DNA of 64,000 nucleotides, taken from NCBI RefSeq assembly GCF_964204645.1, contig NC_134030.1, positions 12,855,947-12,919,946 of the forward strand, written 5' to 3'. The translations under genes and the position numbers were made by a program. This DNA comes from Tubulanus polymorphus. Lineage: Eukaryota > Animalia > Nemertea. Numbering within the stretch: position 1 is the stretch's first letter; the number at the start of each line of letters is the position of its first letter. This document shows, piece after piece, positions 1 through 64,000 of the stretch. The notes beneath the pieces were generated by a model. The model was not told the origin of the DNA. It searched no databases and saw only the letters and a list, made by a program, of their open reading frames with translations.

Positions 1-536
1 ATACTACAGAATATCAGGTGATAAAATTGATAACACACAAGCAAAAATATAATTCTCGGCGGCATAGAGAATTAGTAGTGAGTTTAATTGTTATTTGATT
101 TGAAACATATAAAAGTTTAATATTTTAAAAATGATTATAAAATATTAAATATTTATCAATTTTTTAGTTTTTTTCTTAAATTATAAATGGATGGTTTTAT
201 TTTCAACTGGGAAAAGTGATTTGAAACATTATTGGTACACGAATTTGGTACATTTAGTCTTCCGACATTAAGTCTTTGTACATTTAGTTTCCATCCAATT
301 AGTCTTCTGACAATTAGTCTTCCAAATTGGGACATTTAGTCTTCCTTCGTAGGTACGGTAGGTACAGTAGGGAGGTACAGTTAGTGGAAGCCTGAAACCT
401 GGGGTTTATTATCTTAAAATACTGATAATATGGCTGAATTCTCTTCACATTTTCTTGTTACCAAAAATATATCTGAGGACAACAATAGATTAGTTGCTCT
501 TTAGGAACTGCATAATTTGATAAGCTAGCGGGAACA

Positions 537-860
537 AATGATTTCAGTTCACAATCATGTAGGGTTATTGTTAAATGATGCTAGATTAAAGGGAACTGTT
601 TAATCAATTGATTAGTTATTCTTTAATCTAAGGAAACAATACATATAGCCTAAACAGGCCAATGAGTACTAATGATTTCAGTTCACATGTAGGGTTATTG
701 TTAAAAGAGGCTAGATTAAAGGGAACTAATTAATTAGTTATTCTTTAATCTAATGAAACAATACATATAGCCTAAGCAGGCTAATGAGTACCAATGATTT
801 CAGTTCACGTGTAGGGTTATTGTTAAAAGAGGCTAGATTAAAGGGAACTAATTAATTAAT
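537..860. repeat. ~125-bp tandem repeat, about 2.6 copies, inside the MULE
   Basis: AATGATTTCAGTTCAC..TGTAGGGTTATTGTTAAA..GCTAGATTAAAGGGAACT recurs at ~537, ~671 and ~793. Confidence 0.85.
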
Positions 861-1275
861 TAATTATTAAGAAGATTTTAATTCTGGAACCCCAAAAAAT
901 AAACTTAGGAAAACTCAATTTCATTTCTTACTTTTTCCCTTTTGCTCTTTAAAAATTTACTTTACATGTTATTGCTTCGCGGATGATAGCACAATATGCA
1001 AGCGCAAAGACTGTTCATGCATTATAATCAATTGATCGACTAATTAACTATTGGATAGGCTTAAATCAATAATTGTGATAAGATGTTCACGCAACTAATT
1101 GATAACTAATGAAGTGACGATATAGTCATAACTCAGACAATTTTTTTGCTTTTGATCATCATTCAATCAGTAATTTATCAGCAATTAGGCCCTACTGAAT
1201 CATATATAAGGGGCTATTTTCAAATGTCATTTAGTCCAATATTTAACCCCATGCTTAAAGCACAGCTCTCAGAAG

Positions 1276-2690
1276 ATGGAAATAATTGAAAGTACCCGAG
1301 GTGGCCAGGAGTTGTGTTACAGTGGTTACATGTATACAAAGCAATACACCAAAAAAGAAAGTATTCGCTGGGTGTGTGAAAAAGAAATGATTAATGACGA
1401 GTAAAGAAATCACTGGACCTAGAGAAACCGCAGAACATAGTCATTGTAGAGATATGACTGAAATTGAAGTAACTAAAGCAAGATTTCAAACGAAGAAACG
1501 AGCTGAAAATACGAGAGAAATTCCAATTCAAATACATTCAGAAATAATTTCAAGACTTAACAACCCAGATGTACAAAGCCGATTACCTCACGCTGATACA
1601 TGCAAGAAAGTAATGCAAAGAGTTCGACGCAAGAAATATCAAAAAGATCCTGCAACCCATGATGAGCTGTTCATTACAGATACATGGTCTCTAACCCGAG
1701 AGGATGGAGAAGAGTTCCTGATGTACGATAACGCGAGCACAACATCAAGAATCATGATTTTGGCAACAGACATATGTTTGAAAAAACACTGTGAACCTGA
1801 TACGTGGTTCATGGACGGAAATTTCCAGATGGCACCAACTTTGTTCGAACAGTTGTATGTAATCCATGTCCCTCTGGCTAATTCTGCTATTTCAACCGTT
1901 TATGCATTCCTTCAAAGGAAAACTCAGGAAACTTATGAAGAATTTCTCACCGTATTATGTGAAAAGTGCGATGACAAGGGACTATTTCTCTCGCCGAAAA
2001 CTGTTGTGATAGATTTTGAGTTGGCAGTTCTCAATGCAACAAAATCTGTGTTTAGTGATATTGAAATAAGAGGATGCTTCTATCATTTATCCCAGTGTAT
2101 ATATCGTAAGATTCAAAACCTTGGACTTGCTACTATGTACAGGGACGATAAAGATTTTCAGTTATTCTGTGGATAGTTAAATGGACTGGCCTTCTTGACT
2201 GTGGATGATGTTGAATCCGGATACAATCATATACGCGAGACTGCTCCAGAAGAGGCAGCTGAGCTTGTTGATTACTTCGGCAGTAACTTTGTTTCAACGT
2301 ACCGTAAAATCCGTGCTCCAGGTGGACTGTTCCGTTTAAAGCGTGTTCCCCCACAGTATCCTCCAAAGACCTGGAACATGCATACTGTTACCATAAATTC
2401 TGAGGACAGAACAAACAAGTTGTCAGAGGCTTTGAACAATAAATTCCGTATATTTGTCGGAACAAAACATCCCTCTATCTGGCGTGCTATCGAATGCTTG
2501 CAGCAGGAAAATTGCGTTGTTGAAACTCTTCTGGCACAAATGGAAGCTGGGAATCCACCGAAAAAAACGTGTCAAACGAAATTACGTTCAGCTACAAAAT
2601 CGGCTGAAAAACCTCTGTGAGCAACATCGCGATGGTAAATCAAGTATAGTTCACTTTTTGCGTCGTGTTGGACGCAACCTGCGAAATTAG
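1276..2690 (+). pseudogene. FLYWCH-MULE DDE transposase pseudogene
   Basis: MEIIESTRGGQELCYSGYMYTK..IRWVC (FLYWCH-like), WFMDGNF, VVIDFE, GCFYHLSQ (CxxH), RTNKLSEALN, HPSIW; frameshift ~1390, TAG at 2174-2176, frameshift ~2570. Confidence 0.9.
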
Positions 2691-3081
2691 CGGACAAATG
2701 AATAATGAAAACTGTGCTGAAGATTGTGCTTTCTTGTATTATTGTGAATATGTTGCTGCAATATTGTAAATATCTTGTAAATATTGGTTCTTGTACATAT
2801 GCAACTTAATAAAAACATTTATAAGTGAAGTGAATTTAATTTATTGTTTTTCAATCAAAGTTAGTACTATACCATACAACCATATCAACACTTAGTACAA
2901 TACCATACATTAAACAATCTTAACCCATAGACTGAGTCCTATGAGCAGGTAATTAGTTATATCAGGAAGACTAATTGTCTTGGGTTGGTGATATCAAAGA
3001 GGACTAATTGTCAGAAGACCAAGTGGAAAAGACTAAATGTCCGGGAGACTAAATGTCAGAAGACTAAATGGGTGAATTCCC

Positions 3082-6000
3082 TCTGACACATACCATAGTA
3101 TAAAAGAATAAATGAATTTATGACTTTCCTTTGTAGTATAGTTTTGTCTGACGCCATTGGTTTAATATGTTTGATACTGTGCTGGCTTTTCGTTCCCAGT
3201 TCAGCTTAGCTATGTCATCTTGTCCAAAATACATGCCGTATATTTTTATATGTTTGTTCGACCATTTAAGGTTCTAAGGACTGTCAGTTCTATTTTTGGA
3301 GGCACCTATCCTTAAACATTCCGTTTTTTGGTGGTTCACTTTAGCACCGGAAGCTTTTTCGAAATCAGATAAAACATTCCTCAATTGATTTGATGCTGGT
3401 TAAAGTTAAGGTATTGTCATCAGCAAACTGTTTCATTTTACAAATACTGTCATCCGGTAACTTAATTCCTTTAATCCTCAGCGTTACGTCTGATTTTTTT
3501 ATTTGATAAAGTTTCAGCGATGATGACGTATAGCAACGCGCTCATCGGGCATCCCTGTCTAACTCCCCGTTCGAGGGAAAAGGGGGCTGTTAGGAATGAA
3601 TGTAGGTAAAAATCCCCCCGGTAAATATCCCCCCGGTAAAATTCCCACAAGGTAAAAATCCCCCCAAGTAAAAATCCCCCCGGTAAAAATCCCCCCGGTA
3701 AAAATCCCCCCTAGGTAAAAATCCCCCCTGGTAAAAATCCCCCCATATCCACTTTTCTATAAAACTAGAGTAGGAAAAATTAACTTTTTACAACATTATT
3801 TAGGAATACATAAGTACATTAGATATTTTATTAAACCAAACTTACCAAGGGATTAGAACAGCCATTTCTATTGTTCAATAATTTCAAATGCCTTAAATTA
3901 TCTTAGGGGTAATCACTCCGGTGCCCATAAAATCAAAGATGTTAATAACTGTAAACTAGATAATTCCGCGACTAGATAATTCTTAAGTAATAATTATTCA
4001 TTTTCAACAGTGACCACTCCTAATTAGCCACTTTAGTTTAAATGACCAATTTCAATCAACTGACTCGTACCCTTAGAATAAGTATTTTGTCTCTACAGTA
4101 ATTATTCTTAAATTATCTTAGGGGCAATCACTCCAGTGCCCAAAAAATCAAAGAAGTTAATAACTGTAAATCAAATGGGTTGGCTCCGTGACTAAATAAC
4201 TCTTAAGTAATATTTATCCTTTTTCAACAGTGGCCACTCTTTAATTAGCAAGTAGGCTAGTTTAAATGACCGAATTCAATCAACTGACTCGTACCCCTAG
4301 AATAAGTATTTTGTCTCTACACTTATTATTCTTTATTAAACGTTTGGTAACCGTATTTAATGGATGGAATTACTATACTAGAGTTAAATAAAGCAATAAA
4401 GTGCAATAAAATTTCGAATCTATATTTTTTTAAACATAATAGCTGTTGAAAATTTTAGTGAAATCAATTATAGGGGGATTTTTACCACGGGGGATTTTTA
4501 CCTAGGGGGGATTTTTACCGGGGGGATATTTACCGGGGGATTTTTACCGGGGGGATTTTAACTGGGGGGATTTTTACCTGTTACTGTTAGGAATCCATTA
4601 CTTATAATTTGCGATTTAGGGTCAATATAGCACATTTTAATGTATTTGATCATATTTTCACCGATTCCGAATGCTTCAAGGGATTTAAACATAAAGGACC
4701 AGTCGACCCGATCAAAGGCCTTCATCTGGTCGATGGCTATTAAAAATGCCTCAATATTTTCATCTTCTGTGTATTGAATTATATCTCGAATTATATGGCA
4801 ATTATCATGGATCCGCCTGCCTTTTACGTTGCATGTTTGACCAGGGTCAATTATATCCGTCATTACTTTGATTAACCTGTTTGTTAGAGTTTAAGTTATT
4901 ATTTTATAATCATTACATAGTAATGTGATTGGTCTCCAGTTTTCTAGGCGCGCTTTTTCGTTCTTTTTGTGGATTAGCGCGATGACGCCCATCTTCATAG
5001 AATCTGGAACCGTATTTTGGTTTATACATTCACACACTACTTGATGAAAGTCACTTTGTAGGATATTCCAGAGTTTCCTATAAAAGTTAATTGATATTCC
5101 GTCAAAACCAGGCGACTTATCTAATTTAAACGATTTTAGAGAGTCCGTTAGTTCTTTAAGCGTAATAAATAACATCAATCATTCCTGGGTTTTGAACTTG
5201 AGGTAGGTTTTCTAAAAAAAAGTCTGAAGTGGTCTATTGGTTCTTTGTTCTACAATTCTTTATAGAACTTAACTTTGATATCCATTATCTCACTTTGATT
5301 AGTTTTAAGTTTATTTTTTTCATTATACAGCGCATTTACATGGTTAATCTTTCCTTTTCTCTAAGTTGGCGAAGAATTTCGATGTTTTTTCTCCTTCCTC
5401 TCTCCACTCAATTTTGGATCGTATTATTTTCCCTTTTGTTTTATTGTCATCAATTTGTTTAATTATGGTTTCAATATTCTTCAATCTATTATGATCGTAG
5501 TTCTGACCCTTACTTGCCCGACTCTCTAAAATATATAATTCGTTTTCGAGTTTACGCTTTAGTTCGTTCCTAGATCTAGAAGTGTCTCATGCAAATTTAA
5601 TAGTTTTAGATTTAATAAGCTTTTTACCATCATCCCACCATTCGAGTATATTATCATAAACTCCTCTGTGCCTTTGCCACTTTTTCCAAGTGTCCGTAAT
5701 CATGTCACCATAATTTTCATTATTAAGCAAATCATTGTTCAAATGCCAGAACCCCTTGCCACGTTGAGGTTGGTTTGTGTGTAATGTCATTGACACTAAT
5801 TTGTGGTCTGAGTGTATCGAGTTAAGGTGTTCTATTGTTTCTACATCATTTGTGGCATATTGAGAAACGTAAAATCTATCAATTCGTGTTCTGGTTATCG
5901 TATTGTTGACCTTTGTTATTCTAGTAAACCCTTGTTTCAGGGGATTTAGTGACCTGAATGGATCTTCCAATCAATACAAATCGCACAATTGTCCGATCTG

Positions 6001-6460
6001 TTCGGTGCCAATAGTTATTCTAGGGTTTGAATGAACCGATTGTCGATCTAGGGAATAGTTTTCGATAGAATTGAAATCTCCCCCGACAATTAATTTTGCG
6101 TTCTCTGATTTTTTGACAATCTTTGGTAAAGATTGGAAGAATTCCTTTTTTTTGTTTTTCCTTATTCGGGGCATGTATATTCAAGATTTTGAATTTTTCA
6201 TTCCCAATTAATAAATTTGCAGAAATAGTACGTGCGTGTGTATCTTTAGTATAGCTCGTCAGTTTAAAATCGATTTTCCTACTTATGCCTATAGCGACTC
6301 CGTAAACACGATTGGCATAATTATTCCTTATGATTTCGAAGTCGTTCATCAGAATTTTAAAAAACTTATTTTCCTCTTCATCACTCTTAATATGCGTTTC
6401 TTGCAACAAAAAAAATATCGTTTCGATTTATCCTATCGAAAATGTTCAGTCTCTTAATTT
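3082..6460 (-). mobile_element. L1/Tx1-clade non-LTR retrotransposon ORF2 (APE endonuclease + RT), decayed and 5'-truncated
   Basis: LQETH, GGDFN, RIDRFY, SDH, GKGFWHLNNDLL, KSPGFDG, WRPITLLCNDYKI, DQMKAFDRV, GVRQGCPMS, QFADD; many frameshifts and stops; interrupted at 3598-4584. Confidence 0.9.
3598..4584. mobile_element. Non-autonomous foldback (Phantom/MULE-type) element inserted in the LINE RT
   Basis: TIRs of GGTAAAAATCCCCCC repeats; TSD TGTTAGGAAT at 3588-3597 and 4585-4594; removing it restores ISNGFLTAPFSLERGVRQG; internal ~215-bp direct repeat. Confidence 0.9.
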
Positions 6461-6505
6461 TGGAGTTTACAAGTTACTATTTATTATTATAGAAAATATC
6501 AATTA

Positions 6506-7219
6506 TTATTTACATCTTATAACTATCTAATAAATTACAGGAAAATCATTTAAATTCATTAGATATCCATCATGATTTCTTATCTCTAATCTAGAATTAT
6601 GAAATCTTGCTATACACGGTTTAAAATCGCATTCAGATAAATCATAATTAATTTGCATACCGAATTCTCCAAAGATAGAATATTTAATATGCTAGAATTA
6701 CAAGTTGTATATTTATCAGCTTCAAAAGTTGGTTCTATTAAGTTCCAATAAATATAAAAATGCGAAGAAGGTATTAAATTCGGCGAACAATCGACAGTAT
6801 TACATCTTATATTAAGTGTAATTCCTAACAATTTTGCTACAGGTTTTTTTTTCTAAAATGTATGATTATAATTAGCTAACTTTATCCTCATTCTATTAGT
6901 AGTATTACTTTTCAAAAATTTCATACCAAATCCTGCATCAACTCCCATTTTTAACCGAGCTCTTCTATTAATTTCGTGATAAAATGTTTCTAAATTATAT
7001 AATTCAGGTTTGAAAATATATGATACCACTAATCTGATTTTTCATCATAAACAACTCAAAAAAATCTATGCCCAAGAGTTTCATTAGATATGTCATCAAA
7101 AGAATTACAAAAACTTATATTTACTGATTTCATATCAATACAATTTTTAGATTCTTTATCTAATTGGATTTTTTGTAAATTAAGAGATTTTTGATTGCAC
7201 TGTTATCTATAAATAACAT
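6506..7219 (-). pseudogene. Decayed Polinton/Maverick/PLV-like minor capsid (penton) gene
   Basis: Fragments across frames: QLDKESKNCIDMKSVNISFCNSFDDISNETLGHRFF; YIFKPELYNLETFYHEINRR; NPVAKLLGIT; SHFYIYWNLIEPTF..SSILNIL; LEIRNHDGYLMNLNDFPVIY*IVIR. Motif order matches recalled single-jelly-roll pentons. Confidence 0.5.
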
Positions 7220-7265
7220 ATATTCTACATTCTTTTAATCTATTTTGCATTTATTTTACATCTTT

Positions 7266-7472
7266 TTAAAATTCGAAATCTATATCATGACATCCTTTTT
7301 CATTCTTTCCTTTATATATGAAATAGAAATCCCCAAAACATAATTCTTCAATATCTTTACTAGATATTCTATGAAATCTATCTGGTAAATACGTTCTGAA
7401 TTTATATTTAATTCCTTTTAATCCTTCATATTCTAAATGAATTACTGATTTATATAAATATGAAAATTTCAT
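7266..7472 (-). other. Short AT-rich ORF immediately upstream of the penton-like relic, possibly from the same virus-like element
   Basis: 68-aa ORF on the same strand with the same extreme AT content, ~45 bp from the penton-like start. Confidence 0.25.
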
Positions 7473-10117
7473 ATTTTCTTATTTACATTTATAAATTACA
7501 ATAAAAGTCTAGTCGTTATTTATTTTATGCCTGGTCACTGTATGCCTATTAGTTCCTGATCCACTGGTGAAACGCTCGTCTTTGCAACAACATGTCAGCA
7601 ACAACAGTACTTCTGTCATGTCTTGTAGATGTCATGTCTGGTTTCTTAAACAGCAATTTCCATGATACATGTTTTGTTTTATTGGTCAGAACCTTACTTT
7701 GTAAAAACCGCAGATCCATGAGAGAGTTAAACCAGCAATGCATGGGTAAAGATGCTCTCCAACCCCATCCATAATGTAGTCGGAAAATTTTTTCTCAGGT
7801 AATCAGCCATCTGACATGCGAAAGGAAGAATAAATAACACAAAAGGTGAGGAGGTGAAATCATGTATTCAATGCATAGAGAAACGATCTTGAAAATAACA
7901 TCTTCTATAAACATCAGTCATTTACATATGGCATCATTTTCCTTATTGAATCCAAATTGGTAAACTGTGCAAAGTTTGACGTCAAAAGAAAACATCTCCT
8001 ACATTTCTTAAGTTTTAACATCGTTTGAAGACACATATCCATGCATTAACCCGAGTCGGAAAGACAGACGCGCTGAAGTGGTAAATATCAATTTCGCACT
8101 ATATCGCACTATTTTTAACAGAGCCTCAATGAAAAACTGACAAAATATCGTTTACAGAGTTGAGCTAGTTGCTTACTATTTGGTTGGTTTATATAATATA
8201 CGTATCAATGACAATGACTGCGTCACTATGATGTTTAACCGATAATCAACTATTTTGCAAACTATTAAGATCATAACAATATCATTCAAAGATAACGATT
8301 TTACATTTGAATTTTCGTAGACTTGTGGTTAGCTATATCCAGTAACAAAGGTTGCCTATTGGGGGGAATAATGGCAGATTCAAATGTACTCAACACATGT
8401 TTGTTCAATTATGTGCAGACAACAGTGCGTTAAATACATAAACGTTTTATTAGAAGCTGAAATATATCAAGGCCTTTGGAGTATTTCTTTAGTTCTCACG
8501 CTTGATCGAGTGAACATAGGTACTTGGGAGGCAATAGTATTACAGTTACAGTAGGCCTACGAATTATATTACTACGTCTTTGTCCGAACGAACACTTGAT
8601 ACGCTGGAACGCTTGAAGTGAAGTTATGTATAAATGGTCGTTAATGTATACAAGGCCGTGACAGGCGTAGTAATAATGATATCCATAGGCCTGCTATAAT
8701 AGGCCTATATGACTATAAAAATACCATCCAACCATGTCTTCTTGAATGCAACCATGTCTTCAGCCTGATCCCTTCGGCGTTACAGAATACCCCAATATTA
8801 TATGAAAAGCACAGCAAATTAGTATTTAACAGTACTAAGGAAATGACAAAAATGCCAGTACAAAATGTCCATTCGTCATATGCATTATAATTGCTCCTAA
8901 TAGAATTTCGAAAGTGAAAAAAAAGTCGGACGGAAACTTTGTTGACGGTCACGCACGTTGCCACTGTGATGCCGCTGGTGAGGTGAGATCTGGTTAGCAA
9001 TAATAAAAAGTTACCTTAATATCCGCTACGATAACATGAGAAAGACGTTGCTCTCTAAGACCATAGTCTAGTATATGAAGTTTTTTCAAACCCATATAAA
9101 AGCTAGGGACACTTGCGGAGGCTGTATCGTGCCATTAAGTATAAAGTTACTACAAAACATTTGAAGATTTGATGCAATAATTACCACCAATTTAGAACTG
9201 GTAGCCCGTTTCTATGACAAATGTTTTAAGGCCAAGGGCTTATCACCCACCATTAAAGTGTTGGAGTAGATATTAAGTGCCCTTGTTTACAAATAACAAA
9301 TATGCCATCAATAAAAAGCCTATATGGGTGGTGGAACGTAAGTAAAGGTTAATCGCTACCAAATAATTGTACAAGGAACAGATCTTCACTGACGAAGACA
9401 GCTTAGTCCAGAGATTAGGCCTTTCGTTTTCAAACTACAGCGCATTTTCAAGAGTCTATACATTTCAGATTAATACAATAACTAGTAAATCTATTTTGAA
9501 ATAGTGATGAATGTTTATCTATTGGGTGTCAAAAGAATCATGAAATGCTTAAATGTAACTAATCATTAGCTCAACATGATAATGTCAGCTTCCTCCGTTG
9601 GAATAATCTTAAAAACTCTGCCATATGCATGTAAACAATTCAAATACTTATGGGTAAAATTTCCCATCCGCAGTGGCTTCATATGTTTCGAAGGTAGCCC
9701 ACGTTGGATGACAGGCATAAGCTATTGTGGTTTTATATTGCCCTGGATAAATATTCTGCAATTGAAGCTGAAACTATTTCTTCGCCTCAGACAAGAACAC
9801 GAACGTAGGTCCTGTTGGCAACCATGATCCATTCGTAACAAACCAAAAAAATCATATGCGAGGGAAATCCACGTAACTAGTATGTATGTCCTTTGTGCAA
9901 GGGGCGATACAGTAAGAATCTATCAATGTGGTGTATATCTTTTTTCAAATTCGGCCGCTTCCTGTTTCAAAAAATGATAATACATTGAACATTGTCTTTA
10001 CATTTTATGCCACCACACCTTATCATTTAACGACGTAGACGAATGCCCTTGGTATTTTATGAGATGCACCACTAAATGATCAAGAGCATGCCCGATGGAT
10101 ATTAGCACGAACGAATT

Positions 10118-10147
10118 TTAACTTTCTCCATTTCCGTCATTCTGCCG
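10118..10147 (-). CDS. PDE9A: PDE9 probable terminal coding exon 17 (RQNDGNGES*)
   Basis: TTGTATTGTAG acceptor, phase 0, TAA stop; no homology support, chosen by position. Confidence 0.5.
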   Translation of the reverse strand, partial: RQNDGNGES

Positions 10148-10727
10148 CTACAATACAATATAAAAGTTAGTTAGAATTATCAAATGTGAGATTAGATGCA
10201 ATCACACTAGATATATTACCAGTCCATTTAAGTGTAGAAGTTTGAACGTACATGTATCACTCTAATTAATCTTTAACCAGAAAGAGGATCTCCGATGATT
10301 AGGAAAAAGTAACGTCCGAGACATTTCCTTGAGCTAGTAGTTTATTCCACGTTCCGACTATATTCTAATAGTCATCTTCAGAAATACAGTGTTCACCCCA
10401 AATGAGAACACTTATGAATAGTTACTGATACGACTGGGATTACTTTATTCTTTTTTTTGTATATAGATGTATTTATTAGAAAATAAGAGACGGGGCCATG
10501 TGTAAAATCCAGTGGAATAATGCACTGATGAAGGCAGATATCCATATATTGTGATGCAGTTCCTCATTTCGATATGATCTGAAAAGCCGCACAGGGAGAA
10601 TGGATGACATACGTATTTATTGATTGACTGGGTGACTGCGCGATAACGAGGTATACTGGGAGACTGGCCGACATGTCACCGAGTTGCCAAATCAACCAGT
10701 CACCCAGTAGTATTAAGGATCACTTAC

Positions 10728-10838
10728 CGCATTCAAAGCAGCTTCCTTTTTCGCGTCTTCAATTGCTTTCATCTCTTCATACCGAGATTGGGCCTCTTTG
10801 AGCTGCCTTACCATCGTCTCATCGATTTGTCTAAATAA
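10728..10838 (-). CDS. PDE9A: PDE9 exon 16 (LFRQIDETMVRQLKEAQSRYEEMKAIEDAKKEAALNA)
   Basis: CAG/GTAAGT, 111 nt; matches the PDE9 C-terminal helix (RYEE). Confidence 0.9.
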
Positions 10839-10930
10839 CTGAAATGAATCGATTAAGTGTTTCTTTTTATTTCCCCATTTAGGGATGTAAGTTCTGAATA
10901 CAATGTGCTTAATTTGAAATGGTACAGTAC

Positions 10931-11059
10931 CTTGGCAACAGTTTCAAACATAGGAATGAGCACAAATTTTATGAAACCAATTTGAGCCGTTGGTTTAGTG
11001 ACTTTCTCCCTGTCCATAAATGGGGCAACTGGTAATCCTTCTGATTTTTCTCTGTCCGA
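10931..11059 (-). CDS. PDE9A: PDE9 exon 15 ([43 protein letters not shown])
   Basis: CAG/GT, 129 nt; nearly identical to PDE9A, includes the invariant Gln and clamp Phe (AQIGF). Confidence 0.97.
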
Positions 11060-11958
11060 CTGTAAAAGCGGAAGGTGATTAGTTAATTCCTTGAACGTCT
11101 AATCGTGGAACTACCTGCATTGAGTCATCAGATAGATATACTGATTGTTTGATTCCTCGAGGGTGGGTTATCTCATTTCAAATAAAGTTTTCCAACGATG
11201 ATGCGACCCTCATGTACAGCCTCGTGTCCGAATTGCGAGGACCTAAAAAGGACCTGAAACTGGGTTTTATAGTAGATTTAAACCATATTCTAAACCTGCG
11301 TATGAGCTATATTCTTAAAGGTCAACGCATGGGGCAAAACGTTCACAAGATTAACTTAATACCTTTGGTAGCGTCTGGTTGGGGTTTAGGGCCTTTTAAT
11401 TATTTGGAGTGCGGACTTTTTCAGGAAAAATGAGAGGGCGAAGGGGCAAAAATTGAAATTAAAAATGTTTTTACGATGGACGTTTTGAAATGGCGGGGAG
11501 CAGAAAAAGACAGAAAATTTTAATCATTTGAGTATTTTCCACATAAAAGTTTTTTTTAATCGAAAACTTGTGATGAATACACGGATGGCTGAAATTATTC
11601 AATTTGATGATTTCTGCAGAATTCTGGGAGGCGGGTCCGTATTAAAAAGGCCTTAAAGATCATAATTCGGTTATATAGAATCTAATATCGGTTTAATAGA
11701 ACGTTAGGACACCAAAACCTTAACCTTAATTTTAATAGAATGGACTAATTACTTTTCGGTGACACGTACAAAGTTAGAAAAAAACCATCGGTCATGAATG
11801 GAAGGCTATAACATCTTTTTTTCACATGGCCCCTGGAAGCCATGTTTACTGCAGCAATCTAATTTAATGTTATTTCTTAGACCTAGTTTATATCCTCGTA
11901 ACATTTCCTGATCGTACGTGAAATACTCCGGGAGTTATAGAAGGTGACAATATTGTGA

Positions 11959-12000
<42 letters not shown>
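11959..12000 (+). repeat. (GGC)14 microsatellite near the 3' end of a probable Helentron-associated (HINE-like) element (~11770-12050)
   Basis: Pure GGC run followed by a short GC-rich tail and an A run; the element assignment is inferred. Confidence 0.7.
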
Positions 12001-12245
12001 AGACAACATGAAATCTAAATGCCCCTACCCGCAGACGCAGGCATGAAAATAACCAGTATCAACTGTGGGCAAGAATTGGCTTAAAGGTTAAGGAGCCTAA
12101 GTTCCAGGCCTCATGTTAAAGACCCACCCACGTTGATAGGTTTCTGTGGGAGTAAGAGAATTTCAATCATAAAACCAATTGAACCGAAGTACCGAAATAC
12201 ACTGCGGAAACTTTGAATTCATTCTTTGCAAATGAATATAAATAC

Positions 12246-12350
12246 CTGGTTAAAGTATTCCTCTAGTAAACAATCGACCCACGGTTCAGATACAGACATA
12301 GGTCGTGTTTCGTTTGAAATGTCACAGCATTTTATGAGTACCATTTTCAA
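12246..12350 (-). CDS. PDE9A: PDE9 exon 14 ([35 protein letters not shown])
   Basis: CAG/GTATT, 105 nt; KCCDISN metal ligand motif and PDE9-type [10 protein letters not shown]. Confidence 0.97.
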
Positions 12351-14263
12351 CTGAAGATAATTACAAGAAGATAATTTGAGATAATAAGCAGACAATTGAC
12401 AATAAATCATAAACAAAACAACATTGTTAATATTAAGGCTATAATATGAATAGGTCGAAGTACGTAGATAGAAGTAGGGAGATTCGAATGCAAGAAAGAA
12501 TGTTGGTAATGTAATGAAATGTTAGATACGTAGGAACTGACAGAATCTATCATATCGTGATATGATTTAGGATATCTCATTTCTCATATCATTTCATTCA
12601 TCCACGCCAGCTATTCCTTTAAATTACAAAATCCATCAGGCTCAAACACAGGAGCAGTTATTGGTGGGGTTATTGGACAAAGTGATGGAGACCAGGGAAC
12701 CTGCGATTGATTTAGTAGGGAGTCAAGATATAAAGTCAGAAAGTCAGACACACGTTTTATAGTGTGGATTTCCTTGTATTTAGTGAAAAGAAATATTCCC
12801 CAAGGTAAAAATCCCAACCGAATAAATTCCCCAAGTTGGAGTTAACAACAATGTATCAACATCTTTATAATGAACGACTTAGATTTCACAATTGTATTAA
12901 CTCTAGATGACAATTATTCCTGCGATTACATGTGAGGGAAAAATCTTCAAAAATCTGCAGCAATATGTACATAACTTTTCAAGTTTTTTTTTTATTTCGG
13001 CAAAAGAAATTGGAGCCAAACCATCTTGACAGGGGTTATTATCATCAGCACATTCAGGTTTGATACGTATCATCAATGATATGATAAGAAACTGAATTAA
13101 AGAGAATCTTTACCAGGGGGATTTCAACTGTTACCTGAAATGAAAACATTAAGGGATCAGTTATCAAACTGACTCCAACCTCCCACGTACAGAATAACCG
13201 GACATCCAAATGGGGTAACATCCGTCCATCTTGGGACGATGTAACTAGCTCCTGTGATGTCTAGCATGAACTACCTTTGCAAATCGAATTCACGCATGAT
13301 ACGTATGATATAGTTTTGAATCCTTAATATCATACCTTTTGAGTAACCATTCTGATGACTCATGATATCATTTGCTTATATAGGTATGATATCATTGGTC
13401 GTTTTACTGGTGGAAATCAGCGGGGTTTTAATGGTATTACAACGAGAGTCAAACCTGTCTTCAAGTTATTGAATGATAAAAAATTGCGGCTTTGTGAAGA
13501 GGGAAACGAAAATGACATCTCACTTGAAATTTGATTTGGCATGCAACGATTTACAACATAATGCAATACAACATGAGTCTACTATAAACACAGTGTACTA
13601 AGCACATAATCTTGATATGCAGAAATGTTCCACAAATAAATAGGATGAAAAACGAATTTGATAAATAGTATACGAGAAATATAGAAAGTTTACTACCAAC
13701 CTTGTTTAGTCTAAAACGATGTACGAGTAAGAATACGGATTAAAATTACATTATTACACGAATCAGTGCACATAGTTAGTTGATAAAAATAACAGCAATG
13801 CCGTATTGTGAAATCAGTTTCTTGTGAATTACAGTGAGTGGATATGCCGTATTGTGAAACCAGTTTCTTGTGAATTACAGTGAGTGGATATGAAAGCAGA
13901 TATTTTAGAATGTGATTTTATGTGATTTTACGAGTGGGATTTTAATCGGGGATATTGACTGGAGGGACTTCGACCTGCGTTCACAATTTTTCGCTGAACT
14001 GCTTAGATTTCTTAATTTTTCCACCGGTTTCTTTTTTCCTAGCGTGAGCTGATATTATACGTTGAATCTAGTCCTTCGAGGAGTGAATTGAACAGTAAAA
14101 CGTGAGGTGTAATAGAGTGACTAGATTATTCCCATAAAGCGGCAGAGAATACCAATATTTTGATTCCCCATAAAACCTCAGGTTAGGAATAAAATATACA
14201 CTGTAACTAGAACTAAGTACTAACCATTGCGATGATAGATTATAACTAAAGTTCATATTTTAC

Positions 14264-14377
14264 CGAGTTCAGGTGATCTTGTTTTGAAAAGTCATATGAT
14301 TCATACTTAGACTTGAAGGTTTCCAATATTTCACTATGCCGAGCCATATCGGTCGCTAATATAAGCATAATGATACC
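14264..14377 (-). CDS. PDE9A: PDE9 exon 13b, alternative ([38 protein letters not shown])
   Basis: CAG/GTAAA, 114 nt, phase 0-0; [10 protein letters not shown] motif. Confidence 0.92.
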
Positions 14378-15488
14378 CTGTGTATAATAAATGGGTTTGA
14401 AATAAGATATATGTTGATATATAGTTATCTATGAGTTTTGCTAAAACCTGAGACATAAGCTGAACAGTAGCAGATTAGGTATTCGTTTACTTGGTTGAAG
14501 TAAGTAAGTGCAACGATTTCGATTTTTGGTAAGATAGCAGATTGCGACCATCTGATGCTCCAGACAACCACTCACTCATTCAGCCGTTTGCCCTATTTTT
14601 GTTTAGGTCATAATAAATGTGCAAGTTTGAGGCCGCATTATGACAGCTTCCTTGGTTTCACTAGATATTCCATAAAGGACTTTAAAATTGGCAAATATCA
14701 ACGCATTTCATTGGCCGCGGACGGGATAGTGTTTGCACTTGAGGAAACCAAGGTACGAACAACGTAAAAGCAATGTGCGTAGTAAAAACTAGCGTTAATT
14801 ATGATTGTTTTCGAGCCTTCTATCCGTACGCCTTTCGTCATCCTCTTGGACCGGATTTTGTCTCCGGGTTTTGTTACATGTAAGTTACTGCCCATTCTTT
14901 GTGCTGGTTTCCGTCCAGGAATTCATCGCTGATTTCAGTCCGGGAATATATTATTCGCTGGTTTCAGTCCTGGAATGGCCATAATTCCTTACATTTTGCT
15001 TTGTTCCAAAATTTCTGGTCATAGTTCCAGAGCTAAGACTTTCATCGCTGGTTTCAGTCCAAGGTGGAATATTCGATGGTCTCAGTCCAGGAATAGTCCA
15101 GAATGTACTTAGCGGATACGAGATTTGAAATAGAAATCCATATGTCGTACAAAATAATTATCATAGGATTAAAAATTTTCCGATATCAAACATTTAAACA
15201 ACGGGAACTGTTTCGAATATGCAGTTAAGCAACGTTGAGGCTAGGTATTCGGAGTGTGGACGCCAAAACTCGTTAACCGAAATAATGGGGGACTTATTAT
15301 ACATCTAGAATAAGAATTATTCATTACTCCAAAAACAACGTCAGTCATTAAGAGCACAAAAAGAAATTACTAAAACTATCAATTCATCGATCCGCTTATT
15401 CGGAGAGAAGGCTATAGAAATTCCCTGAATATATTTTTTTAGTGACTATGCTGTTGACCTGCAGATGAGTGGCTAAGTGTATTAGGAA

Positions 15489-16029
15489 GGGGCATACTCA
15501 TTACTCCGAAGTCCCATTACTACGAAGTCCCGATACTCCAGAATCGCGTTTAAAGGGTGCACATAATCTCAATCGACATTGACGAACATTATATGGTAGG
15601 GGTTTCAGATGGGGAGCCGTTTAGGTTTGAGCAACCCGTTTTGAAACATGTCACCTGGCCACGGAATTTCCAAAAAGGAGAATTACCGTTAAGTCGTCGT
15701 ACCCTGTATCACTATAATTATAGGTCTTCCCCCGGCATTATGTTGTTGTAAAAATCAATAAATCATTTTCAGAGATGTTATTACAGCACATTTAATTAAA
15801 CATTTATTATAATTTTTTTCTATTTATAATGTCTAGCTTTCCTAATAAAATCTAGGTTCAGTCCTGCTTTATTGACCTTCAAAAATTAATTGTTTGGAAT
15901 ATTGGGACCTCGGAGTAATGCGATTTCGGGGTAATGGGACCAGCTCTGACTACAATTTAATTTCGGAGTAATGGGTCTTCGGAAATGGGATTTCGGAGTA
16001 TTGGGAATTTGGAGTGTTGAGACGACCCC
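15489..16029. mobile_element. Foldback MITE with subterminal CATTACTCCGAAGTCC repeats
   Basis: GGGG...CCCC ends, inverted repeat arrays, 8-bp TSD ATTAGGAA (15481-15488 and 16030-16037). Confidence 0.8.
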
Positions 16030-18101
16030 ATTAGGAATATGCGGACGTCCCTTCTCTCCAAATAACTAGTTTCGCCAAGTCTTTATTTTGATTAAACGTC
16101 ATTTCAACAATGCGCTACGTCAAAACGTTGAAACATTAGGTGCCAAGACCGCACGGATACAAGTCATATTGTTCGGGTTCTCTGCTTACGGCAGAAAACA
16201 CCACGACTCATTGCCTTCGCTAAAAGCAGAATATCGTTATATCGTAGAATATCGTTAGGTTATACTTGGGTGTATATTTCTGTGGTAAAAACAATAAGTC
16301 ATATGACCTTGATACTTCATCGAGATGATCTGAAGTTCCGAAAGCCGTGTGAACACGTTAGGGACCGTACAAAAATAAGATAATACTCCACAGCCATAAA
16401 AGCAATATTTTCGTAGTATCAAATACTTGTACAGTGGGAATACTTCAGATTTTTGCCCTTTAGTCCCAATCATCGCGATTATTTTCTGAATAGAATTGAT
16501 TTGGATTGAATTTTTGAATAGCGGTTAATTTCTGAATTGATTTAGATTGATCTTTTAATTACTGCACGGATTAAATTTACTTTTTTCGTGAACATCTATT
16601 TGTCAATTGGATATGGGCACAATATATTTATCTTTGATTGCCATTCAGGCAATTTGTGTAACAGTGGTATGTTGGTGATGGAGGTAATTTTTGTTGTTGT
16701 TGTAGTTGTTGTAACAAAATTTATTTAGGGGTATTTACCAACACAGCACGTAATTTCATTGACTCGCTCTACCTGTGATGCATGAGTGTTCCAATTCATT
16801 TGATAAGTAAAAACTTAGTGCGTTTCACTTGTATTTGAAAGGGTGATTTGCCGTTCCTTAAATGCCGTTCCCGTCATTACGCCATTAGTTGTTATGATGT
16901 TCGGAGGATTTACTTCTACGTTTTGACAATACACTTTCAAGTTGTACACAAAATCAGTCTATCGTGTGATAGAAACATTTTGACGGGAATGGTCGCCCAT
17001 ACATATTCAAACGGATCATCACCAACGTACTATACGTACTCAAATTGGTCCTAGGAAAAATAGATCGCCTATGAACTTCGTGAACCACGTTGTACCCTTC
17101 CGGGTAAAAAGGGAATATAGGAGCCTGTGATATCTAAATACCGAGTTAAGTCACATTGATCTGTATTAGGCCAGCCGTAGGCTAAGCCTATTACTATACA
17201 AATGGAGGGAATTTAAATAAAATGGTTTCCAGAGCAAAGGCTCTTTGTCCGTGGAACTGAGCATATATTCATACAAATCATTCAGTAAAGCATTATCCAT
17301 TCTCCAAACTGTACGTAGCTGAATTTTGAAAGAGGGCCTCGTTAAAATTTATATGAGCTTTTTCGCGAATATCTGATCCCAAAAATATGTGTTTTGAAAA
17401 GCCAATCAGAAAGCAAGGCTCCTCTATGATTGGCTTAGCCGCAGAAATATGCAGGTGTTCACGTGAACCCGCGGTATCGTCTACCGTTTTACTTCCTGGT
17501 TTTATTCTTAGATCTAAAATTGTATTTCAAGATCGATTTCTGTGAAAGCTTTTGTTAATTTGGTTTTTTGGAGGAATATTTTTGTTGCCACTACAGAAAA
17601 TATCATTGACCATTTTCGGAAAAAATAGCTTTTTCTTAAATCGGATAGATGACCTTGATATGCTAATTAGCCATGTGCTCAAACTACAAATTCAATCAAA
17701 TTTTATTCTGCAAAGAATATCAAATCCAATTCAACTTTGTTCTATTGAGCAAATTTCAGAAAATTCAATTTTATTCCGCATTAAAATCAATAAGACCAAG
17801 GAAAAAGATTTATCTGAGGTATTTGTTCCTGCCAGATCCAGTCGCTGTCTGTGCTACTTTTGTATTCTACGATTGTAAGTGTAAATTATTAGGTATTGAC
17901 TCTCAGCTGGGAGTGTATTTTGACAAATTTAACCCACAGAATGCATCATCATTTGCCATTTTATGAAAAGCTGACAGGCTGGCCATAGTGCCCCTTGGGG
18001 CTCTTGTTGTATCATGCATGTGTGCGAGAGGTAGAACAAAGACATTACATAGATTACAAATAACAATTAACTCTTATCATCCAATACAACGATTAGCGTA
18101 C

Positions 18102-18218
18102 CGGATCGGTGTGATCCTTCTTCACAAAGTCAAAACCTTCGTCTATTTTCTGCTTGAAACATTCCATTATGTCAGCATGGCGAGCCATATCCGTAGCGAG
18201 GATCAGGGTCGTTATTCC
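18102..18218 (-). CDS. PDE9A: PDE9 exon 13a, alternative ([39 protein letters not shown])
   Basis: TAG/GTACGC, 117 nt, phase 0-0, open; second [10 protein letters not shown] copy. Confidence 0.9.
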
Positions 18219-21004
18219 CTAGCATCAAAGCAACATTTGACATGTATTTAGATACGATTGACAAACAGGTTTCGTGTCGGGAAGTGGCTGCTGATAGAAT
18301 TATCTGTGCATCTTACTAACGTCCTTCAATAAGAATCAATTAATTGGAATTAAGTTCATACATTTGGCCCAGATCAAAAACCGATAATAGTAGCTCTTTG
18401 CTGAAGTCGACATCGTATGTTAAAAATCATAAAAAGAAAGATGGATAGAATCTTGACTTAGGAAAAATGTCCTAAGTTTAAACCAGAAAGAAACTTTCCA
18501 CGATTGGTTTCAGTTAACATTCCTAGTGCTTCTGGCGCAGCGAACCTTTCCTGGAAGAGATACACACTCACCACTTTATGAATGGCACAACCAGCCCATA
18601 CCTGCTCTAACATTTTATATACTCTATGTATATAGTATTTAGATATTGTTGTTGAACGAACAAATAATCTAGACAAGAGGAGTACGCATAGTCCCACGTG
18701 TTGCAATACCGTAAGGCATACGTAAGGCATAATTGTTTGGCTGATGTTGTCGGGATTGCCTGCACCAGTCATTTTTAATGTTTATATGAATGAAGACGCT
18801 ACCGACCCTGTTGTGTCCGGCAGCAAGGGGAGGTGAAGCCGCTACTCTTCCCGATGGCAAATCTCCCACAGTGACCTACGTCAATTCCGTTGTGGAATGG
18901 TCATGACCCGAATGATCATTCGCGCTCAATACGTCATCGCGGTCAGCTCGCGGTCGTGTTCACCGCCCCAGTGGTCTTCAATAACAATTTTTGCAGAGTT
19001 CATATTGGTAAGGGTTATTGCAAAATTTATGGACGAGACTCAAAGTGAAAAACAAACCAGGTGTTTCCCTAATGTCAGTATGGTGGATTTGCCATCACGT
19101 TGTTAGTTAACGTGCACAATAGATAAAATGACCTCGTATATAGGTAGCGCTACTGACCGGTCTAAGCAGCCTTTTGAAAAATCTTTTAAAAATCAAGTGG
19201 CAGGATGTGTGATATTGGTGACGTATACTGAAAAGCAGATATATACAACATGAGAACTACCCTAACGGCGAACCCCGTACAATCCCATGCATTGCCCCGG
19301 CTCAGTGACAAGTCGATGGCACGTATGGAATTCTTGGCCATTAACTCTGAAATCAAATTTCCAAAAATTGGGTGGAATATCGGAGTCTTGTAAACTCTCT
19401 AAAATGTGAATGAATACGGGACGAGTTTGTTTGATCAAACAATGTCAAAAATAGGTCTCATATATTTCATTCTAGAATGATGAGGACAAGTCTCGAATGC
19501 CCCAGACCTGAAATTCACCGCCATATGTGAAGTTGCAGGGTTTGTGGTAAATGCGTAGGGAATGGAGGTATTCAATAATTTTTCGGAAAACTGCGCAAGT
19601 CTAAAATAAGTCCAAAAGATAATAGCGCACATCCTCCTTGTCACAAACATGATAACCAGGGGATAGAAAACAATCTGCATTATAGGATTGGCTTCATGAG
19701 TCAAAAACAATACAGCTCGCCCTCCTCGCTTCGAATCGAAAATCAATAGCTGTAGATTGCGGAGAGGAGGCAAGGTCCAGCCTGTTTCGCATATGTGTAT
19801 TTCATATATTGGATGACTTACATATGTCAAAAACAATAGGGCTACTCCAACCTCAAACCCTAACCTGAATACAAAGTTATACGAAAATCAGTTTTACGGA
19901 AAACTGCACCAGTAACAGCGCACACCCTACTCATGTCACAAAGTTGATTACCAACAGGAACAATGTGCAAAGATCATTTTACACACATAGCTGTGGAACG
20001 CATCTTGGATTACCTACATACGCAAAATCCATTTCCTTTTTGAAACCCACTTTTAAAAAACTATTGAAAAATCTGTACAACTTGTACAATGTAGAACCGG
20101 GACAAGGTCGAAAGTGTAAATTTTGCACACATATATGGTCTTGGTGGCCTCCACCTACGTCAGTCAAAAGTAATAAGGCTGATCTTCCATTTGGCCCTAA
20201 CAAATAATAAGAAAGTTGACTGTAGTGTGGGACCCCGGTGCAACATGCCCATTTCACACAACATGGTTTAGGCATCCATCTTCGCTTACCTCCGTGAGTA
20301 AAAGAACAATGGAGCTCACCCTCCTCTTATCGAATCGGAAACCCAAGTAATAAGAAAATTGGCCCGAAACTGTTGACTGTGGAGAGAGGACAACGTCCTA
20401 AATGCCTAATCATGCTAAATATACGCATTTCACATTTTGAATGTTTTACATAATCTAAAAACAATAGGACTTCCCGTCTTACCTGAATACAAACTCATAA
20501 GCAATAATGTTAAAATGTAGACTGCAGGGTGGGAACAACATATTCTCCCCCGTTCAATCGCCTAGCAAGATGGGCTGACCAGCACAGGCGAACACAATCT
20601 CCTTTACAGCTAAGATAATCAGTCGCTTGCCAGTCTAGGCTGATTAGAAGTTTGTTTGAATGAATCAGAACCGAAATATCCAATGAAGAAAATTGTGCAA
20701 TTGTGACCGCCGATCACAAAACAATATTTGCACTTCGATTTCCGATTTCAAAATCAAACCCCCTGTTTCGCACCCGGGAGGTGTGGTGGGCTTGTACGGG
20801 AGACCAAATCAAAATAAATCAAACGAAATTTACTAATTAAATGAATGACAGGGGCAATCCCTATCTCAGGAGGAACAAAAGACCGAGGGGATACAAGAAT
20901 ACACGATTTAATAAGCATCTATTGTTTCTACATTCAAGTTAAGGCTAATCCTGTAGATTTTACTTACATCCCCAATTTAAAAAGTAGCTTTTAAAGTTTC
21001 TTAC

Positions 21005-21161
21005 CGATCTTATTCGTTTGAACGTATCGTTGTCAACATTCGAAAATATATTGCATTCCGGATTACTTAGGATCTGAAAAGCTACTGCACAATGGTGATT
21101 TTCCAGTGGTGATATGTCATTATATCGAATAGCCAATTCCGTTCGGGCATTTATTTGATAC
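21005..21161 (-). CDS. PDE9A: PDE9 exon 12 ([52 protein letters not shown])
   Basis: CAG/GTAAG, 157 nt; SPLENHH motif. Confidence 0.97.
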
Positions 21162-21280
21162 CTGAAAATAAAACAGCAAAACCCTGAATTCAAGTATTAA
21201 GATACATATGCCCTCTCCAACAAGGGCTTATAAGACCTAGCATGACGTTTTGCCATAAGAGACAGCTGGGAGGTCATCTT

Positions 21281-21948
21281 GACGTATCGGCCCCACTCCG
21301 CGCGGTGGCGCCACCGCGCGGGATTTACGCGAAGCAGCAAACACAAACATGGCCACTCTCTCAATTTTCAATGATAGAAATCGTGTGTGCATTTCAATTA
21401 TTTCGGCTGTTAGGGTTTTAAGGCACAATATAAAGTGATGATGTGATATGGCGATGTTAATTAATGATAATTCCGCAGTGAAGCTAGTGACGAACGGTGC
21501 CGATTGAGTGTACAGCTGCCAAAAACACTGAAATGTGCGTGGTTGCGTAACTATTTGCAGTGAATTGCAGACGGAACATGAAGCCTTAACGGCCGTTTAA
21601 AAAAAATTATACCAATCGCAATTGTAAAATAAAAATGAGATAGAACCTAAGTTAAAATTATGGCCATTTCTAAAATGTTATTACTAATTTTTAGTCAGTG
21701 CCGAACGTTTAGTTTTCCAACAATAATGAGGGGTGGTAGGTAGTCATGCAATTCAAGTCATCATTTATTACACGTTACTTCCGTGTTGTTGAAAATCTCG
21801 CGAGTCCTGGACCAAACCCCAATGAACAATGCGATCTGTGTGCCGGCCACAAATGCACATAGATCACACTACACTACCCATTACACACTCCAGTACCCAC
21901 AGCTTTCATATATCCATCCAAATATTTAGAGTGTCTTTCTTCCTGGAT
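21281..21948 (+). repeat. ~665-bp interspersed repeat; inverted copy at 49827-50492
   Basis: Near-identical reverse complement; contains a 24-bp GC palindrome at 21298-21321. Confidence 0.9.
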
Positions 21949-23654
21949 TCAGTTCGATTCGTGTGCTACACATGATAACCATATATCAGGACATTTCGTC
22001 TGAGTGTAGTGTATTATACTTTCCTAAGGGCAAAAATCCGTCTATAGACGGACGGACGACAAACAGAACTAGAGGTTCAGGGACACCATGCCCACTTGGG
22101 AATTGGTTTCAAATACTCAATAATCTAACAATTTCAATATTCAACGCTCCTTGGTGGCCATATACTGAAACTGATGATCTTCACCACGATCATCGTACAT
22201 GTCATGAGTCACGAGTTACAATTTAGCAATTTATTGTGGTAACAAAAGATGCCTAGGTACCAAGATGATATGGAAATAATATGTTATTCTACTATTCAAC
22301 GTCTCCTGGTGATCGTATACAAAAACTAATCAATTTGAAACGCACTACTATCATAGAACGTCTTGAGCTACAATTTTGCAATTGATTGTTGTAACAAAAT
22401 ATTCTTAGGCACCAATATGATATGACGAAACTAATTTATTGTTCGATTCAACGCCCCTTAATGACCATTTACAAAAACAAATGACCTTGAAACTCACCAC
22501 AATCATAGAACACGTCATGCGCTAAAAACTTTGCAATTGATTGTGGTTCCAAAATATGCATTGGTACAAATATAAGTAGAGAAATTTATATTAATCAATA
22601 TATATATCTGGTGGCAAGAACAGAATTTCCATGTGAGGAGGTTGATTCCTATGACAGTGCTTATGAAATTCAAATATCAAGATTATAAGTTAAATCTGTT
22701 GATATTTTCCTCAAAAACCTTTTTCCACTTACGAATGAGTACTGATGACACTAAGATGGCCGCCAATTGTGCAATAAATGGCTTATCAAAAATACCTGTC
22801 TGATAAATTAAAGATCCCTTTTCATAGAATACCCACCACATATTCCAATGAAAAATAGCAAACCATTTAGAAGCTACAGGACTTAGAATTGACATTTTTG
22901 CCTCTCATGCAGATAATATTATATTCGATTATGAACCATGGGCTTAGAGGTTAACAACAACAATACACGCTCATATACGCAGGAGATCTTACCTGGTTCA
23001 GCCTGTTTACACGTTTCTTTAGTATAGAGTCAGAGTTCAAAAATAGCAAGCAACCGTATATATGGGAGATAAATTTGCTATGACATGAATGAGTAGGGGC
23101 CGCTTTTAAACTTGTATTGACTTAGACATGGGGCTAACCCAGTGTGGTAATCGAGGATTCCACTCATAGCAGGCGAGGACCCACAAGGTTCGATAGTAGT
23201 TACTCGGTCTTCTGCGTTCGGTTTTTTTTACATAATTCAATTGTAAATGTAAACCATACCGATATCTGAGTACAGAAATGAATTCATCGTATATCTGGTG
23301 GGTGCTGTGATAATATATGGATTCGGGAATCTTAAAGTTTCAATTCAATGAAAATGAACTTATTTTGACAGCGTAAGACCGGTGCTCGTCATGCCATCTG
23401 GTGGGATAGCTGGTATTGCGGATTCCCCATTGACTATTATAACAGGTTTAAAAATTGGCCCGGCCATAATCCAAGATAAAATCAGAAAAATTGTTGTTGG
23501 ATAGATCAAAATGTGGTATGAATACTTATCAACACGTTCATGTGAACATTTATACGAGTAAAGGAATGATATCAAAGAACTCTTCCGACGGGCAATCGAG
23601 TGATGAGAAGGTTTTGCTTGACAATAACACGTGAATATAAGAAAGAAAACTTAC

Positions 23655-23842
23655 GTGTTGTTGTACCCAGGATGATCTAGATCGTGGCAAACTGCAGCCG
23701 TTATGAGAATTCCAAGATCCTCGCGTGACATTTTATCCCAGAGTTCGCAAAGGTGTATGATACCGTACATCATTTGAGAAACGCAAAAACAATGTCTAAA
23801 ATTGTGGAATGGGTTGTTCCGATAGTTTTCCTGCACACAAAG
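23655..23842 (-). CDS. PDE9A: PDE9 exon 11 ([26 protein letters not shown]...[12 protein letters not shown])
   Basis: CAG/GTAAGT, 188 nt; class I PDE signature [10 protein letters not shown] and PDE9-type [10 protein letters not shown]. Confidence 0.98.
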
Positions 23843-24002
23843 CTGAAATGAATTGATGCTAAATACAGTTGGGCAGTTCGGGTAATCGTTATGTATTATT
23901 TGTGCAGGTTTTTACTTAATACAAAATTTCCCACTAGAAATACTCTTGAGTATCTTACAATAACGTTCGGGAGCATAGATGGCAACCATAAGAAAGACTT
24001 AC

Positions 24003-24089
24003 CAGCCATCTTTTCAAAGTAATCGGGTTAATGTTAAATTCGTTGACCAAGTCAAGCTCGTGGAACATGTGTTCTAAAAGGCTAAGCAT
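24003..24089 (-). CDS. PDE9A: PDE9 exon 10b, alternative ([29 protein letters not shown])
   Basis: CAG/GTAAGT, 87 nt, phase 0-0; close to vertebrate MLSCLEHMYHDLGLV..NPVTLRRWL. Confidence 0.95.
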
Positions 24090-24322
24090 CTGAAATGTGA
24101 ACTATGTTCTGAATTATTGGTGCAAAAATATGATCTACTTACTAATTTTGTTTATTCGGGCCTACTCTCGACCAACAGTCACATCATAGTGAGCAGTGAT
24201 ACTATGAAACAGTGCTAGGACCAAGGATTATAAACCGAAAGCTGAATATTATCGTCGGTCATCATTCTGAAAATTCTATTCGCTGTCTATATAGTGATTT
24301 CGACGACAGCCTAAGGTCTTAC

Positions 24323-24409
24323 CAAAAAATTCCTTAATTTTTCAGGATCGATATTCAATTGGTAAACGATATCCAATTCGTAGAACATATGTTCTATTAG
24401 CAATAAAAG
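24323..24409 (-). CDS. PDE9A: PDE9 exon 10a, alternative (LLLLIEHMFYELDIVYQLNIDPEKLRNFL)
   Basis: TTTTCAG/GTAAGA, 87 nt, phase 0-0, open; ungapped paralogue of 10b. Confidence 0.85.
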
Positions 24410-24513
24410 CTGAAAATATTTCAAATACAGCTTTTTGCTTTGATGTCATCATATGAGCTATATCGTTTTACTACTACGGTTTAAGGAATCAGTTGAATTG
24501 ATTTCGTTCTTAC

Positions 24514-24588
24514 CTCGTTTGGTTCCCAATGCCATATATCAAAAGTAGGTGTTTTTAGGTAGTCAATTGTTTCCTGAGAAAGGGTGTA
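24514..24588 (-). CDS. PDE9A: PDE9 exon 9 (YTLSQETIDYLKTPTFDIWHWEPNE)
   Basis: TTTTTAG/GTAAG, 75 nt; matches PTFDVWLWEPNE. Confidence 0.95.
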
Positions 24589-25165
24589 CTAAAAATAAGA
24601 TAGATATCATCAAATACTATTATGTATATGCCATAAAAGCCCATTGAGATCACATGTATGATAGCACAAAAGAAAAAATCATTTTCATGCCAGTTTGCCG
24701 TAGGAAACAATGAAATCCGTCTCTTGATTTGCGGGAAAGTGATAAATAAAAACACATTAAAGTGAGAAGATTGTGATACTTAATAACATATCTTAATTCT
24801 TATTAATGAATTTCTTCAAAATGATATAAAATTCATGCATATTATCTTTAATTATAACGCCGGGTTTGCTCAACTATTCAATCGAACACGGCAAAGATAA
24901 AAGCTGTTTATTAATCTACTCACTCAAGCTCGTCGAATGATAGGTGATTAACAAGAGTCGACTAGTTAGAAATCGGTTGCAACGATTGTTTGATGTCTAG
25001 CATGCTACCTTTTTCGCGTGACATCACAGTGCACCAGTAGGCCGTTAAACGCAAGCGGATATTTGATGTAAACGTTACGCTTGACTACCATTTGACTACC
25101 AAGATAGCGTATGTGAACAATATGCGTTGTGTCTGTGAATGTAGTGTACATATACATGTGCTTAA

Positions 25166-27543
25166 AGGTCATTGGCTCATTTAATTTTGCAAATTTCTGT
25201 TTCAAATTGTTAATATAATCCTATTAACCTAAAAAAACATTTCTCATCAGAATTCTACCGAGTTATTATGGTGACGCGCCTATATAAATGTTTAAGACCA
25301 CGATGTTTGTCAGTAAAATGTTTATTGATCTCATTCGCACAAAAGGCGTCTGCTGCAGATACTGCTACACATTCGTCGAGGCACGTTTTATTTAGATCGC
25401 TCCTCGTATTCTAGCTACAGAATACCCGCTAAACAGCAGATTTATTTGGACTGCGATTCGACCCAGTCCGAAATTATGACCATTTATTATTACACAGTTT
25501 TAGCAGAGTGAATTTAAGCGAACTTCGGTTATCGCAGTCAGTCGAATTTAAAGATCAAGTAGCGCTTAATTATAGTTTTTATTTTGAACGATAAATTATG
25601 TTGCGTACATACATAATAATCATTCTAGAGAATTTTAGCTGTAATGAGTGATGGATTTCTGAAATATTAATGATTGAAAATTGTATATTTGAAGGAATTT
25701 TTACATCGCGTAGTTCATCTGATACCCATGAAGATGGCGCTGATGATGATGCAATAGGGTCTACACGCTGTATTCACATCAGCGCGAACTCCTAGCTACA
25801 TAAGATATTTATGGTAGCACAAGTCTTAGTTATCCCTGTTTGTCTTACATGACCTGCTTTTTGTGTAAAGTACAAACATGCAGTGCGCGCACGTTACGAC
25901 CGAACTAAGTGCGTACGGTTATTAGTTACGACCACTAGTCGAATGAAAACCTAAGTTCGCATAGAATGGTTAGATTAATTGATAATTTTCACAATAAAAG
26001 TTATTTCTTTACTTGTCGTTCGGTAAGCTTGCTGTAAATCTAATTTCCCAACCAGTGATTTGATCTGAAGATTGTCGATGATAAACGATTTTTACACTTG
26101 ACATCAGTTTTTTCAATCGGAGATGCTGCCAATATTTTATCCACGACCAAATGTCAATTTAGGGATTCAAAATATAAATCGAAAACAACAATTTTCATTA
26201 TCTTGTGTTATACACTTAAATCTGATACCATTCGGTTTCAAGTATATATTTGAATTGACTCATTGGTCTGGCAGTTGATGTTTTCCGGAACCAGTCTGTT
26301 TCGTAAACCGAACTATATATGTATAATCCGGCGTTTCGGGGTTTAGCGGTTATCCATTAAAATACAGCAATAAAGTCTATTCACAACGAGTTGACGTGCG
26401 GCTTTTTGACCACAGGGGTATCAGTTTACAGTAGTGAACTGTGTTGCAGGGGTGCATGCTGAGCCAGTTAAGTGGCTTGTTGCTATGGTTTTGTACACAA
26501 ATTCAGCAAGAGTGAATAACTAGCAAGATTTCACAAGACATGCAGTCTTAGGAATATAGAAGAATTTAAGTTTATCTTGTTGTTTTATACACTCTTATTG
26601 AATGTTGACGTAGAGTTGATGGATGGCAAGGCCTGGCAGTGATCCAGATAAAATAGTTGCAGTTGTTAGAAAGGAGAGAATTTTCGAGGATTTTGCTCAT
26701 TTCACAGAATATTCAACGAAAGAAGATATATCTGGGTTTAACACATGTCAAGTCACATATTTTTGTAACATATTTTCACAGAGCTCTAGGCATTTAGACA
26801 ACTGATATTTTCGTGGTTTTCACTCATAGAGAAATGGCACTATATTATATCTAGATAATAAGATGGCACAGATTGAACTCCAATCTATCCAGTCATTCTC
26901 TTTTGCGGATGCATCCATATTATATAGTTTGAATCTGATTCAGACGAAGAATCATCGCTGGTATTTATAATGAATTCGTCAACCAAATCATTTGCATTTT
27001 AAACTGACTTGTGTAATATTAAAGAACCGAGTGGTTGGAGATGCAAGTTATGTGTGTGTGTAGTTATGCACTCTTGGTGGACGCTGGGCTGCAGTGGGTC
27101 GGCACATCTGTGATGGATCATTTGTGTAGCAGCTATCTGACAGCTCACAGCAGTAGCTGCTCTTTGATGTGGAGAAAAAGCCGCACGTCAACTCGTTGTG
27201 AACAGACTTTACATAAATAACACTGTTCAATGTTCATAAGATCATCCTCTATAGCTATACAATGATGCCGTTTTAGAAATTATGATATCAAATAGAGATA
27301 CAGTCGATTAAAAGATGTGAGCTATGTTATCAACGCGTTATTTGCGATGTTGAGCGAATCAAATGGCGTCATGAATCGCCGCTTCAAACAGTAGACCAGA
27401 TGTTATGCGTTGGAAGCAACGCTGATCAAATCCTGTAATGTATTATTTTCTATTCTTCACTAAAGCAGAATTCAAGCATTAGCGTAATGACTTCGTCCAT
27501 CTATTAACTGTTGATTTTTTTTCTATGTATGAGCTAATGACCT
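25166..27543. mobile_element. Non-autonomous Kolobok-type DNA element
   Basis: TTAA on both sides (25162-25165, 27544-27547); 15-bp TIR AGGTCATTGGCTCAT / ATGAGCTAATGACCT with 1 mismatch. Confidence 0.7.
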
Positions 27544-28178
27544 TTAAGATTTTTTCAAACTGGTATATACGGAGGCTCATTCGCTCATGTGTTTCTCTAA
27601 TCCATTAAGTGTGAAAAACGACGAGTATGCCACCTAGCTTTAATACGTAAATGACGCGTTCGAGACTGACTAAGAGACGTTCACGATAACTAACATCATA
27701 TCAAATTACTGAGTTGTAGGTTTAAATTATCGAATTCCGGGTTTGATTAGCGCTAACCTCGAATATCTCCGTCGCCCATATATTACTACACATTTTAGTA
27801 TCTAAAGCCGTAGGTAAATCTGAAGCCGTAGGTAAATGTTCATCGATTGGCCTCACTCGCCTCAAGATGTAGAGGGAAGAGAACAAACGCTTATGGTGAA
27901 TTCATTTGAATTCAAATCACACGTGTTCAATACGCGCTGATTTAATGATGGCTTGGCGACATGTTCCATCCAGCCATCATTGAGCCATTGAAAGGGCAAG
28001 ACTTTTCACCGGCTCTTTGAAATCGTCCCAAAATTGCGAGATATAATCAGCCAATTTTTGACGATTACTTTTTTGGTACATTTAATTTAATTAACCCAGG
28101 CATCAACACAATTGATATCCGAAACGTGAGCTCTACGGGTGGGCATACAATCTTACATGTGCATTTAATATGTTATAC

Positions 28179-28245
28179 CCGAAATTCTTCATGTGATGGC
28201 AATTCCCTTGACTTCGAATATGTTCTGACTTTCTCTGCTGTTATG
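28179..28245 (-). CDS. Candidate alternative PDE9 exon 8b (ITAEKVRTYSKSRELPSHEEFR)
   Basis: Strong pyrimidine tract ..CTCTTTTGCTTAG, donor CGG/GTATAA, same phases (2 then 0) as exon 8, open frame; homology to exon 8 is weak. Confidence 0.35.
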
Positions 28246-29202
28246 CTAAGCAAAAGAGTATACGAGAAAATGAAAACTTAAGATATAGAACAAATGCCTC
28301 TCCTTTTTGGATCAAGAACAGCATCCAAAAATATAAGGTTCGTATATAGGTCGTATATGATTTTTTTCAACGAAGGAGACATTCAGTGGTTACGAAAAAC
28401 ATAAAACATCAGACAATCAAGGCAAAATTCGGTTTTCGTATCTAGTCGACTAGCGGCCAGAACTAATAACCGAATGCGCTTAATTTTCGAACTATTTCCA
28501 GAATATAGTTCCGACTAATTAGCATTCGGTTTCACTAGTTCAACCATAGTCGACTAACGCCGATAACCGAAGTTGGCCCAAGTGGTATGCAGGTACAAAT
28601 ATGCAGCCATAAATCATCCATTTCTGACTTTGTAATCTTTATTCGAGTGATTAAACAAGTGAGGATCTGAGCATAGAATTGGCCTGGAGATAAACAATTG
28701 GAAGATTGCGATTTACAATTATCGAATGCCTAAAAGAATTGGTCAAGGCTGTAGATTAATACGCATTACAATACTTACATAGATGATGAATTCAGCAGCG
28801 TCGGCTTGACGCCTGAATGTACCACCTGCACAGAACATTACCCACGTAGAACACGTATTTAAAGCAAAGGATGCACTTATGCAATTTGTATTCTTCTGGT
28901 TGGCACTTGCAAATGTGTCGCCAGTTATACGCCCACAAAATGGAGAATATACAAACAATATACAATCGAATTTTTTCATTCCATTATACCAGTGCATCTC
29001 AAACATTGATTGTTGTGCTATGATAATCGTACCAGGAGTTTGTGGACAGAAATTATTTGAGAAAAGATATTTGTTCTAGAAGATAAGAGTGGCGCTAGTC
29101 CAACATATGGAATTATAGCACATGCGTAAAGAAACACTGCATAATTTTCTCAATTAACCTGTTCTCCTCTGTATATATACCCCTGTTTCTAGTCAATATC
29201 TC

Positions 29203-29244
29203 ACACCTGACGATGATCTCTAGGGTGAGATCGAAACGTCGTGT
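29203..29244 (+). ncRNA. Minimal type I hammerhead ribozyme, Penelope-like element type
   Basis: ACAC-CTGACGAT-GATCTC(TAGGGT)GAGATC-GAAAC-GTC-GTGT: complete core, 6-bp stem II, palindromic minimal stem III, 4-bp stem I; TATA-like GTATATATAC ~25 nt upstream. Confidence 0.8.
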
Positions 29245-31265
29245 ATTTTATATTTTAGATTGTTCGAAGAAACAAATTCTCGATTTTAAAATTCTTTTAA
29301 TTTGTACATAGTGGGTCCGGTTTTTATCTTATGAAGTTACACTACGTTCTTCGGTCAGTGTCAATAGTACATGATCGTCGACAGCTGACCTACAGTATTG
29401 TAGTTATTTCGTCTGAATTTTACTGTGATTAATGAATTTTGTTCATAATTCAGGGGCGGATTTAGGGGGTGATTTCGGTAGTCGGGGACCCTGCCTTCAT
29501 ATTAAAGTTGCCAAATTAAGTTAAACCTGCAAATTTTTGCCTTTGGATATTGCAACCTTTCGCATATATTTCATCGAAGATATCTAATAAAAGGGCTTTG
29601 GCCCATTAGTGGCTTCAACATGGCTGCTTCATCCAAGAAATGCGTTCTTTTCTTTAGACCTATTTGACCTAGCTATTCCTATTCTTAAGACTCGCTCCTG
29701 TAATTTTCATTTTTCCTCATGAGTCCAATGTTCAGATTACTAGCAAGTGGCGTATCGCCACGTATGTTCAAAGTTTAGTTCTCCTTTGATGAACAATAGA
29801 GCTAATACAAGACATTCAAGATATCCGCTGTGAGGGCCGTATTAGATGAGCGAGAAGATTTTCAATAGGAGCAATTCATGGACATAGTTTAGAGCGTTTA
29901 CGAGAAATTCAAGACGTCTGCTATGGCGGCCATTTTGGATTGATAGGTTACATCCATGAGCCTACCCCATTACACAAATCATGTTTGTAAGAACTGGCAT
30001 GTTATTTGATGAGTGTATAGCGCTAACAAGAAATTCAGGATGCCCACCAAGGCGGCGATATTGGACGAGTGAGAAAGCCAATAGGATTCATCCCTGGACC
30101 TACCTCATTATAGCTACCAACTTTCAAGAAAATCACACGTTATTTGAAGTGTGTGGAGCGCTAACAAGGGAAAAGCACGCGCCGGAGCTGACATAATTAA
30201 AAGGTAGATGATTGGATTTTCGCGTGAATTTGAGCATATTACATGCGACTAGTAAGTTTGACAGCATATCTATGCCATTAGAAAAGGAGAATAACTGTAC
30301 GTACTTGGTCCACTGAACCATTAGAATAAATTTCCTCATTTGGACCTGTGAATATCTTGCAAATTCCGGAGTTCGAACCTGCCCTCGCATTCATTTCACA
30401 CTTAAATGATTTGATGGATGCAGGTTGTTTTGGTCAAAATGGGAGAAAAGAAGGCGATTAATGACTTATATATCCATGAACAATGAAACTAACATGGACA
30501 AACTTGACTACCGGTACATAGTTATTCATCCTGAAAAGAAAATGTTTGTTCTAACTAAGGACGGTATATATTTTTCTTCGGCTCCAAGTTCAAGATGGCA
30601 TACTGAAATGAAGTAAAATCCCTGGCGAAAAATAAACACGTAGTAATAGCAGTAATCCTTAATGAGAGACGTGTACGGTATGTTCGATTAAATACGACCG
30701 AAGGATACGGACATCTTGTTAGCACCTTTTAGACAGAAAATACATTCATCATGGGCAGCGATAGATCGCTTGTCAATGTGATAGAATCGCATGGAGCATC
30801 CTTTACTTGAGTGCAAAACGATATCTATTATTCCCAGTGTCCATAATCGACGGTAGCAATCATAGTTGACAGTGCCAACAAAAATGATCATCGGAAAGCC
30901 AGAATGCCTTCGTTGCAATCATAATTGCGCGCAGTCGTGCAATAGGTATGATAATTTAGTTGAACATTGTTGATCCTAACCCACTTATAGACACTGAGCA
31001 ATACTGCTGCAGACATATTCATATTGTCTGATATTGGTATTACGCCATTTCTTCAGTGGGGTATAAACATTTAGCATAAACGGGTGGAGGAAAGATCTGA
31101 TTACCGTGTAAAAGCATTTGATTTTCCAAATAAGAAAAACAATACTGGTACATACATGTTGTATTTTGTACATACATAAATTTGATCTTTCTTGTCGGCT
31201 TTCAAAAGGTAATTTTGGGAACAGCAAAAACAGCACAGTAAGTATACATTAACCACTCCGTTTAC

Positions 31266-31323
31266 CTTTGGATACATGGGTATATCCTTTTTCAGTGTAA
31301 TCTTGTTATTTTCATTGATAAAA
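31266..31323 (-). CDS. PDE9A: PDE9 exon 8 (FINENNKITLKKDIPMYPK)
   Basis: TAG/GTAAA, 58 nt; aligns with vertebrate FLDNHKKLTPRRDVPTYPK; phases fit exons 7 and 9. Confidence 0.85.
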
Positions 31324-34300
31324 CTATTGGAAAAGAGTCAGTATGTCCACATGAAACAATTTTCTTGAGCATCATCTTAGATTGTGATTTATCATTAGCA
31401 GCAAGTTAATGTGATGATCATTATGTATTCATATTTTTCATGTTTAATGATGATAATAATCATATTAAATCATTTATATTTTAATTAGTGCGTGAACTTG
31501 ATTAATTACACCAATCAGTTTTTTCGGATTAAAAAAATGCAACAAACAATCAACGTTAACCATCTTTTTATTAACCGGAGCTGATTAGACTGATTATCTT
31601 CTTGTACATTCCAGCGGAATCTTGATTTAAACTATTAGTCTAAGCAAATGCTCTCGGTCTGGGCGCTAATCCAGATCAGCGATTAACAAACGACTCAAAC
31701 TTTGTACTCCTATTGCTTCAACTAGTCTATACTATCAAACGTGCAACTATCATCTCAACCTTGAGATGAGCGACATTCAAGCAATTGCAATCTTGTGCTC
31801 ACATTGAGTCATCCATTGAGAGACTATTTCAAGAACAACCGAAAAACCTCTCGCCCAAACAACAAAGTAGCAGATGAACCCGGAACTTCCTCAACATAGC
31901 AGTTGTCACGCAAATTAGCGTAATCAAACCAATGGCATGACAATGCAGACAATGCATTGCATACATTTTTAAAATCTCATGGCTAAAAATGATATCTTGT
32001 TTCTCCGCATCGGCTGGGTTGGCAAAAATCATACAGAAAGTTTGTAAAAGAAAAATCCCGGCGGCCGGGTCCGACTTCGAATTTAATCATAAATAAATAT
32101 AGCCTACCAGGTGTAAATGAATCTCAATTTGAACTAATATTTATATGACTTATTGCACACGAATCAAAAGGAAATTCAAAGAATCGACACGCGCACACGC
32201 GTGTTACGGAAGGAGTTCAGTGTTGGGGTTTCTTGTCTTTGACAATGTAGAACCATATTGACCATTCGCTTGTTACTCTTGTCTTTACTTGCCTTTCAAT
32301 ATCCAAATTTGGAAAATCGATTTTAACTAGAAAAATTAATTTTTGATAAAAATGAAATCCCGACTGCCTGGTGCAGAATTTCAACAAATTTGTGTTTTTT
32401 TCAACCAGAAATAGTAATGATTAAAAACACCTGTCTGCTTGGTCACTTTGGTGGGTAGAAAAGGAGAACCAAGGTATCATTTTTAGCCTTGTAAATTGTT
32501 TTTGAGAAAACAGATGTTCGCGATCGCAAGGCCTGCCTTTTCTTTAATTACTTGGAGTACGGGTCTTCCGCCTTAAATTCTTCCACATGATAACACTGAA
32601 TTATTGGGTTTTTATCAATATTTGCCTCTCTGTTTTCGATCTCATGATTCGTAAAAATTGGTTTCGTCATTCACCTATCATTTCAATACAATCAATTTGT
32701 GCTTTGAATCTAATTTTCCAAGCGAGAGCAAATGGTTTCACTAAGAATAGCGGCCATTTATTATAGGACAACTGCGTTTTAATCGTTTTATTTTGGCAGT
32801 CTTCCTAGATTGTATGAGGAACATACTCCGATCAAAAATATATATTTTTCATTCGTGTATGTTTCAACTTACTTGCGTGCATAGAATCGTAAGTTTAAGG
32901 TAGGTAAACCTTTTCTAACATAAAGCGCTATGATCATTTCAGTTATGGACTATATAAGCAAATGAGTTGTCGTTATTATCATTATCATTATTATCATTAT
33001 TATGTATTTTGAATTTGAGATTCATTTCGAGGTTAATGAAAAAAGATTGAGAGTGTAAAACTGTCTTAGAATCTGTTCATTGGTCCTCAGAATTTCTTTG
33101 AAAGAAACGGCACCATTTGATAAACGATGTTATATGTAAATATGATGTATTCTATCTTTGAAACCGATCCGTTCAAAATATTTCAATTTCCGAGCAATTC
33201 ATGATTTTGTCGCGCATTTTTTCCTCAATTCATTTGACTCAAATGTATCAAATCGAAGTTATAACGTTCGATGAAGCTAGCCAACATGTATATACTAACT
33301 ACTAGCTCGGGAGAAGGAGATCCTGGATACAAATAATGAATAAAACCCAATGAAACCTTCAACGATATGAACGGCATATCCTAGGGCTCCCATCTGGAAT
33401 TCAGAAGAGGCGGTAAAGCGGTTCATCAGTTAATCATCACCATTGGTCTGTTGACTTCCAAAAGCCCAAAAGCATGGGGCTTTGAATCTGTATGCGAATG
33501 CCAAAAAATCATTTTTCTACAGAAGTGCTTTCTGGGTCTTCCCAACTCACTACGTCCAAGACCCGATAAAAACCTTTTTGTCCCGCAGAATCGAGTGTTC
33601 CAAAAGACTTATTAGTCCGTTTATGGTGAAAGGTGCATTGAGTGTAGACATTCACTATAGCGCACTTGGTTGACTAATTGTGCTGAATACCGTGGTGCGA
33701 ATGATACATCCTTAACAGAGTATTCACAGTTATGATGAAAAGTCTTATCACTCGATGTATAGATCGATTTGAGTGCGTCTATATTCTTGAAAGAGTCGAC
33801 ATGATTATGATTTATAATGGAATCACTGAATGATTTGACAGACAAAATGAGTGCCACAGCGACTCTTTGTCGTTTGTTAGAATATTTCCTGAAAATCTCA
33901 TTCAGATATAAGAAATCGATTTCAATCGCAATTTATTGGTGAATAAGAAGAGATTCTTTAAAGAAATGAATCGCCTTCAAAATATGTTTGTCAGCAAAAG
34001 AAATGCATCATAAAAAAATTGAATTTCCATCGAAATACATTCCTATGCCTAAAATATTATTGCGCGCGCTGTGATTGTGCCGGCACAGTAGTGCTTATGT
34101 ACCGTATATATGAAATGTTGATCTCATATTCTATTACAGACACAACAACTTCTATCCGTTATTCTGGCCCTCTTATTTTGATCTGCGGTAGGTTCATGTA
34201 GATGGCTGCTTTCACATAACGTGAAGGGCATGGCTTTTAAACTAAGCTCTACCGAGAAAGACTTATATTGACATAGATAAGACGAAGCGGGAGGCCTGAG

Positions 34301-35481
34301 GAAGAATAAAAATCAATAACCCTACCTTTTGACCCAGCGAAATTTTGTTGTTTTGGCCAAAACGTTGGATTTTTTAATTCACTTTTTCAACGACAGCATC
34401 GCTATCTAACGTAAGGTCACAGGGGTTCGTCACGATATTTTGGTATCAAAAACCAAAGTATACCTCAGTACACTGATTCGCCTAGGGGATCCTGCGGGAG
34501 TTTTTGGTATGCAGTATTGATGCAATATTGATATTTCGGTCAAAGAATGGTAGTGCTAACTAGTGGCCTACTGGTACCGTACTGATTTATTTTTCATAAC
34601 AGAATTATTTTTACTCATGTATATATATATACATTTTGAAGGCGGAAAATAACCAAATTTGTCTTACTTCCGAATATAATTTGAAGGCGATTTAACGTTC
34701 ACAACGGAAATATTTCTATTTACGAATAGAATTCGATGGAACTTCATTTTCATATAGGAATTATTTTTGTTAGGAATATACTTCAATGGTCTTTATCGAC
34801 CACCACAGCGATGCCTTCGTTATAGATAAGATAGGATAAGATAAGATATAACTTTAGATACGATATAAGATAAGATATAACCTTATTCTCCTGACTAAAA
34901 TTGATAGTATAAGGAGGTCTAAAAAGAAGTTTTTAACCCATGCGCCACAGATTGTAATAATGCGGGACATGTATCGTTCGCACGATGTATGCGATTTCAA
35001 AATTCGCACAGTGCATTTGCTCTGTTAGAAATTACACCAAATCACCCAATCAACCAGTCAACTGCGCATATATTCTGTAGCGCGGATGATACGTCATTCG
35101 TCCCGAACTACTTAAACGATTCTACACTGGGGACCGAGGAGCTTTAGATACGCTTTGTAAATTCAACCTGCGTATTACTCGTGGAATCAATTTTCACCGA
35201 ATTTTGCGCAGTGTACCACGGATGCGAAGCGAATTTCCTAGAAAATCGATTCGCCGGAAAAATTTAATCGTAAATTTAAGAGGTGTCAATATGGGTAATA
35301 AATATTATGCGGAGGGATTTTTATGTAATTGTCTTTTATTGTGTGATTATATTTTATTGAATTATTCTATGAAAGTCTATAAATATTGCAAGACGCATTG
35401 GTCGTTCTAACGATACACACAGTATATTATAGAGTTATATTTTGCAGTACATTTCGCCGTCACGGGATTATAGCCATTCTT

Positions 35482-36053
35482 TATGGAACGCGATAAATGA
35501 AAAAAAATATATGAGCGATGCACCGACGTATGTTTATTTGCAACGTAATAGCGTCCCGACATAACAATTTATATTTGTAAAGCGACGTAATATTTGTATG
35601 CGACGACGTAAGTTTTTGTGACGACGTAAGTTATTACCGAAAATCACCACCAGGTGGCACTGCAGATGTTAATTCAATTGAATTGAATAGAATTGAATTG
35701 CAATTTTCGACGCAACGTTACCGGAAAATCCGGACTGCGTATGTGTATTTGGCGCGTCTGTATAAATCATGGAGATGGAAGATATTCTGGTTAGTTGATC
35801 TCAGCCACCTGGTTGAGAGATTCCGAGAAAAAATTTAAATCAATTCAATTTAATTCAATTCAATGAACACCTGCAGTGTTACCTGGTGGTGATTTTCGGA
35901 AATAACTTATGTCGTCGCAAAAACTTATGTCGTCACAAATGCATTAAAGTACGTCGCTGTAAAAATATAAATTTTTATATCTGGACCGCTATTACGTTGC
36001 AAAAAACATGCGCTGGTGCATCGCTCATATTATTTCATTTATCGCGTTCCATA
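35482..36053. mobile_element. Foldback MITE with ~215-bp inverted arms
   Basis: TATGGAACGCGATAAATGAAA... / ...TTTCATTTATCGCGTTCCATA; possible 5-bp TSD TTCTT. Confidence 0.8.
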
Positions 36054-36704
36054 TTCTTCCTTATCTACGGAAAATGTATACCGGCATTCGAGATGCAAGT
36101 GTATACATGGAATTACTTTGGCATTGTCGAGAAGATGTAGCTACCTCAGCTCAATTCACTTTGTTCGGCATTTGATTTACATGTAATTTTGTTCAAACGA
36201 CCTGCATATGGTTATCATTTATTCTGAATATTGTCGTTGTGGTTGTTTCTACTGATGTAATAGATACACCGTAGTACGGTAAGACAATCTTTTCGCTGTT
36301 ATACCCCATTATTACAAACTTTGAGATATGCTTTTCCTTTTGAAAGGAAATGCATGTAACCAATAACCTTACCACGATACTTTGCGTCTTTATCCACAAA
36401 AACAAGCAAACAATGAATTTAATAAATCATGCATAGTTATATGTATGCCATATTCACCCTGTATCACTAAGGCTGATCGTAAATTGAAATGTATATACAT
36501 CAGATAAGTTTTACATGATGACGTATAGTTCAGTAAAAGTTGTAACCAGTCTCACGACAAATATGTAGCGAAGGCAAAACAAACATATGCAATTAACTTC
36601 AGATACACATGTACTTTCCTCGTTCACCAAACACGGATGATAAACATTCAAGTCCAAAATTATAGTAACAAATTCAATTAGTGATGATTGTTGTATTATC
36701 TTAC

Positions 36705-36810
36705 CTGAGTCTTGTATGATCCATTACTTTGTTCGAATTGTATAATTGATCCTTTATGTCAGATATATCTTTTTTACATTTTTCGATCTCCACTGACTTT
36801 AGACCTTCTT
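36705..36810 (-). CDS. PDE9A: PDE9 exon 7 (EGLKSVEIEKCKKDISDIKDQLYNSNKVMDHTRL)
   Basis: TAG/GTAAG, 106 nt; EGLKxVEIEKCK motif of the PDE9 coiled coil. Confidence 0.93.
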
Positions 36811-36958
36811 CTAGTGAAAATAATGAAAATCATGTGTCAGTTTTTCAGTTGAATAGACATTGACCGTCAGTGTTTCACGTCTTGATATGAATAATTCATC
36901 AATATCCTTTCCTTTCATGGATAAAAAAGCAGCATCTTGTTAGGGAGAAGATATAGCT

Positions 36959-37444
36959 AGGGAGCGTCCAAAAATCACGTACCTCTAATTGAGGGAGGGG
37001 GTTTACTGAATTTTGGTACAAAGTGGTACATGGGAGGAGGGGGGTCAGCAAAAAAGTTACGTACTTTGAGGGAGGGGGTATTAATCGATCTTGGTACGTT
37101 CTTTATGCACCAAACTCAAATGAAAATAGCCGATACTGGTGTTTTATCGGCTTTTAGTGACTTGTTCAAGTGACTTGTAGTAGACATTAACTGGGAATTC
37201 CCCATACCAGGTACCGCTATCGATCCTACACGCACTTGTTGGAATCAAATATTTATATTTTTTATATTTTTGTTTTGATTTGTGTTCTTTGCATCAATAT
37301 AATTTGGGGGGGGGGGGGGGTGGTCATGGGTACCATGGTACGTACCTATGAGGGGGTCAGTGAATTTGGTACAAAGGTGGTAAAATGGGGAGGGGGTCAG
37401 AAAAACGGGAGATTTTGAGGTACGTAATTTCGGAACGCTCCCCT
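36959..37444. mobile_element. MITE, possibly PIF/Harbinger-like
   Basis: TIR AGGGAGCGTCCAAAAATCACGTACC / GGTACGTAATTTCGGAACGCTCCCCT; G-rich subterminal repeats. Confidence 0.65.
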
Positions 37445-38404
37445 ATAAGATAAGGTCCCGATGGAAGGGGGTTAAAATTTATATAGGTACTAAAAATCTT
37501 TCTTTAAATCAAATTTTTACAAAAAAATACGAAAAAATAAATACACAATGCTCTTCCGTAGAACGATATCTTGATTTACTCATTTACTAGAGGACCAATG
37601 GTCATGTGCTCTCGAGGTACAGTTTTTTTTAATAAAATCGATGAAAACATATTACATTGTTCATTCTACTACTCTTTGAATTATGCAGATCTGTCTGCTT
37701 TAACAACTGCCCTGGACACTACGGTGAGACTTGACACCTCGGACAGTGGTAAGCAGGAACAAATACGTCAGATCGATTTGTTTTGCTTTAAGCTTTAGAG
37801 TGAAATATGCCTGGTTATATGACCAAATGTCTATCACTTTTTAATAATAATTGGACCGAAAACAACTTAAATGAAAATCGATAAATAACTTTATTTCATT
37901 CAAAATAATAATTGCCCATGGGTCAAGAGGTTTTACCACAGCCTTATGAAGCGCAGATATGAGATGATAATCGAAGTTCAAAATGCCAGTAACTGATAGA
38001 GGGATGCAATTTGTAATGTACGAGTAGACCCACTGACTTTCCCGAATGTAGGAAAAAATGGCCAAGGAAAAAAGGAACAAAACAAGGAATTAAAGACCGC
38101 AACGGTACCGACCCTTGGTGCAAGGTGCCCGTACACACCAAATGATCCGCATATTAATTCACCTAGTAAAATAAATTTATCCGAACAAGTAATTGATAAA
38201 AAAATATTATTCAAAACATCTTCTTGATATTATTGTGATCAACTTCTATCACCATTCAACCCAATATAATGTGAAATAATCTGGAATACAAAGTTACCAG
38301 ATCTATTTTTGCAGCGTATTTAACCCCATTAATCGGATCTTTCGTTAATTCAATGACTAAGATAATGGTGTGCTTTGGTTCGCGGTAAACATACACGAAA
38401 CGGT

Positions 38405-39186
38405 CGGTATTCGTAAAACGCCTAATGAAAAACACCGAATCGGAAAACGCATAACGCCTAATTCAAGTAACATCCAAGAAATTTACCTAAATCACTACGT
38501 GAACTATGTACGCAACGCTACATAGTTCACGTCGGAGTGCGTGGAGCGCCGCCTGTTCCATCTTCGTTTCTACTGTATTTGGTTACACAGGCTTATCTGT
38601 GTTATTATTTCATATCAAGACGGAGTATTATGATAATAAAAGACATCATATTTTTAATATCGAACATATAGTTTATAATTTTTTGTTCAAGGAAGTTCAG
38701 GGGCTGGACATTATTTAGTCTCTCATTGGTTCGGTAGATTCACATTAGCGTGGTTGTGAACAGTTTTGGAGGATAATTTTGAGAAAGGCTATTTTATCAA
38801 TCTTTGTGTGCGTTGTACCTACGAGCGTAGGTTGTACCATATTTATGCATTCCGGTTTCAAAATTCAAGAAAGCCGGTTTATAACCGCGGCGTTTGTTTT
38901 CGCGTTATCATAGAAGTGTAAACTGTTTCAGTTTACACTTCTATGGCGTTATTTAATTAATTGCTTGCACTGCGGAAATTCTATCATCATCCTATAATGA
39001 AGTTTATAAGAGTAGTAGTCTCGTTTCGTGAAGCGTAAAACACATGTATTTTCAAACTGTTCCGTTGATGAGTTGGATTGTGAGTCTCAGTAGATTTTGC
39101 AATTACGAAATTAGGTCATTTTCTAGGAATTAGGCGTTATGCGTTTTCCGATTCGGTGTATTTCATTAGGCGTTTTTCGAGTACCG
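38405..39186. mobile_element. MULE-type MITE
   Basis: ~60-bp TIRs starting CGGTATTCG; perfect 9-bp TSD CGAAACGGT (38396-38404 and 39187-39195). Confidence 0.9.
38909..38945. mobile_element. 37-bp TIR-only micro-element with P-element-like CATAG ends
   Basis: Perfect 17-bp stem with a TTT loop, flanked by 7-bp direct repeat GCGTTAT. Confidence 0.65.
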
Positions 39187-39268
39187 CGAAACGGTGCCGA
39201 CACGCTCGTAATAGCTCTCTCGTTCCTCGAGAGCTAAAAATGAAGTAAGGATTACAAGCAGTGCTTAC

Positions 39269-39339
39269 TTTCCATTTTTCGTTCTAAAGTTGTTATTCTT
39301 TGTGTTAATTCTGTCTTCAGCTCGTCTGCTTTAAATGCT
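39269..39339 (-). CDS. PDE9A: PDE9 exon 6 (AFKADELKTELTQRITTLERKME)
   Basis: CAG/GTAAGC, 71 nt; matches [23 protein letters not shown]. Confidence 0.92.
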
Positions 39340-40140
39340 CTGAAACGAAGAATACAATTTTACTTTTACTTCGAGATATTTACCATATCATTATCACATC
39401 CGGTTTGCAGTAGTCGTCGGGATGACAATACAGGATCTGGCTACAACGCATTCCCATGTCCTTTATCTAATCAACTATATAACAAGTTTTTAAGTTGATT
39501 TTATCTTCTGCGAATAAATCAACAAACGAATAAAGATATAGAAAATAGATGGCACGATATGAGAAATAACTATTTTGATGTTCACAATATTGGAAAAAAA
39601 CGCTCAATAATCAAACAGTAAGAATTGCGATAAAATCTCATTAAAAAAATAACACCCAAATATTACGAAACACATATGAAACAATAACGTGGGAAAACGC
39701 AAGAACCGGAAACGGTAGCATACATGACTAACATCTGGTGAAAAGTCAACATCACATCTATAATACACGTACATTTCAAGAATTACAGCATTTGATGATT
39801 TGATAAAGATTATGGGAATATAGATATTATTGATTTGTAAGCGCGTTTATCGCACGACTTTGGATGATCGTTCATAATTGGGCAATGATAGAGAAAAGCG
39901 AGAAATGGGATCAGAACTTTTGCTCTGGCATTATTTATTCAATGCAATCATTAAGCATCCCAGTCACACACTACAGTTTTGAATTTTGTGGTAGTATGAT
40001 TGAAACGCAGATTTTTCAGAAATGCAACTCGCGATTGACGTACACGTATGCCTATGGATTGTGAACATATTATCATCCTCGCTTGCCAGGTATCCGGTAT
40101 TGCTCCCCGAACTCACTTCCACCACGGACGTATAAACAAG

Positions 40141-40837
40141 GAATGTAGGAAAAATGGCCAAGGAAAGAATGGCCAAGGTATTTGCCTAGGAAAAAATGGC
40201 CAAGGAAAAAATGGCCACGGAAAAAAGGCCAAGGAAATTAATGCGAACTACTGACAATGTTGATAAACATTAAGCTTCCAATTTAATGACATCATTTATT
40301 TTTCATGGGGCTAAAAACAATTAAAATCGGTATAATGAATTCAGAAATGTGATGAACTTACATTTAATTTCATTACATGTAATGAATATTTCAAGAACTA
40401 TCATGAGCGAACTATCATGCAAGTGGGCAATGGATAAATTTAATAGTGATAAACTTAAACTTCATAAATTAACTTAATTAATATTTCAAAACATCTAAGT
40501 AAGCTATTATTGCACAGACTGTCTTAAATCATCAAAGATAAATGCATTGAAATTGTGTGGTAATTCACATAGCAAACGGGTGTAGTGTCTGATAACATCG
40601 AAGTGAGATATGCTCATCATAAATTTACCTAAACTAATCCAGGAATAGGTCTAATAATCTCTAAAAGTGACACGTCAAAACATCAATGTATTTGATTTCT
40701 TTTTAGTCAATGAAATAATGTTGAGTTTTCTATTTAATCTTCCTTGGCCTCTTTTTCCGTGGCCAATTTTTCCTAGGCAAATACCATGGCCATTCTTTCC
40801 TTGGCCATTTCTTCCTTGGCCATTTTTTCCGTTCACC
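40141..40837. mobile_element. Foldback MITE with AGGAAAAAATGGCCA 15-bp subterminal repeats; fragment at ~38044
   Basis: GAATGTAGG 5' end, inverted repeat arrays, imperfect 9-bp flanks ATAAACAAG/ATAAAATAG. Confidence 0.75.
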
Positions 40838-41350
40838 ATAAAATAGAAGGACGGCGCACCAGCTATAAGATCGAAGGCCCCACTGATAACAGCCGTTCGC
40901 ACTGTATTTGCAAGTGCGCGCTGATCAGGTGCGCGTTGTTACGAGCAACTGGCTAGCGTCTCGTTTCCAGGAACAGAGTTACGGGAATGAGCAAGCGTAA
41001 TAGATGCTATTTATATACGTAATAGTCGTGCGCAGTCGTTGCAATAATAAAGATGGCCATGTGCTTGGCATTTTAGTGAAAATTTCTCGAAAATACGTCA
41101 ATTTTTAGCGAATCTACGGCACATCAAGTGACGGATGCACATCATAACATTTTTCAAAGTTAAGGTGAATAATATAAAGACAAATTTCTCATAGTCACAC
41201 TCGTTTCCTCCATTTTTGAATTATGCATTTAAATGAAGAAATAGCTCATCTTTTAGCTAGTCCACATGGTTTGAACGCCAAATGATGCCAAAGTGAAAAC
41301 GTTAGAAATGGAAATAACGTGGCCGTAATTATTTCTAGATAAGACAATCT

Positions 41351-43197
41351 TACGGAAGCGATAAGGGGCCTCGAGATGTCCCGTTCTAAGTCGACAAGTC
41401 GTCATATTTATGTCGACATACCGTGATATATCGCGTCAAGTCGATATGAATATGTCGATATATCGTGACGTTTTCACGACATATTTCATTTTCTCGACTA
41501 CGGAAGCGATAAGGGGCCTCGAGATGTCGCGTTCCAACTCGACAAGTCGCCATATTTATGTCGATATATCGCATCAAGTCGACATGAATATGTCGACATA
41601 TCGTGACGTTTTGACGACATATTTCGTTTTCTCGACCACTTTCCTCGCGACAAGTCGACATATTCATGACGACTTGAAATTCAGTCGTCATATCACTGGT
41701 CTGGTGTCCTCTACGGAAGCGATAAAGGGCCTCGAGATGTCGCGTTCAAACTCGGCAAGTCGCCATATTTATGTCGATATATAGACATGTCTAAATGTAA
41801 GATGAGGACGCCAGTAATATGACGACTGAGTTTCAAGTCGTCATGAATATGTCGACTTGTCGCGAGGAAAATGGTCGAGAAAACGAAATATGTCGTCAAA
41901 ACGTCACGATATAGCGACATATTCAAGTCGACTTGACGCGATATATCGCGGTATGTCGACATAAATATGACGACTTGTTGAGTTTGAACGCGACCACTCG
42001 AGGCCCCTTATCGCTTCCGTAGTCCTCATCTTACATTTAGACAAGTCTTCAAATGATTACGGAAGTACGGAAGCGATAAAGGGCCTCGAGATGTCCCGTT
42101 CCAACTCGACAAGTCGCCATATTTATGTCGACATACCGCGATATATCGCGTCAAGTCGATATGAATATGACGATATATCGTGACGTTTTGACGACATATT
42201 TCGTTTTCTCGACCACTTTCCTCGCGACAAGTCGACATATTCATGACGACTTGAAACTCAGTCGTCATATCACTGGTGTCCTCATCTTACATTTAGACAT
42301 GTCTTCAAATGACGGCTTGTCCCGTGGAAAATGGGCGAAAAAGCGAAATTTGCCATATTTATGTCGACATATCGCGATATATCGCGTCTAGTCGACATGA
42401 ATATGTCGACATATCGTGACGTTTTCACGACAAATTTCGCTTTTTCGCCCATTTTCCACGGGACAAGCCGTCATTTGAAGACACGTCTAAATGTAAGACT
42501 AGGACGCCAGTGATATGACGACTGAGTTTCGCGAGGAAAGTGGTTGAGAAAACGAAATATGTCGTCAAAACGTCACGATATGTCGACATATTCATGTCGA
42601 CTTGACGCGATGTCAAGTCGACATGAATATGTCGTCATATCGTGACGGTTTCACGACAAATTTCGCTTTTTTGCCCATTTTCCACGGGACAAGCCGTCAT
42701 TTGAAGACACGTCTAAATGTAAGATGACGCCAGTGATATGACGACTGAGTTTCAAGTCGTCATGAATATGTCGACTTGTCGCGAGGAAAGTGGTAGAGAA
42801 AACGAAATATGTCGTCAAAACGTCACGATATTTCGACATATTCATGTCGACTTGACGCGATATATCGCGGTATGTCGACATAAATATGGCGACTTGTCGA
42901 GTTGGAACGCGACATCTCGAGGCCCTTCATCGCTTCCGTACGACTCGCCTCTCGAGCCTCGAGATGTCGCGTTCCAACTCGACAATTCGTCATATTTATG
43001 TCGACATACCGCGATATATCGCGTCAAGTCGACATGAATATGTCGATATATCGTGACGTTTGGACGACATATTTCGTTTTCGTCTTCATGTCTTGAAGCG
43101 ATATATCGCGGTATGTCGACATAAATATGACGACATGTCGAGTTGGAACGCGACATCTCGAGGCCCCTTATCGCTTCCGTACTTTATCGCTTCCGTA
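41351..43197. repeat. Complex palindromic array of CpG/GTCGAC-rich modules with TACGGAAGCGATAA termini
   Basis: Terminal motif in direct orientation (41351, ~41499, ~41712, ~42067) and inverted (~42021, ~42940, 43181, 43197). Confidence 0.85.
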
Positions 43198-43907
43198 AAA
43201 AGGTCCAAAACGAATTGTTAAACAGTTTGGCTATTCAGTCGCTGGAATTAATCGATGGTTATCATATGAGTAAAATCTTAGTTCGGCTATCGGATTCTGT
43301 ATATACACGCCTTTTTCATTTCTTCTCGGTTTTTATCGTATCTTTCCACTTTGAAGCCGCCAATTGTGTTTAGTATTTACAGTGTCGTTGACGGTCGCAA
43401 AAGATCGGTAGGTTCGATTTCAAGATTCGAGAAATATCGATCGACATTTTGGATAATCAAAATATTCTTAATTTCGATCATAATCCTTCGTAAAATAACG
43501 CTGTTTTACTGATTTATGCAGATTGAATAATTAGCATCCGAAATTATATTTCTTGGTTTAAACATATCTTTGCAATCAATTGAACAGTAAGCCAAGTGGA
43601 TTCAAGGGTATTTTGTAAAATTTCATATAGCAATGGACGATAAATCCTGATTGGTGATTCTTGGATTTTAGCAACCGCATTTATCCAGAACTCGGTTGTA
43701 TCATTGGAGTGTAAACTAATGAACGGCATAAAACGTAATTATTTGCGGTAAACCGTGTAACAAGATACAGGCAAAAGCTCATTAAATCTGGTACTATTAT
43801 GCGTTAATTAACTATTCCACGCTGAGACGACCCAACGGGTGCAACACAATGGATTGAGATGTGCTGGACTATCACACCGGGATTCCTCGAATCAATTATG
43901 TAACTAA

Positions 43908-44122
<215 letters not shown>

Positions 44123-44248
44123 TTACGAAATGATATGATGCATGATACATCGATACTACATTCTTTGATCCTCTTTCGCAAACCTAGCCAGGCCATTGAA
44201 TTAATAGTATGCTTCATGAACAAAAAGAAAGACAGTGACCAAATTTAA

Positions 44249-44444
44249 GTCCCAGAATCAAGAAACCGAGAAGTTGAAATATCAAACATTTCATTTTTTT
44301 TTAAATCCGAATTTTCGGTTTCCCCCTAAAATCGAAAAGAAAACAAAAGAAAACATTTTCCTTGATAAGGGTTTTTGGTAGAAGACCGAAAATTCGGATT
44401 TTCATGTTTCGACATTTTAATTTTTCGGCTTGTTGATTGTGGGA
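44249..44444. mobile_element. Small foldback MITE
   Basis: TCCCAGAATCAAGAAACCGAG..AAATCCGAATTTTCGGT inverted against ACCGAAAATTCGGATTT..TTCGGCTTGTTGATTGTGGGA. Confidence 0.6.
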
Positions 44445-47308
44445 TTTTTTAGATATATTTCTTTACTCGCGACATATTGATAAGTTCTACCTCACCAGTG
44501 ACCGAATAGTGTTGCTATGTATAAAATCATTTTGCCCGTGCATCTTGTAAGTAGCCGGAATTTGTCAGCTAAAATTGTCAATATATCTGTAACTGCTAAA
44601 GGTCATTCATTCCATTTTACAGTAAGTTGGTGCATGACTGTCCGACATGTTTGCCATTAAAATCATATTTTTATAAAAATATCAAATTTCTAGTTCATGA
44701 AGAAAAAATAATTTTGAAATAATACTAATTCTTTATAAGCTGTCGTGTTGATTTCGAAAGGATATAGTGAGTAATTTCAAAAACCGAATCTCCGAATATG
44801 TCATATTTCGATGGAGGTTATCCAAAATGCAAAATCATCATTTTCTAGGTCATTGAGCTTACAATATTTTACCACGGCTAATCTTACGACATCTGCCATA
44901 GTTTGGATTTCTTCATTTAACTTATGATATTGTACATTTTGTAGGATATGAATATCAGCTTTTGAAAAAAGAAACATCCTGATTGTTTCCATTTTCGTTA
45001 CAAGCGGCAAATATTGCACGACCACTGTGCAACTGACGATCCCACCTTAAGGCTCCTTGACCATGATTGTCACACAATTTTCAAAACCTGAATGTAATTG
45101 ATGTATTAAAATCCCCCATACACGTATATGATGGAACATGTAAAACTATATGGAATGTTTATTTACGGTCTATAAATTTCCGAACACTCCGTGATAGTTT
45201 GTGTTTACATAATTTTGTGCCTAATCAATGAATAGGTTGGCATTATTGGCGATAAATGATACGCGGTCATTGTAAGAAAAAAAGTCTAGACTGGGAAAAT
45301 AAACAGCCCCGGGGGCAAACGTAGCTAAGTTATCAATCATGATTATCTTGTTTTCATCACAAACATACACGTCACACATTTGTACTTAAATGGAGTTCAA
45401 AATTGTGCCCTAGGATTTCAAAATTTGAGGTAACCATATTCGAAAAGCCAATCCAAAATAATCGTTGATTTACGTTCATGTGTCGAGGTTACAGTGGACA
45501 AAAATATGTTATCAATTGTTTCAATCGAAACACATGGCTAATTAGCATAGTAAAGGATACCACGCGAATGAAGTCATGACCGAAAGGACAATGATAGCAA
45601 TACTGGGATTTTCCGGATGGAACTAATTTTTGCAGAAATACCGAATGATGGCGATTGCTACATACTTAGCTGTTTTGCGAAGTTTCAACTTATATTGTGG
45701 CACGAATCGTGTAGCAAAGGTTCACAAGACGAGTATTCAGGACCATTTTGTCAGCAAGTTGTCGATAGGCCTCCATAACCGTATGGGTAAAAAATAAACA
45801 CCACGTACCTGACCGTTGTATCAAAAAATCTCTTATCCGTCATATTCTATTCCGTCACATTTGTTGTTCAATGTTTGTGACAGGGAAGTGAAATGAATGT
45901 CTATTAAATTTATGTACGACAGATTTACATCTATTGCTAAAATCTTAGTGTAGCAAGTACAGTATCAACTATGACCCGTTAAGGTATGAATGGATGAATA
46001 ATTTCTGAATCGCAGGTATAATGGTATCTGTTATGGAATCTGCCCTGGTGACGCAGAGGAATTCCGCCAAAGAGCTTCTGAATTCAAAATACTTATGATT
46101 TATCATAGTGGCTATCTAAGAGATTTTTTTTCTGCTCGCGATAGCACTTACTCAAAATAGAATGATGAAGACGTTGATACGTAGAGCGTCACACATTTAT
46201 ATGTACGTAAATCGATTTGTGGCATAATTTCTTTGGCGAACGAAATCTTCCTTTCATTTTATTTTGGGCCCAATTTTTACGTCCAGATATCTTACTGTTT
46301 TATCCAGTAAATCGTATTCAACGACGCTTTATAGAAATAATTTAAATCGTATTCAACGACGCTTTATAGAAATAATTGTGGGGTTATGTGCAGTAACGAC
46401 AAGCGAACGTTGTTACGTTATTTGGGATATGCGACCAGTACTACAGGTGATACATGCCATATATATCTTACATATTTTATCTTACGATAACCTAATTTCT
46501 GAACTCCGAAAGTCAGGCATTGAACCATTTAAACAATATTTCCTTCAACTGTTTTACCAAGGCATCAAATAATTCACTCATGATAAATTTTCTTTTACAT
46601 TCGTGGTTTCGCGCGTTTTTAATTCCAAGATAATCAACCAGGATCTGGAGACTTCCAAGGGGTCCGCACATCCCTTTCTCATTCAAAGGGCCTTAGGTAG
46701 CCCTATAAATTATAATCCCACTCAGTGAAAATACAATTACAACGTACCTTTAAACAAGCAATTGGGTTTGCCCAAACAGGGCAATGTCCGGAATTTTACG
46801 CCCATACCAAACCGAGTGAAGCAGCGCGAGAAAAGAAAACTTATGAGCGCCGCTCGTCCCCCCCCCGTAAGCTAAAATCGACACAGCCTGGGATAACCAA
46901 AATCAACATTACATTAACGGAATCATCTGGAATGAAGCTGAAACTAAAACTTAAAATGAATGAATAAATTCGGTTATCACAATGATCGCAATAGCGAATA
47001 CTACTAAAATAAATTGAACTGGGGTTCAAGAGAAAGGACCAAACGTAATACTACGATAGTTTATCTAGTTTTTTACCTCTGCATGTACTTGAATGTCGCG
47101 TTGAATTTTCAGGAACAACCACAGGGAGCGAGAATAGCTGTTGCAAAGGAGTGAACTGCTTTCTGATTCTACTTACACTAACAATAATTATCGATGTCAT
47201 AGATACCACATAGTAACTCCATATTGATAATAATACTAATAATAATAAACATATATGAATATAGATCGACTTCATCATCTCGTCAATTTGTTGATCCGCC
47301 TTTGAGTG

Positions 47309-47322
47309 GTTGTTATGGTAAC
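47309..47322. promoter_or_regulatory. RFX X-box-like site in intron 5
   Basis: GTTGTTATGGTAAC against consensus GTTRCYATRGYAAC. Confidence 0.35.
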
Positions 47323-47941
47323 ATATCAGAGAGCGATTATTAAAAAGTCAACGTTAGCTTTCCATGAGAGTACCAATAGCGATGGTCATTAAGGCTACAC
47401 GATGGGCTAAGAGCCTTGACGCTTATACGGTAGTACAAGACTAACTTGAACCTATATGTATACACGAATATCACACTTCAGGGTGTTGATGAATCATTGA
47501 ATGAATGCAAAACCAACTCTCATCAACACAAAACCTCCATTACCAGACAGACTGTCACTTAATTTCAGAGTGATCAACCTCGCATGTAATAAATTCTATT
47601 CAAAAGTGTCATTATAATATCTACTATATCATAATATCCAGTCGTACTTATCAATTATGAAGTGAAGAGTCTTTAATCACACAAAGTTGTTTGGAGCAAT
47701 TCATGTTGACAATTCATGGGTTATAATTCAAGAATAATTTTAGAATAATCAACAATTGACCTGAACAACATCTTACATGACAATGTAGACACTAACCTGT
47801 TCCATCTTCCGATTCAATAAATACAAAATAGAGATGCAAAATATCATGAGAAATGAATACAGTGTTAGAACACGAAATTGCAATTGAAATCTATTCAGAT
47901 TTTGGAAGAGATATTCCCGAATAGATATAACACTAACTCAC

Positions 47942-48002
47942 TGGTTGAATTGTTCGGCTACTTGATTCAAAACGGTAGTAAACAGTTCGTTGTCGATGCT
48001 TT
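47942..48002 (-). CDS. PDE9A: PDE9 exon 5 (SIDNELFTTVLNQVAEQFN)
   Basis: TAG/GTGAGT, 61 nt; VLxQVAEQF motif. Confidence 0.92.
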
Positions 48003-48085
48003 CTATTAAAGAAATAATTTCGATCCCATTAAACATTCGTGATATCATTTCATTCAGTTTACGGAGTCTAGTTCTTGAAACTTAC

Positions 48086-48123
48086 GCATTCTTTCTTCTT
48101 TGTGTGTGACTCTATATGCATTT
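48086..48123 (-). CDS. PDE9A: PDE9 exon 4 (NAYRVTHKEERM)
   Basis: CAG/GTAAGT, 38 nt; phases fit; PYKV-like. Confidence 0.8.
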
Positions 48124-48227
48124 CTGTAGATCATGAAAGAAATAGAAAGAACTTTTCGAGTAACAATCAAAGACAATGATGATTAAGGCATTCGTTGTTA
48201 GCAAGCTACCTTTTAAAAATAACTTAC

Positions 48228-48305
48228 TCAGATGAATTTTTCGGCATGGAGGGTGTTACTGACACATGTGCACCATTCTTGTCTTTCAAGAAAACTTGGG
48301 AATGC
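48228..48305 (-). CDS. PDE9A: PDE9 exon 3 (HSQVFLKDKNGAHVSVTPSMPKNSS)
   Basis: TAG/GTAAGT, 78 nt; matches VSIDPTMPANS. Confidence 0.9.
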   Translation of the reverse strand, partial: AFPSFLERQEWCTCVSNTLHAEKFI

Positions 48306-48448
48306 CTATGATCAAATAGGAAAACATCAAATTGTCAAAATAAATACTTTTGCTAATCTGATAACTTAACAATTCGATATACTGAAGGGACGTAATGAAG
48401 ATAATCAATAGATGTAATCAAAAAGACACATTTGTCAGGATCGATTAC

Positions 48449-48519
48449 CTGCTGACTCCTGCTGCCTGCGCAATAAGTTCCGACAAATCCTTGGATGCAC
48501 AATGCACACTGAATACAAT
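48449..48519 (-). CDS. PDE9A: PDE9 exon 2 (IVFSVHCASKDLSELIAQAAGVSR)
   Basis: TAG/GTAAT, 71 nt; matches VIFSKYCNSSDIMDL. Confidence 0.9.
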
Positions 48520-48744
48520 CTAAAATGTATCATACTGTTGTAACCAAATATTTTCCACCCGGCTGGGCTAAAACATCACCCAAAATGTCGATTCAAATCT
48601 ATCTCTACCCCAATCAGTGTACGTAGAAACATATTCGATATGAAGTAATGTGCGTATATAAAAACGATCATTTTGGTATGACAGTATTACATTATCATAT
48701 CTAACTAGTTTATTACAAAATCTTCACAATAGAAACATCTTTAC

Positions 48745-48813
48745 CTTCTCTAAACGTCCATTGATTTCTAAGTATATTGTTTTCGATGGGTCAAATGATG
48801 CTCCGTTTCCCAT
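48745..48813 (-). CDS. PDE9A: PDE9 first coding exon (MGNGASFDPSKTIYLEINGRLEK)
   Basis: ATG at 48813, donor GTAAAG; matches MGSGSS..KAIYLDIDGRIQK; CAG acceptor at 48826-48828 suggests an upstream UTR exon (candidate donor GTAAGT at 49078-49083). Confidence 0.92.
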
Positions 48814-49053
48814 ATTCACTGATATCTGAAACACAAAGTATCGGTCTATGATCTAAGACTGTTCGTATGTTGTAATTAAATCACCGCCAAATCTGGTTTA
48901 TTTGACACCGAACGTCTTTGTTGTTAGCGAAAAATCTATAGTATCAGGGGATGGACGTCTCCAAACGACTTGCTATCCATAAAATTCGTCAACTGACTTT
49001 AATCAATGTAAGAAATGATTATGATGCTACTACTCGGATTTTGTATTTCACGT

Positions 49054-49161
49054 GTTACCATGGAAATATTCAAGTAAACTTACACTAGGTTTTCAGCAAG
49101 CCGCTGCATTCGCATTTACCTTTAACCACAGTGCATGCAATAACCATGGTTACAGGTAACG
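49054..49161. promoter_or_regulatory. Cluster of RFX X-box-like motifs at the presumed PDE9 5' end
   Basis: GTTACCATGGAAAT (49054-49067), ATAACCATGGTTAC and GGTAAC half-site (~49140-49161). Confidence 0.4.
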
Positions 49162-49826
49162 ACAAACCGGTATGCGATAATCAGTGAGGATACTACCACT
49201 AGACGCAATGCGAATGATACTTTATTAATTGGAACCATCTCGCTTGCAAAATATCAAATTTCTGTTATCCGCTATTATCGGGACCACCGCAATTTTGGCT
49301 GATAATCGAATTTAAGAATTTTTTTCTTTCAAAACACTAGAAATTAGCTCAAAACGTATTTATTGTATTATTTAACTGTTTTATCGAAATTATGCCTTGT
49401 AAAAAAGTAGTGAGAAGTTTGCTCTATTTATTGATCTCTTTTATGATATTCATTAATTGTACTCTGGCGAGCGTTTAATGTAGTCTAGCAGTTCACCGGG
49501 GGTTGAATTGGAGGTGATTAACTACAGTATCCAGTGTTATATACGTAGACCAATTGCTACCGAAAAAGTAAATTGTACTTCGTAAATTACATGTTTTAAG
49601 TATCTCTGATGGCGGATAATCGAACAAAAATTAACTGTAACCTGCGTGTATCAATTTAAGATTTGTTCAGATTTACGGTGGATGGTGGATGTGGAATTTG
49701 GCGGAAAATCGAAAGCTGAAAGCATTAATCAATTAAGGACTAAGCATTTACTTGGGGGTAGCCGTAAGTGGCGAATAAATAAACGGTTGGTGGTGTCTGT
49801 ATTTCAACCGCAAAAAGCCGTAGCTA

Positions 49827-50492
49827 CATCCAGGAAGAAAGACACTAAATATTTGGATGGATATATGAAAGCTGTGGGTACTGGAGTGTGTAATGGGTAG
49901 TGTAGTGTGATATGTGTGCATTTGTGGCCAGCACACAGATCACATTGTTCATTGGGGTTTGGTCCAGGACTCGCGAGATTTTCAACAACACGGAATAAAC
50001 GTGTAATAAATGATGACTTGAATTGCATGACTACCTACCACCCCTCATTATTGTTGGAAAACTAAACGTTTCGCACTGACTAAAAATTAGTAATAACATT
50101 TTAGAAATGGCCAGAATGTTAACTTAGGTTCTATCTCATTTTTATTTCACAATTGCGATTGGTATAATTTTTTTAAACGGCCGTTAAGGCCTCATGTTTC
50201 GTCTGCAATTCACTGCAAATAGTTACGCAACTACGCACATTTCAGTGTTTTTGGCAGCTGTACACTCAATCGGCACTGTTCCTGACTAGCTTCACTAAGG
50301 AATTATCATTAATTATCATCGCCATATCACATCATCAACTTATATTGTGCCTTAAAACCCTAACAGCCGAAATAATTGAAATGCACACACGATTTCTATC
50401 ATTGAAAATTGAGAGAGTGGCCATGTTTGTGTTCTGCTGCTTCGCGTAAATCCCGCGCGGTGGCGCAACCGCGCGGAGTGGGGCCGATACGT
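49827..50492 (-). repeat. Inverted copy of the 21281-21948 repeat
   Basis: Reverse-complement near-identity over ~665 bp. Confidence 0.9.
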
Positions 50493-52091
50493 CCAGCGAA
50501 GAAATACGCTCGAAATGCAGATAGAAAGCCACAATATTCAGAAATTTGAGTGTGTCATTACCTGTTTCGGATGCATGTTTATATACACTTTTTCTGTTGG
50601 TTTATTACGGAATTATTTAGGAGTTGGTTTGTGCCAAAACTAATTTTTCCGCTTTTGCTTCATCACTTTCGCTATTCGTCAAATGACGGGGTCTGACTAT
50701 ATTGTACCACAACCACTTTTTTAGCCCGTCGTTTCTGGTAGTTCAATAACTGCTGACATTTTAGATTTAACCGAACATACGATAGCGATGTCGCTTTAAT
50801 CAGATGAAAGCATAACAAAGCCTTACATAGAATACATACAAAGTCATGAGTAAGTCTACTTAGTTATTATTATCATTATCTTTATTGTTCCATTATTTTA
50901 CTAAATTTCGAGCACAGAAAAGAAAATACATTATTGTCACAAACATATATACAAATTATAGTTAGGTTTTCGGTTTAAATTCCGCTAAGTTTCATTAATT
51001 CCATTAAATAATTAACATTATGGAAACTTTGTTCGTACCAGATGTAACCTAAAACACAGTTCTCAAAAATCGATTGAATGTAACTAGTCCATTTACTAGG
51101 CTTATCGTTGAGGTGATTTTGATATACTATACGGTAAATCTTCCCAGAATGGGTATCTCGTGTAAAAAAAGGTGGGCCCAAAATTTAACTACTTTTAGTT
51201 TTACTTGAATTTCTATTGGAAAACGTCCAGTTTCTCCATATACCATACAGTTTGGCGTAGAGCGCTTTAATTTCAAAATATATTTACAGAAAATGAGGTG
51301 TATACGTTCTATTTGTGTAGGGTTTGCAAACCCCAGACCTCGCTACCAAAAGTTAGGATGGGTTCGACTAATGCGTCAAATAAACGATAGGCTACATCCA
51401 CATCCAGAAAATATTGTTCTACCTGCTTAAGTACATAATAGAGTGCTTTTTTGAATTTTCGCAAACAGATTTCCTGCACTTTGCAAAATTACCAGTATAA
51501 CTGAAAATTATTCCAAGGTATTTAAACTCTGATACCGTTTCTATTGCAGACCCTCTGATTCGAAACACAGGTTGTCAAGTTGACCATCGTTTTTCCAAAG
51601 ACCATAGCTTTTGTTTTGGTTATGTTAATTATAAATTTCCAGGTATCGCAGTATTCTGCAACTCGATTAAGATTGTTCTGCAGGCCTTGGGCCGTATCAG
51701 ATAGCAGTATAGTGTCATCTGCATATAATAATAAGAGTAAATTGAAACTATGCTCTTCACCATCTTTTTCCAATTGGAAAGAAAATCCCTGGCAACCATT
51801 TTCATATGAAGTTGACTCAAGGTCATTGATAAATATGGAAAAAAGGCACCGGTGACAAATTTTCTCCCTGTCGCAATTCGACACAGCTGTCAATAGACTC
51901 AGACATTTCTCCTTTAACTGAAACTTTCGATTTGATTTGTCATACATATTACGTATTAATCTCAAAATATTGCCGGTTATTCCTGTTGAAATAAGCTTAT
52001 ACCACAGTGCTTTCCTCGATATTGTGTCAAAATGCCTTTTGGTAGTCGATGAATACACAATAGAGTTTACGCTTATCATAAAGTAAGATAT

Positions 52092-53171
52092 TGTTCCGCG
52101 GTCCCTTTCTCTATTGTCTTTTTCCTCTATTACAAACTCCGGTCCCTGGCGAGAAAGTCGACCACGAACACAGAAACCCGAAAACCAAGGAATAAAAGGA
52201 ACTCCGGATTTAAATATGATAATACTCAACTTTTATTCTACAATTTAATCTGAACTTTAGTCTCAACAATTTATAAAATTCCCTATTATTAATTTCGAAT
52301 TTTGTTACAAATCCCGCACACAAGAAGATGCAATTCAACCGGATAGCCGAAAGTTATCTGTTCTATAGTCTTCTAATGCTTCCCCTGAAAATGCTCTCTA
52401 AAATAGTTCGCTCTCTCTCGAGGTGCGGCCCCTTTTATACGGCTGCGTCCACACCCAAGAAAAATCCAGAACCCTGCTTGCGGCCAGCCGTAAAAGGGAA
52501 CGAGCAACCAACGCAGCACCACGACGCAGAGCTGGGGTCCTGATTCCTAGACTTTTCATTCGCTGCTAACTTTAACCCGACCCTCGACGTCATGATACCT
52601 GCCGGTCTGCTCTCCTTCTCAACCGCACCAAAGAGATTACATACTATTTTTCCAACCCTCGAACTCATTTATTTTTAACTTATCCAATGAACACAATTCC
52701 CATAATGAACGATATTTAATTTTGTCTAAATAGTAATATACAATGTAAGCCGAAATATCATCTTTCTTATTTATATTCTTTAATATTATTAGTACATTCA
52801 AATTTAAACACACGTCAAACTCTTATTAATTAAAATAATAAAACTCTTTAATATTACTTTTTAATATTACTCTTTAAAATTACTCATTATTATCGATTTA
52901 TCAGACTAAGTGTCAGCGAGTGTTTCATAAGTTTATTTCATAATTGCTCATTTCCACGAATTCTTCTCATGACTACAGCGCCGTGATTACCTTCAAATGA
53001 TTTAGAATGCTCGTCTGATACAAGTATAAATGTTTCAGACAAACAACCATTAAGGCGGATAATGTATTATCGTACATAACGAACAATGCGTGTGTTCTCC
53101 CAGGACATGCCAAGAAACCTACGTATATAAATCGTTTGATCTTTTTGAAAGTACAATTCAGCTGCGGATCA
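52092..53171. mobile_element. Solo LTR (probably Gypsy), 1080 bp
   Basis: TGTTCCGC...GCGGATCA ends, 4-bp TSD ATAT; removal restores HSLVNILLYDKRKLYCVFID. Confidence 0.8.
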
Positions 53172-54904
53172 ATATTCACTAAAGAGTGCAAAGTAAATAC
53201 GTGATCCATGATACTGTGATTCTTTCTGAACCCAGCTTGGTTTTCATCCAACAATTGATCTTAGGAAATTCGTCTAAACGCTCGTTGATTACGCTAGTGA
53301 ATAATTTACTCAGGCAGCTCAAGAGAGTTATTCCTCTGTAATTTTTTGCAACAGAAACGACCCGAAGACATATTTGGATGAAAATGCCAAGTGCCCTACC
53401 TGCCTGACGTTTATTATATACAAAACATAAAAATTAGAAATGTCAAAAACGCCCTAGCTGTTTTTGACGTATACAAAAAAAACCATTACAAACTTCTTAA
53501 CTAATATTTAGACAATGATATTATAAACATAAAATCATAAAATTATGGCCAAAACGCCCTAGCTTTTTTGACCTAGTTATGGAGATGAATAATACAGAGT
53601 TACGTAATATTAAGACGAAGTCAAACGCCCTAGCTGTTTGACCTAATTAATTAATGAGTTAATACGCCAAAGTGGGCTCAGAAAATGCCACCAATTCGAA
53701 AGGTGCTAAGGAAGGGGATGGTGGGTGGTAAAACGTAACCTTTCACGCTCGGGAAGCGGAAGAGAAAGGAACTTGTACTCAACAGTGATTGCCTGAGAGA
53801 ACGAAGAGATATATTGGCGGCGCCACCAGCTGGAGGCGCCTGGCAAAGCGCTCGGTTCGTTTCGGTCGCAAAAATGTTGATGAGCAATCGTTACTCGCCC
53901 ATCTCTTGTTTTTTGCAACAGAAACGACCCGAAGACATTATTTGGATGAAAAGGCCAAGCGCCCTAGCTGCTTGACGTTTATTATATACAAAACATAAAA
54001 ATTAGAAATGTCAAACACGCCCTAGCTTTTTTTGACGTATACAAAAAAAACCATTACAAACTTATTGACTAATATTTAGACAATGATATTATAAACATAA
54101 AATCATAAAATTATGGCCAAAACGCCCTAGCTGTTTTGACCTAGTTATGGAGATGAACAATACAGAGTTACGTAATATTAAGACGAAGTCAAACGCCCTA
54201 GCTGTTTGACCTAATTAATTAATGAGTTAATACGCCAAAGTGGGCTCAGAAAATGCCACCAATTCGAAAGGTGCTAAGGAAGGGGATGGTGGGTGGTAAA
54301 ACGTAACCTTTCACGCTCGGGAAGCGGAAGAGAAAGGAACTTGTACTCAACAGTGATTGCCTGAGAGAACGAAGAGATATATTGGCGGCGCCACCAGCTG
54401 GAGGCGCCTGGCAAAGCGCTCGGTTCGTTTCGGTCGCAAAAATGTTGATGAGCAATCGTTACTCGCCCATCTCTTGTTTTTTGCAACAGAAACGACCCGA
54501 AGACATTATTTGGATGAAAAGGCCAAGCGCCCTAGCTGCTTGACGTTTATTATATACAAAACATAAAAATTAGAAATGTCAAACACGCCCTAGCTTTTTT
54601 TGACGTATACAAAAAAAAACATTACAAACTTATTAACTAATATTTAGACAATGATATTATAAACATAAAATCATAAAATTATGGCCAAAACGCCCTAGCT
54701 GTTTTGACCTAGTTATGGAGATGAACAATACAGAGTTACGTAATATTAAGACGAAGTCAAACGCCCTAGCTGTTTGACCTAATTAATTAATGAGTTAATA
54801 CGCCAAAGTGGGCTCAGAAAATGCCACACAGCCACCCATATGTGGCTTAGCCCACAGAGACTATCTAGACAGCCTGCCCACGGTGCCGCCTGGTGGAGTC
54901 TGCG

Positions 54905-55240
54905 GTACATTTTCCGGACAAGGGTCATCATGGCTCTGTCCCGTGAAGACTGACGATTGATGACATGAACAACCGCTTGATTGTCAGAATGAAAACATAT
55001 GGTCTTATTCCGCCATTGCTCATCCCAAACGGCTAGAGCCGCTACAATTGGGTACAGCTCTAGGACTGCAATGGAGTAATTTTTCCAACTGGTCGGCCAG
55101 GCGCCACTGAACCAATGGGGCCCAAATATAGCCCCGTATCCCAACGCCCCCGCAGAGTCGGTATAAAGGTTCAACCGTTCGTTAGTCAATCTCCTGTCGT
55201 CTATGAAAAACGACTTGGTTGAAGCCTGCGAGAAAAACAC
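54905..55240 (-). pseudogene. DIRS/Ngaro-type RNase H fragment
   Basis: LYTDSAGALGYG..WFSGAW..IAVLELYPIVAA..W..FHSDNQAVVHVIN..SRD. Confidence 0.85.
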
Positions 55241-55597
55241 GCCAGACGTGGAGATCTTTTTTGGACTCGGGCGTGAAATGACTTATGAGGCACGCCGACC
55301 GTCAGATCAATCAATGTGTATTTGCAGCTCGGTGTTTGCAGGGATGGCGTTGACCTGGGGTAACAAAGAGACCGCTCTTTCGAGAGTCTCCAGAAGGCGG
55401 TCTGCCCGAGCCTCCTTCTCTGAGATAGCCCCAGCTGGCGCTTTCCTTCGCTTGTTTACGGCTGGGGTTGCCTGTTGCTTTCTCTTGTTGCGCTGCATTA
55501 TTACTTTGACTACCAAAACACAAAATACGTGCGGGTTATTAACCATACCAGTATTATGAATAAGACCTGCCTACCACAGGCCCTCTGTGATTATCCA

Positions 55598-58535
55598 ACG
55601 GGCACCTGGTCAGGAAAATTAAGCCTTAATATTAATTATTATTTCGTGGGCACCTGCCCAGAAGCAGGAAAATTAAGCCCTCATATTAATGATTATTTCG
55701 TGGGCACCATGGCCAGAAGCAGGAAAATTAAGCCCTAATATTAATGATTATTTCGTGGGCACCTGCCCAGAAGCAGGATAAAGGTCCAATGGCCCTGTGG
55801 CTCACCATTATATCATTGAGTGCATATATTGTCAAAAATATTATACTAAATATGAATTAATTAGGATTAGAGATGTATGAGGCTGACAATTATGCGCCTG
55901 CGGATGCGCGAGAGTGCCTAGTCTACTATTATTGCCTACTCGCTCAGGTGATTACTAACACACATACTGTAACCTATATTCGCACACACGCGGCTGACTG
56001 CTGACGCGCGTATATACAAATGTACAGTCTATCCCAGCGGATATGATCGCGGCATTTCACTATCAAAGAGCCAGTATCAACAACAATTTAATTGGTACTG
56101 ACAACTGTAAGTGGTCAAACTCACACTGAGCATCACTGACTCGCTGGACCCCAGCTGCTTGTTACTATGGTTATAGGCAAGAGTGAATAAAGAGCAAAAC
56201 TTTTCCAAACTTACACAAAGAAAATGAAGAAATTAGCAGTGAAAAATCAGTTTTGAAGTCTTGTTGCATTCAAGAGTGAATATTTTCTGAGGATACCAAA
56301 GTCAATGTTTACATTGCAAAGTGTCAGAACTAATTGCCAAGTTGAAACATTATATTTAGACGGCTAAATAGCAGCACACGACTCACTCACGATGAGATAA
56401 TTTCAGATAATAAGTTAATCCACAAATAGTCGTTATTTGTCAACATATTGAACATAGTCTAAGTTTAATTGTTCGGTGCATAAAATAAGAAATTAATCCA
56501 CGAAAACTTGAATTTCATGCTTAAATATATTTTAATTAGTAATGTGTTCTTTGAGAATATAGAAATAAAACAAATCCAGAGGAATAAAGATGACCAGGAT
56601 GGGAAAACTTTTAGTATTATTCACTCTTGTGTGTAGTAGTCGCCTGACCTCAAAAGCGACGCAGTATTAGATTGACCGCAATGTCACAAGTCAGAAACCA
56701 TCCATCGACAAAATGTAAAAAAAAAAATACAAACATATACAGACTTCGGCAAACGTACGATTTTAGTCGAATAAAATGCTCGCCATTTTGTTTTGGGTTC
56801 ACATTAGGCTTTCCCAATGGGCTTTCCCAATTACATCAGAAACGCCAGAATTCCCGTATATCCCACAAACAGCCAATCACATTCATTGCATCCTCCCTTT
56901 GCAGGGACTCGAACCCGATGGCATCGCTACACTCAGCCAAGGCACGAACCCCCGCCACAAACGACCATGTGCGCAGTCACATGCGCACTATCCGAACGAA
57001 AACTGGCGGCACCAATCAGATTGCTCGTTGTATAATCGCTTTGGCAATCAATTCCAATATGGATTCTGTTTCGTCTCTGAGTAAATTCGAACTGCAAATA
57101 TTTGAAGAAATCTGTCGTAGTTTCGGTTTGGAAAGTTTATCGAGTCATCAGATGTTGTGTTTGATAACTGTTTGATAACAAAGCACACGAGAACGAACAA
57201 ACAAACCATGCTTCGACAACCCGGAAATCATATAAATGGGAAAACCCGGGCGGAAGTATGGACCAAATGAAACATGATTTCTGATTGGCTGACAATGACA
57301 TCACGGTAAACCTGCGCATGTATCTGCACACATGGTCGCCCATGGCAGGGTCTCGTGCCGTGGCAATCTCGATGCCATCAGGTTCGAATCTCTGCCGGGG
57401 GAGGATGCATTCATTGTAGCTCAGGTTACAAGGTCAACTCAAATAAATAGGAGCGAGGAAATTTAGGGGGTTTAGGGGGTTTTAGGGAAATTTAGTGAGG
57501 GCCTGTAGGTCGAAAAGCACATTGAGATCAATCGAACTAAAAACGGCGACACTTCCAGGAAGGATTGAACTTTAATATATTTCAATTCCAAGCATGCAAA
57601 TTGTCATATGTAAAAACGTGCCATTACTTAGTGCTAAAAGCGGGGTTTTTGCGTGTTTTTCAAGAATAAGTCCCCTAAAAATAACTCGATCACTATGAAA
57701 TTTTTGTGGGCTCGAGAACTCATTAAGCCAAACCATGACACCAAAAATCAACACTATTGGTTCAACAGCCAATGTTTGTGCCTTGTTGACACACCGGTAC
57801 TCTATTCATTTTCGATGAAAACTGCTTCATCAGACCGTTTAGATAGGCAAACCTACGGTTTGCCAAAAATTAAGGCCTAATATTAATGATTTTTTCGTGG
57901 GCACCTGCCCAGAAGCAGGAAAATTAAGCCCTAATATTATAATTATTTTCTGGGCACCTGCCCAGAAGCAGGAAAATTAAGCCCTAATATCAATAATTAT
58001 CTCGTGGGCACCTGCCCAGAAGCAGGAAAATTAAGCCCTAATGTTAATGATTATTTCCTGGGCACCTGCCCAGAAGCAGGAAAATTAAGCCCTAATATTA
58101 ATGATTATTTCCTGGGCACCTGCCCAGAAGCAGGAAAATGAAAATTAAGCCCTAATATTAATGATTATTTCGTGGGCACCTGGCCAGAAGCAGGAAAATT
58201 AAGCCCTAATATTAATGATTATTTTGTGGGCACCTGCCCAGAAGCAGGAAAATTAAGCCCTAACATTAATGGTTATTTCGAGGGCACCTGCCCAGAAGCA
58301 GGAAAACTTAGCCCTAATATCAATAGTTATTTTGTGGGAACCCGCCCAGAAGCAGGAAAATTAAGCCAAATATTCATGATTATCTCATGGGTACCTGCCT
58401 AGAAGCAGGGAAATTATGCCCTATACCAATGTGTATTACAGGAAAATTAAGCCCCCATATTAAATATTGTTTCATGGGCACCTGCCCAAAAGCAGGAAAA
58501 TTAAGCCCGATATTAATGCTTATCTCCTGGGCACC
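55598..58535. repeat. 54-bp minisatellite, split by the insertion at 55779-57866
   Basis: Unit GGGCACCTGCCCAGAAGCAGGAAAATTAAGCCCTAATATTAATGATTATTTCGT; ~3 copies left and ~12 copies right of the insertion. Confidence 0.92.
55779..57866 (+). mobile_element. Non-autonomous Helentron/HINE-like element
   Basis: 5' AAGGTCCAATGGCCCTGTGGCTCACC; 3' hairpin GGCAAACC-TAC-GGTTTGCC then A run; inserted in the A run of a minisatellite unit without TSD. Confidence 0.7.
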
Positions 58536-58950
58536 TCCAGTACTGTAGCATATTTTAAAAACCTTATGATAATGATCGGGAAAAAAGCACGCCCTAATCA
58601 ATGGTTATTGCAGGATTAGTAAAAAATCCCATGGGCCCCTGGCCAGAGGCAGGCAAAATTCAACCCCTCCTCAATGAAGACCAGGTAAAAAACTAAAAGC
58701 TAATAACGTGCATAGAAACATCAAACTGTATCATTTCCCAGCATCCGAGCATTAAGTGTTTGGCTCAAGGATTACTAAGTACGTAAACTATATATATTTT
58801 AAGGAGGCTGTATCAAACAATAATTTATTTATTTATTTATTTGTTTACTATATATTATTTTTTTAAAAATTATAAGTCACATGGGGCCCTACCTTATTAA
58901 TACATATGCATTTATGTATGCATGTCCATATCTGTACATATTTCCATGAT

Positions 58951-59571
58951 TCAGACCCTTTCACTTCTATTATTCCCGAGACACTTCCCGGCCTCAACCA
59001 TCGCCCCACGGAGTGACCGATATAGTTTCATATTGCCCTGTTTGTTCAAGTGAACTAGATCCCCACCATACAGATTATATCTAGAATTCCAAAACCCACG
59101 ATGCCGCCAAGAAAATATCTTTTCGCACCCTGTGCAAGCGGCGTGCAGGAATTCCTGCGCTAGTCTAACCCTACTATTCCCAGTAATTTCGTTAAAACTG
59201 CGCCATCTCTGGCGGCGAATAGGGTTACATATATACACAACAGCGCCGGTACGCTCGACAATAGCATTAGCGTATTGAAAAATTTTCATCCCAACAAGCG
59301 CTGGGGTCAGATACCGGTTATCTAGGTCGTTCGACCCAATCTGTAGCAAAACTAATGTAGGCCGCTGCTAACAGAGCAATGAGAGAACATCACGGTTTAT
59401 CAACATGTCTACAGTTGCTCCCCCAATACCGATCAAATGAGGCGCCGTAAAATCTAAACCAGCTAGATCCCAATCGGAATTAACAATAGAGGAAGCACAA
59501 CTATTCTCCCTCACAAAATCACCCAGGCGCCTTATATAACTATGGCCTACGACTACAATGTTCTTAGACAT
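58951..59571 (-). pseudogene. SGNH/GDSL hydrolase of the Ngaro element, one in-frame TAG at 59368-59370
   Basis: VVGHSYIRRL (block I), GIGGAT (II), QIGSNDL (III), DLVHLNKQG (V); the two ORF-track pieces are in the same frame. Confidence 0.85.
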
Positions 59572-62224
59572 CCTATCTAAAAGTTCTGGTATACAAAAAT
59601 ACCGGATGAGTACGTAAAAAGAGGATAATCAACGATTAGAAAAGGAGAAATAAAACGTAACCTTTCACGCTCGGGAAGCGGAAGAGAAAGGAACTTGTAC
59701 TCAACTGTGATTGGCTGAGAGAACGAAGAGATATATTGGCGGCACCACCAGCTGGAGGCGCCTGGCAAAGCGCTCGGTTCGTTTCGGTCGCAAAAATGTT
59801 GATGAGCAATCGTTACTCGCCCATCTCTTGTTATCTGAGTCACTAGGGTCACTTTTATTCTTGAAAATGGGACAGATGATTCCATAGACCAACTTTCTGG
59901 TACATTGCCGGTTTCCAGTATCTTATTAAAAAGTAAAACTAGAGAAAGGCAACATAATGTCTTCTGCATTTTTTAAGGAATTCATTCATAATTTCATCAT
60001 TAACCGGGGATTTATTATTTTTAAGTCGTTTTATGAAGTTAAGATATCTCTTCTATGGTGATAGTTCTGTTTAAAGCGTCATCGTTCAAATTAAAAAAGT
60101 TTGCAAAAGCTTGCATTTTTGAGGTTTGGGTTTTCGTTTCCTACTTCATCCTGGTTAATCTTAGAAAAATGATTAAACATGTCATCCAGAGAGGCCTTAC
60201 GGTCTTAAGTTCTATCTTTAGAGAAAAACTTCCAAAATTGTTTCGGATCACTCTTTGCTATTTTTTTGATACATTCATTTTGCTGTTTTGTTTTCTTCTG
60301 TTTGACCTTTTTGATTGCTATTGTATAATTTCTATAAATTGTATTTAGTCTGTTTCTCTTAAGATCATTACGATTATTCGTAATTTTCCGTTTGATGGCT
60401 TTTCTGTAAATTCCAATTCATCGAAAAGGTCAATTTTACCGTACCTTGTCGTTTCTGGTGGGATATAGATACCGCCAATAATAAAATTTGTATCCAATCC
60501 TAGTAAATCTTTACCTACTTCTATCCATTGGACACTTGAACTTTTTTCAATAGTTTTTATGTGTTTAGTTATAGATTCTCTGAAAGCAATCAAAATTCCA
60601 CCAGATTTTCTTAAGGCTAATCTAAATCTATTGTTAAAAACATTTTGAAAACCTAAATAGTGAAAATATTGTTTCGCCCATAATTCATCGGAGTCTTCGT
60701 TCGAGTTTTGTCTCGGTAAACACAAGAATATCTGCTGATTTACACAAGTAGTCAAAATCAATAATATAAGACTTAAGTTTTAGCCCGCAAATATTAAGGC
60801 TAAGAATTTTCAGTTTCACACCGTTTTCTGGCTCGGTTGTGTCCTATACACTCGAGTTCAGTGATTCACACACATTAGGCTGTTCGTAGTTCTCTGGGAT
60901 TACTTGGTCTGAATCCATTTCAATATTGAGACGTGCGCTTTGTAACGCTTCACTGACATTAACCGGTTCATCAGATGACGATACTCGTGGTCGTTTCGGA
61001 TCGGTTTTTTTGAGGTGCGTCCGTTTTTGTGCTGTTGGTTCGACCTACGGCTACGACTTGGCGCCAACGTAGACTGTCTCTCTCCAGAGCTGACAAGACG
61101 ATTAGCACGGAAGGCGAAAATCTCAATTGAGGGTTCCGTTGTCTGAGAATCTGCGGTTGTCCTGTTCGGATGGTCTTTTTTTGGTTGATTTTGAAATTCA
61201 CTCCCATCACCTTCATACAATTCCGAATTGACAAACAGATTGCCCTGCCAATTAAAAAATGCTTTGTTTCCAGCTTTTATGGCTGGTTTTTTAATTGGCA
61301 GTTTTTCACGGATTTCAGCGGCATTTTCTGGCTGTGATCTTCACTGATCGAGATTTTGGTATTCTTGAGTTTGAATGCTTTCTGTCTTACGCGCTCTCTG
61401 CCAGAGTACAAAACAAAACGCGCGATAATTGTTTTGTTTGCTGCTTTGCTTCTATTAAGTCGATGTACTCTCTGAAACTTGATCTCCTCTACGTCTTCGA
61501 TCTTTAAGTACAAGTATCAGTATTTATTCACATAATAGATTGATACAAATTGATACAAAGCATTTAAGTATAGATGTATAATAAAAAAACAGTGTAGCAA
61601 TAAATTATGCGAGGGGCTAGGCAAAGCCAAATTAACTGCTTAAATGAGTCCTTTCCCCTTCACAACATACACACACCCTTCTCACAATCATTCACTCGTT
61701 ACACAATCATACTAGAAAAGTAGCATAATAGATCTAACCAAAATTTATTAGATCTATTATGGTAGATTGGTAGGAGAAACATGGCGGACCGGTGGCAGTC
61801 AGGAAAATGAGCTCCTGCATTTCCTGGATATTTGGATATTATATTGGCAGGAAACTGTAAGTGGACATTTTCAACTACCTCAACTTTCTCTGAGAAACTG
61901 CGGAGTGTAAACCGATAAGCCAAAAAATCTGCGAGAAAGGCGAAAAGAAGTTTTTAATTTTGTTCAACTCAAACATTTCCGATCTCAATCACGCGCCCGT
62001 TTTGCACTTGCTCACATGATAGTGAGCTGGAATTAGTAGCGTTCCTAAACTTTTAATTAGCAGCGATCAAGTTGAAGTATCGTATTTAGTTATAAACTGT
62101 CTGGCAACTTTTTTTGGTGAGTTTTCGCAAGATTCATACCAATTTTAACATACTGGTCACGCGTCACCGCTCTCCTATGCTCGCGTATGTCCGCAAACAT
62201 AATTCATAACCTCGTGAATACTGA

Positions 62225-62902
62225 TTGTTAGCGCTGTTGATCATGGATTCGAATGGAGAAAACAGTCACAATAGCCCAGCAAACACAGGTAACTATAGAA
62301 ACGCCGGACCACCTCGCAGTGAATGTTTTAAGATTGGAAACCTCCTGCAGGAGGTCCTCAACAAAGTTAGCGTTTTACCAGATTTAAACGAGAAAGTCGA
62401 TTCACTATCTGCAACTCGCGTTTCTAGTGTCGAGAATGATCTAAAAGCATGCAGAAACTCAGTAACAAACGCAAATAACGCACAAGGAGAACTCAGACAT
62501 AACGTGAACCAAGCTTTAAAATCTCTGGCTGAAACTACCAAGTTAGCCGAAAAGAACGCGCAACGTATCGAATATCAAGAAAACTACGGGCGTCGCGAAA
62601 ATTTGATTTTCAATGGAATTCCAGAGCAAAACACCGAGAATTGCGAACTTCTAATCCGTAAGATCATTAAAGAAAGATTAGAGATCAACGACTCTGATAG
62701 TATTAAATTTCAAAGAGTGCATAGACTATATAGGAAAGTTGAAAGAAACATCCCGCGCAGTATTATCGCACGATTTGTTCACTTCCCCGATAGAGAACGC
62801 GTTAGACGTCAGGCTTACAAACTCCGTAACAGTGAATTTTCAATAAGTGAGGATTATAGTAGTGAAACCACAGCAAAAATACGGGCAAAAAAGCCGCAGT
62901 AG
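62225..62902 (+). CDS. LINE ORF1 (coiled coil + L1-type RRM), 3' part cut off by the Kolobok element
   Basis: ENYGRRENLIFNGIPE, FQRVHRL, PRSIIARF, ISEDYS; paralogue of 61277-61513. Confidence 0.8.
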   Translation: MLALLIMDSNGENSHNSPANTGNYRNAGPPRSECFKIGNLLQEVLNKVSVLPDLNEKVDSLSATRVSSVENDLKACRNSVTNANNAQGELRHNVNQALKSLAETTKLAEKNAQRIEYQENYGRRENLIFNGIPEQNTENCELLIRKIIKERLEINDSDSIKFQRVHRLYRKVERNIPRSIIARFVHFPDRERVRRQAYKLRNSEFSISEDYSSETTAKIRAKKPQ

Positions 62903-63200
62903 AAGCCGGCCATTAAAGGGTAACTGACACTTTTTTTTTTATTTCAAAATTCGATAAGTTCTATCGAACTAAGGAAGACTTTGAAATAGTTCTGTTCAAA
63001 AATGTGTAGTTTCCGCGAAAATCGTGATTTTGTAAGACAATTTTTGACCTCATTTCGTTGTATACATCGCGTTAGAAATCATCGGCAATTTCCGTCGATC
63101 TCCGGCGCTGTGACGTCAATAAAGTGAGCACTGAAAATTCTCTTCTATGAGATAACGTTGCGTTTTTACTACTCGGCGTGTTTTCACTGCTTTTTCTCAA

Positions 63201-63418
63201 ATGCCAAATCGTTGTGTTTGCTTTGGGTGCGATTATTCGGATAGGGGTATATTTCTTTTTCCGAAGAATCCTGTTCTTCGAGAAAAATGGGCTTCTTTTG
63301 TAGGTTTAAAGCGATTGAATTGGAGCGGCCCAACGTCGAATAGCGTCGTGTGTTACCGGCATTTTACCAACGATGATTTCGTTAATAAAATGCAGTATGA
63401 TGCACAATTTGCAAAGAG
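63201..63418 (+). CDS. THAP zinc-finger protein exon 1
   Basis: MPNRCVCFGC..FPK..W..VCYRHF (C2CH); donor AG/GTAAGT at 63419. Confidence 0.88.
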
Positions 63419-63832
63419 GTAAGTTTCATTCAGTCATCTTAACATTTATTCGAGACATGGTTTGAGAATAATTATTGTATGGGCTTGAAAATCACTGTTA
63501 AAAGGGTCGCATTTTCAAGTCCAATTCAAATCAATAAAATTTATTTTTTCCACGCGCGGTATCCAATTCATAATTTTTTATGTCAAAATGCCGTTTAACT
63601 TTTGTTTGCTAAGCGTGATTGTAAAACCATGCCTTCTAGGTCAGCTTACATCGTGTGACAATAGAAACATCTTTTCATTGAACTACTACTATAGGCCACA
63701 GTGCATTGGCCATCGTACAATAGGCTTTTATTGTCATAGTTAGTGAGTGCCTTACTTCACTCACTAACTACAATAACAAAATGAATATTTCACGAGCCTT
63801 GTGAATTAACGGTTGCCTTTTGCTTGAAATAG

Positions 63833-64000
63833 ATTGTTGCTGAAACAAGGAGCCGTGCCATCGATCCACACTGTGATAGAAACCCCTGAATCTACATCTC
63901 AACCAGAGGATTTCTTCTCGCTACCACGAAAGCCTGGACGAAAAGTGTTTGAGAAGAGGGAGAGACGGCGAGTCATTGCTGAGACTGAGAGCCAGGTTTT
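63833..64000 (+). CDS. THAP protein exon 2, partial (LLLKQGAVPSIHT...FEKRERRRVI)
   Basis: TAG acceptor; phase matches exon 1; supplies the AVPTI-like box of THAP. Confidence 0.82.

What the first reader, a model, noticed from the sequence alone, without database searches (positions are those of the whole stretch)
14264..18218. Duplicated catalytic exon pair 13a/13b in PDE9 (ATDMARH exon), candidate mutually exclusive splicing
Seen: two intact phase 0-0 exons 3.7 kb apart encode the same structural segment: [39 protein letters not shown] and [48 protein letters not shown] is conserved while most of its codons differ synonymously (CTG/CTT, ATC/ATA, CTC/TTA, GCT/GCG, ACG/ACC, CGC/CGG), which indicates purifying selection on both copies. 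Known: this segment lines the metal side of the class I PDE active site, and vertebrate PDE9A splice variants differ at the N-terminus with a constant catalytic domain. Inference: one gene yields enzymes with different catalytic domains. Including both exons would duplicate core helices.
Basis: partly seen in the sequence, partly recalled or inferred. Interest (0 to 1): 0.8.

Follow-up and report, generated by a model that had tools for sequence, protein, structure and literature searches.

The report
Alternative exon pair in PDE9
This invertebrate's gene for the cGMP-degrading enzyme PDE9 holds two old, intact copies of one catalytic-domain exon; oysters splice the matching pair as either-or alternatives, so this is a real but familiar kind of splicing switch, and I found no paper that describes it.

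Summary
On the minus strand, window 18102-18218 (13a, 39 codons) and 14264-14377 (13b, 38 codons) are both open, both AG/GT-flanked and both phase 0-0. Both match human PDE9A residues 355-390. Every other catalytic exon found in the gene is single, except a second pair, 10a/10b.

The two copies are 61% identical in protein and saturated at synonymous sites. Each copy is closer to a counterpart in other animals than to its partner.

An upstream copy followed by a downstream copy also occurs on contigs of four other organisms, including oyster. Two relatives carry only the A-type.

In oysters, RefSeq isoforms X1 and X2 differ only by this exon swap. De novo transcript contigs exist for A-only and for B-only mRNAs. 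M. gigas RefSeq also has models that carry both exons.

Mutually exclusive use here is therefore inferred, not shown.

The zinc ligands lie in other exons, and the ATDMARH motif is identical in both copies. The copies differ mainly in the following helix and loop.

Verdict: a new member of a known kind (alternative exons from tandem duplication). Databases model it, but I found no paper on it. Earlier scan notes list many similar pairs in this genome.

The parts
21005..21161 (-). PDE9 exon 12 (YQINAR...RIRS), single copy; donor gtaaga; ends in phase 0
18102..18218 (-). Exon 13a, upstream copy, A-type: 39 codons, phase 0-0, donor gtacgc, GC 46%
14378..18101 (-). Intron of 3724 nt between the two copies; no similarity between the exon flanks and no convincing competing stem
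14264..14377 (-). Exon 13b, downstream copy, B-type: 38 codons, phase 0-0, donor gtaaaa, GC 37%
12246..12350 (-). PDE9 exon 14 ([14 protein letters not shown]...), single copy; carries the Asp that matches the human zinc ligand Asp402
23655..23842 (-). PDE9 exon 11 with the HNFRH and HDLDH metal-binding motifs, single copy
10931..11059 (-). PDE9 exon 15 (SDREK...FETVAK), single copy
10713..10838 (-). Last coding exon, ending in stop TAA at 10713-10715

Best explanation
One PDE9 gene (cGMP phosphodiesterase, minus strand) carries an old tandem duplicate of the exon that encodes the end of one core helix, the Thr-Asp kink of the ATDMARH motif, the next 15-residue helix and the loop after it. During splicing, exon 12 is joined to 13a or to 13b, and that exon is joined to exon 14. 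The result is two enzymes with the same metal ligands and the same ATDMARH motif, but with a different second helix and surface loop. Shown here: the duplication, the intact splice signals and reading phases, long-term purifying selection on each copy, the same upstream/downstream arrangement in other animals, and either-or usage of the matching pair in oyster transcripts. Inferred: that this species splices the pair the same way, that co-inclusion is minor, and that the swap tunes stability, regulation or partner binding rather than the chemistry. How exclusivity is enforced is unknown.
For: Anatomy and phases. Only this Pfam segment is doubled in an otherwise single exon series. Both copies hit human PDE9A 355-390 best.

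Selection between the copies: pS 0.78, pN 0.28. Selection on each copy against its counterparts elsewhere: 13a pS 0.76-0.91 and pN 0.20-0.26; 13b against L003 and L009 pS at least 0.86 and pN 0.13-0.18.

The same tandem order is seen in L003, L004, L008 (oyster) and L009/L010.

Exon tree: all upstream copies fall with A-type exons and all downstream copies with B-type exons. Independent duplication in both lineage groups is rejected jointly (delta lnL 25.5, p-AU 0.029).

Oyster RefSeq X1 (P0269) and X2 (P0268) are identical apart from the swap. B-only full-length ORFs sit on about 2-2.7 kb intron-less contigs from 7 runs. A-only transcript ORFs are P0294, P0305 and P0308.

AlphaFold models the B-only oyster isoform confidently through the exon (pLDDT 83-96). 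In the A+B isoform the second copy drops to pLDDT 43-51.
Against: Both exons are multiples of 3. Co-inclusion or double skipping would therefore keep the frame and escape nonsense-mediated decay.

Thirteen fetched M. gigas RefSeq models (11 of them among isoforms X1-X12) and a Tegillarca model carry both copies.

The intron of 3.7 kb rules out steric exclusion. I found no convincing competing RNA stems here or in relatives.

Two relatives manage with the A-type alone (L006 and L007), so the B copy is dispensable in some lineages.

Single-lineage AU tests did not reject a recent duplication (p 0.116, 0.095, 0.224). The groups were also chosen after I had seen the tree.

The AlphaFold contrast is partly built in, because the alignment has gaps at the second copy.
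Confidence: 0.62

Rival explanations
1. 13a is the default exon and 13b is a minor or conditional exon. It would be used in few cells or stages, or inserted after 13a as an in-frame cassette (A+B), so the main product is a single enzyme.
For: Most mollusc mRNAs and models use the A-type alone. L006 and L007 have no B copy. Thirteen fetched M. gigas RefSeq models carry A+B. Double inclusion keeps the frame.
Against: B-only oyster transcripts were assembled independently in at least 7 runs. The A+B forms I saw occur only as genome annotation, with contig count 1. 13b is the more conserved copy: 30 of 38 residues match L009_b at saturated synonymous sites. It also has the better polypyrimidine tract. 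Annelid mRNAs use the B-type as their only exon. The second copy in A+B is modelled poorly.
Confidence: 0.2
2. One copy is a relic that is no longer spliced in this species. It stays open only by chance or through recent loss of use.
For: There is no expression evidence here. The B copy has been lost outright in some relatives. The 13a donor gtacgc and its short pyrimidine tract look weak.
Against: Both copies keep AG/GT, their phase and an open frame, although synonymous sites are saturated between them and against their counterparts. pN is only 0.13-0.26 against the closest counterparts. The invariant [10 protein letters not shown] stretch is intact in both.
Confidence: 0.08
3. Both exons are routinely included together, giving a PDE9 with a repeated helix-loop unit.
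For: The frame is preserved. A+B models exist in M. gigas and Tegillarca annotations.
Against: A-only and B-only transcripts both exist in oysters. Other taxa have single-exon PDE9s of either type. AlphaFold gives the second copy pLDDT 43-51 against 83-96 when it stands alone. The segment lies inside a compact helical catalytic fold.
Confidence: 0.03

Closest known systems
Oyster PDE9 isoforms in RefSeq (Crassostrea angulata / Magallana gigas X1 XP_052721257.1 and X2 XP_052721258.1; P0269, P0268)
   Same: The same gene family and the same exon are doubled. The A-type copy (39 residues) lies upstream and the 38-residue copy downstream (L008). The two isoforms are identical apart from the swap.
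   Different: The oyster downstream copy is much more diverged: 16 of 38 residues match 13b. The oyster intron is about 1.2 kb, against 3.7 kb here. These isoforms are database models and transcript assemblies; I found no paper that describes them.
Mutually exclusive exons from tandem exon duplication (criteria of PMC3228551; human tandem duplicated exon substitutions, PMC8373072 and PMC9741552)
   Same: The exons are adjacent, homologous, of similar length, in the same phase and with canonical splice sites. The pair is ancient and swaps a homologous protein segment.
   Different: Both exons are multiples of 3, so the frame does not enforce exclusivity. No selector or docking RNA structure was found. 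One-per-mRNA use has not been shown in this species.
Vertebrate PDE9A splice variants (own knowledge, not tested here)
   Same: One PDE9 gene gives several protein isoforms.
   Different: As far as I know, the vertebrate variants differ in N-terminal exons and keep one catalytic domain. The vertebrate exon found here was single (fragments). This pair lies inside the catalytic domain.
PKM exons 9/10 (PKM1/PKM2), an enzyme with a swapped internal exon (own knowledge)
   Same: An alternative homologous exon inside an enzyme core changes regulation rather than the catalytic residues.
   Different: It is a different fold and family. Functional differences are proven for PKM but are only guessed here.

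Membership tests
Class I cyclic-nucleotide phosphodiesterase, PDE9 subfamily | PDEase_I (PF00233) domain encoded in order along the gene | tested here: met
   Six ordered exon hits cover profile positions 1-230. Each copy of the doubled exon hits positions 106-133/136.
Class I cyclic-nucleotide phosphodiesterase, PDE9 subfamily | Metal-binding His/Asp motifs (HNxxH, HDxxH, and the Asp of CCDISN) | tested here: met
   HNFRH and HDLDH lie in exon 11 and CCDISNE in exon 14. The corresponding human ligands are listed in PMC7828511.
Class I cyclic-nucleotide phosphodiesterase, PDE9 subfamily | Closest solved relatives are PDE9A rather than other PDE families | tested here: met
   PDE9A hits score E 6e-8 (13a) and 7e-10 (13b). 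The next families score E at least 0.004. Conserved exons are about 85% identical to mollusc PDE9.
Class I cyclic-nucleotide phosphodiesterase, PDE9 subfamily | cGMP-specific, high-affinity hydrolysis | not testable with these tools
   This needs an enzyme assay of both isoforms.
Mutually exclusive exon cluster from tandem exon duplication | Neighbouring exons of one gene with sequence homology | tested here: met
   61% protein identity, E about 4e-11 within the window, and no exon between the two copies.
Mutually exclusive exon cluster from tandem exon duplication | Similar length, same reading phase, and canonical splice sites on each copy | tested here: met
   117 and 114 nt, both phase 0-0, both AG...GT.
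Mutually exclusive exon cluster from tandem exon duplication | Each copy maintained by selection | tested here: met
   pN 0.13-0.26 with pS 0.76 or more against the closest counterparts in other organisms.
Mutually exclusive exon cluster from tandem exon duplication | Exactly one copy per mature mRNA | tested here: inconclusive
Oyster counterpart: A-only and B-only transcripts exist, but A+B RefSeq models exist too.
Mutually exclusive exon cluster from tandem exon duplication | A mechanism that enforces exclusivity (frame shift with decay, steric hindrance, incompatible spliceosomes, or competing RNA stems) | tested here: not met
   Both exons are multiples of 3. The intron is 3724 nt. Both donors are GT-type. 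Only weak inverted repeats were found (22 nt at 77%, 19 nt at 79%), and none is shared with relatives. Regulation by splicing factors could not be tested.

The most novel reading that the evidence does not exclude
The A/B exon pair may be a switch older than the split of molluscs, annelids and this animal's lineage. Several spiralian lineages would have kept it and others resolved it to one copy: A only in gastropod-like and heterodont-like relatives, B only in annelid mRNAs. It may also be one case of a wider habit of diversifying PDE catalytic domains through alternative duplicated exons. In support of that, the homologous ATDM exon is also doubled in this genome's PDE4-like gene, two exons are doubled in a PDE5/6/11-like gene, and the PDE9 exon-10 pair is shared with amphioxus. 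The two PDE9 forms would then differ in a surface helix and loop that sets regulation or partner binding.
Probability: 0.45. Interest if true: 0.55.

Novelty: new member of a known kind. Interest (0 to 1): 0.4.

Why it matters
PDE9 is a drug target, and its known isoform diversity lies in the N-terminus. An old, conserved alternative exon inside the catalytic domain points to a helix-loop segment that evolution treats as a tuning site while the chemistry stays fixed. Oyster data already contain both transcript forms, so recombinant A and B enzymes could be compared directly. The parallel duplications in other PDE genes of this genome suggest a family-wide pattern that could be checked across invertebrate annotations. 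It does not reveal a new mechanism.

Tried and rejected

2. Joined gene model. Exons were searched singly by reference, and structure predictions used database oyster proteins, not the window's own protein.

I redid it from references.

4. Competing RNA structures. Inverted repeats in window 12200-21250 and in L003, L004, L008 and L009 gave only short, weak, unshared stems. I base no mechanism on them.

5. Whole-gene tandem duplication is rejected. Only one Pfam segment, plus exon 10, is doubled, and the DNA similarity ends at the exon borders.

6. Recent lineage-specific duplication. It was not rejected for single lineages (p-AU 0.116, 0.095, 0.224) and was rejected only jointly (p-AU 0.029), with 39 columns and groups chosen post hoc.

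7. P0074 is not on record for contig look-up. P0131 turned out to be a metatranscriptome cDNA and therefore has no introns.

8. Four literature searches found no description of alternative catalytic-domain exons in PDE9 or other PDEs. The library does not cover subscription journals.

9. Several representative hits are mammalian PDE9A, some of them human-like. I did not look up their contigs or use them in the tree.

10. The identities of the organisms behind L003, L004 and L009/L010 could not be established.
Full report
**What is in the sequence**

The gene lies on the minus strand. Read in gene orientation, window 18102-18218 is the upstream copy, 13a (117 nt). Window 14264-14377 is the downstream copy, 13b (114 nt). 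Each is preceded by AG and followed by GT, and each starts and ends in phase 0.

Exon 12 (21005-21161) ends in phase 0 with a strong donor (gtaaga). Exon 14 (12246-12350) begins in phase 0 after a good pyrimidine tract. The introns are 2786, 3724 and 1913 nt.

They are 61% identical with one single-residue indel. Searching either peptide against the window finds the other at E about 4e-11 and no third copy. The nucleotide similarity is confined to the exons (repeat family D3).

A Pfam PDEase_I scan of the whole assembly places one ordered series of catalytic exons in the window: profile positions 1-52, 53-104, 105-138 twice, 149-183 and 182-230. This is therefore an exon duplication inside one gene, not two genes.

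**What the segment is**

Both peptides find human PDE9A residues 355-390 as their best solved relatives. The E-values are 6e-8 and 7e-10, and other PDE families score far weaker.

According to PMC7828511, zinc in PDE9A is held by His256, His292, Asp293 and Asp402, and Met365 contacts the inhibitor IBMX. By the alignment, the doubled exon holds none of the four zinc ligands. Their counterparts sit in exon 11 (HNFRH, HDLDH) and exon 14 (CCDISNE). The exon does hold the Met of ATDMARH, and that whole motif is identical in the two copies.

Of 15 substitutions plus the indel, two substitutions lie before the motif and the rest lie after it.

I used AlphaFold on database oyster isoforms to locate the segment. 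It covers the last eight residues of one helix, a Thr-Asp break, a 15-residue helix, a loop of about 7-13 residues and the first turn of the next helix. 'Different catalytic domains' is therefore too strong. The swap exchanges a helix-loop unit next to the active site and leaves the motif itself unchanged.

**Are both copies kept by selection?**

Between the copies, synonymous sites are saturated (pS 0.78) while pN is 0.28. A two-sequence comparison cannot say which copy is constrained, so I looked for counterparts elsewhere.

A profile of the two exons searched against 1.84 billion representative proteins gave 341 hits at E 0.001 or better. They fall into two recognisable types:
- A-type: 39 residues, with an extra residue before the G/N-F-D motif and an ending like K-D/E-H-x-D-T/S. 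13a is of this type.
- B-type: 38 residues, with ..EIL.. and an ending like E-D-H-L-N-S. 13b is of this type.

Against A-type exons of five other organisms, 13a shows pS 0.76-0.91 and pN 0.20-0.26. Against the closest B-type exons, 13b shows pS 0.86 or more and pN 0.13-0.18, with 30 of 38 residues identical to L009_b. Both copies have therefore been under purifying selection over long spans of time.

**The pair in other genomes**

I fetched the contigs behind these hits. Four other organisms have an upstream copy followed on the same strand, 0.5-1.2 kb later, by a downstream 38-residue copy (in three of them the upstream copy is a 39-residue A-type):
- L003, from a JGI metagenome.
- L004, Logan SRR12008146.
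- L008, Logan SRR322879, whose exons equal oyster PDE9.
- L009/L010, ERZ23486763 and GCA_013332715.1. Here the upstream copy also has 38 residues and sits on a very long branch, so I left it out of the later tests.

Two relatives have the A-type only. In L006 the whole stretch from exon 12 through A and exon 14 to exon 15 fits in 2.3 kb. In L007 a 4.4-kb intron holds no intact B copy by tblastn.

In named proteins, gastropods, a chiton, mussels, heterodont clams and the flatworm Macrostomum use 39-residue A-type exons. Octopus uses a 38-residue exon that groups with the A-type in the tree. The annelids Owenia and Dimorphilus use B-type exons.

A maximum-likelihood tree of 39 exon peptides puts every upstream copy on the A side and every downstream copy on the B side. 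The central branch is weakly supported (UFboot 48, SH-aLRT 96). Forcing the window pair together costs 10 log-likelihood units (p-AU 0.116). Forcing separate duplications in both the window/L003/L009 group and the bivalve group is rejected (delta lnL 25.5, p-AU 0.029). Each constraint alone is not rejected (p 0.095, 0.224).

With only 39 columns, and with groups named after I had seen the tree, this is suggestive only. Together with the constant order, it favours one old duplication followed by losses.

**Is the pair used as alternatives?**

The best substitute is the oyster counterpart. RefSeq isoforms X1 (P0269, 553 aa) and X2 (P0268, 552 aa) of Crassostrea angulata / Magallana gigas are identical before and after the exon. 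X1 carries the A copy and X2 carries the B copy.

Independently assembled contigs of about 2-2.7 kb encode full-length uninterrupted ORFs, so they are cDNA-derived:
- B-only P0304 occurs in 7 runs, including ERR1758981, ERR1758954, SRR15851235, SRR3101507, SRR6058537 and SRR3101509.
- Further B-only forms are P0306, P0307 and P0282.
- A-only forms are P0294, P0305 and P0308.

Both single-exon forms therefore exist as RNA.

Strict exclusivity is less clear. Thirteen fetched M. gigas RefSeq models (P0154, P0270-P0277, P0281, P0319; 11 of them among X1-X12) and a Tegillarca model (P0152) carry A and B in tandem. Among the cluster members listed to me, these forms were seen only on the chromosome record (contig count 1). 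Only 15 members per cluster are listed, however.

AlphaFold models the B-only isoform with pLDDT 83-96 across the exon. In the A+B isoform it models the first copy at 80-89 and the second at 43-51. This fits the idea that one copy completes the fold. It is partly expected, though, because the alignment has gaps at the second copy.

**Mechanism of choice**

None of the simple enforcers applies:
- Both exons are multiples of three, so co-inclusion or double skipping stays in frame.
- The intron between them is 3.7 kb.
- Both donors are GT-type.
- Inverted repeats across the region are short and weak.
- No stem is shared with the relatives.

13a has the weaker signals (donor gtacgc and a short pyrimidine tract) and a higher GC content (46% against 37%). 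Regulation by splicing factors is the remaining option and cannot be tested here.

**Organism**

The conserved PDE9 exons are about 85% identical to several mollusc classes alike. That fits a lophotrochozoan outside those classes. Earlier notes of this scan call the genome a ribbon worm, Tubulanus polymorphus, and list many other old alternative exon pairs in it. I did not test that name.

**Comparison with what is known, and novelty**

The pair meets the sequence criteria used to predict mutually exclusive exons (PMC3228551). It resembles the ancient tandem duplicated exon substitutions described for human genes (PMC8373072, PMC9741552).

The PDE9 case itself is visible in RefSeq oyster isoforms. 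Four full-text searches found no paper on alternative catalytic-domain exons in PDE9 or any other PDE.

I file it as a new member of a known kind. My confidence that this species uses 13a and 13b as alternatives is about 0.6. The main rival, at about 0.2, is that 13a is the default and 13b a minor or cassette exon.

- Exons were searched one by one by reference. The joined step was left out.
- Mammalian, partly human-like PDE9A representatives returned were not followed to contigs or used in the tree.

Noticed in passing
window 24323-24409 and 24003-24089 (minus strand): The same PDE9 gene has a second tandem exon pair, 10a/10b. Each exon is 87 nt and phase 0-0, with a 233-nt intron between them. 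Amphioxus RefSeq isoforms X2 (P0206) and X3 (P0074) differ only in the homologous exon, with the same order (NIDP-type upstream, NINP-type downstream). P0151 carries both. The relative L007 has only the 10b-like exon.
   Followed up: partly
L001 (G000:C2:21894000-21902000), about 4959-5057 and 4392-4517, minus strand: This genome's PDE4/dunce-like gene has two tandem copies of the ATDMSKH exon, the segment homologous to 13a/13b. Both are AG/GT-flanked and open. They differ mainly in the stretch after KKV.
   Followed up: partly
L002 (G000:C2:1856500-1864500), 5330-5494 / 4946-5122 and 3217-3357 / 2470-2706, minus strand: A PDE5/6/11-like gene has two doubled catalytic exons: the HD-motif exon and a later exon. 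Tandem exon duplication therefore recurs in PDE genes of this genome.
   Followed up: no
P0152 (Tegillarca granosa) and 13 fetched M. gigas RefSeq models (P0154, P0270-P0277, P0281, P0319): Public gene models include both copies of the doubled PDE9 exon in tandem. These are either real co-inclusion or an annotation artefact of in-frame duplicated exons.
   Followed up: partly
window 4561-4890 (minus strand): An open frame with a reverse-transcriptase (RVT_1) match at E 5e-9, probably a retroelement fragment downstream of the PDE9 gene.
   Followed up: no
window 43909-44120: A perfect (TA)106 microsatellite. The stretch at about 41.2-43.2 kb also reads as repeated related open frames on the minus strand, but TRF at score 100 reported no array there.
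   Followed up: no
window 18102-18218 versus 14264-14377: The two copies differ in base composition. 13a is 46% GC, while 13b is 37%, the same as the surrounding intron.
   Followed up: no

What the first reader, a model, noticed from the sequence alone, without database searches (positions are those of the whole stretch)
24003..24409. Second duplicated exon pair 10a/10b at the start of the PDE9 catalytic domain
Seen: two 87-nt phase 0-0 exons 233 bp apart with canonical sites align without gaps: LLLLIEHMFYELDIVYQLNIDPEKLRNFL and [29 protein letters not shown]. With 13a/13b this gives 2x2 possible catalytic domains. Both are multiples of 3, so NMD cannot enforce exclusivity and a steric or RNA-structure mechanism is implied. 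A related motif (GCTCATATGATG ~24447-24458; GCTCACTATGATG ~24182-24194, read on the minus strand) precedes each exon. It may be a branch point or selector; I found no matching docking site. I know of no description of such a cassette system in PDE9 but cannot search the literature.
Basis: partly seen in the sequence, partly recalled or inferred. Interest (0 to 1): 0.8.

Follow-up and report, generated by a model that had tools for sequence, protein, structure and literature searches.

The report
Duplicated exon 10 in worm PDE9
An invertebrate (probably ribbon-worm) gene for the cGMP-degrading enzyme PDE9 holds two tandem copies of one 29-codon exon: the standard copy is seen in mRNA, while the old, diverged copy looks selectively maintained but was not seen in RNA, so it is a likely though unproven either-or splicing switch of a familiar kind.

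Summary
On the minus strand there are two 87-nt, phase 0-0 exons: 10a at 24323-24409 and 10b at 24003-24089. They lie 233 nt apart, have AG/GT sites and align without gaps (15/29 residues). They sit between PDE9 exon 9 and exon 11.

- **10b** is the orthologue of human PDE9A residues 211-239. It is the copy present in the only RNA-like run, in a spliced contig reading 9-10b-11-12.
- **10a** was not seen in RNA, though contigs cannot show absence. It is absent from Lineus, oyster and Owenia, and not detected in a gap-rich Aplysia locus.
- **Selection on 10a:** third codon positions are randomised (8/29 identical) while second positions are kept (23/29). A neutral-decay simulation never reproduced this (0/4000 at each divergence tried). 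So 10a has been a selected coding exon for most of its history.
chance level (509/2000 shuffles). I found no docking/selector pairing.
- **Closest parallel:** amphioxus has an independent tandem pair of the same exon, annotated as alternative isoforms, with a 59-62-nt intron (steric type).

Verdict: a probable lineage-specific pair of mutually exclusive exons, with usage of 10a unproven and the exclusivity mechanism unknown. This scan earlier noted the 13a/13b pair in the same gene.

The parts
24514..24588 (-). PDE9 exon 9 (75 nt, ends ...TPTFDIWHWEPNE, phase 0)
   Evidence: Sequence. 88% identical to the Lineus PDE9 protein by tblastn. About 77 nt are covered by the X4 spliced contig by depth arithmetic.
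24410..24513 (-). Intron 9-10a, 104 nt, GTAAGA...TTTCAG
24447..24458 (-). It holds a CTCAT branch-like site 45 nt upstream of the 10a acceptor, with AGs at -29 and -22 in between.
   Evidence: Its similarity to motif 2 is at chance level (509/2000 shuffles).
24323..24409 (-). Exon 10a: the diverged upstream copy, 87 nt, phase 0-0, open frame, AG/GT sites. Not seen in RNA contigs.
   Evidence: X4 depth is zero in the bin 24300-24499.
24090..24322 (-). Intron 10a-10b, 233 nt
   Evidence: Too long for simple steric exclusion. No Rfam family matches.
24182..24194 (-).
24003..24089 (-). Exon 10b: the canonical copy, orthologous to human PDE9A residues 211-239, and the copy present in the spliced RNA contig
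   Evidence: E 2e-9 to PDB PDE9A chains. (X4 depth 3.72 = 8.55 x 87/200). (word share 0.27 fits exons 9 + 10b + 11). (near-identical across Metazoa).
23843..24002 (-). Intron 10b-11, 160 nt
23655..23842 (-). Exon 11 (188 nt; [17 protein letters not shown]...[10 protein letters not shown]-), where the Pfam PDEase_I match starts
   Evidence: E 3.6e-16. X4 record 17 joins it to exon 12. The boundary was refined.
21005..21161 (-). Exon 12 ([23 protein letters not shown]...)
18096..18218 (-). Exon 13a (context only; it is the subject of the earlier finding s1-526982)
   Evidence: Lineus and oyster isoforms carry one or the other version of this exon.
14255..14377 (-). Exon 13b (context only)

Best explanation
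An old tandem duplication of PDE9 exon 10 is confined, as far as sampled, to this worm's lineage. Exon 10 encodes the 29 residues just N-terminal to the first metal-binding motif, inside the crystallised catalytic domain.

Exon 10b keeps the pan-metazoan sequence and is the default exon of the main mRNA (shown). Exon 10a has diverged at the family's variable positions and kept every near-invariant hydrophobic position, its frame, its length and its splice sites. This shows it has been translated and selected (inferred from codon statistics).

The most likely use is as a minor or tissue-specific alternative that replaces 10b (inferred). With 13a/13b this would allow up to four catalytic-domain variants.

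Exclusivity cannot come from NMD, because both exons are 3n. It does not come from U2/U12 incompatibility, because all sites are GTAAG...CAG. It does not come from a too-short intron, because the intron is 233 nt. The sequence gives no support for competing RNA pairing.

I therefore propose regulated exon choice by trans-acting factors (inferred, weak). 10a would be skipped by default. When 10a is selected, 10b would be skipped or repressed. Double-inclusion and double-skip products would be in frame but structurally defective, and so simply rare.
For: - **Anatomy and homology:**
- **10b is the orthologue and is in mRNA:**. X4 record 17 joins exons 12 and 11. The same contig depth of 8.55 accounts for exactly 87 nt in the 10b bin, 77 nt in the exon 9 bin, and nothing in the 10a bin. 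The word share of 0.27 fits exons 9 + 10b + 11.
- **Selection on 10a:** identity by codon position is 17/23/8 of 29, dS is saturated and dN is 0.43. In the neutral-decay simulation the joint event (no stop, BLOSUM score of at least 82, at least 21 third-position differences) occurred 0 times in 4000 at every divergence tried.
- **Pattern of change in 10a:** 13 of its 14 replacements are residues used elsewhere in the PDE9 family. They fall at the more variable positions (Mann-Whitney p 0.029), and M8, L12, L25 and L29 are kept.
- **Precedent at this exon:** amphioxus isoforms differ only inside this exon (8 differences, residues 348-372). The tandem pair is present in three Branchiostoma assemblies.
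- **Precedent in this gene:** 13a/13b alternatives are annotated in Lineus and oyster.
Against: - No transcript evidence for 10a. The only RNA-like run has none of it. The contig depth there is only about 8.5, and contigs drop minor variants. A second possible RNA run (X5) has no PDE9 at all.
- No 10a-like exon in the Lineus longissimus locus or in its 13 annotated isoforms. None in Magallana gigas or Owenia, and none detected in the Aplysia locus, which is 46% N.
- About 90 annotated isoforms from eight other lineages carry a single version of the exon.
- No protein fragment containing 10a was found in the word search, which covers lengths of 24-77 aa only.
- A recent death of 10a cannot be excluded by the selection test.
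- The proposed trans-factor mechanism is a default by elimination, not something observed.
Confidence: 0.6

Rival explanations
1. 10a is a relic. It was once a functional alternative exon but is no longer spliced into mRNA in this species (a recently silenced pseudo-exon). The gene now makes only 10b forms.
For: - Only the 9-10b-11 form is seen in the RNA-like run.
- 10a has no counterpart in any other species examined.
- Its acceptor has a modest pyrimidine tract (11/20) and two upstream AGs at -29 and -22.
Against: - The frame is open, the length is exact, and AG and GTAAGA are intact.
- The neutral model is rejected for the bulk of its history, so any silencing would have to be recent.
- The 10b acceptor is no stronger, also 11/20.
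- Contig data at depth of about 8.5 cannot exclude a minor isoform.
Confidence: 0.22
2. 10a is used, but not in strict exclusion with 10b. It would be an ordinary cassette exon giving an in-frame 29-residue insertion (9-10a-10b-11), or both exons could sometimes be skipped.
For: - Both exons are 3n, so every combination stays in frame.
- The 233-nt intron between them is long enough to be spliced.
- No enforcing element was found.
Against: - A tandem repeat of this helix-loop-helix segment next to the metal site is unlikely to fold. Gene models that include both copies look like ab initio artefacts, for example the amphioxus 'partial' protein P0159.
- 10a keeps the same hydrophobic pattern as 10b, as expected for a replacement rather than an addition.
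- The X4 contig shows 10b without 10a.
Confidence: 0.1
3. Exclusivity is enforced by competing RNA secondary structure (docking site and selectors), with the reader's GCTCA(C)TATGATG motif acting as selector.
For: The motif occurs upstream of each copy at the stated coordinates.
Against: - The motif similarity is at chance level, 509/2000 shuffles.
- Intron-intron duplex energies are no better than shuffles, with 136-192 of 200 shuffles as good or better. The fold of the 801-nt cluster has z = +0.39.
- Inverted repeats are only 10-17 nt at 82-90% complementarity, about what chance gives in AT-rich sequence.
- No related species carries the pair, so covariation cannot be tested.
Confidence: 0.06

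Closest known systems
Amphioxus (Branchiostoma) PDE9A-like exon pair, as annotated in RefSeq isoforms
   Same: The very same exon (the 29 residues between ...WEPNE and [13 protein letters not shown]) is tandemly duplicated, 87 nt each and phase 0-0. Isoforms of equal length differ only inside this exon. The pair is present in three assemblies.
   Different: - The intron between the amphioxus copies is 59-62 nt, which is steric-exclusion range. Here it is 233 nt.
- Both amphioxus copies stay close to the canonical sequence (21/29 identical to each other). 10a here is far more diverged (15/29).
- The duplications look independent, because no copy is specifically similar across the two phyla.
- Amphioxus use is annotated. 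Here use of 10a is unproven.
Exon 13a/13b pair of the same PDE9 gene (earlier finding s1-526982)
   Same: It is in the same gene, is a tandem duplicate of a catalytic-domain exon, and both copies are intact.
   Different: The exon 13 pair is shared with Lineus, Owenia and oysters and is annotated there as alternatives. The exon 10 pair is not found in those species. The 13a-13b spacing is about 3.7 kb, against 233 nt here.
Classical tandem-duplicated mutually exclusive exons, such as alpha-tropomyosin exons 2/3 (steric) and Drosophila Dscam1 or 14-3-3zeta clusters (docking/selector RNA pairing). From general knowledge.
   Same: Adjacent homologous exons of equal length and phase that encode interchangeable versions of one structural segment.
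   Different: None of the four textbook enforcing mechanisms fits the sequence: a short intron, U2/U12 incompatibility, a frame shift with NMD, or competing RNA pairing. Exclusivity itself is not demonstrated.
Human PDE9A splice variants. From general knowledge: many N-terminal variants.
   Same: The same enzyme family. 10b aligns residue for residue with human PDE9A 211-239.
   Different: To my knowledge, human variation lies in the N-terminal region, not in the catalytic domain. My searches found no paper describing mutually exclusive catalytic-domain exons in PDE9.

Membership tests
PDE9-type cyclic nucleotide phosphodiesterase gene | PDEase_I catalytic domain with PDE9-specific sequence | tested here: met
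   Exons 11, 12, 13a and 13b hit Pfam PF00233. 10b hits only PDE9A chains in the PDB at E 2e-9. Exon 11 is 81-92% identical to annotated PDE9A-like proteins and loci.
Mutually exclusive exon pair from tandem exon duplication | Two adjacent exons homologous to each other, with the same length and phase | tested here: met
   87 nt each, phase 0-0, 15/29 residues identical, the only two matches in the genome.
Mutually exclusive exon pair from tandem exon duplication | Both copies have functional-looking splice sites and open frames kept by selection | tested here: met
   AG/GTAAG on both. Neutral decay of 10a is rejected, 0/4000 at each divergence. Replacements are compatible with the family.
Mutually exclusive exon pair from tandem exon duplication | Transcripts contain one or the other copy, never both or neither | tested here: inconclusive
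   9-10b-11-12 is seen in the X4 contig. 10a is not seen. The data are contigs only, at depth of about 8.5.
Mutually exclusive exon pair from tandem exon duplication | The pair is conserved in related species | tested here: not met
   Single exon 10 in the Lineus, oyster and Owenia loci, and only one detected in the gap-rich Aplysia locus. One version per species in about 90 annotated isoforms. No closer relative (another palaeonemertean) was available.
Steric-hindrance type of exclusive splicing | The intron between the two exons (or the donor-to-branch-point distance) is too short to splice, roughly 60 nt or less | tested here: not met
   The intron is 233 nt. The only distal branch-like site (CTCAC at -101) has nine AGs before the acceptor. 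Amphioxus, by contrast, has 59-62 nt.
Docking-site/selector competing RNA structure type | Intronic elements complementary to one shared docking site, beyond chance or conserved | tested here: not met
   Duplex energies and the fold z-score are no better than shuffles. Inverted repeats are short and at chance level. The motif is at chance level. Conservation could not be tested.
NMD-enforced exclusivity | Exon length is not a multiple of three, so that double inclusion or double skipping shifts the frame | tested here: not met
   Both exons are 87 nt = 3 x 29.
U2/U12 spliceosome incompatibility type | One flanking intron has U12-type splice sites | tested here: not met
   All three introns start GTAAG and end CAG. 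None has a U12 donor consensus.

The most novel reading that the evidence does not exclude
This worm lineage independently evolved a second either-or exon switch in the PDE9 catalytic domain, at the same exon that amphioxus duplicated on its own. That would make this helix-loop-helix segment a recurrent target for isoform diversification. With 13a/13b it would yield four catalytic-domain variants. Exclusivity of the 10a/10b choice would be enforced by a mechanism that is not steric, not NMD, not U2/U12 based and not an obvious RNA-pairing one, so possibly a new kind of enforcement.
Probability: 0.3. Interest if true: 0.5.

Novelty: new member of a known kind. Interest (0 to 1): 0.33.

Why it matters
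If 10a is used, one gene makes PDE9 enzymes that differ in the helices joining the regulatory N-terminus to the catalytic core. That gives a natural handle on what this poorly understood segment does, for example in dimerisation, coupling or localisation. The independent duplication of the same exon in amphioxus suggests the segment is a preferred site for tuning PDE9. An in-frame exon pair with a 233-nt intron and no recognisable enforcing element would also be a useful test case for how exclusivity is achieved. If 10a is unused, this is just a well-preserved duplicated exon.

Tried and rejected
1. **RNA evidence.** The single run search gave four holders from one study plus one possible RNA run. 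The single read-laying run showed only contigs. X5 holds nothing of the gene. X4 gives the 9-10b-11-12 contig and no 10a. No further read-level test was possible.
Rejected as chance and, for 10b, as badly placed.
3. **Intron-intron pairing, global fold and inverted repeats.** Nothing beyond shuffles. A first script timed out.
4. **Intronic snoRNA or other RNA family.** This was prompted by the ATGATGA C-box-like strings. There is no CTGA D box in the 10a-10b intron by eye. Rfam gave only a sub-threshold plant miRNA hit, 23 bits against 73.
5. **A second PDE9 paralogue or retrocopy as the source of 10a.** None exists. Only two matches were found in the genome.
6. **A specific orthologue of 10a elsewhere.** The best-scoring segments (a frog PDE9A-like paralogue and marine eukaryote fragments) are as close to 10b as to 10a. 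I read this as convergence on common variable-site residues.
7. **A weak Lineus hit** between its exons 10 and 11 (L004 24431-24514, E 0.17). It has no GT donor and only 32% identity, so I treated it as chance.
8. **Word search for short protein fragments containing 10a.** Blank. It covers lengths of 24-77 aa only.
9. **Joined spliced protein model.** None was built. Exons were searched one by one by reference. So no structure prediction of 10a-containing and 10b-containing enzymes was done.
10. **Failed look-ups.** P0009 and P0309 were not on record in the look-up of encoding contigs.

Full report
**What is there.** The window carries a PDE9-type phosphodiesterase gene on the minus strand. 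By tblastn with Lineus PDE9 proteins it runs from about 48813 down to about 10743.

Around the finding the structure is as follows:
- exon 9: 24514-24588, 75 nt, ending ...WEPNE in phase 0
- intron: 104 nt
- exon 10a: 24323-24409
- intron: 233 nt
- exon 10b: 24003-24089
- intron: 160 nt
- exon 11: 23655-23842, starting [14 protein letters not shown]
- intron: about 2.5 kb
- exon 12: 21005-21161

Both copies of exon 10 are 87 nt and phase 0-0, are preceded by TTTCAG and followed by GTAAG. Their translations align without gaps, with 15/29 residues and 48/87 nt identical. A six-frame search of the whole 268-Mb assembly with 10a finds only itself and 10b (E 0.0047). The pair is therefore real, is a local tandem duplication, and has no paralogue or retrocopy as its source. 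DNA contig depth is flat across the cluster, so it is single copy.

**Which copy is the standard one.** 10b aligns residue for residue with human PDE9A residues 211-239 in the solved structures (E 2e-9). It is almost identical to the same segment in PDE9 of molluscs, annelids, brachiopods, echinoderms, hemichordates, placozoans and vertebrates. 10a matches the same residues only weakly (E 0.46). The segment lies inside the crystallised catalytic domain but just before the first position of the Pfam PDEase_I model, which starts 11 residues into exon 11. So "at the start of the catalytic domain" is right.

**Expression.** The single run search found four holders from one study and one possible RNA run of the same species label. 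When laid on 20900-26899, run X4 behaves as RNA. Its record 17 (782 nt, depth 8.55) joins exon 12 directly to exon 11.

The same depth explains the X4 signal in the other bins exactly:
- 3.72 in 23900-24099, which is 8.55 x 87/200, that is all of 10b
- 3.29 in 24500-24699, which is 8.55 x 77/200, that is exon 9 plus two ambiguous letters
- zero in 24100-24499, which holds 10a

X4's word share of 0.27 is what exons 9 + 10b + 11 alone would give (about 0.28). With 10a included it would be about 0.34.

So the mRNA 9-10b-11-12 exists, and 10a is skipped in it. The pieces for 10b and exon 9 were not printed, so this rests on the arithmetic. Contigs at this depth drop minor variants, so the absence of 10a is weak evidence. 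X5 holds nothing of the gene. X1 and X2 hold the locus with its introns and behave as DNA.

**Is 10a alive?** Identity between the copies is 17, 23 and 8 of 29 at codon positions 1, 2 and 3. Synonymous sites are saturated and dN is 0.43. I simulated the alternative model: 10a decays neutrally while 10b accepts only synonymous changes, for equal time, with intron base composition. The joint event (no stop codon, BLOSUM62 score of at least 82 against 10b, and at least 21 third-position differences) occurred 0 times in 4000 at each of ten divergence values.

Gene conversion cannot explain the similarity, because third positions are at random level.

I compared 10a against 133 distinct PDE9-family versions of this segment:
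- All near-invariant positions (M8, L12, L25, L29, and also L2 and I20) are kept in 10a.
- 13 of its 14 replacements are residues used by other family members.
- The replaced positions are the more variable ones (Mann-Whitney p 0.029).

10a has therefore been a translated, selected exon for most of the time since the duplication. A recent loss of use cannot be excluded.

**Relatives.** A full HMMER search with exon 11 and two word searches gave PDE9 proteins from across animals. Cluster listings gave their isoforms.

- **Lineus longissimus (a nemertean):** all 13 annotated isoforms have the 10b type. In its locus L004, a 493-nt intron lies between exons 9 and 10 with no 10a-like frame.
- **Magallana gigas (L006) and Owenia (L007):** a single exon 10.
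- **Aplysia (L003):** only one copy found, but the locus is 46% N.
- **Eight further lineages, about 90 isoforms:** one version per species.
- **Nothing is specifically closer to 10a than 10b is**.

So the duplication is not shared with any sampled relative. No other palaeonemertean was available. A last word search for short fragments containing 10a was blank (lengths 24-77 aa only).

**An independent parallel.** Two amphioxus RefSeq isoforms of equal length, P0009 and P0161, differ at exactly eight positions, all within residues 348-372. That is the exon 10 equivalent. A second Branchiostoma record set shows the same two versions. One 'partial' model (P0159) strings both copies together. The genomic loci L005, L008 and L009 (the last is B. 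lanceolatum) all carry the tandem pair, with only 59, 62 and 62 nt between the copies. That is the range where the two exons cannot be spliced to each other. The same exon has thus been duplicated and turned into alternatives at least once elsewhere, but with a different architecture.

**Mechanism.** All donors are GTAAG and all acceptors CAG, so U2/U12 incompatibility is out. The 233-nt intron is not sterically limiting.

But 509 of 2000 shuffled intron pairs reach the same alignment score. In front of 10a it holds a branch-like CTCAT at -45, with AGs at -29 and -22 in between. In front of 10b its CTCAC is at -101 with nine intervening AGs, so it is not a credible branch point there.

Best intron-intron duplexes are no better than shuffles, with 136, 192 and 161 of 200 shuffles as good or better. 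The 801-nt cluster folds with z = +0.39. Inverted repeats are 10-17 nt at 82-90% complementarity, about the chance expectation. Rfam finds nothing.

What remains, by elimination and not by observation, is regulated exon choice by trans-acting factors, with 10a skipped by default. Alternatively, exclusivity may be incomplete, with the wrong combinations simply non-functional.

**Comparison and novelty.** This is a tandem-duplicated candidate pair of mutually exclusive exons, which is a well-known kind. The gene family, the homology, the equal length and phase, and selection on both copies are all met. Either-or usage is untested for 10a, and conservation in relatives is not met.

The nearest things are the amphioxus pair at the same exon, which is annotated in RefSeq, and the 13a/13b pair of the same gene. 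That second pair was found earlier in this scan (s1-526982). I saw it as alternative versions in Lineus, Owenia and oyster isoforms.

I found no paper on mutually exclusive exons in PDE9 or in phosphodiesterases generally. I rate it a new member of a known kind, of modest interest.

**Organism.** Another agent's note (s1-487509) names this genome as the ribbon worm Tubulanus polymorphus. I did not verify this. It is consistent with two things. The exons are closest to Lineus among the loci I compared (92/90/92% for exons 9, 10b and 11). The flow-cytometry genome sizes published for that species are 313-358 Mb, against an assembly of 268 Mb (PMC8468679).

**Limits.** Exons were searched separately by reference, so no structure of the 10a form was predicted.

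Noticed in passing
L004 (Lineus longissimus) isoforms P0218/P0219 vs P0220/P0221; window 31266-31325: Lineus PDE9 isoforms also differ in the exon just before exon 9. One version ends ...KISLKRDVPSYPK and the other ...AKKGKLLKRIPDYQK, which looks like a further alternative exon. The window has a match to the first version at 31266-31325. At E<0.05 I found no match to the second.
   Followed up: partly
L005 14586-14630; L006 16244-16270 and 16497-16526; L007 8273-8296: In amphioxus, oyster and Owenia, the intron after exon 11 holds short extra copies of the end of exon 11 (the ...[11 protein letters not shown] motif). The amphioxus copy scores E 2.6e-7. These could be alternative exon ends or relics. 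I did not examine the window for the same feature.
   Followed up: no
window 21100-22900: The intron between exons 11 and 12 is filled with a very high-copy repeat family. Summed contig depth reaches about 1.7e5, against 37 for single-copy sequence, and there are many internal joints in all DNA runs.
   Followed up: no
window about 41300-43200 and 43900-44130: In an upstream PDE9 intron there are tandem or dispersed repeats whose six-frame translations recur many times. There is also a (TA)n-type microsatellite of more than 200 bp that reads as YIYIYI.
   Followed up: no
P0060 (Pelodytes ibericus), P0061 (Xenopus laevis pde9a S homeolog): Frogs carry a diverged PDE9A-like protein. Its exon 10 equivalent shares several of 10a's unusual residues (FY, Q, DPE, NFL). 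It is equally close to 10b, so I read this as convergence at variable sites, not orthology.
   Followed up: partly
window 24090-24101 (upstream of exon 10b): An AG 13 nt upstream of the 10b acceptor would add 12 in-frame nucleotides (FTFQ) if it were used as an alternative acceptor. The X4 depth arithmetic fits 87 nt, so it is not used in the main mRNA.
   Followed up: no
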